A DNA stretch of 44,125 bases from Candidatus Hermodarchaeota archaeon. Its GTDB lineage: Archaea; Asgardarchaeota; Lokiarchaeia; Sigyniarchaeales; SOKP01. Position numbers and translations under genes: made by a program. Shown piece by piece: positions 1 through 44,125 of this stretch (within the stretch, counting starts at the first letter, position 1; the number at the start of each line of letters is the position of its first letter). The stretch is taken from the NCBI GenBank assembly GCA_048885535.1, contig JBHLLO010000019.1:1-44125 (forward strand), read 5' to 3'. Under the pieces are notes generated by a model. The model saw nothing but the letters and a program-made list of their open reading frames with translations, was not told the origin of the DNA and made no database searches.

Positions 1-1581
1 TTGACTAGAGAATTGATTCCTATTCAAATTAATGATATTGGCATATTTTCTGTTAATGTTCATGAATGGTTGTCCAAGAATGTTAAACCTCCAGACAAAC
101 TGAAGAAACTCTATATTCCTTTTAAAATCTATTATGATTTTAACATTTACACAGATGCGATGTCAGTATTGAAAAATATGCTTAGTATAGCCACACATGA
201 TAAAAATCAACGGTGGAAATCTAATTCTCTTAACAACATAGGTGCAATTTATTATGCACAAGGGAACTATTCAGAGGCATTGAAGCACTATGAAGAGGCA
301 CTACAAATTGATGAAAACCTGGGAAGTTTGAGCGGAAAAGCTGCTGATCTTAATAATATAAGCGGGATTTATAAGGCACAAGGTAACTATAGAGAAGCAT
401 TGAAGCGACTTGAAGAGGCACTCCAAATTGATGAACAATTGGGAAATTTGAACGGGAAAGCTTCTCGTCTTAATAATATAGGGGTAATTTATTATGCACA
501 AGGGAACTATCCAGAGGCATTAAAGAGTTATGAAGAGGCACTTCAAATCGATGAACAATTGGGAAATTTGAAAGGGAAATCTTCTCGTCTTACAAACATT
601 GGAATGATATATGATGAATTAGGGAATTATCCTGAGGCATTGAAACGTTATGAAGAAGCACTCCAAATTGATGAAGAGCTAGGAAGTTTGAGCGGAAAAG
701 CTGCTGATCTTAACGACATAGGCGGGATTTATTTTGCACAAGGGAACTATTCTAAGGCATTAAAGCTCTATGAAGAGGCACTCCAAATAGCTGAACAATT
801 AGGAGCCTTGGAAAGGAAAGCTACTTGTCTTACAAACATTGGGATGATTCATTTTGCACAAGAGAACTATTCAGAGGCATTGAAGCACTATGAAGAGGCA
901 CTACAAATTGATGAAAAACTGGGAAATTTAAGTGAGAGGGCTTTTCATCTTTCAAAAATTGGGATGATTCATTATGCACAAGGGAACTATTCAAAGGCAT
1001 TGCAACTTTATGAAGAGGCACTTCAAATCGATCAAAAACTAGGAAATTTGAAGATGAATGCTGTTAATCTTAACCACATTGGGATGATTTATTATGCTCA
1101 AGGGAATTATATGAAGGCATTAAAGAACTATGAAAAAGCACTCCAAATTGATGAAGAGCTAGGAAGTTTGAGCGGAAAAGCTGCTGATCTTAACAACATA
1201 GGCGGGATTTATTTTGCACAAGGTAATTATCAAAAGGCATTGAAATACTATGAAGAAGCACTCCAAATTAATGAAAAATTGGGAAATATAAGTGGAAAAG
1301 CTAATAATCTTAACAATATAGGTGAGATATTCAGAATGAAAGGTAATTATCAGGAGGCATTGAAACGTTATGAAGAAGCACTCCAAATTGATGAACGATT
1401 AGGAAATTTGAGCGGAAAGGCTAAAGATCTTAGAAACATCGGTATCATCTATATAAATTTAAATAAAAATTCTGAGGCATTTCGCAATTTTAAAAAGGCT
1501 CTTGAAATTTTTGAAGAGCTAGGATTAGAAAATGAAGCAGAACAAGTTCGTGATGCAATTTCAAAATTAACCAAAAATTAG
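1..1581 (+). CDS. TPR-repeat protein, 5'-truncated by the window edge; paralog of the downstream SIR2-TPR protein
   Basis: 11 tandem 40-aa TPR units (LNNIGxIYxAQGNYxEALKxYEEALQIDExLG). The first ~75 aa align with the SIR2-TPR linker of 1673..3811 (RELI..FS.N..EWLS.N...PDK...LYIP.KIY), so the SIR2 part probably lies upstream of the window. Confidence 0.85.
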   Translation: MTRELIPIQINDIGIFSVNVHEWLSKNVKPPDKLKKLYIPFKIYYDFNIYTDAMSVLKNMLSIATHDKNQRWKSNSLNNIGAIYYAQGNYSEALKHYEEALQIDENLGSLSGKAADLNNISGIYKAQGNYREALKRLEEALQIDEQLGNLNGKASRLNNIGVIYYAQGNYPEALKSYEEALQIDEQLGNLKGKSSRLTNIGMIYDELGNYPEALKRYEEALQIDEELGSLSGKAADLNDIGGIYFAQGNYSKALKLYEEALQIAEQLGALERKATCLTNIGMIHFAQENYSEALKHYEEALQIDEKLGNLSERAFHLSKIGMIHYAQGNYSKALQLYEEALQIDQKLGNLKMNAVNLNHIGMIYYAQGNYMKALKNYEKALQIDEELGSLSGKAADLNNIGGIYFAQGNYQKALKYYEEALQINEKLGNISGKANNLNNIGEIFRMKGNYQEALKRYEEALQIDERLGNLSGKAKDLRNIGIIYINLNKNSEAFRNFKKALEIFEELGLENEAEQVRDAISKLTKN

Positions 1582-1604
1582 GAATAGAGTCTTAGAAAAT
1601 AGAG

Positions 1605-1659
1605 ATAAATGTTAAATACAACCCATTCAGATGTAATTATATTCACGTACTAATTTTTA
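1605..1659 (+). promoter_or_regulatory. Conserved upstream element / putative promoter of the SIR2-TPR gene (copy 1)
   Basis: ATAAATGTTAAATACAACCC...TACTAATTTTTA is 48/55 identical to 3859..3913, contains a TTAAATA TATA-like box, and ends 13 bp before the ATG at 1673. Confidence 0.6.
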
Positions 1660-1672
1660 ACAAAATCCAATA

Positions 1673-3811
1673 ATGAAACTTACCAACCTTAAAATAGCCG
1701 ATTTAATCACTCCCGACGCGAAATTAACCTTCTTAGTCGGTGCCGGGTGCTCGGTTGACTCCCCCTCAAACTTACCCGCAGGAAAAACTATGATGGAAGC
1801 ACTCATTAGATATACCTGCGCCGAATCTGAGATTGATAAACTTCTAGGAAACGCAGAATTAGAAGAAGGGGGAAGATTAGAAGGACTCCGATTTGAGCAG
1901 TTGGTAGAAATTATACGAGATCGTCTGGATCCTGAACTAAAAATCATCGATTTTTATGGATTGTGCGATAAACCAAATATTCAGCACTTCTTCTTAGCAG
2001 AAATGATGAAACAAGGCCAATTTGTATTGACCACCAACTTTGACTTCCTTATTGAACACGCTCTACAAGATTTAGTCCCTAAAGAAGAAATGAAAATTGT
2101 AATCACTAAAGAAGATTTTGAACATTTTAGCAATCCACAAGAATTATTTTCCAATGGAATAAAAACACTTTACAAGATTCATGGCTCAACCAAAAACACA
2201 ATCACAGAAGAAAGTACAAGAGATTCGCTGATTGCCACGATACAAGCCTTCGGGGCAAACAAAGAAGGAGATAATGTATTTCAACTTGAATCCTTTAAAC
2301 AACCTGCATTTGTAAACATTACAAAAAATCGTTCTTTAGTGGTAATGGGTTATTCTGGCAGTGATGATTTCGATATCGTTCCTACATTAAAAGTTTTAAA
2401 AGATATTCATGATATTATCTGGATTAACTATATTCACGACGATGGGGGTAAAGAACTAATTTATGAAATTAATAGAGAAGATATGAGTAATCATTCCAAT
2501 TTTTCTAAAGTGGATCAAATTCTGGTTGACATCAAACAAATGAACTATGCCAAACAAATACTACGTGTAGATGTAAACACATCCCGAATGGTTAGAGAAT
2601 TGATTTCTGCTCAAATTAAAGATGACTCGGACACATTTTCTATTAATCTTTATGAGTGGCTTTCTGACAACATTCAATCTCCAGATAAATTCAGAAGACT
2701 CTATATACCCTATAAAATTTATTCTGAATTCGATATTTACGAAGATGCGATGTGCACGTTGAATCAAATACTTAATATAGCCGAACATGATGAGAATCAT
2801 GTATGGAAATCTTTTGCTCTCAACGAAATGGGGTCTATTTATATGGCACAAGGGAACTATCCAGAAGCATTGAAGCGTTATAAAGAGGCACTCCAAATTG
2901 AAGAACAATTAGGAAATTTGAAGGAAAAAGCTACTCGTCTTAATAACATCGGGGACATCTATTATGCCCAAGGGAACTATCCAGAAGCATCGAAAAAATT
3001 TGAAGAGGCACTTCAAATCGCCGAACAATTAGAAGACTTGAGCGGGAAAGCAACTTGTCTTAGCAACATCGGTTCGATTTATAATGCACAAGGTAAATAT
3101 CCAGAAGCATTGAAGCGCTATAAAGAGGCACTCCAAATATTCGAAGAGCTAGGGGATTTGGTAAGCAGATCTACACTTCTTAACAACATCGGAGCGATTC
3201 ATCTTGCCCAAGGGAACTATCCAGAGGCTATGAACTGTTATGAAGAGGCACTCCAGATCGCTGAGCAATTAGGAGATTTGAGTGGGAAAGCTGCTTGTCT
3301 TAGCAACCTCGGAGGGATTTATAAGTTACAAGGAAATTATCCAGAAGCATTGAAGCGCTATGAAGAGGCGCTCCAGATCGATGAACAATTAGGAGATTTG
3401 AGTGGGAAAGCTACTGATCTTAACGATATTGGGATGATTTATGATGCACAAGGGAACTATCCAGAAGCGTTAAAGAACTATAAAGAGGCGCTTCAAATCG
3501 CTGAGCAATTAGGAGATTTAAGTGGGAAAGCAACTTGTCTTAGCAACATCGGTTCGATTTTTAATGCACAAGGTAAATATCAAGAAGCATTGAAGCGTTA
3601 TGAAAAGGCACTGCAATTAACTGAGCAATTGGGAAATATACAACATATTGCTGCATGTTCTTTGTGGATTGGAATAATTTATAACAACTTGAATGACACT
3701 TCTAAAGCACTTAAAAATTTAGAATATGCACTTGAAAATTTTGAGAAATTAGAACTAAAGAATGAGGCAGAACAAATTCGTGAAGTTATATCAAAATTAA
3801 GAAAAAATTAG
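1673..3811 (+). CDS. SIR2-like (SIR2_2) domain + TPR-repeat protein
   Basis: Sirtuin-fold motifs FLVGAGCS, TTNFD, YKIHGS and VMGYSGSDD, followed by 8 40-aa TPR units. Confidence 0.88.
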   Translation: MKLTNLKIADLITPDAKLTFLVGAGCSVDSPSNLPAGKTMMEALIRYTCAESEIDKLLGNAELEEGGRLEGLRFEQLVEIIRDRLDPELKIIDFYGLCDKPNIQHFFLAEMMKQGQFVLTTNFDFLIEHALQDLVPKEEMKIVITKEDFEHFSNPQELFSNGIKTLYKIHGSTKNTITEESTRDSLIATIQAFGANKEGDNVFQLESFKQPAFVNITKNRSLVVMGYSGSDDFDIVPTLKVLKDIHDIIWINYIHDDGGKELIYEINREDMSNHSNFSKVDQILVDIKQMNYAKQILRVDVNTSRMVRELISAQIKDDSDTFSINLYEWLSDNIQSPDKFRRLYIPYKIYSEFDIYEDAMCTLNQILNIAEHDENHVWKSFALNEMGSIYMAQGNYPEALKRYKEALQIEEQLGNLKEKATRLNNIGDIYYAQGNYPEASKKFEEALQIAEQLEDLSGKATCLSNIGSIYNAQGKYPEALKRYKEALQIFEELGDLVSRSTLLNNIGAIHLAQGNYPEAMNCYEEALQIAEQLGDLSGKAACLSNLGGIYKLQGNYPEALKRYEEALQIDEQLGDLSGKATDLNDIGMIYDAQGNYPEALKNYKEALQIAEQLGDLSGKATCLSNIGSIFNAQGKYQEALKRYEKALQLTEQLGNIQHIAACSLWIGIIYNNLNDTSKALKNLEYALENFEKLELKNEAEQIREVISKLRKN

Positions 3812-3858
3812 GATGTATGTAATAAATTCTTAAAAAAATATTGTATTCTATTTCCTAC

Positions 3859-3913
3859 ATAAATGTTAAATACAACCCTTCCAGACGTACTCATATTCCC
3901 TTACTAATTTTTA
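3859..3913 (+). repeat. Second copy of the SIR2-TPR upstream element, followed only by an 8-codon ORF (3928..3954, MKTPLGAI*)
   Basis: 48/55 identity to 1605..1659, with ATGAAAACT at the position equivalent to ATGAAACT of the intact gene. Confidence 0.75.
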
Positions 3914-4074
3914 TACATCAACTTTTAATGAAAACTCCTTTAGGAGCAATCTAACAAAAAAATTTTCCTTTAAATAGATAGATACAATAAACTACTAAAA
4001 CAATTAATAAAAGGAGTTGATGTAGAATAACAGAAAATCAAATAAGGAACAAACAAAAGGAAAAGCCAAAATAT

Positions 4075-4275
4075 ATGAGTATAGAAGAAATAATTAACTT
4101 ACTTTTAGAAGTGAGAGTTGACCTTACCATACTAAAGAAATCCATAACTTCAAATGAAGTAAAAGAACAGCTTAAATGGGCAATCAATGGAATTGACATT
4201 GTTGGTTGCGAATTAACCCAAAATATCTCTAATAAATTAAAAGAAATAGAAAGAAAAAATAAGTTGAAAAAATAA
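4075..4275 (+). CDS. Small hypothetical helical protein
   Basis: 66-aa ATG ORF with amphipathic helical pattern in otherwise non-coding A-rich DNA; no family recognised. Confidence 0.45.
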   Translation: MSIEEIINLLLEVRVDLTILKKSITSNEVKEQLKWAINGIDIVGCELTQNISNKLKEIERKNKLKK

Positions 4276-4415
4276 TTAGATTCACTAATACATCAAAAAT
4301 GGAAAATTGTCTAGAATTAAAGCACTAGAGGTAATATCGATTAATAAGAAACCTTATTTCTTGATTTTTTTAGATTTGATAAAAAATAAAGTTAAAAAAA
4401 TGAAATTTAATTGCT

Positions 4416-6095
4416 TTAATACATATCGCCCATTCCACCAGGCATACCACCCATTCCTGGGTAACCTCCTCCCATTCCCGGAGGTGGCATTCCAGGTGGA
4501 GGACCCGCGGTTTTGGCGCTAGCTATCACATCATCAATACGTAAAATCATAGAAGCAGCTTCGGTTGAGCTTTTGATTGCTTGAATTTTTACGACGGTTG
4601 GTTCGACGACGCCTACTTTCATCATGTTATCGATTACTTCTCCGGTATCTAGGTCGTGTCCAGCGAATTTATTTCCGGCTTGGTGGGAAGCTCGTAATTT
4701 CATGAGGATTTCGATTTGGTCTAGGCCTGCGTTTTCAGCGAGAGTTTTTGGAACGATGTCAAGGCAATCGGCGAATACTTCTACTGCGAGTTGTTCACGA
4801 CCCCCTAGGGTTTGAGCGTATTTGCGTAATTGAATTGCGGTTTCTATTTCAGGTGCTCCACCGCCTCCGACGATTTTCTGGTCTTCAACGACGTCTCGGA
4901 TGACGCATAATGCATCATGGATGGCTCTTTCTTCTTCGTCAACGACTAGTTCAGTTCCTCCTCTAATTAATATTACGACGGATTTTGGATCCTTGCATTC
5001 TTCAATGAAAATCCAGCTATCGTTCATGACTTTTCGTTCTTCAACTAGTCCGGCAAAGCCAAGTTTTTCTGGCTTAACATCATCTAAGTTGGTAAAGATC
5101 ATACCTCCAGTGGCTTTTGAGAGTTTTTCGATATCTGATTTCTTAACTCTTCTTACGGATAAAATGTCTGCTTTGGTTAGGAAATGTTGAGCCATATCAT
5201 CGATTCCTTTTTGGCAAATTAAAACATTAGCACCAGAATTTTTGATTTTTTCAACCATTTTTCTTAGCATGTGTTCTTCTTCATCTAGGAATTGCTGGAT
5301 TTGTTCTGGGCTAGTGATTTGTAGTTTACTGTCAAATTCAGTTTTTTCAATTTCCACCGCACTTTGTAGTAAAAGGATTTTTGCGTCTTTTATGCTCTTT
5401 GGCATTCCAGGGCTTACTACTTCTTTATCTAATATGATTCCTTTAATTAATGCAGTGTCATCAATGCTTTCTCCTTCTTTCTTTTGAATTTGAACTTTTT
5501 CGATGTCAGCTTTCCAGTTTCCATTCTCATCTTGTTCAGCAATAGATTTGATTGCTTCAATACACATCTCAGCGAGCATTTCTTTGGATTCAGATACGAT
5601 TTTACTAGACATGCAAGTCATTGCGGCATTTTTTAAACCATCATAGTCGTCAATCCCACTCTTAATTGACATCTTATCTAAGATTTCAATTGCTTTATCA
5701 GCAGCTTTTCGGAAACCTTCAGTTATTACTGTTGGATGAATCTTTTGTTGTAAAAGTTTCTCTGCACGTTTTAATAATTCCCCTGCGAGGATTACACTAG
5801 TGGTTGTACCATCACCTACTTCAGAATCTTGTGTTTTGGCGACTTCAACCATCATTTTTGCTGCGGGGTGCTGTACATCGATTTCTTTCAAAATTGTTGC
5901 TCCGTCATTTGTAATCACGACGTCACCAAATTGATCTACGAGCATCTTATCCATACCTTTAGGACCTAATGAAGTTCTGACAGCTTCCGCAATTACCTTC
6001 GCTGCTGCAATGTTATTCTCCATTGCGTCTTTTCCGCGTTGGCGTTCAGTTCCTTCTTTAAGTAGAATTACAGGTTGGCCTCCTAATTGTGCCAT
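4416..6095 (-). CDS. ths: Thermosome (group II chaperonin) subunit
   Basis: [25 protein letters not shown] and GGGAPE motifs; C-terminal ILRIDD followed by a Gly/Met/Pro tail. Confidence 0.97.
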
Positions 6096-6255
6096 TTTCT
6101 TTTCACTTTTAATAATTTTAATTTAAGTTGTATCTAATAATTATAAGATATATAATGATCTCTAAGTCATAAAATTAAAAAAGTTTACGAAAATTAATTA
6201 TAAACGAGAATAAAGCTTGATAAATAAGATCATAACTTCTCGTTAATTTAAATGA

Positions 6256-6420
6256 CTATTTTGTTAATTCTCTTTTTTTCAAACGCAGATCTTTACCCCT
6301 ACATCTACGACATTTTCTTGCCTTAATGGGATTTAAAGCTCCGCATTGTCGGCAAACACTTTTCTCTAATAAATGGTATCTTGCGATTTTTCTTTTGTAT
6401 GGATCGTCTATAGGCGCCAT
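6256..6420 (-). CDS. rpl40e: 50S ribosomal protein eL40 (missed by the ORF track)
   Basis: Own translation: MAPIDDPYKRKIARYHLLEKSVCRQCGALNPIKARKCRRCRGKDLRLKKRELTK, carrying the CRxCGAxNPxxAxKCRRC...LRxK eL40 signature. Confidence 0.95.
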   Translation of the reverse strand: MAPIDDPYKRKIARYHLLEKSVCRQCGALNPIKARKCRRCRGKDLRLKKRELTK

Positions 6421-6597
6421 GATAATCTTAGGGAGTGTTTCTCAATTTTGATTATAAACTTATTATCAACTGAAAAGATAAATGGAAAAATAGTTTTAAG
6501 AATTAAAATTTTTGTATCTTAATGAAAAAATTAAAATTTTATAAATTATAGAATAATATAATTGAATTCTAAGCATTTAATTATTAGGTGATATATT

Positions 6598-6792
6598 GTG
6601 CCAAAGGAAATTTTTTCTAGCGATCAATTTCTAGAGCTAGCAGAGTTCGCTATTCATTGTAGAGTAAAGAGAATACAAGATGTTGTGAAATTAAAACTAA
6701 GGACAAAGAAAAATCTCTATACTTTTAAGACAGACCCAAATACAGCAGAAAGATTATTGAACAACTTAAAGTGTGACATAATCGAACTTTAA
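6598..6792 (+). CDS. rpl38e: 50S ribosomal protein eL38
   Basis: MPKEI....FLE.A.....RVKR....VKLKLRTKKNLYTF matches eL38; AGGTGA Shine-Dalgarno precedes the GTG start. Confidence 0.88.
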   Translation: MPKEIFSSDQFLELAEFAIHCRVKRIQDVVKLKLRTKKNLYTFKTDPNTAERLLNNLKCDIIEL

Positions 6793-6830
6793 ATCAAATT
6801 TATTGTTGAAAAAAATAAAAATTAGGTATA

Positions 6831-7340
6831 ATGAAAAATCTCCCAGCGTGCCAAACATGTGTCATTTCAGGTTTTTTATGCAATAGTTGCGAACAAAAGC
6901 TCGATGCGGGTGAGCTAACTGAGTTTGAGTTAGATTTAGCTAAAAAACTTTTGGAGCTGGAAGAACAAGAAAAATATAGTTTTTTGAAAAATATCTCTTT
7001 CTATAAAGCAATAGATTTTGAAGATGTTGTTCTAATTGTTATGGATAGGAAAGATAGGATTAAAATTTCTGAAGATTTAATTAACTGGATCAAAGAAACT
7101 TACGAAATTGACGAACTTATTTTTGTAGAAAGAACTAAAAAACCACGTCCTGTTCTTGAGGCTCTAATTGCCCCAAGTAAGTTGATTTCTTTAAATGAAA
7201 TCTTCTTAGCCACTGGAGATATTGAATTTAAAGCTGTTCTTTACTTAAGGGATAAAGAAAAGATTTTATTTACTAAAAAGGAATTAGAAGAATTGGTTTT
7301 AGAATTAACAGAGCAAATTATTCGAATAGAATTTGAGTAA
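6831..7340 (+). CDS. Archaeal NusA-like protein with N-terminal Cys motif
   Basis: PACQTCVISGFLCNSCEQKLDAGELTEFEL N-terminus and KH-like body ending RIEFE, as in the archaeal NusA paralog family. Confidence 0.65.
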   Translation: MKNLPACQTCVISGFLCNSCEQKLDAGELTEFELDLAKKLLELEEQEKYSFLKNISFYKAIDFEDVVLIVMDRKDRIKISEDLINWIKETYEIDELIFVERTKKPRPVLEALIAPSKLISLNEIFLATGDIEFKAVLYLRDKEKILFTKKELEELVLELTEQIIRIEFE

Positions 7341-7374
7341 TTAAAATAAATTTAATTTTATTAAAACTGATAGG

Positions 7375-7740
7375 GTGAATACTATAGAGGAATATAAACA
7401 AATTATTTTAATAAGGACAGATTTAAAAATGGGAACTGGTAAAAAGTGTGTTCAATCATGCCATGCTTCAGTTTCGGCAGCAGATCTAGTTCGTACAAAA
7501 AATAAACTTGTCTGGAAAAATTGGATTAATTCGGGTCAGAAAAAAGTTGTTTTAAAAATTGAAAGTTTAGAAGCTTTAGGTGCAATAGTGAAAAAACTTG
7601 GAAAAGCAAAGATATCTTATTTTCTAGTTAAAGATGCTGGATTAACGCAATTACCACCAGGCACTACTACCGCTTTAGGTATTGGTCCAATACTATCGAA
7701 AGAGATTGATGATATCACAAGAGACTTAAAATTACTATAA
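7375..7740 (+). CDS. pth2: Peptidyl-tRNA hydrolase 2
   Basis: [46 protein letters not shown]. Confidence 0.96.
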
Positions 7741-7760
7741 TTTAGCAATAGTATAGAAAT

Positions 7761-9142
7761 ATGGAAGTGGCAAATCTACGAGAACTTTTAAAAATAATGA
7801 TGAAAAAGAGGTTGAGAGGTTTGTATCTATTAATACTTATTCCACATCTAAAATTGAAGGCATTGGAGGGCTCTTTAAGAAAGAATTTAAAGATTTCATT
7901 GTTAAAGAAATTGATGAAAAAGGCAAAATACTTCAACTAAAACAAGATAACATCCATCAAGGATTTTCTGAAGACTCAAGAGATAAGTTCACAACTTTTA
8001 ATCTAGTTAAAATCAATAAAGAAACTTTTGAGGCAATAGAAATCATCAGTGATGCATTAGATATAGCAGTAGACAAAGTATTTTATTCTGGACTAAAAGA
8101 TAAATTTTCAATAAGTGTTCAAAAGTTATCAATAAAAGGAGATTATATTGATAGATTAAGAAAATTAAAAATTAAAGATATTTTTTTAAGCAATTTACAT
8201 CCTTCAAGAAAACCTGTGAAATTAGGAAGCAATTGGGGTAATAACTTTATAATTACTATTAGAAATATTGAAAATCGTAACAATACCTTGAAAAGAGTTC
8301 AAAATGTTCTTAGAATTCTTCAAAATAAAGGATTTCCAAATTATTTTGGGCTTCAAAGATTTGGTACTTTTAGGCCAAATTCCCATCTTATCGGAAAATA
8401 CATTTTAGAGCGAAAATACAAAGAGGCTTTTGAAGAGTACGTTGTCAATTCTTACTCTACAGAAATAGATATATCCCAAGATGTTCGCAATGAACTACGG
8501 AAAACTGGTGATCTTGAAAAAGCTTACAATACCTTTCCCGTTAGTTTAAATTATGAAAGGATGATGATTAAATATTTGATTGAAAATCCTGGAGATTACG
8601 AAGGGGCAATAAAGGAATTACCTAAATATTTGAGAAAATTACTTATTAGTTCTTTTCAATCCTACTTATTTAATAAAATGTTATCAATAAGGATTAAAAA
8701 AGGGTATTCTTTATTTAGGTTAGTTAAAGGGGATTTAGTTAGTATTTTAGATGATATAAATGGACAATGTACACAAATTGTGTATAATTATGGATCTAAT
8801 TATGATAAATACTTAAGAAAGGCTTTAAAACTAAACCGTGCATCTATTGTAATCCCTTTGATTGGATTTGATACAGATCTAAATGACTTTCCTTTAATGA
8901 ATGATTTAGTCCAAGAAATATTCAAATTGGAGCAAATAGATGAAGAAATATTTAAAAGTAATTTATTAGAAGAGTTTGAATTTAAAGGAACTTTCAGACC
9001 AATGATTGTCAAGCCTATAGGTCTGAAACTTTTAGAATTCACTAAAGATGATAAATTTCAGAATAAAATGAAATTGACGTTAGAATTCTCGCTCCAAAGA
9101 GGAGTTTATGCCACAATGTTATTAAGGGAATTAATAAAATGA
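7761..9142 (+). CDS. truD: tRNA pseudouridine(13) synthase TruD; start unresolved or frameshifted
   Basis: The frame is open from 7757 to 9142 and encodes GIGGLFKKEFKDFIVKE, catalytic SGLKDK, GNNF, GFPNYFGLQRFG, FQSYLFN and GVYATMLLRE. It has no in-frame ATG/GTG/TTG before 8216; the nearest ATG (7761) is in another frame. Confidence 0.9.
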
Positions 9143-9143
9143 G

Positions 9144-10652
9144 CTAATTTATATCCACTAAATATTTTTGATTACTTTCTTGACCAAAAATATTGATAAG
9201 TTTTACTTGTATCTGATATTGATTTGATTTTCTGTAATTAAAAGGAGATGAGACTAATTTTATTACCCTGTTTTTTGGTGTTCTAAAAGAGTACCAGTTA
9301 TTTTTAAAGAAAATGTTATTATGATTAAAATCTATAGCCCAATAATCGATTAAATCATAAAATGAATTCACTTTATCTAAAATTTTATTAGAAATTAGAT
9401 TGATACAAGGTAAACTATAATCCTTTAATTCAATATATACTTCTTTATTACTTACATTAAGTTCTACATCAAAACTTGGAGCTTCCTTTATGTTAGAAAT
9501 GTCATCAACCTCATCCCTTAGTAAATTTTCAGGAATAATATAACTCCCAGATTCCCTATTCAAATTAATTACTTCAAAGGGTTGATGAGATTTATTATAA
9601 TTTTTTTTCCAACTAAAAAGGTCATTACTTTTAGAAATATCAAGTAACCTCTTTCTTGTGATGTGAATTGCATGGTTAGCTATATCACATCCAATCCAGC
9701 GCCTTCCAAGCTTTTCTGCTACAATTAGACTAGTGCCTGTTCCACAAAAAAAGTCTGCAACTAGATCTTTTTTATTTGAGGATGACAGTATAATACGCTT
9801 CATTAATCTTTCTGGCTTTTGAGTAGAAAAGCCTTGATATTCTGTTGTATTGGCCCTAATATAAGGAATATCATTCCATACATCTCTGGGAAAAATTCCA
9901 TCTTCTTTAACATAGACTTTTTGTGACAATTTTTTTCCATTATGACTACCACCTCTATAATAAAATATACCTTTATCATCTCTTTTTAAAGCATTTTTAA
10001 CTCGATTTGAATATTCCATATAAATATTCGGGTCATCATTAAAGACATAATCTTCTGATTTAGAATAAAATAGAATCACATCATAGGATCTAATAAAAAA
10101 TCTTCTAGTTTGAACTGAGGCTGCTGGATATGACCATATTATTTCATTTCTAAAATTTTCACTTCCAAAAATTTCGTCCAAGATTATTTTTACATAATGA
10201 CTTACGTGCCAATCTAAATGAACATAAATGCTTCCATTGCTAGAAAGTAATTGTTTCATTAATATCAAGCGAGAATATAAGAAATTTAAATAGGTTTCTA
10301 AACCTTCTTTCCAAGTATCGGAATACGCTTTAGTAGATTCATTGAAATTACCTTCTCCAATATATATTTTATATGTAAAATTTCCTCCTGTAGCAAATGG
10401 AGGGTCAATATAAATAAGATTAATTTTACTAGAAAAATCTTTTAGTAATAATTTCATTGCTTGTTGGTTTTCCCCACAGATGAGAAGATTATTCCAGATT
10501 ATTTCATTATCCATTTCATTTAGATTAGGATTATACCTGTCAATCGTAGTAGATATATCATATTTTATTTGTTGGAAAGAATCTTTATAATCAGAATTTA
10601 AATCTGATAAATTTAATTCTTCTTTTTTCCCTTTCCAAATTAAGTTAGGCAT
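9144..10652 (-). CDS. Site-specific DNA amino-methyltransferase (beta class, type III Mod-like), orphan in this window
   Basis: IYIDPPF precedes TQKPERL and DFFCGTGT. The ATG at 10652 (MPNLIWKGK) is a more plausible start than 10703. Confidence 0.9.
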   Translation of the reverse strand: MPNLIWKGKKEELNLSDLNSDYKDSFQQIKYDISTTIDRYNPNLNEMDNEIIWNNLLICGENQQAMKLLLKDFSSKINLIYIDPPFATGGNFTYKIYIGEGNFNESTKAYSDTWKEGLETYLNFLYSRLILMKQLLSSNGSIYVHLDWHVSHYVKIILDEIFGSENFRNEIIWSYPAASVQTRRFFIRSYDVILFYSKSEDYVFNDDPNIYMEYSNRVKNALKRDDKGIFYYRGGSHNGKKLSQKVYVKEDGIFPRDVWNDIPYIRANTTEYQGFSTQKPERLMKRIILSSSNKKDLVADFFCGTGTSLIVAEKLGRRWIGCDIANHAIHITRKRLLDISKSNDLFSWKKNYNKSHQPFEVINLNRESGSYIIPENLLRDEVDDISNIKEAPSFDVELNVSNKEVYIELKDYSLPCINLISNKILDKVNSFYDLIDYWAIDFNHNNIFFKNNWYSFRTPKNRVIKLVSSPFNYRKSNQYQIQVKLINIFGQESNQKYLVDIN

Positions 10653-10744
10653 AATTAATCCCTTATAAGATGACAAAAGATTTATTGTTAATTTCCTTTT
10701 CAAATTTAATTTAGATAATAATTATCTCAAAAATAGAAGATACG

Positions 10745-12064
10745 ATGCTTGATGAATTAGGAGACTGGAGGAAAACCCACTATACTAAAGATGTTACTCT
10801 AAAATTAATTGATAAAGAGATCATTATAGGAGGCTGGGTAAGAAATTTCCGAGATCTTGGCGGTTTAAAATTTATTAGTCTCCAAGATAAATATGGAGAA
10901 CGTCAAATTACCCTCAAGAAAGGAGTAGTATCTGATGATTTATTCGAAAAGGCAAAACTGGGCTACCAGTATTGTATATTGGTAAAAGGAGTCGTAAAGA
11001 AGTTTAAAGATGCTCCGGGAGGAATTGAGATTATCCCAACAGAAATAAAAATCTTGAATATTACTCCTGAGAAGCTACCTATTGATATGACTGGGGAAAC
11101 AAATTCAGAATTAGATCTTAGGTTAAATAATAGAGCTTTAGATTTAAGATCTTTAAAAAATCAAGCAATTTTTGAAATTAGAGGGGAATTAATTAGATCT
11201 AGTAGAGAATTTTTGCTTGAAAGAGACTTTACAGAAATTACAACACCAAAGATAATAGGTTCAGCTACTGAAGGAGGTACAGAATTATTTCCAATAATGT
11301 ATTTCGATAAAGAAGCCTTTTTAACACAATCTGCTCAACTATATAAGGAACAATTAAGTGGAGTATATGAGAGAGTATTTGAAATAAGCCCATGTTTTCG
11401 AGCTGAAAAAAGTCGTACTAAAAGACACATCTGTGAAATTTTTACTTTAGACGTGGAAATGGCGTTTGTAGATATGTATGATGTTCTTAAGATTTTGGAA
11501 GAATTAGTTCATAAAGTGATAACAGATATAAGAAAAAATAAAATGACTGCTCTAAAATTCCTCCAAATGGAAGACAAAACGAATACTCCTGAGATACCAC
11601 TTCCAAGATACACTTATGATGAAATTTTAGACTTATTAAATAACAAATTCAAAATAACCGTAGAATGGGGTGAGGACATCCCTACGGAAGCATATCGTAA
11701 ATTAGGAGAAGTGATACCAGGCTATTATTATATAATTAATTGGCCAATGTCAATTAAACCCTTTTATATTATGCCTTCAAAAAATCCGAAATATAGTGAG
11801 TCATTCGATTTACAAATGGGTTGGCTTGAATTGACTTCAGGGGGAACCCGAGTACATAATAAAGAAAAACTTGTTGTTGCAATTGAGGAGAAAGGATTAA
11901 ACCCAATCTCATTCGAGTCTCATCTTAATGCTTTTGGTTTTGGTATGCCTCCTCATGCAGGTTTTGGGCTGGGCATAGCACGTTGGGTTACGTATTTATG
12001 TGGTTTAGATGACATTAGAGAAGCTGTAATGTATCCAAGAACTCCTGATAGATTAACACCTTAA
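10745..12064 (+). CDS. aspS: Aspartyl-tRNA synthetase, archaeal type (possibly non-discriminating)
   Basis: OB-fold [57 protein letters not shown]. Confidence 0.95.
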
Positions 12065-12091
12065 TTTATTGAAAAAAACTATTGACTAAGT

Positions 12092-13009
12092 ATGACTGAA
12101 GATTGGATTGAATCATATATTAAGGCTGGTAAAGCGGTAATTGCTGCGAAAAAATTAGCAGAAAAGATCGTAAAACCCGGATTTTTATATTTAGAACTTG
12201 CTACTTTATGTGAAGATGAAATTTTAAACCAAGGATGTGAACTAGCCTTTCCTATTAACATTTCTTTAAATGAAATCGCCGCTCATTATAGTCCAACTAT
12301 AGATGATGAAACTGTTGTACCTCCTAAAGGCTTATTAAAAATTGATTTAGGAGCCCATTATGAAGGTTATATCGCAGATTCTGCATTTACTATTAATATT
12401 AACAATGATAAACTACTCCAAAATTATATTGACGCTGCTGAAGAGGGACTTGAAGCCGCAATTGCTAAATTTAAACCAGGAACTAAACTTTATGAGCTAG
12501 GAGAAGTTATAGCTGAAAAGATTATAAGTCATGGATTAAGACCAATAGTTAACCTTGGAGGCCATGAATTAAAAAGGTATAATTTACATGCAGGTCCGTT
12601 TATACCAAATTTTCGAGATACTAGTCACAATCAAACTCTAAAAGTAGGTGATTCCTATGCATGTGAGCCATTTGCGACATCTGGGGTAGGTAAAGTTGCA
12701 AATGGAAACCAATCCTATATTTTTCGCTTTGTTAGAAAAGTAAAAAAAGATCTCTCCATTAAAGATCAAGATTTTAGGAATAAAATTGAAAAAATAACAA
12801 AGCGTCTTCCTTTTTCACCTCGATTATTAGAAAAAAATGGTATTGAAAAACAAGAAGTCATTAGAATAATAAATAAATTTTTAAGGAAAAAAATTCTTGA
12901 TAATTATCCAATATTAATTGAGAGATCAGGTGAACCTGTTGCCCAACAAGAACATACAATTATAATAGATATGGATGGAAATCCAATTGTTATCACAAGA
13001 GAAAATTAA
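12092..13009 (+). CDS. map: Methionine aminopeptidase type II
   Basis: AFP, AAHYSP, KIDLGAHYEGYIADSA, NLGGH, LHAG, EPFAT, QQEHT. Confidence 0.96.
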   Translation: MTEDWIESYIKAGKAVIAAKKLAEKIVKPGFLYLELATLCEDEILNQGCELAFPINISLNEIAAHYSPTIDDETVVPPKGLLKIDLGAHYEGYIADSAFTININNDKLLQNYIDAAEEGLEAAIAKFKPGTKLYELGEVIAEKIISHGLRPIVNLGGHELKRYNLHAGPFIPNFRDTSHNQTLKVGDSYACEPFATSGVGKVANGNQSYIFRFVRKVKKDLSIKDQDFRNKIEKITKRLPFSPRLLEKNGIEKQEVIRIINKFLRKKILDNYPILIERSGEPVAQQEHTIIIDMDGNPIVITREN

Positions 13010-13862
13010 TAAAAGAGCTATCATCCCTGTTATCTTATGTGCTGGTAAAGGGACTAGGTTAGAAAAACTTACTAAAAAGGTTCCTAAACCATTAATCAGA
13101 TTGAAATCATTAAATAACAATTCTATACTTTCTTATTTAATTAAAAATCTTATAAATTTGCAGGTAAACACAATTGTCTTAATCACTGGTCACCTTAATG
13201 AGAAAATTGAAGCATTTGTAAATTGTTTCATAGAAGATAATCGAGAATTTCAAGGAGTATTAACACTAATTCATTCTGGAAGTGATTATGAGAAAGGACC
13301 CCTTTATTCTTTACTATCATTAATTCAGAATAAAAAGATTTTTAGGGATGGTAATATATACGTTATTCTTCCAGGTGACACTATCTTCGAAAAAGCATTA
13401 TTGAAAGAATCTTTTAGTTTAATTTATGAAAACTTAGATATAATTCAATCCAAACCATGTATTTTTTTCCAAGACATGCAAGCAGGTAACTTGATTAATT
13501 CTTATAAACAAAATAAGAAATCGATTACCAAATTTATCTCGATATTAGATTCAGAAGATGTAAAAAAAGGATTTATAGTAAAAGAAATTAGAAAAGATGA
13601 TTTGAATTCAGCCTCTAAAGAACAATATATTAAGTTAGTTGTCCCTATCCTGATTTTAAGTTATAAATTTATCAAGATTTTTAATGAACTTTCTGTAAAT
13701 AATCCAGTTGGAGAAATACGAGAAATTTTGAATATCTATTTACAAAAGCAAACTATATTCCCATTTAAACTAAATTCAAAAAATAGATTCTATGATATTG
13801 ATACTTTAGATGATTTAAGCTCATTCAATCAAATTAAAGGGAAAAAAAAAGGTGGACAATAG
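12975..13862 (+). CDS. Sugar-phosphate nucleotidyltransferase family protein
   Basis: VILCAGKGTRL.....PKPL, GD motif and C-terminal YDIDT.DD. True start uncertain because of the overlap with map. Confidence 0.8.
   Translation: MEIQLLSQEKINKRAIIPVILCAGKGTRLEKLTKKVPKPLIRLKSLNNNSILSYLIKNLINLQVNTIVLITGHLNEKIEAFVNCFIEDNREFQGVLTLIHSGSDYEKGPLYSLLSLIQNKKIFRDGNIYVILPGDTIFEKALLKESFSLIYENLDIIQSKPCIFFQDMQAGNLINSYKQNKKSITKFISILDSEDVKKGFIVKEIRKDDLNSASKEQYIKLVVPILILSYKFIKIFNELSVNNPVGEIREILNIYLQKQTIFPFKLNSKNRFYDIDTLDDLSSFNQIKGKKKGGQ
13842..13850 (-). terminator. Oligo-U terminator of the putative ncRNA
   Basis: T9 run on the minus strand, 2 nt after the 3' arm of the terminal helix. Confidence 0.55.
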
Positions 13863-14338
13863 TAGCTCCGATATACTCCGAAGAAATGTTTCAAAGGAAT
13901 CAACTATTACTTCTTCCTAAGAATACCCTCCCGGATCAAAGCCTCTATTGGCAAAACTGAAACTTTTTTAAAGAGCATTTTTGTTTTGTTGTCTCGAGTC
14001 TCAAAAAATTACTCAATACGACAAGAACTCATTTAATTCTTGCTCCTCAGTATAAATTATTTTTTCAATGTTAAAAATACATTTACTCTTACAATTTGCT
14101 CCAGAGTGCTACCATATCCGGATGCTTTTATGAGTTTGTGTATTAATTAATGTCTAAATTTCTGACGGTATAAATGTTATTCAATAATAATAAACAACTG
14201 GATTCAATGCCTCCATTAAATCCTTAGGTACCAAATAAAAAAAATCATTGGCTTTACCAAATTTACTAAATGGTCACAAGTTTTTCAACAGTGAACCGTA
14301 TTATTTGAATCAAAATCCAATGCAATACTATTGTCCAA
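13851..14338 (-). ncRNA. Putative large (~485 nt) structured non-coding RNA of unrecognised class
   Basis: No ORF of 60 aa or more; 12-bp perfect end-to-end pairing (14326-14337 with 13853-13864); at least six internal helices with minus-strand G-U pairs and a GAAA tetraloop; upstream TATA box and downstream U9. Confidence 0.7.
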
Positions 14339-14359
14339 TAAATTTAATGGTGAAATGAC

Positions 14360-14374
14360 TATTTAAATCTTTTT
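14360..14374 (-). promoter_or_regulatory. BRE-TATA promoter of the putative ncRNA
   Basis: Minus strand reads AAAAAGA-TTTAAATA, with the TATA centred ~26 nt upstream of the 5' arm of the terminal helix (canonical archaeal spacing). Confidence 0.6.
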
Positions 14375-14479
14375 ATTAAAAAGAATAATGAAGAATTGGT
14401 ATTTTAGATTGAATAATATCCATACAATTAAGAAAATTTAAAATAATATAAATATCAAAATTGATTCTATAAATAAATC

Positions 14480-14869
14480 ATGTCTGATAGTGGAGAAATA
14501 CCTATTAAAATTGATCTATTTGGAATTGGCACTTTAGATGGACATATAATAAGACATTTTGCTCCTTTATCTGCTGATGCCATTTTGGATAAATTACCTA
14601 TTATCCTAAGAGGAAGATTTAGCTTTGGTTCAAAAAAGCATTGGATACTTCCAGGAGTGGAAATCTTTAAAGGAAAGAATCCAAAATCCAAAGAAGAAGT
14701 AAAAAAAGGAGATATAATATATAATCCAAAAGCAGATGAACTAATCCTTGTTATCGAAAATTCCTTAATGCCTAATAAGGTTAATGTAGTTGGGAAAATT
14801 ACTAGCCCTCTTGATGTTCTTTTAAAAGCAAAAAATGGATTAAATACAAAAATCTCTAAAATTCCTTAA
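14480..14869 (+). CDS. Cyclophilin-like fold protein (DUF369/TM1367-like)
   Basis: APLSADAILDKLP, VKKGDIIYNP...LIL and VNVVGKI pattern. Confidence 0.65.
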   Translation: MSDSGEIPIKIDLFGIGTLDGHIIRHFAPLSADAILDKLPIILRGRFSFGSKKHWILPGVEIFKGKNPKSKEEVKKGDIIYNPKADELILVIENSLMPNKVNVVGKITSPLDVLLKAKNGLNTKISKIP

Positions 14870-14888
14870 CGAGCACGGTAATATCATT

Positions 14889-15725
14889 ATGGCAGTACCA
14901 AAAAAGTTATCAATAGTCTTTATAGTTTTCTACTTAGCCACAATAATATATCTTTTCCTATTTTTAACTGTTCCAGTAGTACAAGATGCAATCATCCAAT
15001 CAAGAAGGAATATTGCTCTTTTAACAGAAGGAACTAACTATTTTTTAGCAATTTTAATTTCATTTTTAATTTGTTTAATTGGAAACGCTAGCGTAGGATT
15101 CCCTGTACCATATCCTTTTATTCTTTTTTCCTTTTCAAATTCAATTTATTCAAATTATGTAAGCCAGGGTTTAGTAATAGGAGAAATTTTGTTGAACGGG
15201 TATTTTTGGTTGGAGATATTGGGTATAACTCTTGCTGGGGGCTTAGGTAGTGCATTAGGGGAACTAGTCAGTCTTTTAATCGGTAAAGGAGCAAAAAAAA
15301 TAGCTAAGAAAACAACTGCAAACGAAACCTTGAGAAATGTCCAAGGTTTTGGTAGAATTATTTTAGAATATCCTAAGACTATGTATTTATATATATTTAT
15401 CGCAGCAGCATTACCTATTCCTGATGATCCTTTATGGATTGCTTTGGGCATGTCAGAAAAGCGCATCAATTTTCATAAATGCCTAATTTTCGCTTGGATG
15501 GGAAAAAACTTGACAACTCTATTCTATGCTCTATTACCAATCTTAATACTATTTGGTGTAAATGCCACTGGTGTAGAAATAGGAGATACTTCAAGTGTAA
15601 TAACAGAGGCGGTACTTCTTCTGGTAACCATAACTTTAATGTATTTTATTATGACATTTGATTGGTTGAAATTACTTGAAAAGAGAAAAGAACGTAAATT
15701 GAAGAAAGAAGGAGCTGAAAATTAA
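14889..15725 (+). CDS. DedA/VTT (SNARE-associated-like) membrane protein
   Basis: Multiple TM segments; FPVPY, GGLGSALGELVS..IG and IFIAAALPIPDDPLWIALG motifs. Confidence 0.75.
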   Translation: MAVPKKLSIVFIVFYLATIIYLFLFLTVPVVQDAIIQSRRNIALLTEGTNYFLAILISFLICLIGNASVGFPVPYPFILFSFSNSIYSNYVSQGLVIGEILLNGYFWLEILGITLAGGLGSALGELVSLLIGKGAKKIAKKTTANETLRNVQGFGRIILEYPKTMYLYIFIAAALPIPDDPLWIALGMSEKRINFHKCLIFAWMGKNLTTLFYALLPILILFGVNATGVEIGDTSSVITEAVLLLVTITLMYFIMTFDWLKLLEKRKERKLKKEGAEN

Positions 15726-15890
15726 TTACTTATTGTTATTTAAGCAATTTTTACATACAAAAATGACTTTTTCCTTTTTTTTTGAGTTCTCATCATAATA
15801 AATTCTTTTATAGATGAAATTCTTACATACTTCACAGATGGCAGTAGTTCTAGTCTCTCCTAATAATGGGCCTAATTTATCAAATGACAT
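15726..15890 (-). CDS. Small zinc-finger protein, 54 aa (missed by the ORF track)
   Basis: MSFDKLGPLLGETRTTAICEVCKNFIYKRIYYDENSKKKEKVIFVCKNCLNNNK has two CxxC motifs and starts 7 bp after the Alba-like gene. Confidence 0.75.
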   Translation of the reverse strand: MSFDKLGPLLGETRTTAICEVCKNFIYKRIYYDENSKKKEKVIFVCKNCLNNNK

Positions 15891-15897
15891 TATACAA

Positions 15898-16215
15898 CTA
15901 AAAATTTAATTTTGTAAGAGTAATTTCTATATTCGAAATTATATCCCTTTTTTGTTTTGGTTTTTGTCTACTTTTATAACCCTGTCGTTTATGATTATAA
16001 TAAGGGCGACTTCCTAATGAAATATTTGCAATCTCTATATTGGGGTACATCCGATGTTTCAAAATTTCAGCGACTTCAACAGCAGTTGAGATTTCATTTC
16101 CTTCTCCTTTTATCATTAATGATTTGGTCCCTCCTGAAAATGCAAAAATAGCATCTTTAATAGTCTTATCTTTATCAGAGCGCTTTTTTATAATTAACGT
16201 AGTATCATTAACCAT
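15898..16215 (-). CDS. Divergent Alba-family nucleic-acid-binding protein
   Basis: IKGEGNEISTAVEVAEIL, ISLGS and ISNIEITL match the Alba pattern (IKARG.AIS.AVDVAEI...IGS...VS.IEI.L). Confidence 0.75.
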   Translation of the reverse strand: MVNDTTLIIKKRSDKDKTIKDAIFAFSGGTKSLMIKGEGNEISTAVEVAEILKHRMYPNIEIANISLGSRPYYNHKRQGYKSRQKPKQKRDIISNIEITLTKLNF

Positions 16216-16394
16216 GGAAGAACCTTCTTAACAAAAATTTACTAGAATTGAATCAAAAGAAGTCTAATTAGTAATTATTTACCAATAAATTTAAAATTTG
16301 TTTTAATTATCCATATGATTTATTTTAAAGATGATAAGCTACATCATTCTTTAGAAGTAAAATGACTCAAAATAATAACTTGAAAAAATGAAAT

Positions 16395-17627
16395 TCATTC
16401 AAATTCTGAACGATTATTTAAATCATCCAAAATTATTTGATATTCAGAACTTCTAGATTCAAAATGTTCAATTATTTTCCGTTCGTCTGTATCCAGATAA
16501 TCAAAATAGGGAGATATTATTTCTATTCGCTTAGTGAATTCTTCGATTATTTTATTATACCACTCATTCGGCTTAGCTAATAATGTTTGAACTTTTTTGC
16601 TGTATTTCCCTCTTTTTTGTTTGAGTTTAACCTTATCATTATTTTTTTTAATCTCAAGTAAGGATTCTTCAAACCCTTTAATCTGTTCTTCAATTTTTTC
16701 TCTAAACTTTGGGATTCTATAGCTTTTTTTAAAAAATTCTGGATCCCATTCATATAAATATCTGTCATCTTCTTCAGCTTCCTCTTCATTATCTGTAACT
16801 TTAATATCACTTTTAGGTACCAAAATTAAACCATAGTTTCTTTGCAGTTGAGCTAAGTACCTCTTACGTAAAATCTCATCAATATATTTTACTTCTTTTA
16901 ATATTCTTTCTATATTTTCGTCTATATCAACAAATATAGGCTCAACTTCCTTTACCATCTCTTTTTTTCCAAATTCATACTCTAATTCTGCAAAATCATA
17001 TGTAGAAAACATTCCTCGATCTGGATTTAGTATTCTTAATGCTGCAACTCCAAGAAAAAAATCTGTTGACTTTAATTCACAGTGATCAAAAATTAAACCC
17101 ACAGCAAACGGATTTGGAATTTGATAACCTAATTGAGTTAAACAATCTACTGGACTGAAGAAAAACTTAAAACCAGGATGTGAGTGCCACCATCCAACTA
17201 TAAAATCATTCTTTTTATCTTGAATAGACTTTTCATAAATAGAAGCATCAATTTGGGCCATATCGACGTATTGTTTATTTTCATATTTCACCCCTGCGCG
17301 ATCTCCTACTACCATTGGAATAGCATCTTTTACAATAACGTTTTTGTTATTTTCAATAGATCCAATTAAAATTCCATAAACTTCACGCCAATTTCTTGTT
17401 GATAATTTGTTATTAGCGTACCTTATTGCATATCCCGCCATTCTTCGGTATGCATTTAACTTTAACAATACAGGAGCTTTTGCAGGATCTATTCCATATT
17501 CTTGTTTTAATTTAGCAGTTGGAGATAATTCTGTCATGTCTTTAGATTTCAATGAATCGTTATTTTCTTCATCGCTTTTTCCTTGATTGAAGTTCATCTT
17601 TTGTTCATTAAATTTTTTTATTGACAA
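16395..17627 (-). CDS. MPN+/JAMM metalloprotease (Rpn11/CSN5-like) with C-terminal coiled coil
   Basis: REVYGILIG and VGWWHSHPGFKFFFSPVDCLTQ give an intact E..HxH..S..D motif. Confidence 0.88.
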   Translation of the reverse strand: MSIKKFNEQKMNFNQGKSDEENNDSLKSKDMTELSPTAKLKQEYGIDPAKAPVLLKLNAYRRMAGYAIRYANNKLSTRNWREVYGILIGSIENNKNVIVKDAIPMVVGDRAGVKYENKQYVDMAQIDASIYEKSIQDKKNDFIVGWWHSHPGFKFFFSPVDCLTQLGYQIPNPFAVGLIFDHCELKSTDFFLGVAALRILNPDRGMFSTYDFAELEYEFGKKEMVKEVEPIFVDIDENIERILKEVKYIDEILRKRYLAQLQRNYGLILVPKSDIKVTDNEEEAEEDDRYLYEWDPEFFKKSYRIPKFREKIEEQIKGFEESLLEIKKNNDKVKLKQKRGKYSKKVQTLLAKPNEWYNKIIEEFTKRIEIISPYFDYLDTDERKIIEHFESRSSEYQIILDDLNNRSEFE

Positions 17628-17702
17628 ATTAATTATAGTGTAAAGATTTTTATTCTTTTATAATGTTTCAAATTTATTCTTCAATATAATTTAATCTAAT
17701 GA

Positions 17703-18245
17703 ATGAAAGTTATAGGATTTTGTGGACTTCCAGGATCGGGTAAATCGACAGCAATAAACGCTGTGCGTGATTTAGGTATAGTCGTTAATATGGGCGATAT
17801 TATAAGGAGTGAAGCAAAAAATAGAAAAATCGAACCATCTGATGAGAATCTCGGAAAGATTGCAACGGAATTAAGAGAGAAGCATGGTAAAAGTATTATT
17901 GCTCAAAAATGTGTAGAATTAATAAAAAAACTCAAAGCTGAAGTTATTTTTGTTGATGGTATTAGATCTTTATATGAAGTTGAAGTATTTAGGAAGTATT
18001 GGAAGTTTCCTATAATTGAAATTGCAACCAAAAATGAAATTAGACATAAAAGAATTTCAGATCGCGCAAGAACTGATGACTCAATAACAATATCCAACAT
18101 GACTGAAAGAGATAAGAGAGAAATTGATTTAGGTATTAAAGAAGTATTATTGAGAGCAGATTATAAGATTTCGAATGATTCTACTGTTGATGAATTAAAT
18201 AAAAGAATGAGAAAAATTATATTGAAGATATTAGAAAATTATTAA
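17703..18245 (+). CDS. P-loop nucleotide kinase, UPF0200 / dephospho-CoA-kinase-like
   Basis: GLPGSGKS, MGDIIR, VDGIRS..E, R.DD, ERD.RE..LG, ADY.I.N. Confidence 0.85.
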   Translation: MKVIGFCGLPGSGKSTAINAVRDLGIVVNMGDIIRSEAKNRKIEPSDENLGKIATELREKHGKSIIAQKCVELIKKLKAEVIFVDGIRSLYEVEVFRKYWKFPIIEIATKNEIRHKRISDRARTDDSITISNMTERDKREIDLGIKEVLLRADYKISNDSTVDELNKRMRKIILKILENY

Positions 18246-18248
18246 ATA

Positions 18249-19166
18249 TTAGGACATAAGTTTCAAATGCTCAGAGATTACTTTAGCTAAAGAAACTTTT
18301 GCCAATTCATTATCTATTGAATCTGTGCCAATTATTTCATCAGCACCGGCTTTTAAAATTCTAAATTTTGCTTGTTGCAACATTAATGCATGGGTAGCTA
18401 CAGCATATATTTTTCGTGCTCCCCCTTCTTTTGCCAATTTAATTGCTTCTGCCATAGTACCTCCAGTAGAAATGATATCATCAGCAATAACTACATCTTT
18501 ATTTTTTAAATCAAGTTTGCCTAACATTTTTATATCTCCTGTTTTAACGTCTCTTTCTTTTTCAAAGTACTCTACAGAAGTATCTTTACCAAAGTGTTTT
18601 GCAAATGCTTTGGATCTTTCTATAGCTCCTTTATCAGGAGAAATAACTATAATATCTTTTGCTTGTAGCGATTTAACATAATCAGCTAACAATTTCATTG
18701 AATCAATATTTGTTGCTTCGCAAGAAAAATTCTTTAAAATATCTGGATTATGTACATCTACAGTATAAAAACCGTCAATATTTAATGAATCTAAAATTTT
18801 CACAAGTATTTCCGCAAATGGTGATTCTCCGAGTCTAAATATTTTATCTTGGCGAGCATATGCTAGATATGGAACCACTACAGTGATCTTTTTTGGATTC
18901 ATTCCTTTAACAGAACTAATTATCATGAAAAGCTCAATTATTCTTTCATTTTGATCCACATTCGAACTTGGTCCTGTAGAGTGGATTATAATAACTTCTT
19001 TATCCTTAATAATCGCCTCATCTCCTACATTAATACGAATGTAATTCTCTCCATCAGCAAAGTGTTTAAATTCTGTATTGATTGCAGGAATGTCCAATTC
19101 CTTTGCAACCTTTACTCCAAGAATTTGACTTCCAGGACCCACAATTAAAAGTTTTTCCATTTGCAT
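18249..19166 (-). CDS. prs: Ribose-phosphate pyrophosphokinase
   Basis: FADGE, VVPYLAYARQDK.F, VDVH, SPDKGA, DDIISTGGT, ATHA. Confidence 0.96.
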   Translation of the reverse strand: MQMEKLLIVGPGSQILGVKVAKELDIPAINTEFKHFADGENYIRINVGDEAIIKDKEVIIIHSTGPSSNVDQNERIIELFMIISSVKGMNPKKITVVVPYLAYARQDKIFRLGESPFAEILVKILDSLNIDGFYTVDVHNPDILKNFSCEATNIDSMKLLADYVKSLQAKDIIVISPDKGAIERSKAFAKHFGKDTSVEYFEKERDVKTGDIKMLGKLDLKNKDVVIADDIISTGGTMAEAIKLAKEGGARKIYAVATHALMLQQAKFRILKAGADEIIGTDSIDNELAKVSLAKVISEHLKLMS

Positions 19167-19213
19167 ATCTCCCTTAAACTTTTCTTAATATTTTAATTTA
19201 ATACCTTCTTTTT

Positions 19214-19933
19214 TTATAAATTTTTTATGAAGTTAAGACAATATTGAAATAATTCTTCTCTATGTCCTTTAAAAGAATGACCTCCATTTTCGAATATGAT
19301 AACATTATTTTGATTTAATCCTAAATGATTTTTTATATCATAAACATTCTCAAAAGGAATCCTATTATCATCTTTGCAGTGTGCAATTAAAATTCTATCA
19401 TTATTGTTATCTTTTTTCTTTAGAAAATATTTTGGACTAATTTGTTTTACGATATCCTCCGAAAATTTTACCTTAGTTGTATAATAATCATATCGGGTAC
19501 AGAGAGTAATTAATTTTTTTGCTCGTTCATCTAGAAATCCATAAGTTAAAATTATCGCCCCACCTAAGCTTCTTCCGAAAAGTATTATTTTTTCTTCTAA
19601 AAGCCTTTCGGATTGATTTTTAATAACCCAATCGATCACAACTTTAATATCTTCAAAAATATCTACGATTAATTTATACCAAGATTTATGACCCGTCTGT
19701 TTTTTAGTCTCTCCATGAGCCCTGTAGTCATATGATAATACATAATAACCTACTTCAGCAAACTTATCAGTGTAATACCTTACAAAATAACTCTCCCTAT
19801 GATCTAATAATCCAGCAAGGTTAATTATAAAGGGAGCTTTAGATCTTTTTTCTGTGTAATAAATAGAAGCCTTTAAATTGATTTTATCTGCAATTATAGG
19901 AATGTCTGTGTTTTCAATTATTAGGTCCGTCAT
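19214..19933 (-). CDS. Alpha/beta hydrolase
   Basis: YDYRAHGE, nucleophile elbow GRSLGG, D in HCKDD and H in GGHSF. Confidence 0.9.
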   Translation of the reverse strand: MTDLIIENTDIPIIADKINLKASIYYTEKRSKAPFIINLAGLLDHRESYFVRYYTDKFAEVGYYVLSYDYRAHGETKKQTGHKSWYKLIVDIFEDIKVVIDWVIKNQSERLLEEKIILFGRSLGGAIILTYGFLDERAKKLITLCTRYDYYTTKVKFSEDIVKQISPKYFLKKKDNNNDRILIAHCKDDNRIPFENVYDIKNHLGLNQNNVIIFENGGHSFKGHREELFQYCLNFIKNL

Positions 19934-19943
19934 AATAAATTAT

Positions 19944-20390
19944 CTAATGAGAACTATTTTTATATTTTTCAATTAATTCTTTCAAAATCCTTACGGTTAA
20001 TTCCGCACAATGTTTATGACTTTCTGGTAACCTATGTAAAGCTTTAATAACATCTTCAGGAGTTAATTTATAAGAGTAATCTAGCGATTTCCCTTCTATT
20101 AATAACGTAATTTGGCTAGCAACAGCTACAGTAGCGCCACATCCATCAGTAATAAAGTTAGCCTTAATAACTTTATCACTTTCTATCTTTAAAAAGAATT
20201 CTATCAAATTACCATGTTGATCTGGAGCTGAATGAGAAAATGTTACTTTACCTTCAGGAGGTTTTCCCCAATTAGGAGGATTATGACATAGCTTGACAAT
20301 ATATGCATTAAAATCTTCAGTTTCTTTCTCAATTATCTCTTGTTGAAGCTTCTCAACAAACGTGTCAAAATCGTCCTTTTTTTCTGTCAT
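19944..20390 (-). CDS. NifU/IscU-like Fe-S scaffold protein
   Basis: NPPNWG, F.TDGCGATVA and LPESHKHCAEL; the first CGD motif is replaced by HGN. Confidence 0.85.
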   Translation of the reverse strand: MTEKKDDFDTFVEKLQQEIIEKETEDFNAYIVKLCHNPPNWGKPPEGKVTFSHSAPDQHGNLIEFFLKIESDKVIKANFITDGCGATVAVASQITLLIEGKSLDYSYKLTPEDVIKALHRLPESHKHCAELTVRILKELIEKYKNSSH

Positions 20391-20391
20391 T

Positions 20392-20676
20392 CTATCCTTT
20401 CCTATATGTGTGTTTTATTACATGATTTGTTAAATTCTTCATTTTTTCACTTTCATCTGTTGATTTATAATATTTCTCCAAAATATTGATGATATCTTCA
20501 TTTATTTTATTATGCTCCTCAATACAGTTACTTTTTTCTAGGAAATCTTGACCATATCTTTGAGCAACAACATTTTCAGTTACTTTAATCAATTCTGTCG
20601 CTATAACACTGTTTATATAAATGAGATCTGATAACATATTCTTAATATACAAAAGTAACTTAATCTGATCAGACAT
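20392..20676 (-). CDS. Hypothetical protein (94 aa)
   Basis: The ATG at 20676 (MSDQIK) avoids overlap with the divergent gene; the ORF ends 1 bp before the IscU-like start. Confidence 0.7.
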   Translation of the reverse strand: MSDQIKLLLYIKNMLSDLIYINSVIATELIKVTENVVAQRYGQDFLEKSNCIEEHNKINEDIINILEKYYKSTDESEKMKNLTNHVIKHTYRKG

Positions 20677-20756
20677 AATAACTAAAATAAATTGTTTTTT
20701 TAATCTTTTTTTAAAACAACATTTTTCAATAAGAAAAGATCTTAATATTTTATTAT

Positions 20757-21224
20757 ATGGATTACAAGATTTTTCGTGATGGACTGTTATCTTTATCTCT
20801 TGTTTTATTCTTTTTTTCATTTACATTTCTAATTGCTTCAATTATTTTAAAACCTTATATTGCTTTAGAGCCATTCGAAAGAGATTTCATTGTTATTATA
20901 TCTAGTGTTAATATGATATTTTGTCTATACTATTTAATTGAAGTTTTACGTTTAAATAAAATCTTTAAATTAATTGATAAAAATATTGTCAAATTTGGAA
21001 GAAGAATTGGCTTAATATCATTGTTCTTTCTTCCGAACTTATGTTTGTTTGCTTCACTATTATTCATAGATTTACATAATTTACAGATTTTGATGACAAG
21101 TCTAATAATCTTTGTGCAAATCCTTTTAATAGGCTTAATATTTAAAGAGGTTTATGATCTCCTTTTTAAGAATGAGTCTGAAAGAAAATTTGAGTTAGAA
21201 AAAAACCGTAAATTGTATTTATAA
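20757..21224 (+). CDS. Hypothetical 4-TM membrane protein
   Basis: Four hydrophobic segments; ATG start. Confidence 0.75.
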   Translation: MDYKIFRDGLLSLSLVLFFFSFTFLIASIILKPYIALEPFERDFIVIISSVNMIFCLYYLIEVLRLNKIFKLIDKNIVKFGRRIGLISLFFLPNLCLFASLLFIDLHNLQILMTSLIIFVQILLIGLIFKEVYDLLFKNESERKFELEKNRKLYL

Positions 21225-21232
21225 GGAAAATG

Positions 21233-22486
21233 TTATTGTTTTGTTAGTTTTTCAATTGCGGTATCAATCATCTTAAGCTTAGTAGAATATTTCTCCATGA
21301 GTTCAGCAAACTTATCCACATCAATTTCGTTATTTTCTCTTAGAGCTTTTAATTCATTTATTGTTCTAACTATTCCTGCCTTTTTATCATTTAATTTCTC
21401 TCGTTTACTATATGGAATTTTTTGTTCCAGCTTCTTTCTTTGAAAGGATTTAAATCTTTTTATGTTTAAATCTTTAGGTACAAATTTAGTTAAATAAATA
21501 ACATTTTTAGGTACAAAAGGGGCTAAGTTCTCAGGAATAATTACAATAGGTTCAGGATCTTGAATTTTTTTAATCTCTTCATAATCCAATGCTTCAACTT
21601 TATTACTTGTAATCAGATCTTCTACAATAGATAAATTTACTTTAATGCTTTCTTGGTCATCATCAGTTAAAAGTTTCAATGATGTAAGCATATCCTCCCA
21701 AATCTCTTTAGCTTTAAGATAGTAGAAATTAGCTTTTTGTTGTAACTTTCTAACTTTTTCTTTATTAATAGTTGTAATCGATGATTCTAATGAGGCAAGG
21801 GCTTTTAGATGACATGCTTTACCCATATCAAAATGAAATTGGGCTCTTAATTGATACTTCTTTTCCTCATCATGTTTCTTTAAATAAAAAACTCTTTTAG
21901 ATAAAGCACTTAGACCTGCATAAAGTTTTGAGGCAAAATAAATATTATTCTTATTTTCTTCACGTAAAGCAGCTATGCTTTGTGCCAAAATACGCGTTTC
22001 TTCTGAATTTAACTCAAGATTTTCTGAATTTAGAGATGAGCCTAATTCTGGTTGTTGGGTTACTGCTGTACTAAAATACGCTGCTGTCTTATAGAATTTA
22101 CTACTTTCTGCCATTGCAACAATAGCATTTTCCAAATCTTCTTCTTCTTCAAACTTTTCTGATAATTGAGAATATGCTTTTGATAAAACCCATAATACAC
22201 GAGCACATTCAAACATTATATCGTTTATTTCAATTTCACGGTTATTTTCAAGGGGGTCTAAGAAGGAAGGAGTGATATCTAATTTTCTTAATATTTCACG
22301 TTGATTTTGGTTTTGATAATTTATATTTAGTATTTTAGTATATTCCAGAATTAGATTCAAATCATCCAGACTAAAATGTTCCTCCTCCTTCTCTAATGCC
22401 TCTTCCAACTTTTTAATTTTAAAATGCAGATAACGAATTCTCTGCAATAACTCCTCAGAAAAAAAAGTAGACATAATCTTTTTCAA
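21233..22486 (-). CDS. All-helical hypothetical protein, possibly Bro1-domain-like
   Basis: 417-aa ORF whose motif order resembles Bro1 (see findings); start may be the ATG at 22474. Confidence 0.6.
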   Translation of the reverse strand: MKKIMSTFFSEELLQRIRYLHFKIKKLEEALEKEEEHFSLDDLNLILEYTKILNINYQNQNQREILRKLDITPSFLDPLENNREIEINDIMFECARVLWVLSKAYSQLSEKFEEEEDLENAIVAMAESSKFYKTAAYFSTAVTQQPELGSSLNSENLELNSEETRILAQSIAALREENKNNIYFASKLYAGLSALSKRVFYLKKHDEEKKYQLRAQFHFDMGKACHLKALASLESSITTINKEKVRKLQQKANFYYLKAKEIWEDMLTSLKLLTDDDQESIKVNLSIVEDLITSNKVEALDYEEIKKIQDPEPIVIIPENLAPFVPKNVIYLTKFVPKDLNIKRFKSFQRKKLEQKIPYSKREKLNDKKAGIVRTINELKALRENNEIDVDKFAELMEKYSTKLKMIDTAIEKLTKQ

Positions 22487-22608
22487 TAGGTTTTTGTTAA
22501 ATTTAAGTTAATTAAAATATTAAATCATCATTTTAAAACTAATCTATAAAAATGTTTTAAATACAATTAGATCTATAAAATCCTGATGAAAAATTTTCGA
22601 AAATAATA

Positions 22609-23895
22609 ATGAAGAAAAGTAGAATTTTTATTATAGAATTTGTAACTGGTGGTGGATTTAATCAAGTTGAGATTCCAGATTCTCTTTTTGCTGAAGGTTA
22701 TGGTATGCTTAGGTCTGTTATAGCTGATTTTAAAGATCTGGATTTTGAAATTGAAACTATTCTTGATACTCGTCTCACCTTGTTATCTAATTATATAAAA
22801 GCAGACTTTATTAATGTAATTCAGAAATTTGATGACTTTTTCAAGAAATTTGAAGATTGTGTAAAAAGAAATAAATTTTGCTTCATTATTGCCCCTGAGT
22901 TTTCAGGGATCCTCTACAAGCTAACACAAATAGCTTTGGAAAACAATAGTATTGTATTAAGTATCAATCCAAAAGGAATAAAGTTGGGAAGTTCTAAATT
23001 AAAAACATATTTTTTTTTTCGAGAGAGTGAAATTAGTACACCTAGCACATTTCTAATACCTCATAAAAAAGAGCAGTTTGATGTTAAATTCATAATTAAT
23101 AAGTTCAGACAATTCAACACTCCCATTATTATAAAACCTGAGGATGGAGTTGGAGCTGAGTCTATTTATTACTTTGAAACTGAAGAAGAAATATTGGAAT
23201 TTTTTAGTGAAAAAGTATCTCTTATTAACCAATCCCGAGCGTATATTCTACAAAAATATATTGAAGGAAAAGATTTAAGCGTTTCATTAATTGGTTATAG
23301 AGATCCTCCATTAATAGTAGGAATTAATGCTCAAAATCTCAATATAAAAGATCTTAATAAAGAATCAGAATATCTAGGGGGCTATACTCCAGTTGAGAAT
23401 TGGGAGCCCCTAATATCGATTCTAAAAAACCATATTGAAAAAATTGAACTAAAATCCTTCAATGGATATTTTGGTATAGATTTTATCCAAAAAAAAGAAG
23501 GATCATTAAGTTTTATTGAAATAAACCCAAGACTAACTACATCCTATATTGGAATAAGAAATGTCGTAGACAGAAACCTAATGAGTGTTCTTTTAGACTT
23601 TAAGGAGAATAATTTTGATTTAAATGAAATCAAATTTCAAAAATTTTCAAAATTTGGTCATTTAACTTTAAAATATAGTGGAACTGCTTCTTTTGAAGAT
23701 GTAAATATGGATATAATTCCAGGTATAATAAAAGATATTCCAGAAATAGTTACACCCCCAATAAACCTAAAAAGTATTAAAGAAGATTATTATTCCTGTT
23801 TCATTGCTACAAAGACTGAAGATTTAAATTCTTCAGAAAAAATAATTGAGAGTATAGTAAAAACATTCAAAAAGAAAGAATTTACAACTATATAG
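22609..23895 (+). CDS. ATP-grasp enzyme, tyramine-L-glutamate ligase (MfnD)-like
   Basis: IIEFVTGGG, EGYGML, IIAPE, IIKPEDGVG, QKYIEG..LSVS, YLGGYTP, GYFGIDF, IEINPRLTTSY. Confidence 0.8.
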   Translation: MKKSRIFIIEFVTGGGFNQVEIPDSLFAEGYGMLRSVIADFKDLDFEIETILDTRLTLLSNYIKADFINVIQKFDDFFKKFEDCVKRNKFCFIIAPEFSGILYKLTQIALENNSIVLSINPKGIKLGSSKLKTYFFFRESEISTPSTFLIPHKKEQFDVKFIINKFRQFNTPIIIKPEDGVGAESIYYFETEEEILEFFSEKVSLINQSRAYILQKYIEGKDLSVSLIGYRDPPLIVGINAQNLNIKDLNKESEYLGGYTPVENWEPLISILKNHIEKIELKSFNGYFGIDFIQKKEGSLSFIEINPRLTTSYIGIRNVVDRNLMSVLLDFKENNFDLNEIKFQKFSKFGHLTLKYSGTASFEDVNMDIIPGIIKDIPEIVTPPINLKSIKEDYYSCFIATKTEDLNSSEKIIESIVKTFKKKEFTTI

Positions 23896-24736
23896 TCAAA
23901 GCCAATATTATTGAAAAGCCGCCATAATGGATTAACAAAGAAATTATTAGAGCATATTCAACTTTCAAATGTTTATTCACAATTAGATTATATGTAAGAA
24001 GCCATAATGATAAAACTTGAAAAATAATCATTAATATATTGTCTATTATACTTACAACTGAAATTGTGAGAACATCCAATACCTTAAACAAATAATGGAT
24101 CGCTAAATATATTATATTTGGGTAAAATGTTAAACTAAAAGATAATAAAAATTTAATTGAATTCTCTTGTTTCTTATATACAAGACGGCAGATCACTTCA
24201 TTGACGAAATAATAAAAAAGGAAGTTTAAAATAAAAATTGTACCAAAAATTACTTGCAATTCAAAATTAATAACTGGGATTAATTGGTTTATATCAATAA
24301 AAAATAGAAATATTGGAAAAAAATTATTTAAAATACTAAAAATTATTCCTAAAATTAAAATGGAGACAGATATAACAATTGAATAAATTCTGTAACCTTC
24401 CTGATAATTAATAAACTTTTTTGGAGTTAAAAACATTAAACTTTTCAAAATCGGCGAATTAAATTCTTTTGTTGAAAGTTCTGGAGTGATAATACTTTCA
24501 ATATTATTTCTTAAGGAACCATATGCATGCTCTCCTAATTCTGTTAAATAATACTTCTTGTCAATCCCTTGTTCAATTAATTGAGAGAGTGCCTCTAAAT
24601 GGTGATAAATAGTACCAGTACTTACTTTTAGTTCCTTTTTAAGCTGTGTAAAGGAAGTAAATTCATTTTCTCCAATTATCTTAATAATCTTTCTCCTTAA
24701 ATCATGACCTAACGCGTAGTAAAAGTTAGATTCCAA
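23888..24736 (-). CDS. ArsR-type winged-HTH fused to a multi-pass membrane domain
   Basis: YALGHDLRRKII..., STGTIYHHL..L and Y.LTELG, followed by ~5 TM helices. Confidence 0.8.
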   Translation of the reverse strand: MESNFYYALGHDLRRKIIKIIGENEFTSFTQLKKELKVSTGTIYHHLEALSQLIEQGIDKKYYLTELGEHAYGSLRNNIESIITPELSTKEFNSPILKSLMFLTPKKFINYQEGYRIYSIVISVSILILGIIFSILNNFFPIFLFFIDINQLIPVINFELQVIFGTIFILNFLFYYFVNEVICRLVYKKQENSIKFLLSFSLTFYPNIIYLAIHYLFKVLDVLTISVVSIIDNILMIIFQVLSLWLLTYNLIVNKHLKVEYALIISLLIHYGGFSIILALTI

Positions 24737-24786
24737 ATCTCCTGGTTTATTGTTTTTATCGATTTCTTCTTTATTAGCCTTAATTT

Positions 24787-25209
24787 TTAACTCCCTTCTG
24801 TAGATTTTTCTCGCGTTAAAAGAACATTTAAATTATGAAAAAAGATTAAGATAGAACCAACTATCGAAATGTAAAACCCTACACCCGCATATGGAATATA
24901 TTCAAATTCTTGAGGTATCAACTCTAGGATAAAAACAAGAAAAAAAGCAAACCCAACAAAATTGATTATTATTGAATTGATTCTATATTCCATCTTAATG
25001 TAAATCAACAATGTGCCTATTAAACAGATGGATCCACTAACTAAGGGAAATAAATACAAAAATGAATTTCCTATCTCAACACCAGTAGTAAAAATAAATA
25101 TTTCTAATAAAGATAACCCAGAAAACCACGATAAGAATTGTGATATAATCAATAAAATTGATCCTATTAATCCTAACAACCGATAATCAATATTGAATTT
25201 AAATTTCAT
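24787..25209 (-). CDS. Hypothetical 4-TM membrane protein
   Basis: Four hydrophobic segments; FLSW and GVGFY patterns. Confidence 0.75.
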   Translation of the reverse strand: MKFKFNIDYRLLGLIGSILLIISQFLSWFSGLSLLEIFIFTTGVEIGNSFLYLFPLVSGSICLIGTLLIYIKMEYRINSIIINFVGFAFFLVFILELIPQEFEYIPYAGVGFYISIVGSILIFFHNLNVLLTREKSTEGS

Positions 25210-25236
25210 ATTTAATTCTCAATTTATGATTTTTCC

Positions 25237-25443
25237 ATATAAACATTCAATTAGTATAAAATTATATATTTAATTTTAACTTCACTTATAATCGAAATTT
25301 CAAATATATGATCTACACTTTTTGAAAGTTTGCTACTCTCACTGTTGACAGAAAGTATTTGGGCACCTAATTTTAAATCAAAACTAGTTATCATACAATT
25401 GCTTAATTTGAATTTAAGATATAAACATTCAAATAGTATAAAA
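25237..25443. repeat. 25-bp direct repeat pair (25237-25261 and 25419-25443)
   Basis: ATATAAACATTCAA[T/A]TAGTATAAAA, 24/25 identical, offset 182 bp. Confidence 0.75.
25251..25394 (-). CDS. Possible 47-aa ORF or gene remnant between the direct repeats
   Basis: MITSFDLKLGAQILSVNSESSKLSKSVDHIFEISIISEVKIKYIILY; its ATG sits 25 bp from repeat copy 2, similar to the 28 bp between copy 1 and the ATG at 25209. Confidence 0.3.
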   Translation of the reverse strand: MITSFDLKLGAQILSVNSESSKLSKSVDHIFEISIISEVKIKYIILY

Positions 25444-25509
25444 GTAAATATTAATATTAGTTTATTTTTTCTATTTCAATTCTAAATTAGTAAATCTTCT
25501 TGAAAAATT

Positions 25510-26844
25510 ATGTCACCTGAAGAAGAAAGGTTGGATATGGATTCGATTCATCTTTTTGATTACCTAAAAAAAGAAATCCCTGTTGATGATCTAAAAGATT
25601 TTGCTTCTCCAAGGAGGATAAAAAGTATAGATTTTGTTAAGGGACTCGCAATAATTTTTGTAATTCTTGCCCATACCGCATCAGCTTGGCTTGATTTTCA
25701 GTGGATATATCTTTATGGTATAATGTATGCCCTACTTGATATTCTTGGACCTTCTTTATTTGTATTTCTCTCAGCTCTTAGTGTGATTTTTAGTGTTAGA
25801 AGAAAAGAAGGAGTTTTGCCACAGAAAGTCATTAGAAATGGGATAATTACACGTGGGATTGTAATCATGGTAATTGGTATTCTTTTTAATATCCCATCAA
25901 CTTTTCTATTAGGGATAGAGGGGGGTATAATCAATCTCTGGAATTGGAATATTCTTGTTTTTATTGGTTTTTCTCAAATTGCTTCACTTTACGCATTCAA
26001 GTTAAGTAAAACCGCGAGAGCAATTATTGGAACTGCAATTATCTTTTCTTCAGATGCTATCAGGCTATTTCTTTATGTTGGAGAACAAGATGGAAATATT
26101 CTTATTACAATAATTCGGTATATAGTCGTCTCTCCAAACCCAATGACACCATTAATTCCCTTCTTATCTATTTGTTTTTTTTCAACCATTTTTGGTGAGT
26201 ATCTTTATGATGCAATGATGGATGGAACTAAACAAGCTTATACCGTTCTTTTTAGAATATTTTTATATTGGGGGATTTCTCTTATTCTTATCGGGATTAT
26301 TTATCCCTTTATAGGAGGAACACCACTACAAGATTTTACAACCTTATCACGTATTGATTATCCTCATTTAGATTTACTAGCAACAGCGAATACTCAAACC
26401 TTTACTGACTTTAGATTTTCAGGAATGCCTGATTTTTTAATTAGAGGTAGATCTTCGAATATGTTATATAATTTAGGTTGGGCTTTACTAATAATAGCAA
26501 TATGTTTCTATTTTATCGATATTAAAGAAAAAAGTAACAGTTTTACAGGGATGTTAATCTATTATGGTAAAGTATCTCTAAGTTTGTTTCTTGTGCATTA
26601 TTCTTTTATTAGTCTTTTTGTAAGATACTTTAACATTCTCTTCTTTGTATTTATTTGGCTAGGATTTACAGGATTAATGGGTTTTTTAATGTATATTTGG
26701 ATAGAATATGGTAAAGGAGTAGGAAGCCCAGAATGGTTAATGGTTCAAATTAGCAGAATTGGACAAAAAACTACACATGAAATTAAAAAGGAAACCCAAC
26801 TCATCGTAGATAGAATTAAGAAAGAGCATTCAAAAGAATCTTAA
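25510..26844 (+). CDS. Membrane acyltransferase, HGSNAT/DUF1624-like
   Basis: RRIKSIDFVKGLAIIFVILAH, FVFLSALS, WNILVFIG, YGKVSLSLFLVH; ~10 TM segments. Confidence 0.8.
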   Translation: MSPEEERLDMDSIHLFDYLKKEIPVDDLKDFASPRRIKSIDFVKGLAIIFVILAHTASAWLDFQWIYLYGIMYALLDILGPSLFVFLSALSVIFSVRRKEGVLPQKVIRNGIITRGIVIMVIGILFNIPSTFLLGIEGGIINLWNWNILVFIGFSQIASLYAFKLSKTARAIIGTAIIFSSDAIRLFLYVGEQDGNILITIIRYIVVSPNPMTPLIPFLSICFFSTIFGEYLYDAMMDGTKQAYTVLFRIFLYWGISLILIGIIYPFIGGTPLQDFTTLSRIDYPHLDLLATANTQTFTDFRFSGMPDFLIRGRSSNMLYNLGWALLIIAICFYFIDIKEKSNSFTGMLIYYGKVSLSLFLVHYSFISLFVRYFNILFFVFIWLGFTGLMGFLMYIWIEYGKGVGSPEWLMVQISRIGQKTTHEIKKETQLIVDRIKKEHSKES

Positions 26845-27004
26845 GGACCTTTTTTTTAATAAAATTAATTTTGATAGTAAATAATGGATTTAACCACTTC
26901 CAGCTATAGCTAGTGGTAAACATATAAATACCTTTAATATAATATAAATTATAAAAAGATCAATTTTTAAAATAGTCTATTTTTATATCACAACTTAAAT
27001 TCTA

Positions 27005-27538
27005 ATGATTAAAATGCAAAAAACAACTTACAAATTTAAGATAACTCTTTTTGGGGCAGGATGCGTGGGTAAAACCTCCCTTTTAATTCGGTATGTAAAG
27101 GATCATTTTAATCCAGATTTACAACAAACCATTGGCTCAAACTTTTTAATAAAAGATGTTGAAATCGGTGATAATAATGTTAGATTACTCTTATGGGATA
27201 TTGGAGGTCAAGAGCAGTTTCAAAAGCTTCGTAGCATTTACTTTAAAGGTAGCAATGGAGCTTTTGGTGTGTTTGATGTTACAAGTCAACCTTCCTTGTT
27301 AAAACTTCCTGGCTGGATAAGTAGTATAAAAAAGTCAGTCAAAAAGTCAATTCCAATGATAATTGTTGGTAATAAGATAGATTTAGAACGACAAGTAGAA
27401 AGATCAGAGGCAGAAGACTTATCACAAAGACTTAATTGTTGTGATTACCTTGAAACATCTGCTAAAACTGGTGAAAATGTGGAGGAAGCATTTTTAAAGT
27501 TAGCAAAAGCATGTTTAGAGAGTGCTTTAGAAGAATAA
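27005..27538 (+). CDS. Rab-like small GTPase (Ras superfamily)
   Basis: G1 GAGCVGKTS, G2 TIG, G3 WDIGGQE.F, G4 NKID, G5 ETSAK. Confidence 0.95.
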   Translation: MIKMQKTTYKFKITLFGAGCVGKTSLLIRYVKDHFNPDLQQTIGSNFLIKDVEIGDNNVRLLLWDIGGQEQFQKLRSIYFKGSNGAFGVFDVTSQPSLLKLPGWISSIKKSVKKSIPMIIVGNKIDLERQVERSEAEDLSQRLNCCDYLETSAKTGENVEEAFLKLAKACLESALEE

Positions 27539-27567
27539 TGTAATCAGATTTTTCATACTTATTATTT

Positions 27568-28203
27568 CTATTTGAATTCAATTCCATTAACTAGGAGGTC
27601 TTCTTTCAATTTCTCAATATTATTAAAATGGATTGCGTTTATTTTAAGGGCGCTAGCTGCTTTCACATTATTTAATCCATCATCGACAAACAATATCTCT
27701 TCTGGTCTACATTTAGCCATTCTTATAGCTAATTCGAAAATTGCTGGATCTGGTTTAGCCAATTGAATTTCATGAGATAAAATGAAATCATCAAATAGAT
27801 TCCAAATGTCCCAATTTTGTTTTTTTAGATATTTCCAATGACTTATATTAATATTTGATAAGCACATTAATTTTACATTGTTAAATTCTTTAATATTTCT
27901 TATAAGCTCCAATATTTCTAAATTAATATCCGCAATTATACTATTAAATGCAGCATAGAAATCTTTTTGGTTTAGCGAGCAAACCTGAAGTAGTTCACAC
28001 GCAAGTTGATAAAATTCTTCTTTAGTAATTTTACCTTGATGAAATGTGTCAGATTGTCGAAAAAATTCCATCATAATTGGTGTGCTAGGTTTATTTAATG
28101 GGGATGGCGTGATAACCTCGTTAAAAAAACGGCTAAAATCAAGTTCTACAATTACACCTCCCAGATCAAAAATAATGCATTTAACAACCACAATTTTCCC
28201 CAA
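27568..28203 (-). CDS. HAD-superfamily phosphatase (YihX-like)
   Basis: IFDLGGV, LSN, AKPDP.IF and FVDD...NV; start may be a few codons downstream. Confidence 0.9.
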   Translation of the reverse strand: MGKIVVVKCIIFDLGGVIVELDFSRFFNEVITPSPLNKPSTPIMMEFFRQSDTFHQGKITKEEFYQLACELLQVCSLNQKDFYAAFNSIIADINLEILELIRNIKEFNNVKLMCLSNINISHWKYLKKQNWDIWNLFDDFILSHEIQLAKPDPAIFELAIRMAKCRPEEILFVDDGLNNVKAASALKINAIHFNNIEKLKEDLLVNGIEFK

Positions 28204-30264
28204 TTATTTTCTAAAATATATTTTTGTAGAAAATTTTCTATAAGGTTTCGGAAGCTTATATTTTGGATAGCCTTTATTTTCCTCTTCTAACATCTCTAGT
28301 AACTCACTCAATTTAATATCATTAAATTGTTTAGATGTAGCTTTTTTAGGACCAAACCTTTTTCCAATTAACCTTTTTCTAACTGAAACGGTTTGATTTT
28401 CTTGTTCTTTTCTACCTAAAATTATTATATATGGAATCCACTCAATTTCTGCCTGTCTAATTTTTTTTCCGACAGTTTCTTCGCGATCATCAAAATCACA
28501 TCGAAATTTTTCCTTATTTAATATTTCTAAAATTTTATTAGCATACTCATTCTGATCATCACTAACCGTGATTACACGGGCTTGGATTGGGGATAACCAT
28601 GTTTTAAAACCAGGAACTATTTTATCCTTGTTTCTAATTGCAGCTTCAATTAAGCCCCATAGAATTCTCTCTACGCCTCCAGTTGGAGAGTTATGTAAGA
28701 TTATAGGATGCTTAATACTTCCATCGGTATCTGTGAGGGATATATTATATTTTTCTCTCTTTTTTCCATCAGAATCAACCATATATTCTAAAGAACTTTC
28801 GACATCAATCTGATTTGTGGCTAATGTGGCACTTTTATTTTCAGCAGAGAGTACATTTCTTTCAAACTTTAAGACATAATAATAATATCTCTCATCCCAT
28901 AACTCTAATAGTATGGGTGATTCTTCAGTTTTTATTAATTCAATAATCCAACCTTTATTGTCTTCATAGAACTCTTTTGTTGTTCTAAAAATTACAAATG
29001 AGTTAACTCCTAAATCTTTTTCTAGATTTCTTATTAAGAAATATTGCTTCTTAAATTCTTCAATAGCAGAATCTAAATCTATACACATTGTATGCAAATC
29101 TGGCATTATAAAAGCTCGTAATCTTCGCAACCCTGAAAGTTCTCCTTCTAATTCCCTTCTAAATGCATATTGCTCCCATTCATACACTCTTAAAGGAAAG
29201 TAATGAGGTTTTAAATTCATAGATGAGAATAAATCAAAAAGGAGAAAATCTGAGGCATAACGTAACAAATATCTATCACTTCCAGATTCAAGCCAATAGC
29301 TCCTAGCAGGAAATCTCGCAGTTTGAGCAGTTAATTTTTTTTTCTTAACAGTATACATTATTGGGGAATCAATAAATACCGCTCCATAATCTATTAGTCT
29401 ATCTTCAACGAAATTTTTAATTATATTTTTCATTATAACTCCCTTAGTATACCATCTTAAGTTCCCCGCATCTGTATTTGGATCAAAATCAACTAATTCA
29501 AACTCTTTCATTACTTTGATATGAGCTGGTTCTATAGACTTATCCACTCTTCTCGATCCTAATTCTGAATTTAGGAAGATTAAGAAATCTTCGTCTTTAA
29601 CCTCTTTTGGTGGAAGAACGTCCCCATTGGAGTCAAAATCTATTTCCAGCTCTTTTCCAGCTGGAGTAATAACTTTAAAGATAGAATTCTTAACTTGTTC
29701 TTCTGGCTGTATAGCTAATTTTACATCTCTATACATTTCAGCTACTTCATGACCGATACAATTAACCTTGAATGATTTATACCACCCAAAAGGCGAATAT
29801 TTGGCTTCAACACCTTTTTCTTTCAAAAGATTAGCAATTTTAGGGCAAACTTCCATTGTATTTTGCTCATGGCTTAGAAATTTGCTTAAATGTGCCCATG
29901 GATATACTAATACCTTGTCAACACGATAATTGTCTCTTTCTTTAACTAATTCGATGAATTTTCTTGCTTTACCCTTAATTTCACCATTCTCAATTCTTTT
30001 ATTATAATCTCTTATTTCTTCATTCTTTTCTCTTACTTTTTCTGGGAAATTTGTGATCTGAAGTATGGCATCTTCAATTACTTTAGCACCCTGTTCAGCA
30101 ATTAAATCAGTATCATATGTATCTTGATCTTCGACAGAAACATAAGCAACAAGAATTAACCCTTCCATTTTTATCATTTCTTCTGGAAACTCTTGCGGTT
30201 CACTTGTAGCAGGTTTGTTCTTAATCACTTCTATGCCATTAGAATGAATTAAAAGAATCTTCAC
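28204..30264 (-). CDS. thrS: Threonyl-tRNA synthetase, archaeal type with N-terminal editing domain
   Basis: MKILLIHS, VYPWAHLS, PFGWYKSF...C.GH, FRRE..GEL.GLRRLRAF.MPD.H, ILHNSPTGGVER, VGKKIR.AE.EWIPY. Confidence 0.96.
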   Translation of the reverse strand: MKILLIHSNGIEVIKNKPATSEPQEFPEEMIKMEGLILVAYVSVEDQDTYDTDLIAEQGAKVIEDAILQITNFPEKVREKNEEIRDYNKRIENGEIKGKARKFIELVKERDNYRVDKVLVYPWAHLSKFLSHEQNTMEVCPKIANLLKEKGVEAKYSPFGWYKSFKVNCIGHEVAEMYRDVKLAIQPEEQVKNSIFKVITPAGKELEIDFDSNGDVLPPKEVKDEDFLIFLNSELGSRRVDKSIEPAHIKVMKEFELVDFDPNTDAGNLRWYTKGVIMKNIIKNFVEDRLIDYGAVFIDSPIMYTVKKKKLTAQTARFPARSYWLESGSDRYLLRYASDFLLFDLFSSMNLKPHYFPLRVYEWEQYAFRRELEGELSGLRRLRAFIMPDLHTMCIDLDSAIEEFKKQYFLIRNLEKDLGVNSFVIFRTTKEFYEDNKGWIIELIKTEESPILLELWDERYYYYVLKFERNVLSAENKSATLATNQIDVESSLEYMVDSDGKKREKYNISLTDTDGSIKHPIILHNSPTGGVERILWGLIEAAIRNKDKIVPGFKTWLSPIQARVITVSDDQNEYANKILEILNKEKFRCDFDDREETVGKKIRQAEIEWIPYIIILGRKEQENQTVSVRKRLIGKRFGPKKATSKQFNDIKLSELLEMLEEENKGYPKYKLPKPYRKFSTKIYFRK

Positions 30265-30390
30265 TTTTATCTCGATTTTTTGGTCAATTATGAATTATCT
30301 AATAAAAAATCCTAAATATTTTTCTAACTTTTGATAATTAACTATATTTAAAATTCAAATTAATTATTACTAAAATAATTATCTATTAGA

Positions 30391-31014
30391 ATGAATCTTA
30401 AAAATATTTTTTCAGAACTTATAGAAACACTAGACAAAATAGATCAAGATAGAGAAGAAATCTTAAAATTTTCACGTATTCTTATTCGTGATTGTGGTAC
30501 AGCAATTAAACACCTTCACAGAAAAGAGTATGAACAGTATCATGAGAAATTAGATAATGTTAAAAAAGTTCATGACAAACTGGTTTTACTAGTTAATAAA
30601 AACCCTGGAGCTTTTTTCAAATATTTGAAAACCCCTGAACAAGAGTATACTGAAGCAATAACTTTCTATTCAATTATTACGAATCAAGAACTGCCAAAAC
30701 CAAGTGAATTAAATATTGATCCATTAAATTTTGCATTTGGTCTGGCAGATGTAGTTGGAGAATTAAGAAGGTATGCTTTAGATAATATAAGGAATTCAAA
30801 AGTTCAAGATTTAAACGAAATTTTAGAAAGCATGGATGAGATTTATACAAGTTTATTTGCTGTTGATTATCCCTCAGGACTAACTCAAGATTTAAGGCAA
30901 AAAACTGATAGAGCAAGAAGCATAATTGAAAAAACTAGAGGGGATATTTCAATTTCTCTACAAATGAATGAATTAAAAACATGCATAGAAAAAAATACTA
31001 GATTTAATGAATGA
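30391..31014 (+). CDS. Translin/Trax-family (archaeal C3PO-like) endoribonuclease
   Basis: DREE....SR, QEYTEA, GLADVVGELRR and LRQKTD.AR; the acidic catalytic residues appear intact. Confidence 0.88.
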   Translation: MNLKNIFSELIETLDKIDQDREEILKFSRILIRDCGTAIKHLHRKEYEQYHEKLDNVKKVHDKLVLLVNKNPGAFFKYLKTPEQEYTEAITFYSIITNQELPKPSELNIDPLNFAFGLADVVGELRRYALDNIRNSKVQDLNEILESMDEIYTSLFAVDYPSGLTQDLRQKTDRARSIIEKTRGDISISLQMNELKTCIEKNTRFNE

Positions 31015-31043
31015 AACTAAAAAAATACTAGAGATTGAAAGAA

Positions 31044-32603
31044 ATGCCATTTGATACTGAAGAAATAAAGCGAGATAGTAAAATCAATTATGAAAAGACT
31101 TGGATTGATACAAAAAACCTTCTTAAACTTGAAGGGAATTATTACATTTTGCAGAAAAACGGGAAGGGCCATATAATTAACAACTTCATATTTGATGCTC
31201 GAAAAACAATGATCTCTTTAGGTTTTGAAGAGTTAATTTTACCCATGTTTGTTGACGAGCATGAAATTTATAAACAATATGGTCCAGAAGCTGCTTTAAT
31301 TCTTGATAGATTATTTTATTTAGCAGGTTTACCTCGTCCAGACATTGGCATTTCAAAAGATAAAATTAGTCAATTAAAAAATATTGTTCCAAATTTTAGT
31401 AGTATTAATGATTTGAAGACCATCTTTAGAGAATATAAAAAAGGAGATATAGAAGCAGATGATTTAATTGAAGCTTTTATTGAACGATTAGAAGTCAAAG
31501 AAACAGAAGCTACAGAAATTATAGATCGTGTTTTTCCCGAATTAAAAAATCTAAAACCAATTCCTACAAGAATGACTCTTAGAAGTCACACAACAGCGTT
31601 GTGGTTTATAGTATTACATGAACTGTATAAAAAAAGGAATTTACCTCTCCAATATTTTTCAATTTGTCCAAAATTTCGACGTGAGCAAAAAATCGACGCT
31701 ACTCATCTTTATTGCTCTAATACTTTATCTCTAGTCATTATGGCAGAAGAAATTTCTTTAGAAGACTGTCAAACTATCTCATCTACTATCTGTGAGAAAA
31801 TTGGATTTGGAAATAATAAGACTAAAATTAAAAAAGCTACATCCAAATATTATGCGCCTCAAACAGAGTTTGAAATATTTGTTAAGCATCCTAAAACAAA
31901 TGAATGGTTAGAAATTGGAGATGGTGGCTTTTATTCTCCTGTAAGTTTAGCCCAATACGATTTAGAATATCCTGTATTTAATGTTGGTTTTGGAATAGAG
32001 CGAATTTGTATGATAAAGAGTGAAATTGAAGATATAAGAAAATTAGTTTACCCTTACTTTTATGAAGATATCACATTTACAGACAAAGAGATTAGTAATG
32101 GAATATCTTATAAATTCACTCCAACGACAGAAGAGGGCATTGAAATTAAAAATGCGATTATACAAAATATTCAATCGAATAAAGATCTAGAATCTCCAGT
32201 TGAAATAAAGATATGGGAAGGCATAATAAAAGGTAGAAAAATAGAAGTTAAATTGTGGGAATATGATAAAGGTGTTAAATTAGTTGGACCTGCTGCATTA
32301 AACAAAGTCTGGGTCAAAGATGGAAACATATATGGACTTGATTCCAAAACAAAATTAGAAAATGGAGTCGATACTGGGAAAACATATTTAGAAGGAATTG
32401 CTTCTCATATGGCTTACAATATTGAAATAATATTAGATCAAAATAAAAACTCTTATGAATTTAGACTTAAAATATGTTATAGAGCCTCTGAAATAAATTT
32501 AGAAATAAATGATATTATATTAGAATATATTCATTCTAAACAAAAAAAAGTAGATATTAGAGGACCTGTGTTTATTGGTCTTTCTTTTCATATAATTGAT
32601 TAG
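31044..32603 (+). CDS. sepS: O-phosphoseryl-tRNA(Cys) synthetase (SepRS)
   Basis: KQYGPEA..ILDR.FYLAGLPRPDIGIS, TLRSH.T..WF, FRREQ..DATHL, SKYY.P.T..E.F..HPK, YSP.SLAQY, D.RGPVF. ATG at 31044 (MPFD) preferred. Confidence 0.93.
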   Translation: MPFDTEEIKRDSKINYEKTWIDTKNLLKLEGNYYILQKNGKGHIINNFIFDARKTMISLGFEELILPMFVDEHEIYKQYGPEAALILDRLFYLAGLPRPDIGISKDKISQLKNIVPNFSSINDLKTIFREYKKGDIEADDLIEAFIERLEVKETEATEIIDRVFPELKNLKPIPTRMTLRSHTTALWFIVLHELYKKRNLPLQYFSICPKFRREQKIDATHLYCSNTLSLVIMAEEISLEDCQTISSTICEKIGFGNNKTKIKKATSKYYAPQTEFEIFVKHPKTNEWLEIGDGGFYSPVSLAQYDLEYPVFNVGFGIERICMIKSEIEDIRKLVYPYFYEDITFTDKEISNGISYKFTPTTEEGIEIKNAIIQNIQSNKDLESPVEIKIWEGIIKGRKIEVKLWEYDKGVKLVGPAALNKVWVKDGNIYGLDSKTKLENGVDTGKTYLEGIASHMAYNIEIILDQNKNSYEFRLKICYRASEINLEINDIILEYIHSKQKKVDIRGPVFIGLSFHIID

Positions 32604-32625
32604 AAGTCTAAGGAAACGGTTTAAA

Positions 32626-33069
32626 ATGAAAAAAAAAGTATTAATTGCTGGGACATTTGACATTATTCATCCGGGTCATATATTCTTAATAAATGAAGCC
32701 GCAAAGATGGGAGATGTATATGTAATTGTTGCCACAGATAAAAATCGGAAATTATATTCAGGAGAAGCTCCCGTAATACCTGAACAACAAAGATTAGAAG
32801 TCGTGAGAAGTATAAAAAATGTTAGAGAAGCAAGATTAGGACGTCATGATAATGATACTCTTAAAACTGTTGAAGAAATAAACCCTGACATCATATTATT
32901 AGGACCCGATCAAAAATATGATATTTTAACACTTAAAAAAGGTTTAAAAGAAAAAGGATTAAACCATATAAAAGTTCAAAGATTAGAGACTTATTACGAT
33001 AAATATGACCTACATTCTTCCAGTTTAATAAAGAAGAAAATTTATAGATTTTATAAAGAAGAAAAATAA
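32626..33069 (+). CDS. ribL: FAD synthetase (RibL-type cytidylyltransferase family)
   Basis: GTFDIIHPGH, QRLEVV, PDIILLGPDQ and SSS.IK; adjacent to ribK. Confidence 0.85.
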   Translation: MKKKVLIAGTFDIIHPGHIFLINEAAKMGDVYVIVATDKNRKLYSGEAPVIPEQQRLEVVRSIKNVREARLGRHDNDTLKTVEEINPDIILLGPDQKYDILTLKKGLKEKGLNHIKVQRLETYYDKYDLHSSSLIKKKIYRFYKEEK

Positions 33070-33080
33070 TTGATAGATTC

Positions 33081-33791
33081 ATGGAAAACAATGAAGATAT
33101 AAAACCTGAAAATTATGCTAATTGGTTTGCACTTCTTAAACTATGCCAATTGACGAAAGATAGGAGTTCAATTAACTTAAGTAGTGTTCAATTTGGAGAA
33201 ATATTAGGTTTAAGTCAACAAACAGGAAGCAGAAGAATTAAAGATTTAGAAGACCTAGGCTGGATTAAGAGAAAATATGAAGCTAAAACACAGAAAATTG
33301 TTATTACAAGAAAAGGAGCAAATGTAATGCTTAGTGTATATAAAAACTTAAAAGAATTGCTTGAATCGATATTGATTGTAGGAGTAGTAACTGAGGGAAT
33401 ACATGAAGGTGGCTATTATGTATCAATTAAAGGTTATTTTGATCAATTTAAAAATAAATTAGGATTTGAACCTTATAAAGGGACCCTGAATTTGATACTA
33501 AGTTCAACAGATATTTCTATTTTGAGAGAAAAACTAAATTATATCAATCCTGTAATTATTGATGGATTCAAAGACCAAAATCGTGAATATGGTCCCGTAA
33601 AATGCTATGATGTGTATATTTATAGATTTGATGATAAAAACAATCGCCGTAAAGCGGCAATATTAGACATAAAAAGAACCCATCATAAACAAAATATAAT
33701 AGAAATTTTAGCTAAACCTTATTTAAGAGATTATTTTAACTTAAAAGATGGGGATAAAATAGTAATTGAAGTAATTAAAAATCATGAATGA
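33081..33791 (+). CDS. ribK: CTP-dependent riboflavin kinase with N-terminal wHTH (RbkR-like)
   Basis: SQQTGSRRIKDLE..GWI, G.VTEG..EGGYY, LGFEPYKGTLNL, RTHH, IEILA..YLR..FNLKDGD. Confidence 0.92.
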   Translation: MENNEDIKPENYANWFALLKLCQLTKDRSSINLSSVQFGEILGLSQQTGSRRIKDLEDLGWIKRKYEAKTQKIVITRKGANVMLSVYKNLKELLESILIVGVVTEGIHEGGYYVSIKGYFDQFKNKLGFEPYKGTLNLILSSTDISILREKLNYINPVIIDGFKDQNREYGPVKCYDVYIYRFDDKNNRRKAAILDIKRTHHKQNIIEILAKPYLRDYFNLKDGDKIVIEVIKNHE

Positions 33792-34422
33792 AATTTTCCT
33801 TAGACATTAATTCATGTTCTTTAATCAAATTATAAATTTTGAAATACCTATATAAAGCAGTTATTAGAACTAAAATCATAAAAAGAAATAAGAATTCATT
33901 GATAAAGTTGAAGAAGGAAGCTATTAACATCGTTATGAATATATAAAATAATCTTTCTGATCTCGCCATTAACCCAAAGTCAAAATTATCTTTTACAATT
34001 ACTTCTGCTCTTGCCCTTAAATAGCTAATCATAAGAGTTGATAAAAAAGAGATTAAAATAATTATCCTAACCTCAATAAAATTCCACAGAATGTTCTCCC
34101 AGCAATAAATTAAGAGTGCAAGGAAGATAACAAACTCGCTAATTCTATCCATAATTGAATCAAAAAAACCTCCAAATGAAGAACTTTTATTACTTAATCT
34201 AGCTATAGCTCCATCAATGCCATCAAATATTCCCGTAAAAAAAACAAAGAGTGAGAATAAAATTAAGCAGGATAAAAATACTAATGAAATAAAACTTAAG
34301 AATGAAAAAACTAACATGATACAAGTTGCAAGATTAGGACTGACCCCTATTTTAATAAAGCCTTTCGCCATCATTTTTATTAAAGGATGGAATATTCTCC
34401 GTAATCTAAATTTTGATGACAT
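33775..34422 (-). CDS. CDP-alcohol phosphatidyltransferase (archaetidylinositol-phosphate synthase-like)
   Basis: SPN..T, DGIDGAIAR......GGFFDS.MDR.SE, SY.RARAE, G...R.ER. Confidence 0.92.
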   Translation of the reverse strand: MSSKFRLRRIFHPLIKMMAKGFIKIGVSPNLATCIMLVFSFLSFISLVFLSCLILFSLFVFFTGIFDGIDGAIARLSNKSSSFGGFFDSIMDRISEFVIFLALLIYCWENILWNFIEVRIIILISFLSTLMISYLRARAEVIVKDNFDFGLMARSERLFYIFITMLIASFFNFINEFLFLFMILVLITALYRYFKIYNLIKEHELMSKENFIHDF

Positions 34423-34581
34423 AATTGTTAATTAGATGAATTTTTTTTGAATTTCTACGTTTTATCTTTTCAATCAACCAATTTTTCGTTAAGTTCATTT
34501 TTATACTATATTTAATTATAACAATAATATATTTTTTTTAAATTTTAAAATTAAACAAAATATGAGAAAGTGTGAACCCAA

Positions 34582-34887
34582 TTGAAATTGAGATTGATAT
34601 TAAAATCAGTTACAAAAAAAAATAAAGAGGTCTCAATAAAATTTAATATTGCTCCAAGTAAACATATAGGATTTATTAACTTTGTTAATTTAGCTTTAAA
34701 TCAAGATTTACCTATTACTATATCCTTTGAAAAAATAAGTAAATCAGGAGAAAAAGAAGAAAGCAAGATTATAGGGGCATTTAAGTTCCAAGGTAAAGAT
34801 ACATTAGCCTTACAACAATTGAATGAGGAGATTAGCGAAGAAGAACGTAAGCGAAAAAAACAGCATCAGAAAAGAGTACAAAAATGA
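34582..34887 (+). CDS. Hypothetical protein
   Basis: 101-aa ORF with TTG start; no family recognised. Confidence 0.65.
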   Translation: MKLRLILKSVTKKNKEVSIKFNIAPSKHIGFINFVNLALNQDLPITISFEKISKSGEKEESKIIGAFKFQGKDTLALQQLNEEISEEERKRKKQHQKRVQK

Positions 34888-34900
34888 AAATTCAACTTTT

Positions 34901-35668
34901 TCATTGTAAATTTATAAACCCTAATTTAATAAGATTTTTACATATGTTGTAGACTTGTTCGTGTTCTAGGTTCAACTTTTTTGTAATTAAGTTAATTGTT
35001 TTTTTTCCATCTATTTCAGAGTAAACGTTACAGGCAGTTACACCTGTTAGGTAATACTTAGGATTAATTTTATTAGAACTTATAAACTTTGGGACTTTAT
35101 TACAATATTCTGGTAAATTTTCTGTATTCTCATTTTCAATCTGCAATGCTAATAAACGCGATTCTTCGTTTATCTTTTCTTCAACGCTTTTAAAGAGTTC
35201 ATTCACCTTTTCTTTAAATTCTTCTTCTTTTTCTTCTCTTTCTTCAGCGACGTAGACATTTAATATATCCTCAAATGACTTAAACATATCAATCTTTCCA
35301 TTCCAATTAAGTATTTGATTTATATTATACTTATTTAAAAATGAAGAGGATATTTTCCTTAAAACCCTCTGAACATTAACACTTTTGGAGTTTTCATCAT
35401 AAGTTGCAAGATATATCAAGTTTGGAATACTAGAATCTTTTAGAAATGAAAGTTTAAGTTCATTATTAGACAATTTTAATTCACTTATCGTCCCAAGATC
35501 TTCAAATGAATCAGAAAATGAGTTCAACGCAGTAAAGAATCCAGACACCATAATAAGATCGTCTGCTTTAGAAAATACATTTTCAGCTTTTGCAGGATAT
35601 GAAGAAATGGAGAAACTCTTATTAAAGAGAGGTAACCCATCCTTTATAATAATAACGTCTCTGATCAT
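34901..35668 (-). CDS. Longin-like domain protein with coiled coil and C-terminal wHTH
   Basis: VIIIKDGLPLF...MVSGFFTALNSFS...ISELKL follows the longin pattern; IDGKKTINLI..KL.L.....NLIKLGFI is wHTH-like. Confidence 0.7.
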   Translation of the reverse strand: MIRDVIIIKDGLPLFNKSFSISSYPAKAENVFSKADDLIMVSGFFTALNSFSDSFEDLGTISELKLSNNELKLSFLKDSSIPNLIYLATYDENSKSVNVQRVLRKISSSFLNKYNINQILNWNGKIDMFKSFEDILNVYVAEEREEKEEEFKEKVNELFKSVEEKINEESRLLALQIENENTENLPEYCNKVPKFISSNKINPKYYLTGVTACNVYSEIDGKKTINLITKKLNLEHEQVYNICKNLIKLGFINLQ

Positions 35669-35830
35669 TTGATACCCATTCGAATATTCATAACAGACAA
35701 TAAAACTAAATAATGATCCTCAATAAATATGTCAATAGAATCTAAGCACCTAAAAAGAAAAAAAAATGTAATATCTAAATAACATCTAATATTGAAGAGA
35801 TTGCCACTCAAATGATGAGGTTTGAATTAA

Positions 35831-36574
35831 TTGAAAGCCATAATTTTATGTGCTGGTTATGGAAAAAGATTACATCCACTTACTCAAACTCATCAAAAAA
35901 CCATGCTACCTTTACATGGGAAACCTTTGTTAGAATATATAACAGATGGATTAATTTATACAGGTTTTAAAGACATAATCTTAGTAGTAGGTTTTAAAAA
36001 AGAACAAATTATTGATTATTTTCAAAATGGAAAAAAGTGGGGTATAAATATTGAGTATGTTATCCAAGAAGATTTAAATGGAACTGGAGGAGCTGTATTA
36101 TTATGTGAAAATCTCATCAAAAATCAACACTTTTTTCTAACATGGGGAGATATTTTAGTTCCTTACCAAGTTTATAAAAAAGTATTAGAAATATACCAAA
36201 AAGAAAATCAAGATTATATTTTAGTCGCTAATTATGCAAAAGATCCTCATAAGGGAGCTGCAATTTATTATGATGATCATTATTGTACAAAAATTGTAGA
36301 AAAACCACCTAAAGGAACTTCAAAGTCTAATTATAATGATTGTGGAATCTTTATTTTGTCGACTGAAGTATTCAAAATATTGAGAATGATAAAACCCTCT
36401 AATCGAGGGGAGATAGAACTCCCTCAAGCTATAAATGCAGGAATACTTGAAAGAAATTGGAAAGTTTGGATCCTGAAGTTGAATAAAAACCAATTTAGGG
36501 GAGATTTTGGAGATATAGATGAATATGAGAAATTCAAAAAAGATTTAAGCTGGCTTAAGCTACTAAAAAGTTGA
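35831..36574 (+). CDS. Sugar-1-phosphate nucleotidyltransferase (RmlA/GlmU N-domain-like)
   Basis: KAIILCAGYGKRL.PLT, GTGGA, WGD, IVEKP, SNRGEIEL. Confidence 0.9.
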   Translation: MKAIILCAGYGKRLHPLTQTHQKTMLPLHGKPLLEYITDGLIYTGFKDIILVVGFKKEQIIDYFQNGKKWGINIEYVIQEDLNGTGGAVLLCENLIKNQHFFLTWGDILVPYQVYKKVLEIYQKENQDYILVANYAKDPHKGAAIYYDDHYCTKIVEKPPKGTSKSNYNDCGIFILSTEVFKILRMIKPSNRGEIELPQAINAGILERNWKVWILKLNKNQFRGDFGDIDEYEKFKKDLSWLKLLKS

Positions 36575-36669
36575 AATATTTACAATCAGTAAATTCTTTG
36601 GAATCCTCTTCCTAAACTTGAAATTGTCATCCATCTTCATTCAAAATAAAAAATAAGTATTAAAATTTT

Positions 36670-37098
36670 TTAATAATCCACGTCAATAAACAAGTCATCA
36701 AACTTATATCCTAAGAACTCAGCTAAGTCCTTCAAAAATTTTTTGTTAAACTTTTTTGATAAATCTTTTTCATTTATATCCCCTATACAAAAAAAATCCT
36801 CAAAACTAATTCCTTGATTCTTAATAAAATCCTCAAGTTCCTGATATGATTTGTTTATTTTTACTTTATTAACCTCATCTTTAATTATAGGCACTTGAAA
36901 GAAAATTTCATTTAATGGTTTTTTCAAAACCTCTACAATTTTAAGAGAAATTGTGAGAGATGGATTGTAGTTACCTTTTTCTAAGAAGTAGATTGTTTGA
37001 CGAGAAACACCTATTCGATCAGCTAAGTCTTGCTGTGTAAGCTTTAGATCTTCACGAATATCTTTTATTTTAGTCTTGATTTTAGTTTTATACTTCAG
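36670..37098 (-). CDS. XRE-family HTH regulator (142 aa) with a degenerate second HTH; probable CTG start
   Basis: The frame extends upstream of 36927 as IKTKIKDIREDLKLTQQDLADRIGVSRQTIYFLEKGNYNPSL. It is bounded by TAA at 37117-37119; GGTGAG lies 6 nt before the CTG at 37098. Confidence 0.85.
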   Translation of the reverse strand: MKYKTKIKTKIKDIREDLKLTQQDLADRIGVSRQTIYFLEKGNYNPSLTISLKIVEVLKKPLNEIFFQVPIIKDEVNKVKINKSYQELEDFIKNQGISFEDFFCIGDINEKDLSKKFNKKFLKDLAEFLGYKFDDLFIDVDY

Positions 37099-37167
37099 AT
37101 ATTTCTCACCAACAATTTAAATCGAAATTGACTCAACTAATAACTCTTCTTAAAAATTAAGTATTTA

Positions 37168-37974
37168 CTATAATAATTCAAACAAATCTTCTATTTTGCA
37201 TTTCAATACTTCAGCAATTTTGTACGCTAATAGTAAACTTGGATTATATCTTCCTTCTTCTAAATAATTAATTGTCTGAATTGGAACTCCCACTTTTTCT
37301 GCTAATTGAGACGCTGAAAAATTGGCTTTTTCTCTTAATTGTTTAATTGAAGTCTTTAATTTCTCTCCTTCTCGCATTTTAGAAAGAATGTAACTAATGA
37401 AATTATCAAATGCTAATTCTTCAGGCCTAAAAATCTTCCCTTCTAATCCACTTGGTATAGTTGAAATTTTTGCAATCATTTCCTTAATTTTATTCTCAAT
37501 TATGTGTGGATCCTTTAACCCTGGAATATATCCTTCAGGGCCTACTCCCCTACGTGCTGTACCCGCGCTGACAGCACTATGTCCAGCAGTTTCAATCTTC
37601 ACAGTATAGGTTTTAAACATTCTATCAAAAACTCCAGTTGTAATATTAATGTTTTGGATTCTTTTATAAGGGATAGTTGCCCTAGTTTTAGTAAATACTC
37701 CGTGATTGATAACGATGCTATCTTTTTGTGCTTTATAGGTAAAATTCTTAACATATGCAGAAAAATATCTGGCAGTTATCAATGCTATTACAATATAAGG
37801 GACTACTACACAAAATATAATCAACAATAAGAATAATTCAAAAGTGAATAACAAGAATAAAAAAATTGATACAATAATAGACCAGAAGATTAAAGTTAAA
37901 TTATTCTTTAACACCTGCTTCTTTATATAATCTTTTGATATTATGCCAATATATACGAATTCTTCCTCGCTCAT
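37168..37974 (-). CDS. 2-TM + bacterial PH (bPH_2) domain + C-terminal XRE HTH fusion
   Basis: GVF......IPYKRIQNI....G.FDR.F....VKIETAG (bPH_2), then IKQLRE.....QLAEKVGV..QTINYLE.GRYNPSL (XRE). Confidence 0.88.
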   Translation of the reverse strand: MSEEEFVYIGIISKDYIKKQVLKNNLTLIFWSIIVSIFLFLLFTFELFLLLIIFCVVVPYIVIALITARYFSAYVKNFTYKAQKDSIVINHGVFTKTRATIPYKRIQNINITTGVFDRMFKTYTVKIETAGHSAVSAGTARRGVGPEGYIPGLKDPHIIENKIKEMIAKISTIPSGLEGKIFRPEELAFDNFISYILSKMREGEKLKTSIKQLREKANFSASQLAEKVGVPIQTINYLEEGRYNPSLLLAYKIAEVLKCKIEDLFELL

Positions 37975-38015
37975 TATATTCCTCCTTTTTACTTTTAGAA
38001 ATAATTTATTAATAT

Positions 38016-38033
38016 ACTAGTAAATTTACTAGT
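38016..38033. promoter_or_regulatory. Perfect 18-bp palindrome, putative XRE operator
   Basis: ACTAGTAAATTTACTAGT, ~40 bp upstream of the ATG at 37974; partial copy CTAGTAAATTTA at 38215-38226. Confidence 0.6.
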
Positions 38034-38296
38034 CAAACTATTGATCTATTAATATTCATATGGAAATTTATATCTTACTATTATTAACATTTGTTAGTAT
38101 CAGGCTTTATTGACTTAATCCATGGATTGGTGGCAAAATGTTATGTTTAATTATATTTAATTATGTGCCAAGATTATAATACATTTAAATTGTAGTAATA
38201 TTTAAATATAATGCCTAGTAAATTTAACATGGATATGATAGAATTCCCTTAGTCATACCTAATAAATAAAAAAATAATATATCAATAATTAAGAGT

Positions 38297-38539
38297 GTGA
38301 TTATAAAAGTGTTGGAAAATGAATCCCAAGTAATGAAAAGGATTTATGGAGTCAACATTTTGGAGGAAGATAATAGAAATTTCACAAAAAAGCAAAATAA
38401 ACCGAAAAAATTAATCGATAATATATATATTAAGGATTACATTTCTGCTAAGACCAAAAAACGAATTTTAATAGGATTTCAATTGGTAATTATAGCTGCC
38501 CATATTGCATTTTTCATACTTAGAATGTTTCACATTTAA
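38297..38539 (+). CDS. Small protein with C-terminal TM helix
   Basis: Hydrophilic N-terminus then ILIGFQLVIIAAHIAFFIL; start uncertain. Confidence 0.55.
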   Translation: MIIKVLENESQVMKRIYGVNILEEDNRNFTKKQNKPKKLIDNIYIKDYISAKTKKRILIGFQLVIIAAHIAFFILRMFHI

Positions 38540-38559
38540 GCCAACTATTACGAGGTGAT

Positions 38560-38727
38560 ATGATTATAGAAGAAAATTTGGTAGAAGAAAAAATATTAGT
38601 AGAAGATGAAATAGTTGTCTTAAAAAAAAATAATCGAGCAAAAAAAATACTTATAATCTTATTAAAGCTACTTATCCTCTTTGTCATGCCAATATTAGTA
38701 GCAATCTTGGATCATTTTGTATTTTAA
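38560..38727 (+). CDS. Small tail-anchored membrane protein, 55 aa (missed by the ORF track)
   Basis: GAGGTGA then MIIEENLVEEKILVEDEIVVLKKNNRAKKILIILLKLLILFVMPILVAILDHFVF. Confidence 0.6.
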   Translation: MIIEENLVEEKILVEDEIVVLKKNNRAKKILIILLKLLILFVMPILVAILDHFVF

Positions 38728-38748
38728 AAATAGGGATCTAATAAACTT

Positions 38749-38958
38749 ATGGAAAATTGGAAAGTTTATGCAAAAATAACATTAGCCATTATTATAGTTG
38801 GAGGTATAAGTCTAATAATATTCGCAATATTTAAACTTCCAAATATTGGATTTGATGACATTCTACTCGCAGAATTAGCTATTTTTGGACTTATTATATT
38901 CATATTTTGGATTTGGACAAAAATTTTACGGTATATCAAGCAGAGAAAGCAGAATTAA
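38749..38958 (+). CDS. Small 2-TM membrane protein
   Basis: Two hydrophobic helices and a basic tail. Confidence 0.6.
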   Translation: MENWKVYAKITLAIIIVGGISLIIFAIFKLPNIGFDDILLAELAIFGLIIFIFWIWTKILRYIKQRKQN

Positions 38959-39051
38959 TTTTAAATTCTCAAAAAATATATTGATATATTAAAATTCAAT
39001 CGATAATTAGATTATTATAGTTAATCTAATTCAAGTGAAAAAGGAATTCAA

Positions 39052-40089
39052 ATGAATAACACAGTTCTTACGTTTGGAGAAATAATGCTTAGATTATCTC
39101 CTCCATATTTCCAACGTTTCATTCAAGCTCATTCATTCAATGCTATTTATGGTGGATCAGAAGCAAATGTAGCGGTATCTCTAGCTAATTTTGGCATCCC
39201 CGTTGAATATGTAACGCGGGTACCTAGGAATGAAATTGGAGATGCGTGTCTTCATTATCTTAGGCAATTTGGTGTACAAACAAGTAGAATTATTAGAGGT
39301 GGATCCAGATTAGGTATATACTTTCTTGAAACTGGAGCCTCTGTTCGTTCTAGTAAAGTTATCTACGATCGAGAAAATTCTGCTTTCGCAACCTCTCACC
39401 CCAAGATGTTCGACTGGGATTCTCTATTTGAAGGAGTAAACTGGTTTCATTGGACAGGAATTACTCCGGCAATATCTCAGAATTTAGCAGAAATATGTAT
39501 GAATGCTTTAAAAGTAGCAAAATCTAATAATATTACAATCTCCTGTGATCTAAATTATCGAGAGAAATTATGGAATTATGGGAAGACAGCTTCAGAGGTT
39601 ATGCCTGAATTAATCAAAAACTGCGATATAATTATTTGTAATGAAGAGGATGCTGATAAAGTCCTAGGAATTAAGGCACCTAATACAGATATTACGTCTG
39701 GGTTAATAAATGCTGAAAATTATAAATATGTTGTAAGTGAAATAACTAAAATATTCCCAAATTTAAGTTATGTCGCAATTACTCTAAGGGGATCCATTTC
39801 TGCCAGCCATAACACATGGGCAGGAGTTTTATACAACAAAGATGAAATGTATATTAGCCCTCATTATGATATTACTCATATTGTAGACAGAGTGGGTGGA
39901 GGAGACTCCTTTGGGGCGGCGCTTATTTACGGTTTTTTAACTTTTGGCAATAATCTTCAGAAGATTTTGAATTTTGCTGTTGCAGCATCGTGTTTAAAAC
40001 ATACTATCTTTGGAGATTTTAACTTAGTTACTGTGGATGAGGTAATGAAGATTATCAAAGGAGATACCTCGGGGAGGGTAATGAGATAA
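39052..40089 (+). CDS. kdgK: 2-keto-3-deoxygluconate kinase-like PfkB sugar kinase
   Basis: TFGEIMLRLSP, GGSEANVAVSL, WFHWTGITPA, DLNYREKLW, IVDRVGGGDSF, LKHTI.GDFN. Confidence 0.88.
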   Translation: MNNTVLTFGEIMLRLSPPYFQRFIQAHSFNAIYGGSEANVAVSLANFGIPVEYVTRVPRNEIGDACLHYLRQFGVQTSRIIRGGSRLGIYFLETGASVRSSKVIYDRENSAFATSHPKMFDWDSLFEGVNWFHWTGITPAISQNLAEICMNALKVAKSNNITISCDLNYREKLWNYGKTASEVMPELIKNCDIIICNEEDADKVLGIKAPNTDITSGLINAENYKYVVSEITKIFPNLSYVAITLRGSISASHNTWAGVLYNKDEMYISPHYDITHIVDRVGGGDSFGAALIYGFLTFGNNLQKILNFAVAASCLKHTIFGDFNLVTVDEVMKIIKGDTSGRVMR

Positions 40090-40090
40090 T

Positions 40091-40888
40091 ATGATTGATT
40101 TAAATAAATTAATAATAACAGCTACAACAGCAAACTCATGGATTTATCCCGATTTAAAAAACTGGGCACTAACAACAGATGGATTAATAGAAGATGTTAT
40201 TAAGTGTTATGAAGCTGGGGCTGCTATTGCCCATATTCACTTACCTAGAGGAGAAGAAATTGATACTGTTAAACGAATTAGAGAAAGATGCGACATTATA
40301 ATACAAGCAGGGATGTCTAGTTATCCTATAGAAGAAAGAGCCCCAGACTTTCATGCTAAACCCGATATGCTCTCTGTTATATCAAATCATCATGCGGAAC
40401 ATTTTCCAGAAGCGAATGTAGATGTATTGCATGACATTGACGAATTGGAGCAATATTGCATTTCTTGTAAAAAATTTGGAATAAAGATCGAATGGGAAGT
40501 ATGGCATACTGGTTCATATTGGAATTTAAATTACTTAATTGAAAAAAAGTTATTAATCCCTCCCTATATATTGACTTTATTTTTCAATTGGCCAGGAGGT
40601 ACATGGTCTCCACCTACAGCAGATGAATATGTGCACCGAATTAAATATATGCCAGATAATTCTATACACACAATTAGTGTTATGGGAAAAGAACAAACCA
40701 AAATTGCAGTGTTAGCCATTCAGAATGGAGGAAATGTACGTGTTGGAACAGAAGACTTCCCATTTATAGAGGAGGGGAGACCAGCTAAAGATAACGCTGA
40801 ATTAGTACATCGGATGATTAAATTAGGTAAAGAATTAGGTCGCGATGCTGCTGATCCCTCTGAAGTAAAAAAAATGATAAGAATTTGA
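40091..40888 (+). CDS. Beta-keto acid cleavage enzyme (BKACE/Kce, DUF849)
   Basis: KLIITA, CYEAGAAIAHIH (HxH Zn site), E.EVW, GGNVRVGTED, DNAELV, GR..A.P.E. Confidence 0.88.
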   Translation: MIDLNKLIITATTANSWIYPDLKNWALTTDGLIEDVIKCYEAGAAIAHIHLPRGEEIDTVKRIRERCDIIIQAGMSSYPIEERAPDFHAKPDMLSVISNHHAEHFPEANVDVLHDIDELEQYCISCKKFGIKIEWEVWHTGSYWNLNYLIEKKLLIPPYILTLFFNWPGGTWSPPTADEYVHRIKYMPDNSIHTISVMGKEQTKIAVLAIQNGGNVRVGTEDFPFIEEGRPAKDNAELVHRMIKLGKELGRDAADPSEVKKMIRI

Positions 40889-40933
40889 GTTAATAGGTTT
40901 TAATTTATAATTATCTAAAGGTGAAATAATCTT

Positions 40934-41683
40934 ATGAAATTGAAAGGTAAAGTAGCAATTATCACAGGAGCAGGAGCCGGTATTGGAGAAGCGACTGCTC
41001 TATTATTTGCAAAAGAAGGGGCAAAAGTATGTTGTAATTCGATCTCGAAAACTGCTCTTAATGTTGTAGAAAAAATCAAACAATCTGGTGGAGATGCAAT
41101 TTTTGTGCAAGCAGATATATCTAAGGAACAAGATGCTAAAGAAATTGTGGATAAAACCGTAAGTGAATATGGAAAAATTGACATATTATTTAATAATGCT
41201 GGAATTGTTCTCGGAGGAGCTATTGATACTATCAGTACTGAAGATTGGGATAAGACAATGGCTGTAAATGTTCGCGGGATTTATTTAGTATCAAAGTTTG
41301 CTATTCCATATTTGAAACAAACCAAAGGAACTATAATTAATAACGCCTCATCAGTAGCTTTTAAAGGAGTACCTAACCGAGCAGCTTATACTGCTTCAAA
41401 AGGAGCTGTCTTGTCTATGACACGCGCAATGGCTGTTGATTATCTTGATGATGGGATTCGAGTAAATGCTATCTGCCCCGGTACAACAGATACTCCTTCT
41501 CTATCTGAAAGAATAAAAAGTAGGGGAGGTGATTATAAGAAAGTGAAACAAGAATATATTGATCGTCAACCTATGAAGCGTTTGGGACAACCTGAAGAAA
41601 TTGCTCAAGGTGTTCTATTTCTTGTATTAAATAAATTTTGTACTGGTATCAGCCTTCTCGTAGATGGAGGTATGACAATGTAA
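40934..41683 (+). CDS. SDR oxidoreductase, BDH2 / 2-keto-3-deoxy-L-fuconate-dehydrogenase-like
   Basis: TGAGAGIG, NNAG, YTASKGA, CPGTTDTPSLSERI, RQPMKRLG.PEEIA. Confidence 0.9.
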   Translation: MKLKGKVAIITGAGAGIGEATALLFAKEGAKVCCNSISKTALNVVEKIKQSGGDAIFVQADISKEQDAKEIVDKTVSEYGKIDILFNNAGIVLGGAIDTISTEDWDKTMAVNVRGIYLVSKFAIPYLKQTKGTIINNASSVAFKGVPNRAAYTASKGAVLSMTRAMAVDYLDDGIRVNAICPGTTDTPSLSERIKSRGGDYKKVKQEYIDRQPMKRLGQPEEIAQGVLFLVLNKFCTGISLLVDGGMTM

Positions 41684-41774
41684 ATAATAATCCAAGAAAA
41701 TACAATGTTTTTATACGATTTTGTTAGGTTTACACTTTAGTTAATTTTAAATAACAACCTATTTTTATTTGTTT

Positions 41775-41972
41775 ATGCCAAAATGTCCATACTGCGATGG
41801 CGAGGTTCATATTGATTCTTATTATACAAAAATGACTCTTGGATCTTTCAAATTGGAATCTCCTTCGATGGAAAGAATAGGAAATGAAACTCGTAGTCTA
41901 TTTATGTTCTTCTGTCCACATTGCGATAGAATTCTTGGATTCTCTGCCTTCAAGAAAGGAGAAAAATTTTAA
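41775..41972 (+). CDS. Small zinc-ribbon protein
   Basis: MPKCPYCD...FFCPHCDRILG, two CxxC motifs. Confidence 0.75.
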   Translation: MPKCPYCDGEVHIDSYYTKMTLGSFKLESPSMERIGNETRSLFMFFCPHCDRILGFSAFKKGEKF

Positions 41973-42028
41973 AAAAAGTATAAGTTAGTCTAGTGATGTT
42001 TAAGAGTTTTTTCAAGTTTCACTTAGGT

Positions 42029-42808
42029 CTACTGAGTAGTCCAACCACCATCGATTCTTAAATCTGCACCTGTGATGTAAGAAGAATCTTCGGTAGCTAA
42101 GAATAGAATCCCTGTGGCAATTTCCTCAGGTGTAGCCCATCTTCCCATAACGCCTTCTGCTTCAAATTCTTTTTTAACTTCATTATATGAAATCCCTCTA
42201 TCTTTTGCTTGTTTAGCTACATCACTCTGTAACATAGGTGTATCAGTAGCTCCTGGACTCACACTATTCACTCTAACATTATAAGGTGCTAAATCAAGTG
42301 CCAAAGCTCTCGTATATCCTAATACTCCTGCTTTTGTTGAGCAATAATTTGCGTGAGCAACTTGACCAATGTGGGCTGCCACAGATGCTAAAGTTATTAT
42401 AGATCCAAACTTCTGTTTTTTAAAATATGGAACCGCATATTTACAAGTATAATGAGTACCCTTAAGGTTTACATCAATAAGTAGATTATAATCTTCATCT
42501 GGAAAAGTCTCAACAGGTCCAACCTTTACAATTCCTGCGTTAACAATTAAAATGTCAACTCTACTAAACTTTTCAATAGTCATATCGATCATATTCTTAA
42601 CCTCGTCAGGCTGTCTCACATCTACTACCGTAATCTTAGTTCTTCTCTTAGCCTCATCATTAATCAGCTTGTAAGTTTCATTTAGACCTTCTTCATCTAT
42701 GTCAGAGAGCACTTGAATTGCTCCTTCATTTGCAAATAAAATTGCAGTTGCACGTCCAATACCAGATGCAGCTCCTGTTATAATAACAACTTTTTCTTTC
42801 AATCTCAT
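42029..42808 (-). CDS. SDR oxidoreductase
   Basis: TGAASGIG, VNAG, YCSTKAG, PG.TDTPM, DGGW. Confidence 0.92.
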   Translation of the reverse strand: MRLKEKVVIITGAASGIGRATAILFANEGAIQVLSDIDEEGLNETYKLINDEAKRRTKITVVDVRQPDEVKNMIDMTIEKFSRVDILIVNAGIVKVGPVETFPDEDYNLLIDVNLKGTHYTCKYAVPYFKKQKFGSIITLASVAAHIGQVAHANYCSTKAGVLGYTRALALDLAPYNVRVNSVSPGATDTPMLQSDVAKQAKDRGISYNEVKKEFEAEGVMGRWATPEEIATGILFLATEDSSYITGADLRIDGGWTTQ

Positions 42809-42816
42809 TGACTTGC

Positions 42817-43956
42817 TTAACCTCCTTTTACAATAATTTCTTTATCTAATTGAGATAAACTTTCAGTACCTTTATCTGTAATTCGGTAACAATCTTCTAC
42901 TCCTACTAATCCTTGACCTGGTACGTTAAGCCAAACTTCAAGATCAAGAACCATATTTTTCTCAAATGGGATGTCCATTGCTCCAGTTGGTCCAAATAAA
43001 TGTGCTTCTTCGCATTCTAATCCAATGCTGTGACCAGTTATGAGATAAAATCCTCTTTTTGTTAAGGATTTTAAAAAAGTCTTAGCCTCTTCTCGAAATA
43101 CTTTAGCACTGATTCTTGGCTTGATGTTATCAGCACAATATTCTTGAACTTGTATCATATAATCCATTGCTTCTTTAGCTTTTCTAGGAACTTCTCCAAT
43201 AACCACTCCCCTACTCACATCTGAGATATAACCCTCCCAGACAGCTCCAAAGTCAAAACGGATTATATTATTTTTTGTTACAGGGATTCCTAAACCCGGA
43301 GCTTCTGGATCTGACGGTCCAATATTCATAGTTAGATGATCCCAACCCCAGGCTCCTTCATCAACAATTGTTCTTCTTGCAATTTGTAATAATTTCGTAT
43401 CAGGAACATCCAATTCAGTTGCATTAATACAAGCTAATATAGCCTTTTCAGCAACCTGGGTTGATTTCTTAATTCGTCGAACTTCCTCTTCAGTTTTAAT
43501 GAGTCGCATCTCTATAAATACATTATCCGCATTTACAAAATTAGCATTGGGAAACTCTTTTCTTAGAGCCTCAGATTGATACCTTGGCATAAAAGATTCA
43601 AGTGCGATAGTTTTATTTCCTAACTCCCATTCTTTGATTTTTTTTAGCAATAATTTTATAGCAGCATCAACCGTTCCAATTCTTATTACTTCACTTGGAT
43701 CAAGCCAGGAGAATTCTTCTACGCTATTATATAAACTCCAAATCAATGCGCTTTCCTCTCCGTTTCTCCTAATTAATGATAGAAAAGGATATTGATTTGA
43801 TAATACATACAATATTGGATTCGGAGCAACGTGAGTTACTGGTATTCCAGTAGTATAAAATACATTCACTGGAGTTGATGCTATTAGAAGATCAATATCA
43901 AATTTATCTAAAATTTTTTTTGCTCGTTCTTTATCATAACCTATTGGTCTAACCAT
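42817..43956 (-). CDS. M24-family (Xaa-Pro peptidase/creatinase fold) hydrolase
   Basis: Creatinase-like N-domain, RLIKTEEE, DFG....GYISDVSR, GHSIGLE, LE, GVED. Confidence 0.88.
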   Translation of the reverse strand: MVRPIGYDKERAKKILDKFDIDLLIASTPVNVFYTTGIPVTHVAPNPILYVLSNQYPFLSLIRRNGEESALIWSLYNSVEEFSWLDPSEVIRIGTVDAAIKLLLKKIKEWELGNKTIALESFMPRYQSEALRKEFPNANFVNADNVFIEMRLIKTEEEVRRIKKSTQVAEKAILACINATELDVPDTKLLQIARRTIVDEGAWGWDHLTMNIGPSDPEAPGLGIPVTKNNIIRFDFGAVWEGYISDVSRGVVIGEVPRKAKEAMDYMIQVQEYCADNIKPRISAKVFREEAKTFLKSLTKRGFYLITGHSIGLECEEAHLFGPTGAMDIPFEKNMVLDLEVWLNVPGQGLVGVEDCYRITDKGTESLSQLDKEIIVKGG

Positions 43957-44125
43957 ATTATCCCTCGAATTTCACATATTAAATGATTAAAATATAGATT
44001 AGGTTAAAAAATTTTTACATACAAAATGAATCTCTAATATAAAATAGCATTAAATTATATAATAATCTATAAATTCATTAAATTTTTTTCAAAATTATGG
44101 AATTTGTCAAATATGGTTTAATTGG

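Follow-up and report, generated by a model that had tools for sequence, protein, structure and literature searches.

The window analysed here (the whole 44,125-nt stretch of archaeal DNA) carries a stand-alone non-coding RNA gene at 13853-14338 of the minus strand, with a TATA box, an 11-bp helix that joins the two ends of the RNA, and a U9 terminator (Table 1). It very probably encodes a genuine structured RNA of a new family. The initial annotation, made from the letters alone, had proposed a large, independently transcribed, structured RNA of an unrecognised class, and this proposal is supported by the Rfam comparison, by conservation and covariation among relatives, and by contigs from RNA libraries. 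The primary transcript probably extends past the body of the RNA into the U-run.

Table 1. Features of the RNA gene and its flanking genes, in positions of the window.
Feature	Positions	Strand	Remarks
RNA body	13853-14338	-	486 nt, first to last base of terminal helix
Promoter TTAATAAAAAGATTTAAATA	14360-14379	-	BRE-like A-rich stretch and TATA box (14367-14360)
P1, 5' strand UGGACAAUAGU	14327-14337	-	11 pairs
P1, 3' strand ACUAUUGUCCA	13853-13863	-	overlaps stop codon of convergent ORF (TAG, 13860-13862 on plus strand)
U9 run	13842-13850	-	intrinsic archaeal terminator signal, two bases past P1, preceded by CC
GCAUUGG motif	14317-14323	-	nearly invariant, 3-18 nt past P1; unpaired in model alignment A7
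GGUUCAC...GUGACC hairpin	14272-14297	-	counterpart of H3 in the window, seen in predicted fold
H4 hairpin, GCCAA (UGAU8AU) UUGGU	14230-14252	-	oligo-U loop, U8 at 14237-14244
10-bp hairpin GGAUUUAAUG-GAGG-CAUUGAAUCC	14200-14223	-	read in sequence and predicted fold
Conserved block AGCACUCUGGAGCAA	14096-14110	-	GCACU..GGAGCA in relatives
Core block UUCUUGU ... U6 loop ... ACUCGAGACAAC	13988-14027	-	hairpin, second U-rich loop, ambiguous register
A-rich tract CUUUAAAAAAG	13963-13973	-	plus-strand T-run about 100 nt past stop of ORF 12975-13862
3' domain	13865-13942	-	long irregular hairpin: helices A and B, hairpin C (13890-13923)
Helix A GCUUUGAU/AUCGGAGC	13935-13942 with 13865-13872	-	two U.G pairs
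Helix B CCGGGAG/CUUCGGA	13928-13934 with 13877-13883	-	in 3' domain
NTP_transferase-domain protein	12975-13862	+	PF00483, E 2.9e-12; convergent, last codons inside P1 3' arm
Cyclophilin-like protein, 129 aa	14480-14869	+	PF04126, E 1.2e-4, below cut-off; divergent from RNA

The interval between the two plus-strand ORFs that flank the RNA contains no ORF of at least 40 aa, in line with the gene-free gap of the initial annotation. Upstream, AAAAAGATTTAAATA is read at 14374-14360. The TATA part of the BRE-TATA element in the initial annotation is present and lies 22 nt ahead of the 5' arm. Either TTTAAATA or TTTATATA occurs at identical spacing in 20 of 20 printed copies, and the same 20 of 20 combine a TATA box, P1 and a T-run, as do 38 of 39 loci of the genus and copies from other genera. 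A filter that requires the promoter motif at a set distance is passed by 38 of 39 loci of the genus, and the motif AAGATTTAAATA is also found in other genera. We saw no resemblance between this promoter and those of the genome's own RNase P and SRP RNA genes. At the other end the predicted U9 was read directly after the 3' arm (CC, then 13850-13842), and a T-run follows this arm in every printed copy, in the window's own genus and in other genera. The expected start of transcription, about 22 nt past the TATA box, coincides with the first base of the terminal helix, and the expected stop is the oligo-U run two bases past the last base of P1. Some premature termination by archaeal polymerase would be expected at the internal T8 and T6 runs.

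The two stretches that were proposed to pair, UGGACAAUAGUA and UACUAUUGUCCA, were confirmed at 14337-14326 and 13864-13853, and the terminal helix P1 that they form covaries across genera. In 58 copies, 98.7% of the P1 cells are paired, and 4 of its 11 pairs are changed on both sides (U-A/A-U, G-C/A-U, C-G/U-A/U.G and U-A/G-C/A-U). P1 would shield both ends of the RNA. Stacked under it is the 3' hairpin domain, where the initial annotation had placed GCUUUGAU/AUCGGAGC on CCGGG/UUCGG; both helices hold, as helices A and B of a covarying structure. The domain is 87.7% paired (34-53% when slid), and in the 58 copies it is 83.1% paired (31-52% when slid), with 82 cells changed on both sides as against at most 49 in the slid controls.

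The 5' domain is laid out as H2 enclosing H3, followed by the hairpin H4 with its oligo-U loop. Four 5' helices covary, with 23 of 25 pairs changed on both sides. The domain holds 136 cells changed on both sides and scores 0.289, compared with at most 68 cells and at most 0.128 when slid, and none of 500 shuffles attains any one of five measures. All six pairs of H4 are changed on both sides, and a stem of at least 5 bp surrounds the first U-run in 38 of the 58 copies, versus 0.35 with shuffled flanks. The window's own 5' domain scores just 37.5 bits against model R2, and its H2 is weak. Covariation, which the initial annotation had named as a check, was found above slid and shuffled controls in P1, in the 3' domain and in the 5' helices.

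Not all of the helices first drawn in this region stand. A pairing of CAUUGG with CCAAUG had been thought to enclose the GGUUCAC/GUGACC hairpin. We reject it because it clashes with the covarying U-loop hairpin (GCCAA, U-loop, UUGGU), to which the CCAA belongs, and because both changes in the relative G010 break proposed pairs. The enclosed hairpin occupies the place of H3, which covaries in relatives, and its outer pair goes from G-C to A-U in the G021 group, but the window's copy is left unaligned by the model. The 10-bp hairpin at 14223-14200 is present and is kept in 9 of the 58 copies, all from the window's group and the G021 group and with varying loops. It does not covary, however, because the stem strands of its nine carriers, the only copies to have it, are near-identical, the exception being one A-to-G substitution in G019, at the third base of the stem.

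The GCAUUGG motif itself is strongly conserved: its columns are invariant or at least 90% conserved in the 58 copies, and the divergent copies of g12, g15, g16 and g23 carry it too. A possible long-range partner, UUAGUGC, occurs in other groups only and is absent from the window's group. The GCAUUGG/UUAGUGC pairing is 80.6% paired as against 32-54% when slid; changes on both sides are limited to 2 cells.

The centre of the RNA evolves fast and lies between the 5' domain and a conserved core made up of CUCUUGU, the second U-rich loop and ACGAGACA. Across the 58 copies, few stretches are conserved as well as CUCUUGU and ACGAGACA. A possible mid helix, in which GCACU pairs with an upstream AGUGC, is paired in 69.8% of cells; the upstream partner has degenerated in the window's group. 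By a crude test the second U-loop hairpin does no better than chance, with stems of at least 5 bp in 24 of 58 copies versus 0.41 with shuffled flanks. Of the proposed GCAAGAAUU/AGUUCUUGU helix only the GCAA/UUGU core recurs. The GCAUCCGGA/UCUGGAGC helix is not kept in the nearest relatives, with a C.A mismatch in G010 and a deleted 5' strand in G018. It and CAUUGG/CCAAUG are the two, among the six internal helices in the initial annotation, that are probably wrong. The A-rich tract downstream of the core may be the terminator of the convergent gene on the plus strand.

The RNA sense is indicated by the U.G pairs of helix A and P1, since these would be C.A mismatches on the other strand. The two U.G pairs of helix A are kept in 52 and 49 of the 58 copies. 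At least six such wobbles had been counted originally; we count five in supported helices of the window RNA (two in helix A, two in helix B, one in H4) and one in the 14223 hairpin, which does not covary. The minus strand folds at -118.9 kcal/mol, whereas its shuffles average -97.0 (z -3.45) and 1 in 100 of them does as well; the plus strand, at -92.1 (z -2.67), is also better than its shuffles. By itself the support from folding energy is modest. The longest sense ORF in 66 copies has a median length of 30.5 aa, and its position is not conserved. The alignments A5 and A7 lean towards the tested structures, as they were fitted to models, and related copies in them are not independent. In MAFFT alignments the variable regions are misaligned, and plain RNAalifold run on them therefore retrieved hardly more than P1 and helix A. 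In a naive scan of all columns against all, U-runs matched with G/A columns drowned out everything else, and the scan was discarded.

Conservation in relatives, also named at the outset as a check, is clear. Of the 131 genomes of family f1, 92 match model R1, which represents the 3' half, nearly always once each (37/41 in genus g1, 48/53 in g22, 5/8 in g21, and 1/1 in both g19 and g13). The 5' signature is present in 54 of 161 genomes of the class, all of them in f1, against 4 control matches. Divergent copies occupy the syntenic place in g12 and g23, and further genera were added by synteny together with the 5' signature. The genomes searched hold about 100 copies in all. Copies in relatives are 346-624 nt long; those of g12, g15, g16 and g23 have in common only P1, GCAUUGG and the position of the 3' hairpin. 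Matches to the arm motifs with one mismatch outside genus g1 were set aside as chance, as they lack a partner arm; the real homologues there came with R1. None of 125 genomes from 26 other families of the phylum carries the RNA, and the RNA family is, as far as searched, confined to one family of Promethearchaeia (Loki-type Asgard archaea).

The flanking genes are partly shared. Orthologues of the NTP-transferase precede the RNA in g23 and g12, not in g16, and the divergent cyclophilin-like neighbour is also found in g23, g12 and g16. The cyclophilin-like protein is not specific to genomes with the RNA, since 92 of 151 genomes across the phylum encode it. For 8 genomes from other families, the stretch upstream of its gene is coding DNA and contains no such RNA. 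An Alba protein is encoded 1.5 kb from the RNA gene. NCBIfam and PDB sequence searches on the neighbour proteins returned nothing specific, with only sub-threshold NCBIfam matches for the NTP-transferase.

Contigs of 333-442 nt from the RNA libraries of four wetland metatranscriptomes cover about 13852-14288 at 95-97% identity, and other contigs match copies of other species. These contigs cover the body of the transcript predicted by the initial annotation, but they cannot show strand, ends or level, and such libraries can hold DNA. The promoter and T-run at its ends are conserved in sequence. In one contig adapter letters stand immediately before 13853, the last base of P1. At identities of at least 80%, no RNA contig fell on 13600-13837 or 14314-14600, which is not evidence of absence; seven RNA runs were detected with only 0.17-0.19 of the sampled words.

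Comparison with known RNAs bears out the claim of an unrecognised class. Rfam 15 (4227 models, including those for snRNAs, snoRNAs, RNase MRP, Y, vault, 6S, OLE, GOLLD, ROOL, HEARO and ribozymes) gave 0 matches in the window at the gathering score. At E values up to 10 a 1-kb region gave only four chance-level matches (E 0.36-7.6), and 15 homologues gave four unrelated ones (E 0.31-3), with no family found twice. RNase P RNA (RF00373) and SRP RNA (RF01857) do not match the window and are rejected as identities because both sit elsewhere in the same genome, at G000:C4:57308-57632 (121.1 bits) and, as best match, at C32:30892-31219 (76.7 bits). A box C/D sRNA has its box C (RUGAUGA) and its box D (CUGA) brought together next to the terminal stem. 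Here UUUGAU and CUGAG flank helices A/B, but the CUGA does not adjoin any stem formed with the bases that precede the C-like box, and this candidate was dropped. A cis-regulatory leader or riboswitch was likewise rejected, as a terminator follows P1 and the downstream minus strand is the antisense of ORF 12975-13862. A mobile element with terminal inverted repeats was rejected as well, with one full copy in the genome and fixed neighbours.

The explanation that best covers the whole, and that we favour by a little, is a stable, independently transcribed, structured non-coding RNA of a new family that acts in trans as a ribonucleoprotein scaffold; the scaffold function in trans, taken by itself, is put forward tentatively. 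Action in trans is suggested because the terminator follows directly and because what lies downstream on the minus strand is antisense to the convergent gene. The arms of P1, GCAUUGG, the tandem U.G pairs of helix A, the two U-rich loops and the U tail may be docking sites for proteins or another RNA, since these elements are kept in sequence and not merely in pairing.

The same position opposite a convergent gene could instead mean that the RNA regulates in cis, by pairing with the 3' end of the convergent mRNA (of the NTP-transferase in the window, of an M24 peptidase in g16) or through convergent transcription that controls the gene, with structure serving mainly for stability. The convergent ORF does end within the 3' arm of P1, and the arrangement is kept in g1, g12, g16 and g23. 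On the plus strand the next T-run is reached some 100 nt into the RNA gene (13963-13973), and a convergent mRNA that ends there would, at its 3' end, be complementary to the 3' domain of the RNA. Nevertheless, we consider this account unlikely: from one genus to another the convergent partner changes, but P1, GCAUUGG and the architecture persist, and about 400 nt of covarying structure lie outside any overlap. Nor do we put much weight on a ribozyme, in which the core (CUCUUGU, ACGAGACA, GGAGC repeats and tandem U.G pairs) would form an active site for RNA processing or another reaction, with or without proteins. In general terms the size, the multi-domain fold and the sequence-conserved unpaired or irregular stretches do resemble those of large ribozymes. 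The core is, however, missing in g12, g15, g16 and g23, which would be unusual for an active site, and we found no pseudoknot, known catalytic motif or Rfam ribozyme match.

It is very improbable that the RNA is a highly divergent member of a known family (RNase P/MRP, SRP, snoRNA-like or Y/vault-like) that covariance models missed. Such models are strained in this lineage, as the genome's own SRP RNA scores below the Rfam cut-off of 96.5 bits, and paired ends with a U tail, a conserved terminal stem and a variable interior are common to several such RNAs. Against this, RNase P and SRP RNAs are accounted for elsewhere in the genome, and nothing recurs among the window and the 15 homologues at E values up to 5-10. 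Scarcely credible, finally, is an element that functions as DNA (a regulatory intergenic region, or the inverted repeats left by a mobile element now dead) or a gene for a small protein. Two inverted repeats of 11-12 bp do flank about 480 bp, and changes in both arms could arise if the arms must stay alike as DNA sites. The U.G wobbles in P1 and helix A and the covariation of internal helices speak against such readings, and the locus is single-copy and syntenic, has a promoter and a terminator in the RNA sense, is covered by RNA-library contigs and has no conserved ORF.

Asgard archaea are the closest archaeal relatives of eukaryotes, and to our knowledge archaea have very few known large structured RNAs other than rRNA, RNase P RNA and SRP RNA. 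A limited full-text literature search (listings, abstracts and a preprint) returned no description of a large structured RNA in Asgard archaea, although supplementary files might list such candidates. With covarying helices in three domains, invariant ends, one copy per genome and metatranscriptome cover, the RNA is a concrete object for biochemistry, and two covariance models' worth of alignment (A3/A5 and A6/A7) permit annotation of the gene in new genomes.

Like archaeal RNase P RNA, the new RNA is large, stand-alone and present once per genome, with its ends paired in a terminal helix. In contrast to RNase P RNA, the helix that adjoins P1 on its 3' side pairs locally, closing a hairpin, and does not involve the strand adjacent to the 5' arm of P1. 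With archaeal SRP (7S) RNA, an abundant scaffold RNA, it has in common the paired ends and a promoter of its own. Y RNAs and other small end-paired, U-tailed RNP RNAs also combine a conserved terminal stem, a fast-evolving interior and a 3' U-run, but the new RNA is four to five times longer than Y-type RNAs, has no Rfam Y RNA or vault match, and no Ro-type gene was seen beside it.

A further likeness is to Sm-class snRNAs and to the K-turn/K-loop RNPs of L7Ae. An Sm/LSm site is a single-stranded A-U(4-6)-G bound by an Sm ring. The U-runs at two fixed places are candidate sites of this type, and the two A-U(6-9)-G/A stretches and the 3' U tail resemble the sites of Sm-class snRNAs; unlike in those RNAs, the U-runs here lie in hairpin loops and not between stems. 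Some groups show, in the second U-loop hairpin, GA dinucleotides that face each other beside a U.U pair, reminiscent of the K-loop bound by L7Ae; neither the window's own group nor the UGCUAC groups have this pattern. The snRNA and C/D models of Rfam give no match. It is a long shot that the RNA is the core of a novel ribonucleoprotein (or ribozyme) that arose in one Asgard family, in which the end helix, GCAUUGG, the oligo-U loops, the U tail and the K-loop-like GA motif recruit Sm-like and/or L7Ae-type proteins. If true, this would be an archaeal particle that shares its principles of construction with eukaryotic snRNPs and snoRNPs.

The Rfam models of OLE, GOLLD, ROOL, HEARO and raiA give no match to the new RNA, and these RNAs are bacterial or phage-borne, whereas the RNA described here is archaeal, with a TATA promoter and a fixed chromosomal place. 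Like it, they are several hundred nt long, with many covarying helices, a narrow range and a role that is opaque from sequence. It is these large, lineage-restricted bacterial RNAs that the new RNA most resembles.

The RNA gene (13853-14338, minus strand) sits in a gap between plus-strand ORFs at 12975-13862 and 14480-14869, and neither strand of this gap carries an ORF of at least 40 aa. The gene stands alone and has its own promoter and terminator signals, both oriented in the sense of the RNA. The coordinates given in the initial annotation for the U-run, the promoter-like box and the two terminal arms are exact. Folding energies (minus strand -118.9 kcal/mol against a shuffle mean of -97.0, z -3.45; plus strand -92.1 kcal/mol, z -2.67) are suggestive of a structured RNA, and not decisive.

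Features of the RNA gene and contigs from RNA libraries located on it
Feature	Position	Strand	Remarks
Promoter-like box TTAATAAAAAGATTTAAATA	14379-14360	-	sequence reading
P1 5' arm UUGGACAAUAGU		-	22 nt past the promoter-like box; sequence reading
P1 3' arm ACUAUUGUCCA	13863-13853	-	about 460 nt beyond the 5' arm
CC, then U9 run	13850-13842 (U9)	-	directly after the P1 3' arm
Hairpin H4, GCCAA[UGAU8AU]UUGGU	14252-14230	-	the window's own copy
X11, record 3	13854-14242		contig of 390 nt; 13 other letters, 1 gap
X12, record 6	13866-14288		contig of 442 nt; 17 other letters, 5 gaps
X13, record 11			contig of 388 nt, on the RNA body
X17, record 17			contig of 333 nt, on the RNA body

Within the genus of the window organism (g1), 21 of 24 other genomes proved to have the region when 41 relatives were searched at the DNA level; five match full-length at 75-79% identity and the remainder at both ends only. 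A pattern of 16 bases taken from the 3' arm matches in 38 of 41 genus genomes; its one-mismatch matches in other genera lack a partner arm and are due to chance. From 39 genus loci we extracted 38 copies (346-516 nt), and all 20 that were printed, with no promoter filter applied, have a TATA box at the same distance, unchanged arms and a T-run. Genome G014 (contamination 9%) has two copies (C57:3200-3381 and C117:824-1006), for which two strains in one bin seem likelier than duplication, and G077 has a second, weak match. In the window genome, 50 nt at C17:12623-12672 match RNA positions 154-204 at 81% identity (E 1.2e-4), probably by chance because the region is AT-rich.

R1, a covariance model built on the 3' half (183 positions, 25 pairs) and searched with Infernal's stricter filters, gives a single full-length match in each of 92 genomes among the 131 of family f1 (g1 37/41, g22 48/53, g21 5/8, g19 1/1, g13 1/1), the conservation in relatives that the initial annotation had named as a check. 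It finds none in 19 genomes of the three other families of the order; in an even phylum sample it matches 17 of 25 f1 genomes and none of 125 from 26 other families. Genera missed by R1 still carry the gene: behind the NTP-transferase orthologue, G152 (g23) and G048 (g12) have stretches of 522 or 622 nt with the same promoter type, arms, GCAUUGG and T-run, and a differing interior. A 5' signature made up of the arm and GCAUUGG at a spacing of 1-25 nt is present once per genome in 54 of 161 class genomes, all in f1 and including g15, g16 and g23, and in none of 26 genomes of other families (reversed-pattern control, 4 matches). The interior evolves fast, and only the ends are common to distant genera.

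The paired ends proposed in the initial annotation are borne out: the 11 pairs of the terminal helix P1 form in 98.7% of cells (alignment A4; 58 copies, five genera), four with changes on both sides. In these four the counts are U-A 40 and A-U 10; G-C 57 and A-U 1; C-G 53, U.G 4 and U-A 1; and U-A 38, G-C 6, A-U 5, U.G 2 and G.U 1. The g12 copy adds an exchange from C-G to U-A. In a g22 subgroup (L102, L104, L105, L106, L109, L118) P1 has slid outwards: inner pairs are lost, the 5' arm reads AAUUUG, and GAAAAGGACAAU pairs with AUUGUCCUUUUC, extending into the terminator U-run. The 3' domain comprises helix A (GCUUUGAU/AUCGGAGC), in which two U.G pairs hardly vary, helix B, which differs between groups, and hairpin C. 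Among 38 copies aligned with MAFFT, 87.7% of cells are paired (34-53% in pairing-shifted, or slid, controls) with 44 both-side changes (slid, at most 31). The model-fitted alignment of 58 copies gives 83.1% (31-52%) and 82 (at most 49); such alignments are biased towards the tested structures and related copies are not independent, and the MAFFT-based counts for the 3' domain and P1 point in the same direction. The previously proposed helices A and B are confirmed.

In the 5' domain, H2 surrounds H3, which has two parts; next comes hairpin H4 with an oligo-U loop. Its model (R2, built from 20 copies) recovered 49 of 66 loci. In the R2 alignment, likewise model-fitted, 76.7% of cells are paired (slid, 31-48%), 23 of 25 pairs have both-side changes, 136 cells changed on both sides (slid, at most 68), and the covariation score is 0.289 (slid, at most 0.128); none of 500 shuffles attains any of the five measures. 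Stems at the H4 site differ by group (UCUGG/CCAGA, AUCAAAGA/UUUUUGGU, UGUGA/UCACA, UUUCC/GGAAA, UCCGA/UCGGG), and 38 of 58 copies have one of at least 5 bp, against 0.35 with shuffled flanks. Compensatory change maintains a closed multi-domain fold.

Other helices in the initial annotation fared less well. CAUUGG/CCAAUG fails, as CCAA is part of H4 and both differences in G010 break pairs; CAUUGG is invariant family-wide, its proposed partner is not. In G010 a C.A mismatch interrupts GCAUCCGGA/UCUGGAGC, and in G018 the 5' strand of this helix is missing. The 14223-14200 hairpin is essentially unchanged in nine copies and kept in those only, and of GCAAGAAUU/AGUUCUUGU just the GCAA/UUGU core recurs. 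A core of CUCUUGU, a U-rich loop and ACGAGACA is strongly conserved, with several possible pairing registers, and is possibly a pseudoknot. A possible partner of GCAUUGG is UUAGUGC, a conserved block some 150 nt further downstream (80.6% paired, slid 32-54%; both-side changes in just two cells). The window's group has this block in decayed form, and its alternative pairing with GCACU reaches 69.8%.

The gene product is an RNA from the minus strand. Read on the opposite strand, the helix A U.G pairs (52 and 49 of 58 copies) and those in P1 would become C.A mismatches, in agreement with the earlier argument from G-U wobbles. No ORF is conserved among 66 copies (longest sense ORF, median 30.5 aa, at shifting places). 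Seven wetland metatranscriptome runs contain 0.17-0.19 of sampled words, and RNA-library contigs lie on the RNA body in all four of these runs examined (four coded studies of one year and one habitat, perhaps one campaign); shorter contigs below 90% identity extend into what are copies from other species. Directly before 13853, the last P1 base, one X11 contig has 18 letters, and the X12 contig has 20 directly behind 14288, that we take to be Illumina adapter. Strand, ends and level cannot be read from contigs, and DNA can be present in RNA libraries; the contigs therefore support the presence of the RNA in RNA libraries, and the X11 junction is a weak hint of its 3' end. That there is no RNA at all is scarcely credible.

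An unrecognised member of a known family is also very improbable. Rfam 15 gave no match in the window at gathering scores, four matches in the 1-kb region around the gene (E 0.36-7.6), and four weak, unrelated ones, no family twice, among 15 homologues from five genera (E up to 5), which agrees with the initial annotation's inference of a class that it did not recognise. The genome's RNase P RNA is on another contig (C4:57308-57632, 121.1 bits), as is its SRP RNA (C32:30892-31219, 76.7 bits); at a gathering score of 96.5, SRP RNA of this lineage would escape automatic annotation. We found no such RNA in the literature searched on Asgard or Lokiarchaeota ncRNA, transcriptomes and archaeal structured-RNA discovery, or under the terms looked up in a 2026 preprint on prokaryotic non-coding space. 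As an RNA class it is new, and it is very probably a genuine new structured RNA family.

In g1, g23, g12 and g16 the RNA gene and a gene for a 129-aa cyclophilin-like protein are transcribed divergently. On its other side it converges with an NTP_transferase-domain gene, whose stop TAG (13860-13862) lies inside the P1 3' arm. In g16 the convergent gene is instead an M24 peptidase, which stands one gene further off in the window; of 151 phylum genomes, 92 encode the cyclophilin-like protein, and eight genomes from other families have coding DNA upstream of its gene. Neither of the two neighbours is thus bound to the RNA gene. The A-rich tract 13963-13973 is, on the plus strand, the first T-run after the convergent stop, about 100 nt past it, and may terminate that gene; the 3' end of the convergent transcript may therefore be antisense to the 3' domain in a tail-to-tail overlap. 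A role for the RNA in antisense or convergent transcription, which this layout might allow, is unlikely.

Proteins with an Alba domain (PF01918, E 1.2e-10; 15898-16215, minus) and a JAB/MPN domain (16395-17627, minus) are encoded 1.5-3 kb away; Alba proteins bind RNA. A contig titled Nanopelagicaceae bacterium (DATKTW010000163.1), with a cyclophilin-like gene 67% identical to the window's, is probably a mis-binned archaeal contig. A genome from a different family has, upstream of its cyclophilin-like gene, about 400 nt (G154:C1, ~251,033-251,400) with G+C-rich stretches and no long ORF, which may represent a further RNA gene.

Conservation of sequence, not merely of pairing, is seen in the P1 arms, in GCAUUGG, in the tandem U.G pairs of helix A and in two U-rich loops. 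A few such elements with a fast interior are typical of RNAs in which proteins read the conserved parts and the rest is scaffold. Our best reading, held tentatively, is therefore a stable, trans-acting RNP scaffold, in which proteins would read the conserved elements and the remaining, fast-evolving RNA would serve as scaffold. A ribozyme would be an improbable reading.

In several groups the block at 13988-14027 (alignment A3, columns 1-56) has (U/C)GAA and UGAUAC beside UGU/ACA around the second U-rich loop. As in K-loops, the flanks of this loop in several groups show facing GA dinucleotides and a U.U pair, a pattern that the UGCUAC groups and the group of the window itself lack. In kind, the RNA resembles the large lineage-restricted RNAs of bacteria, as the same sort of object.
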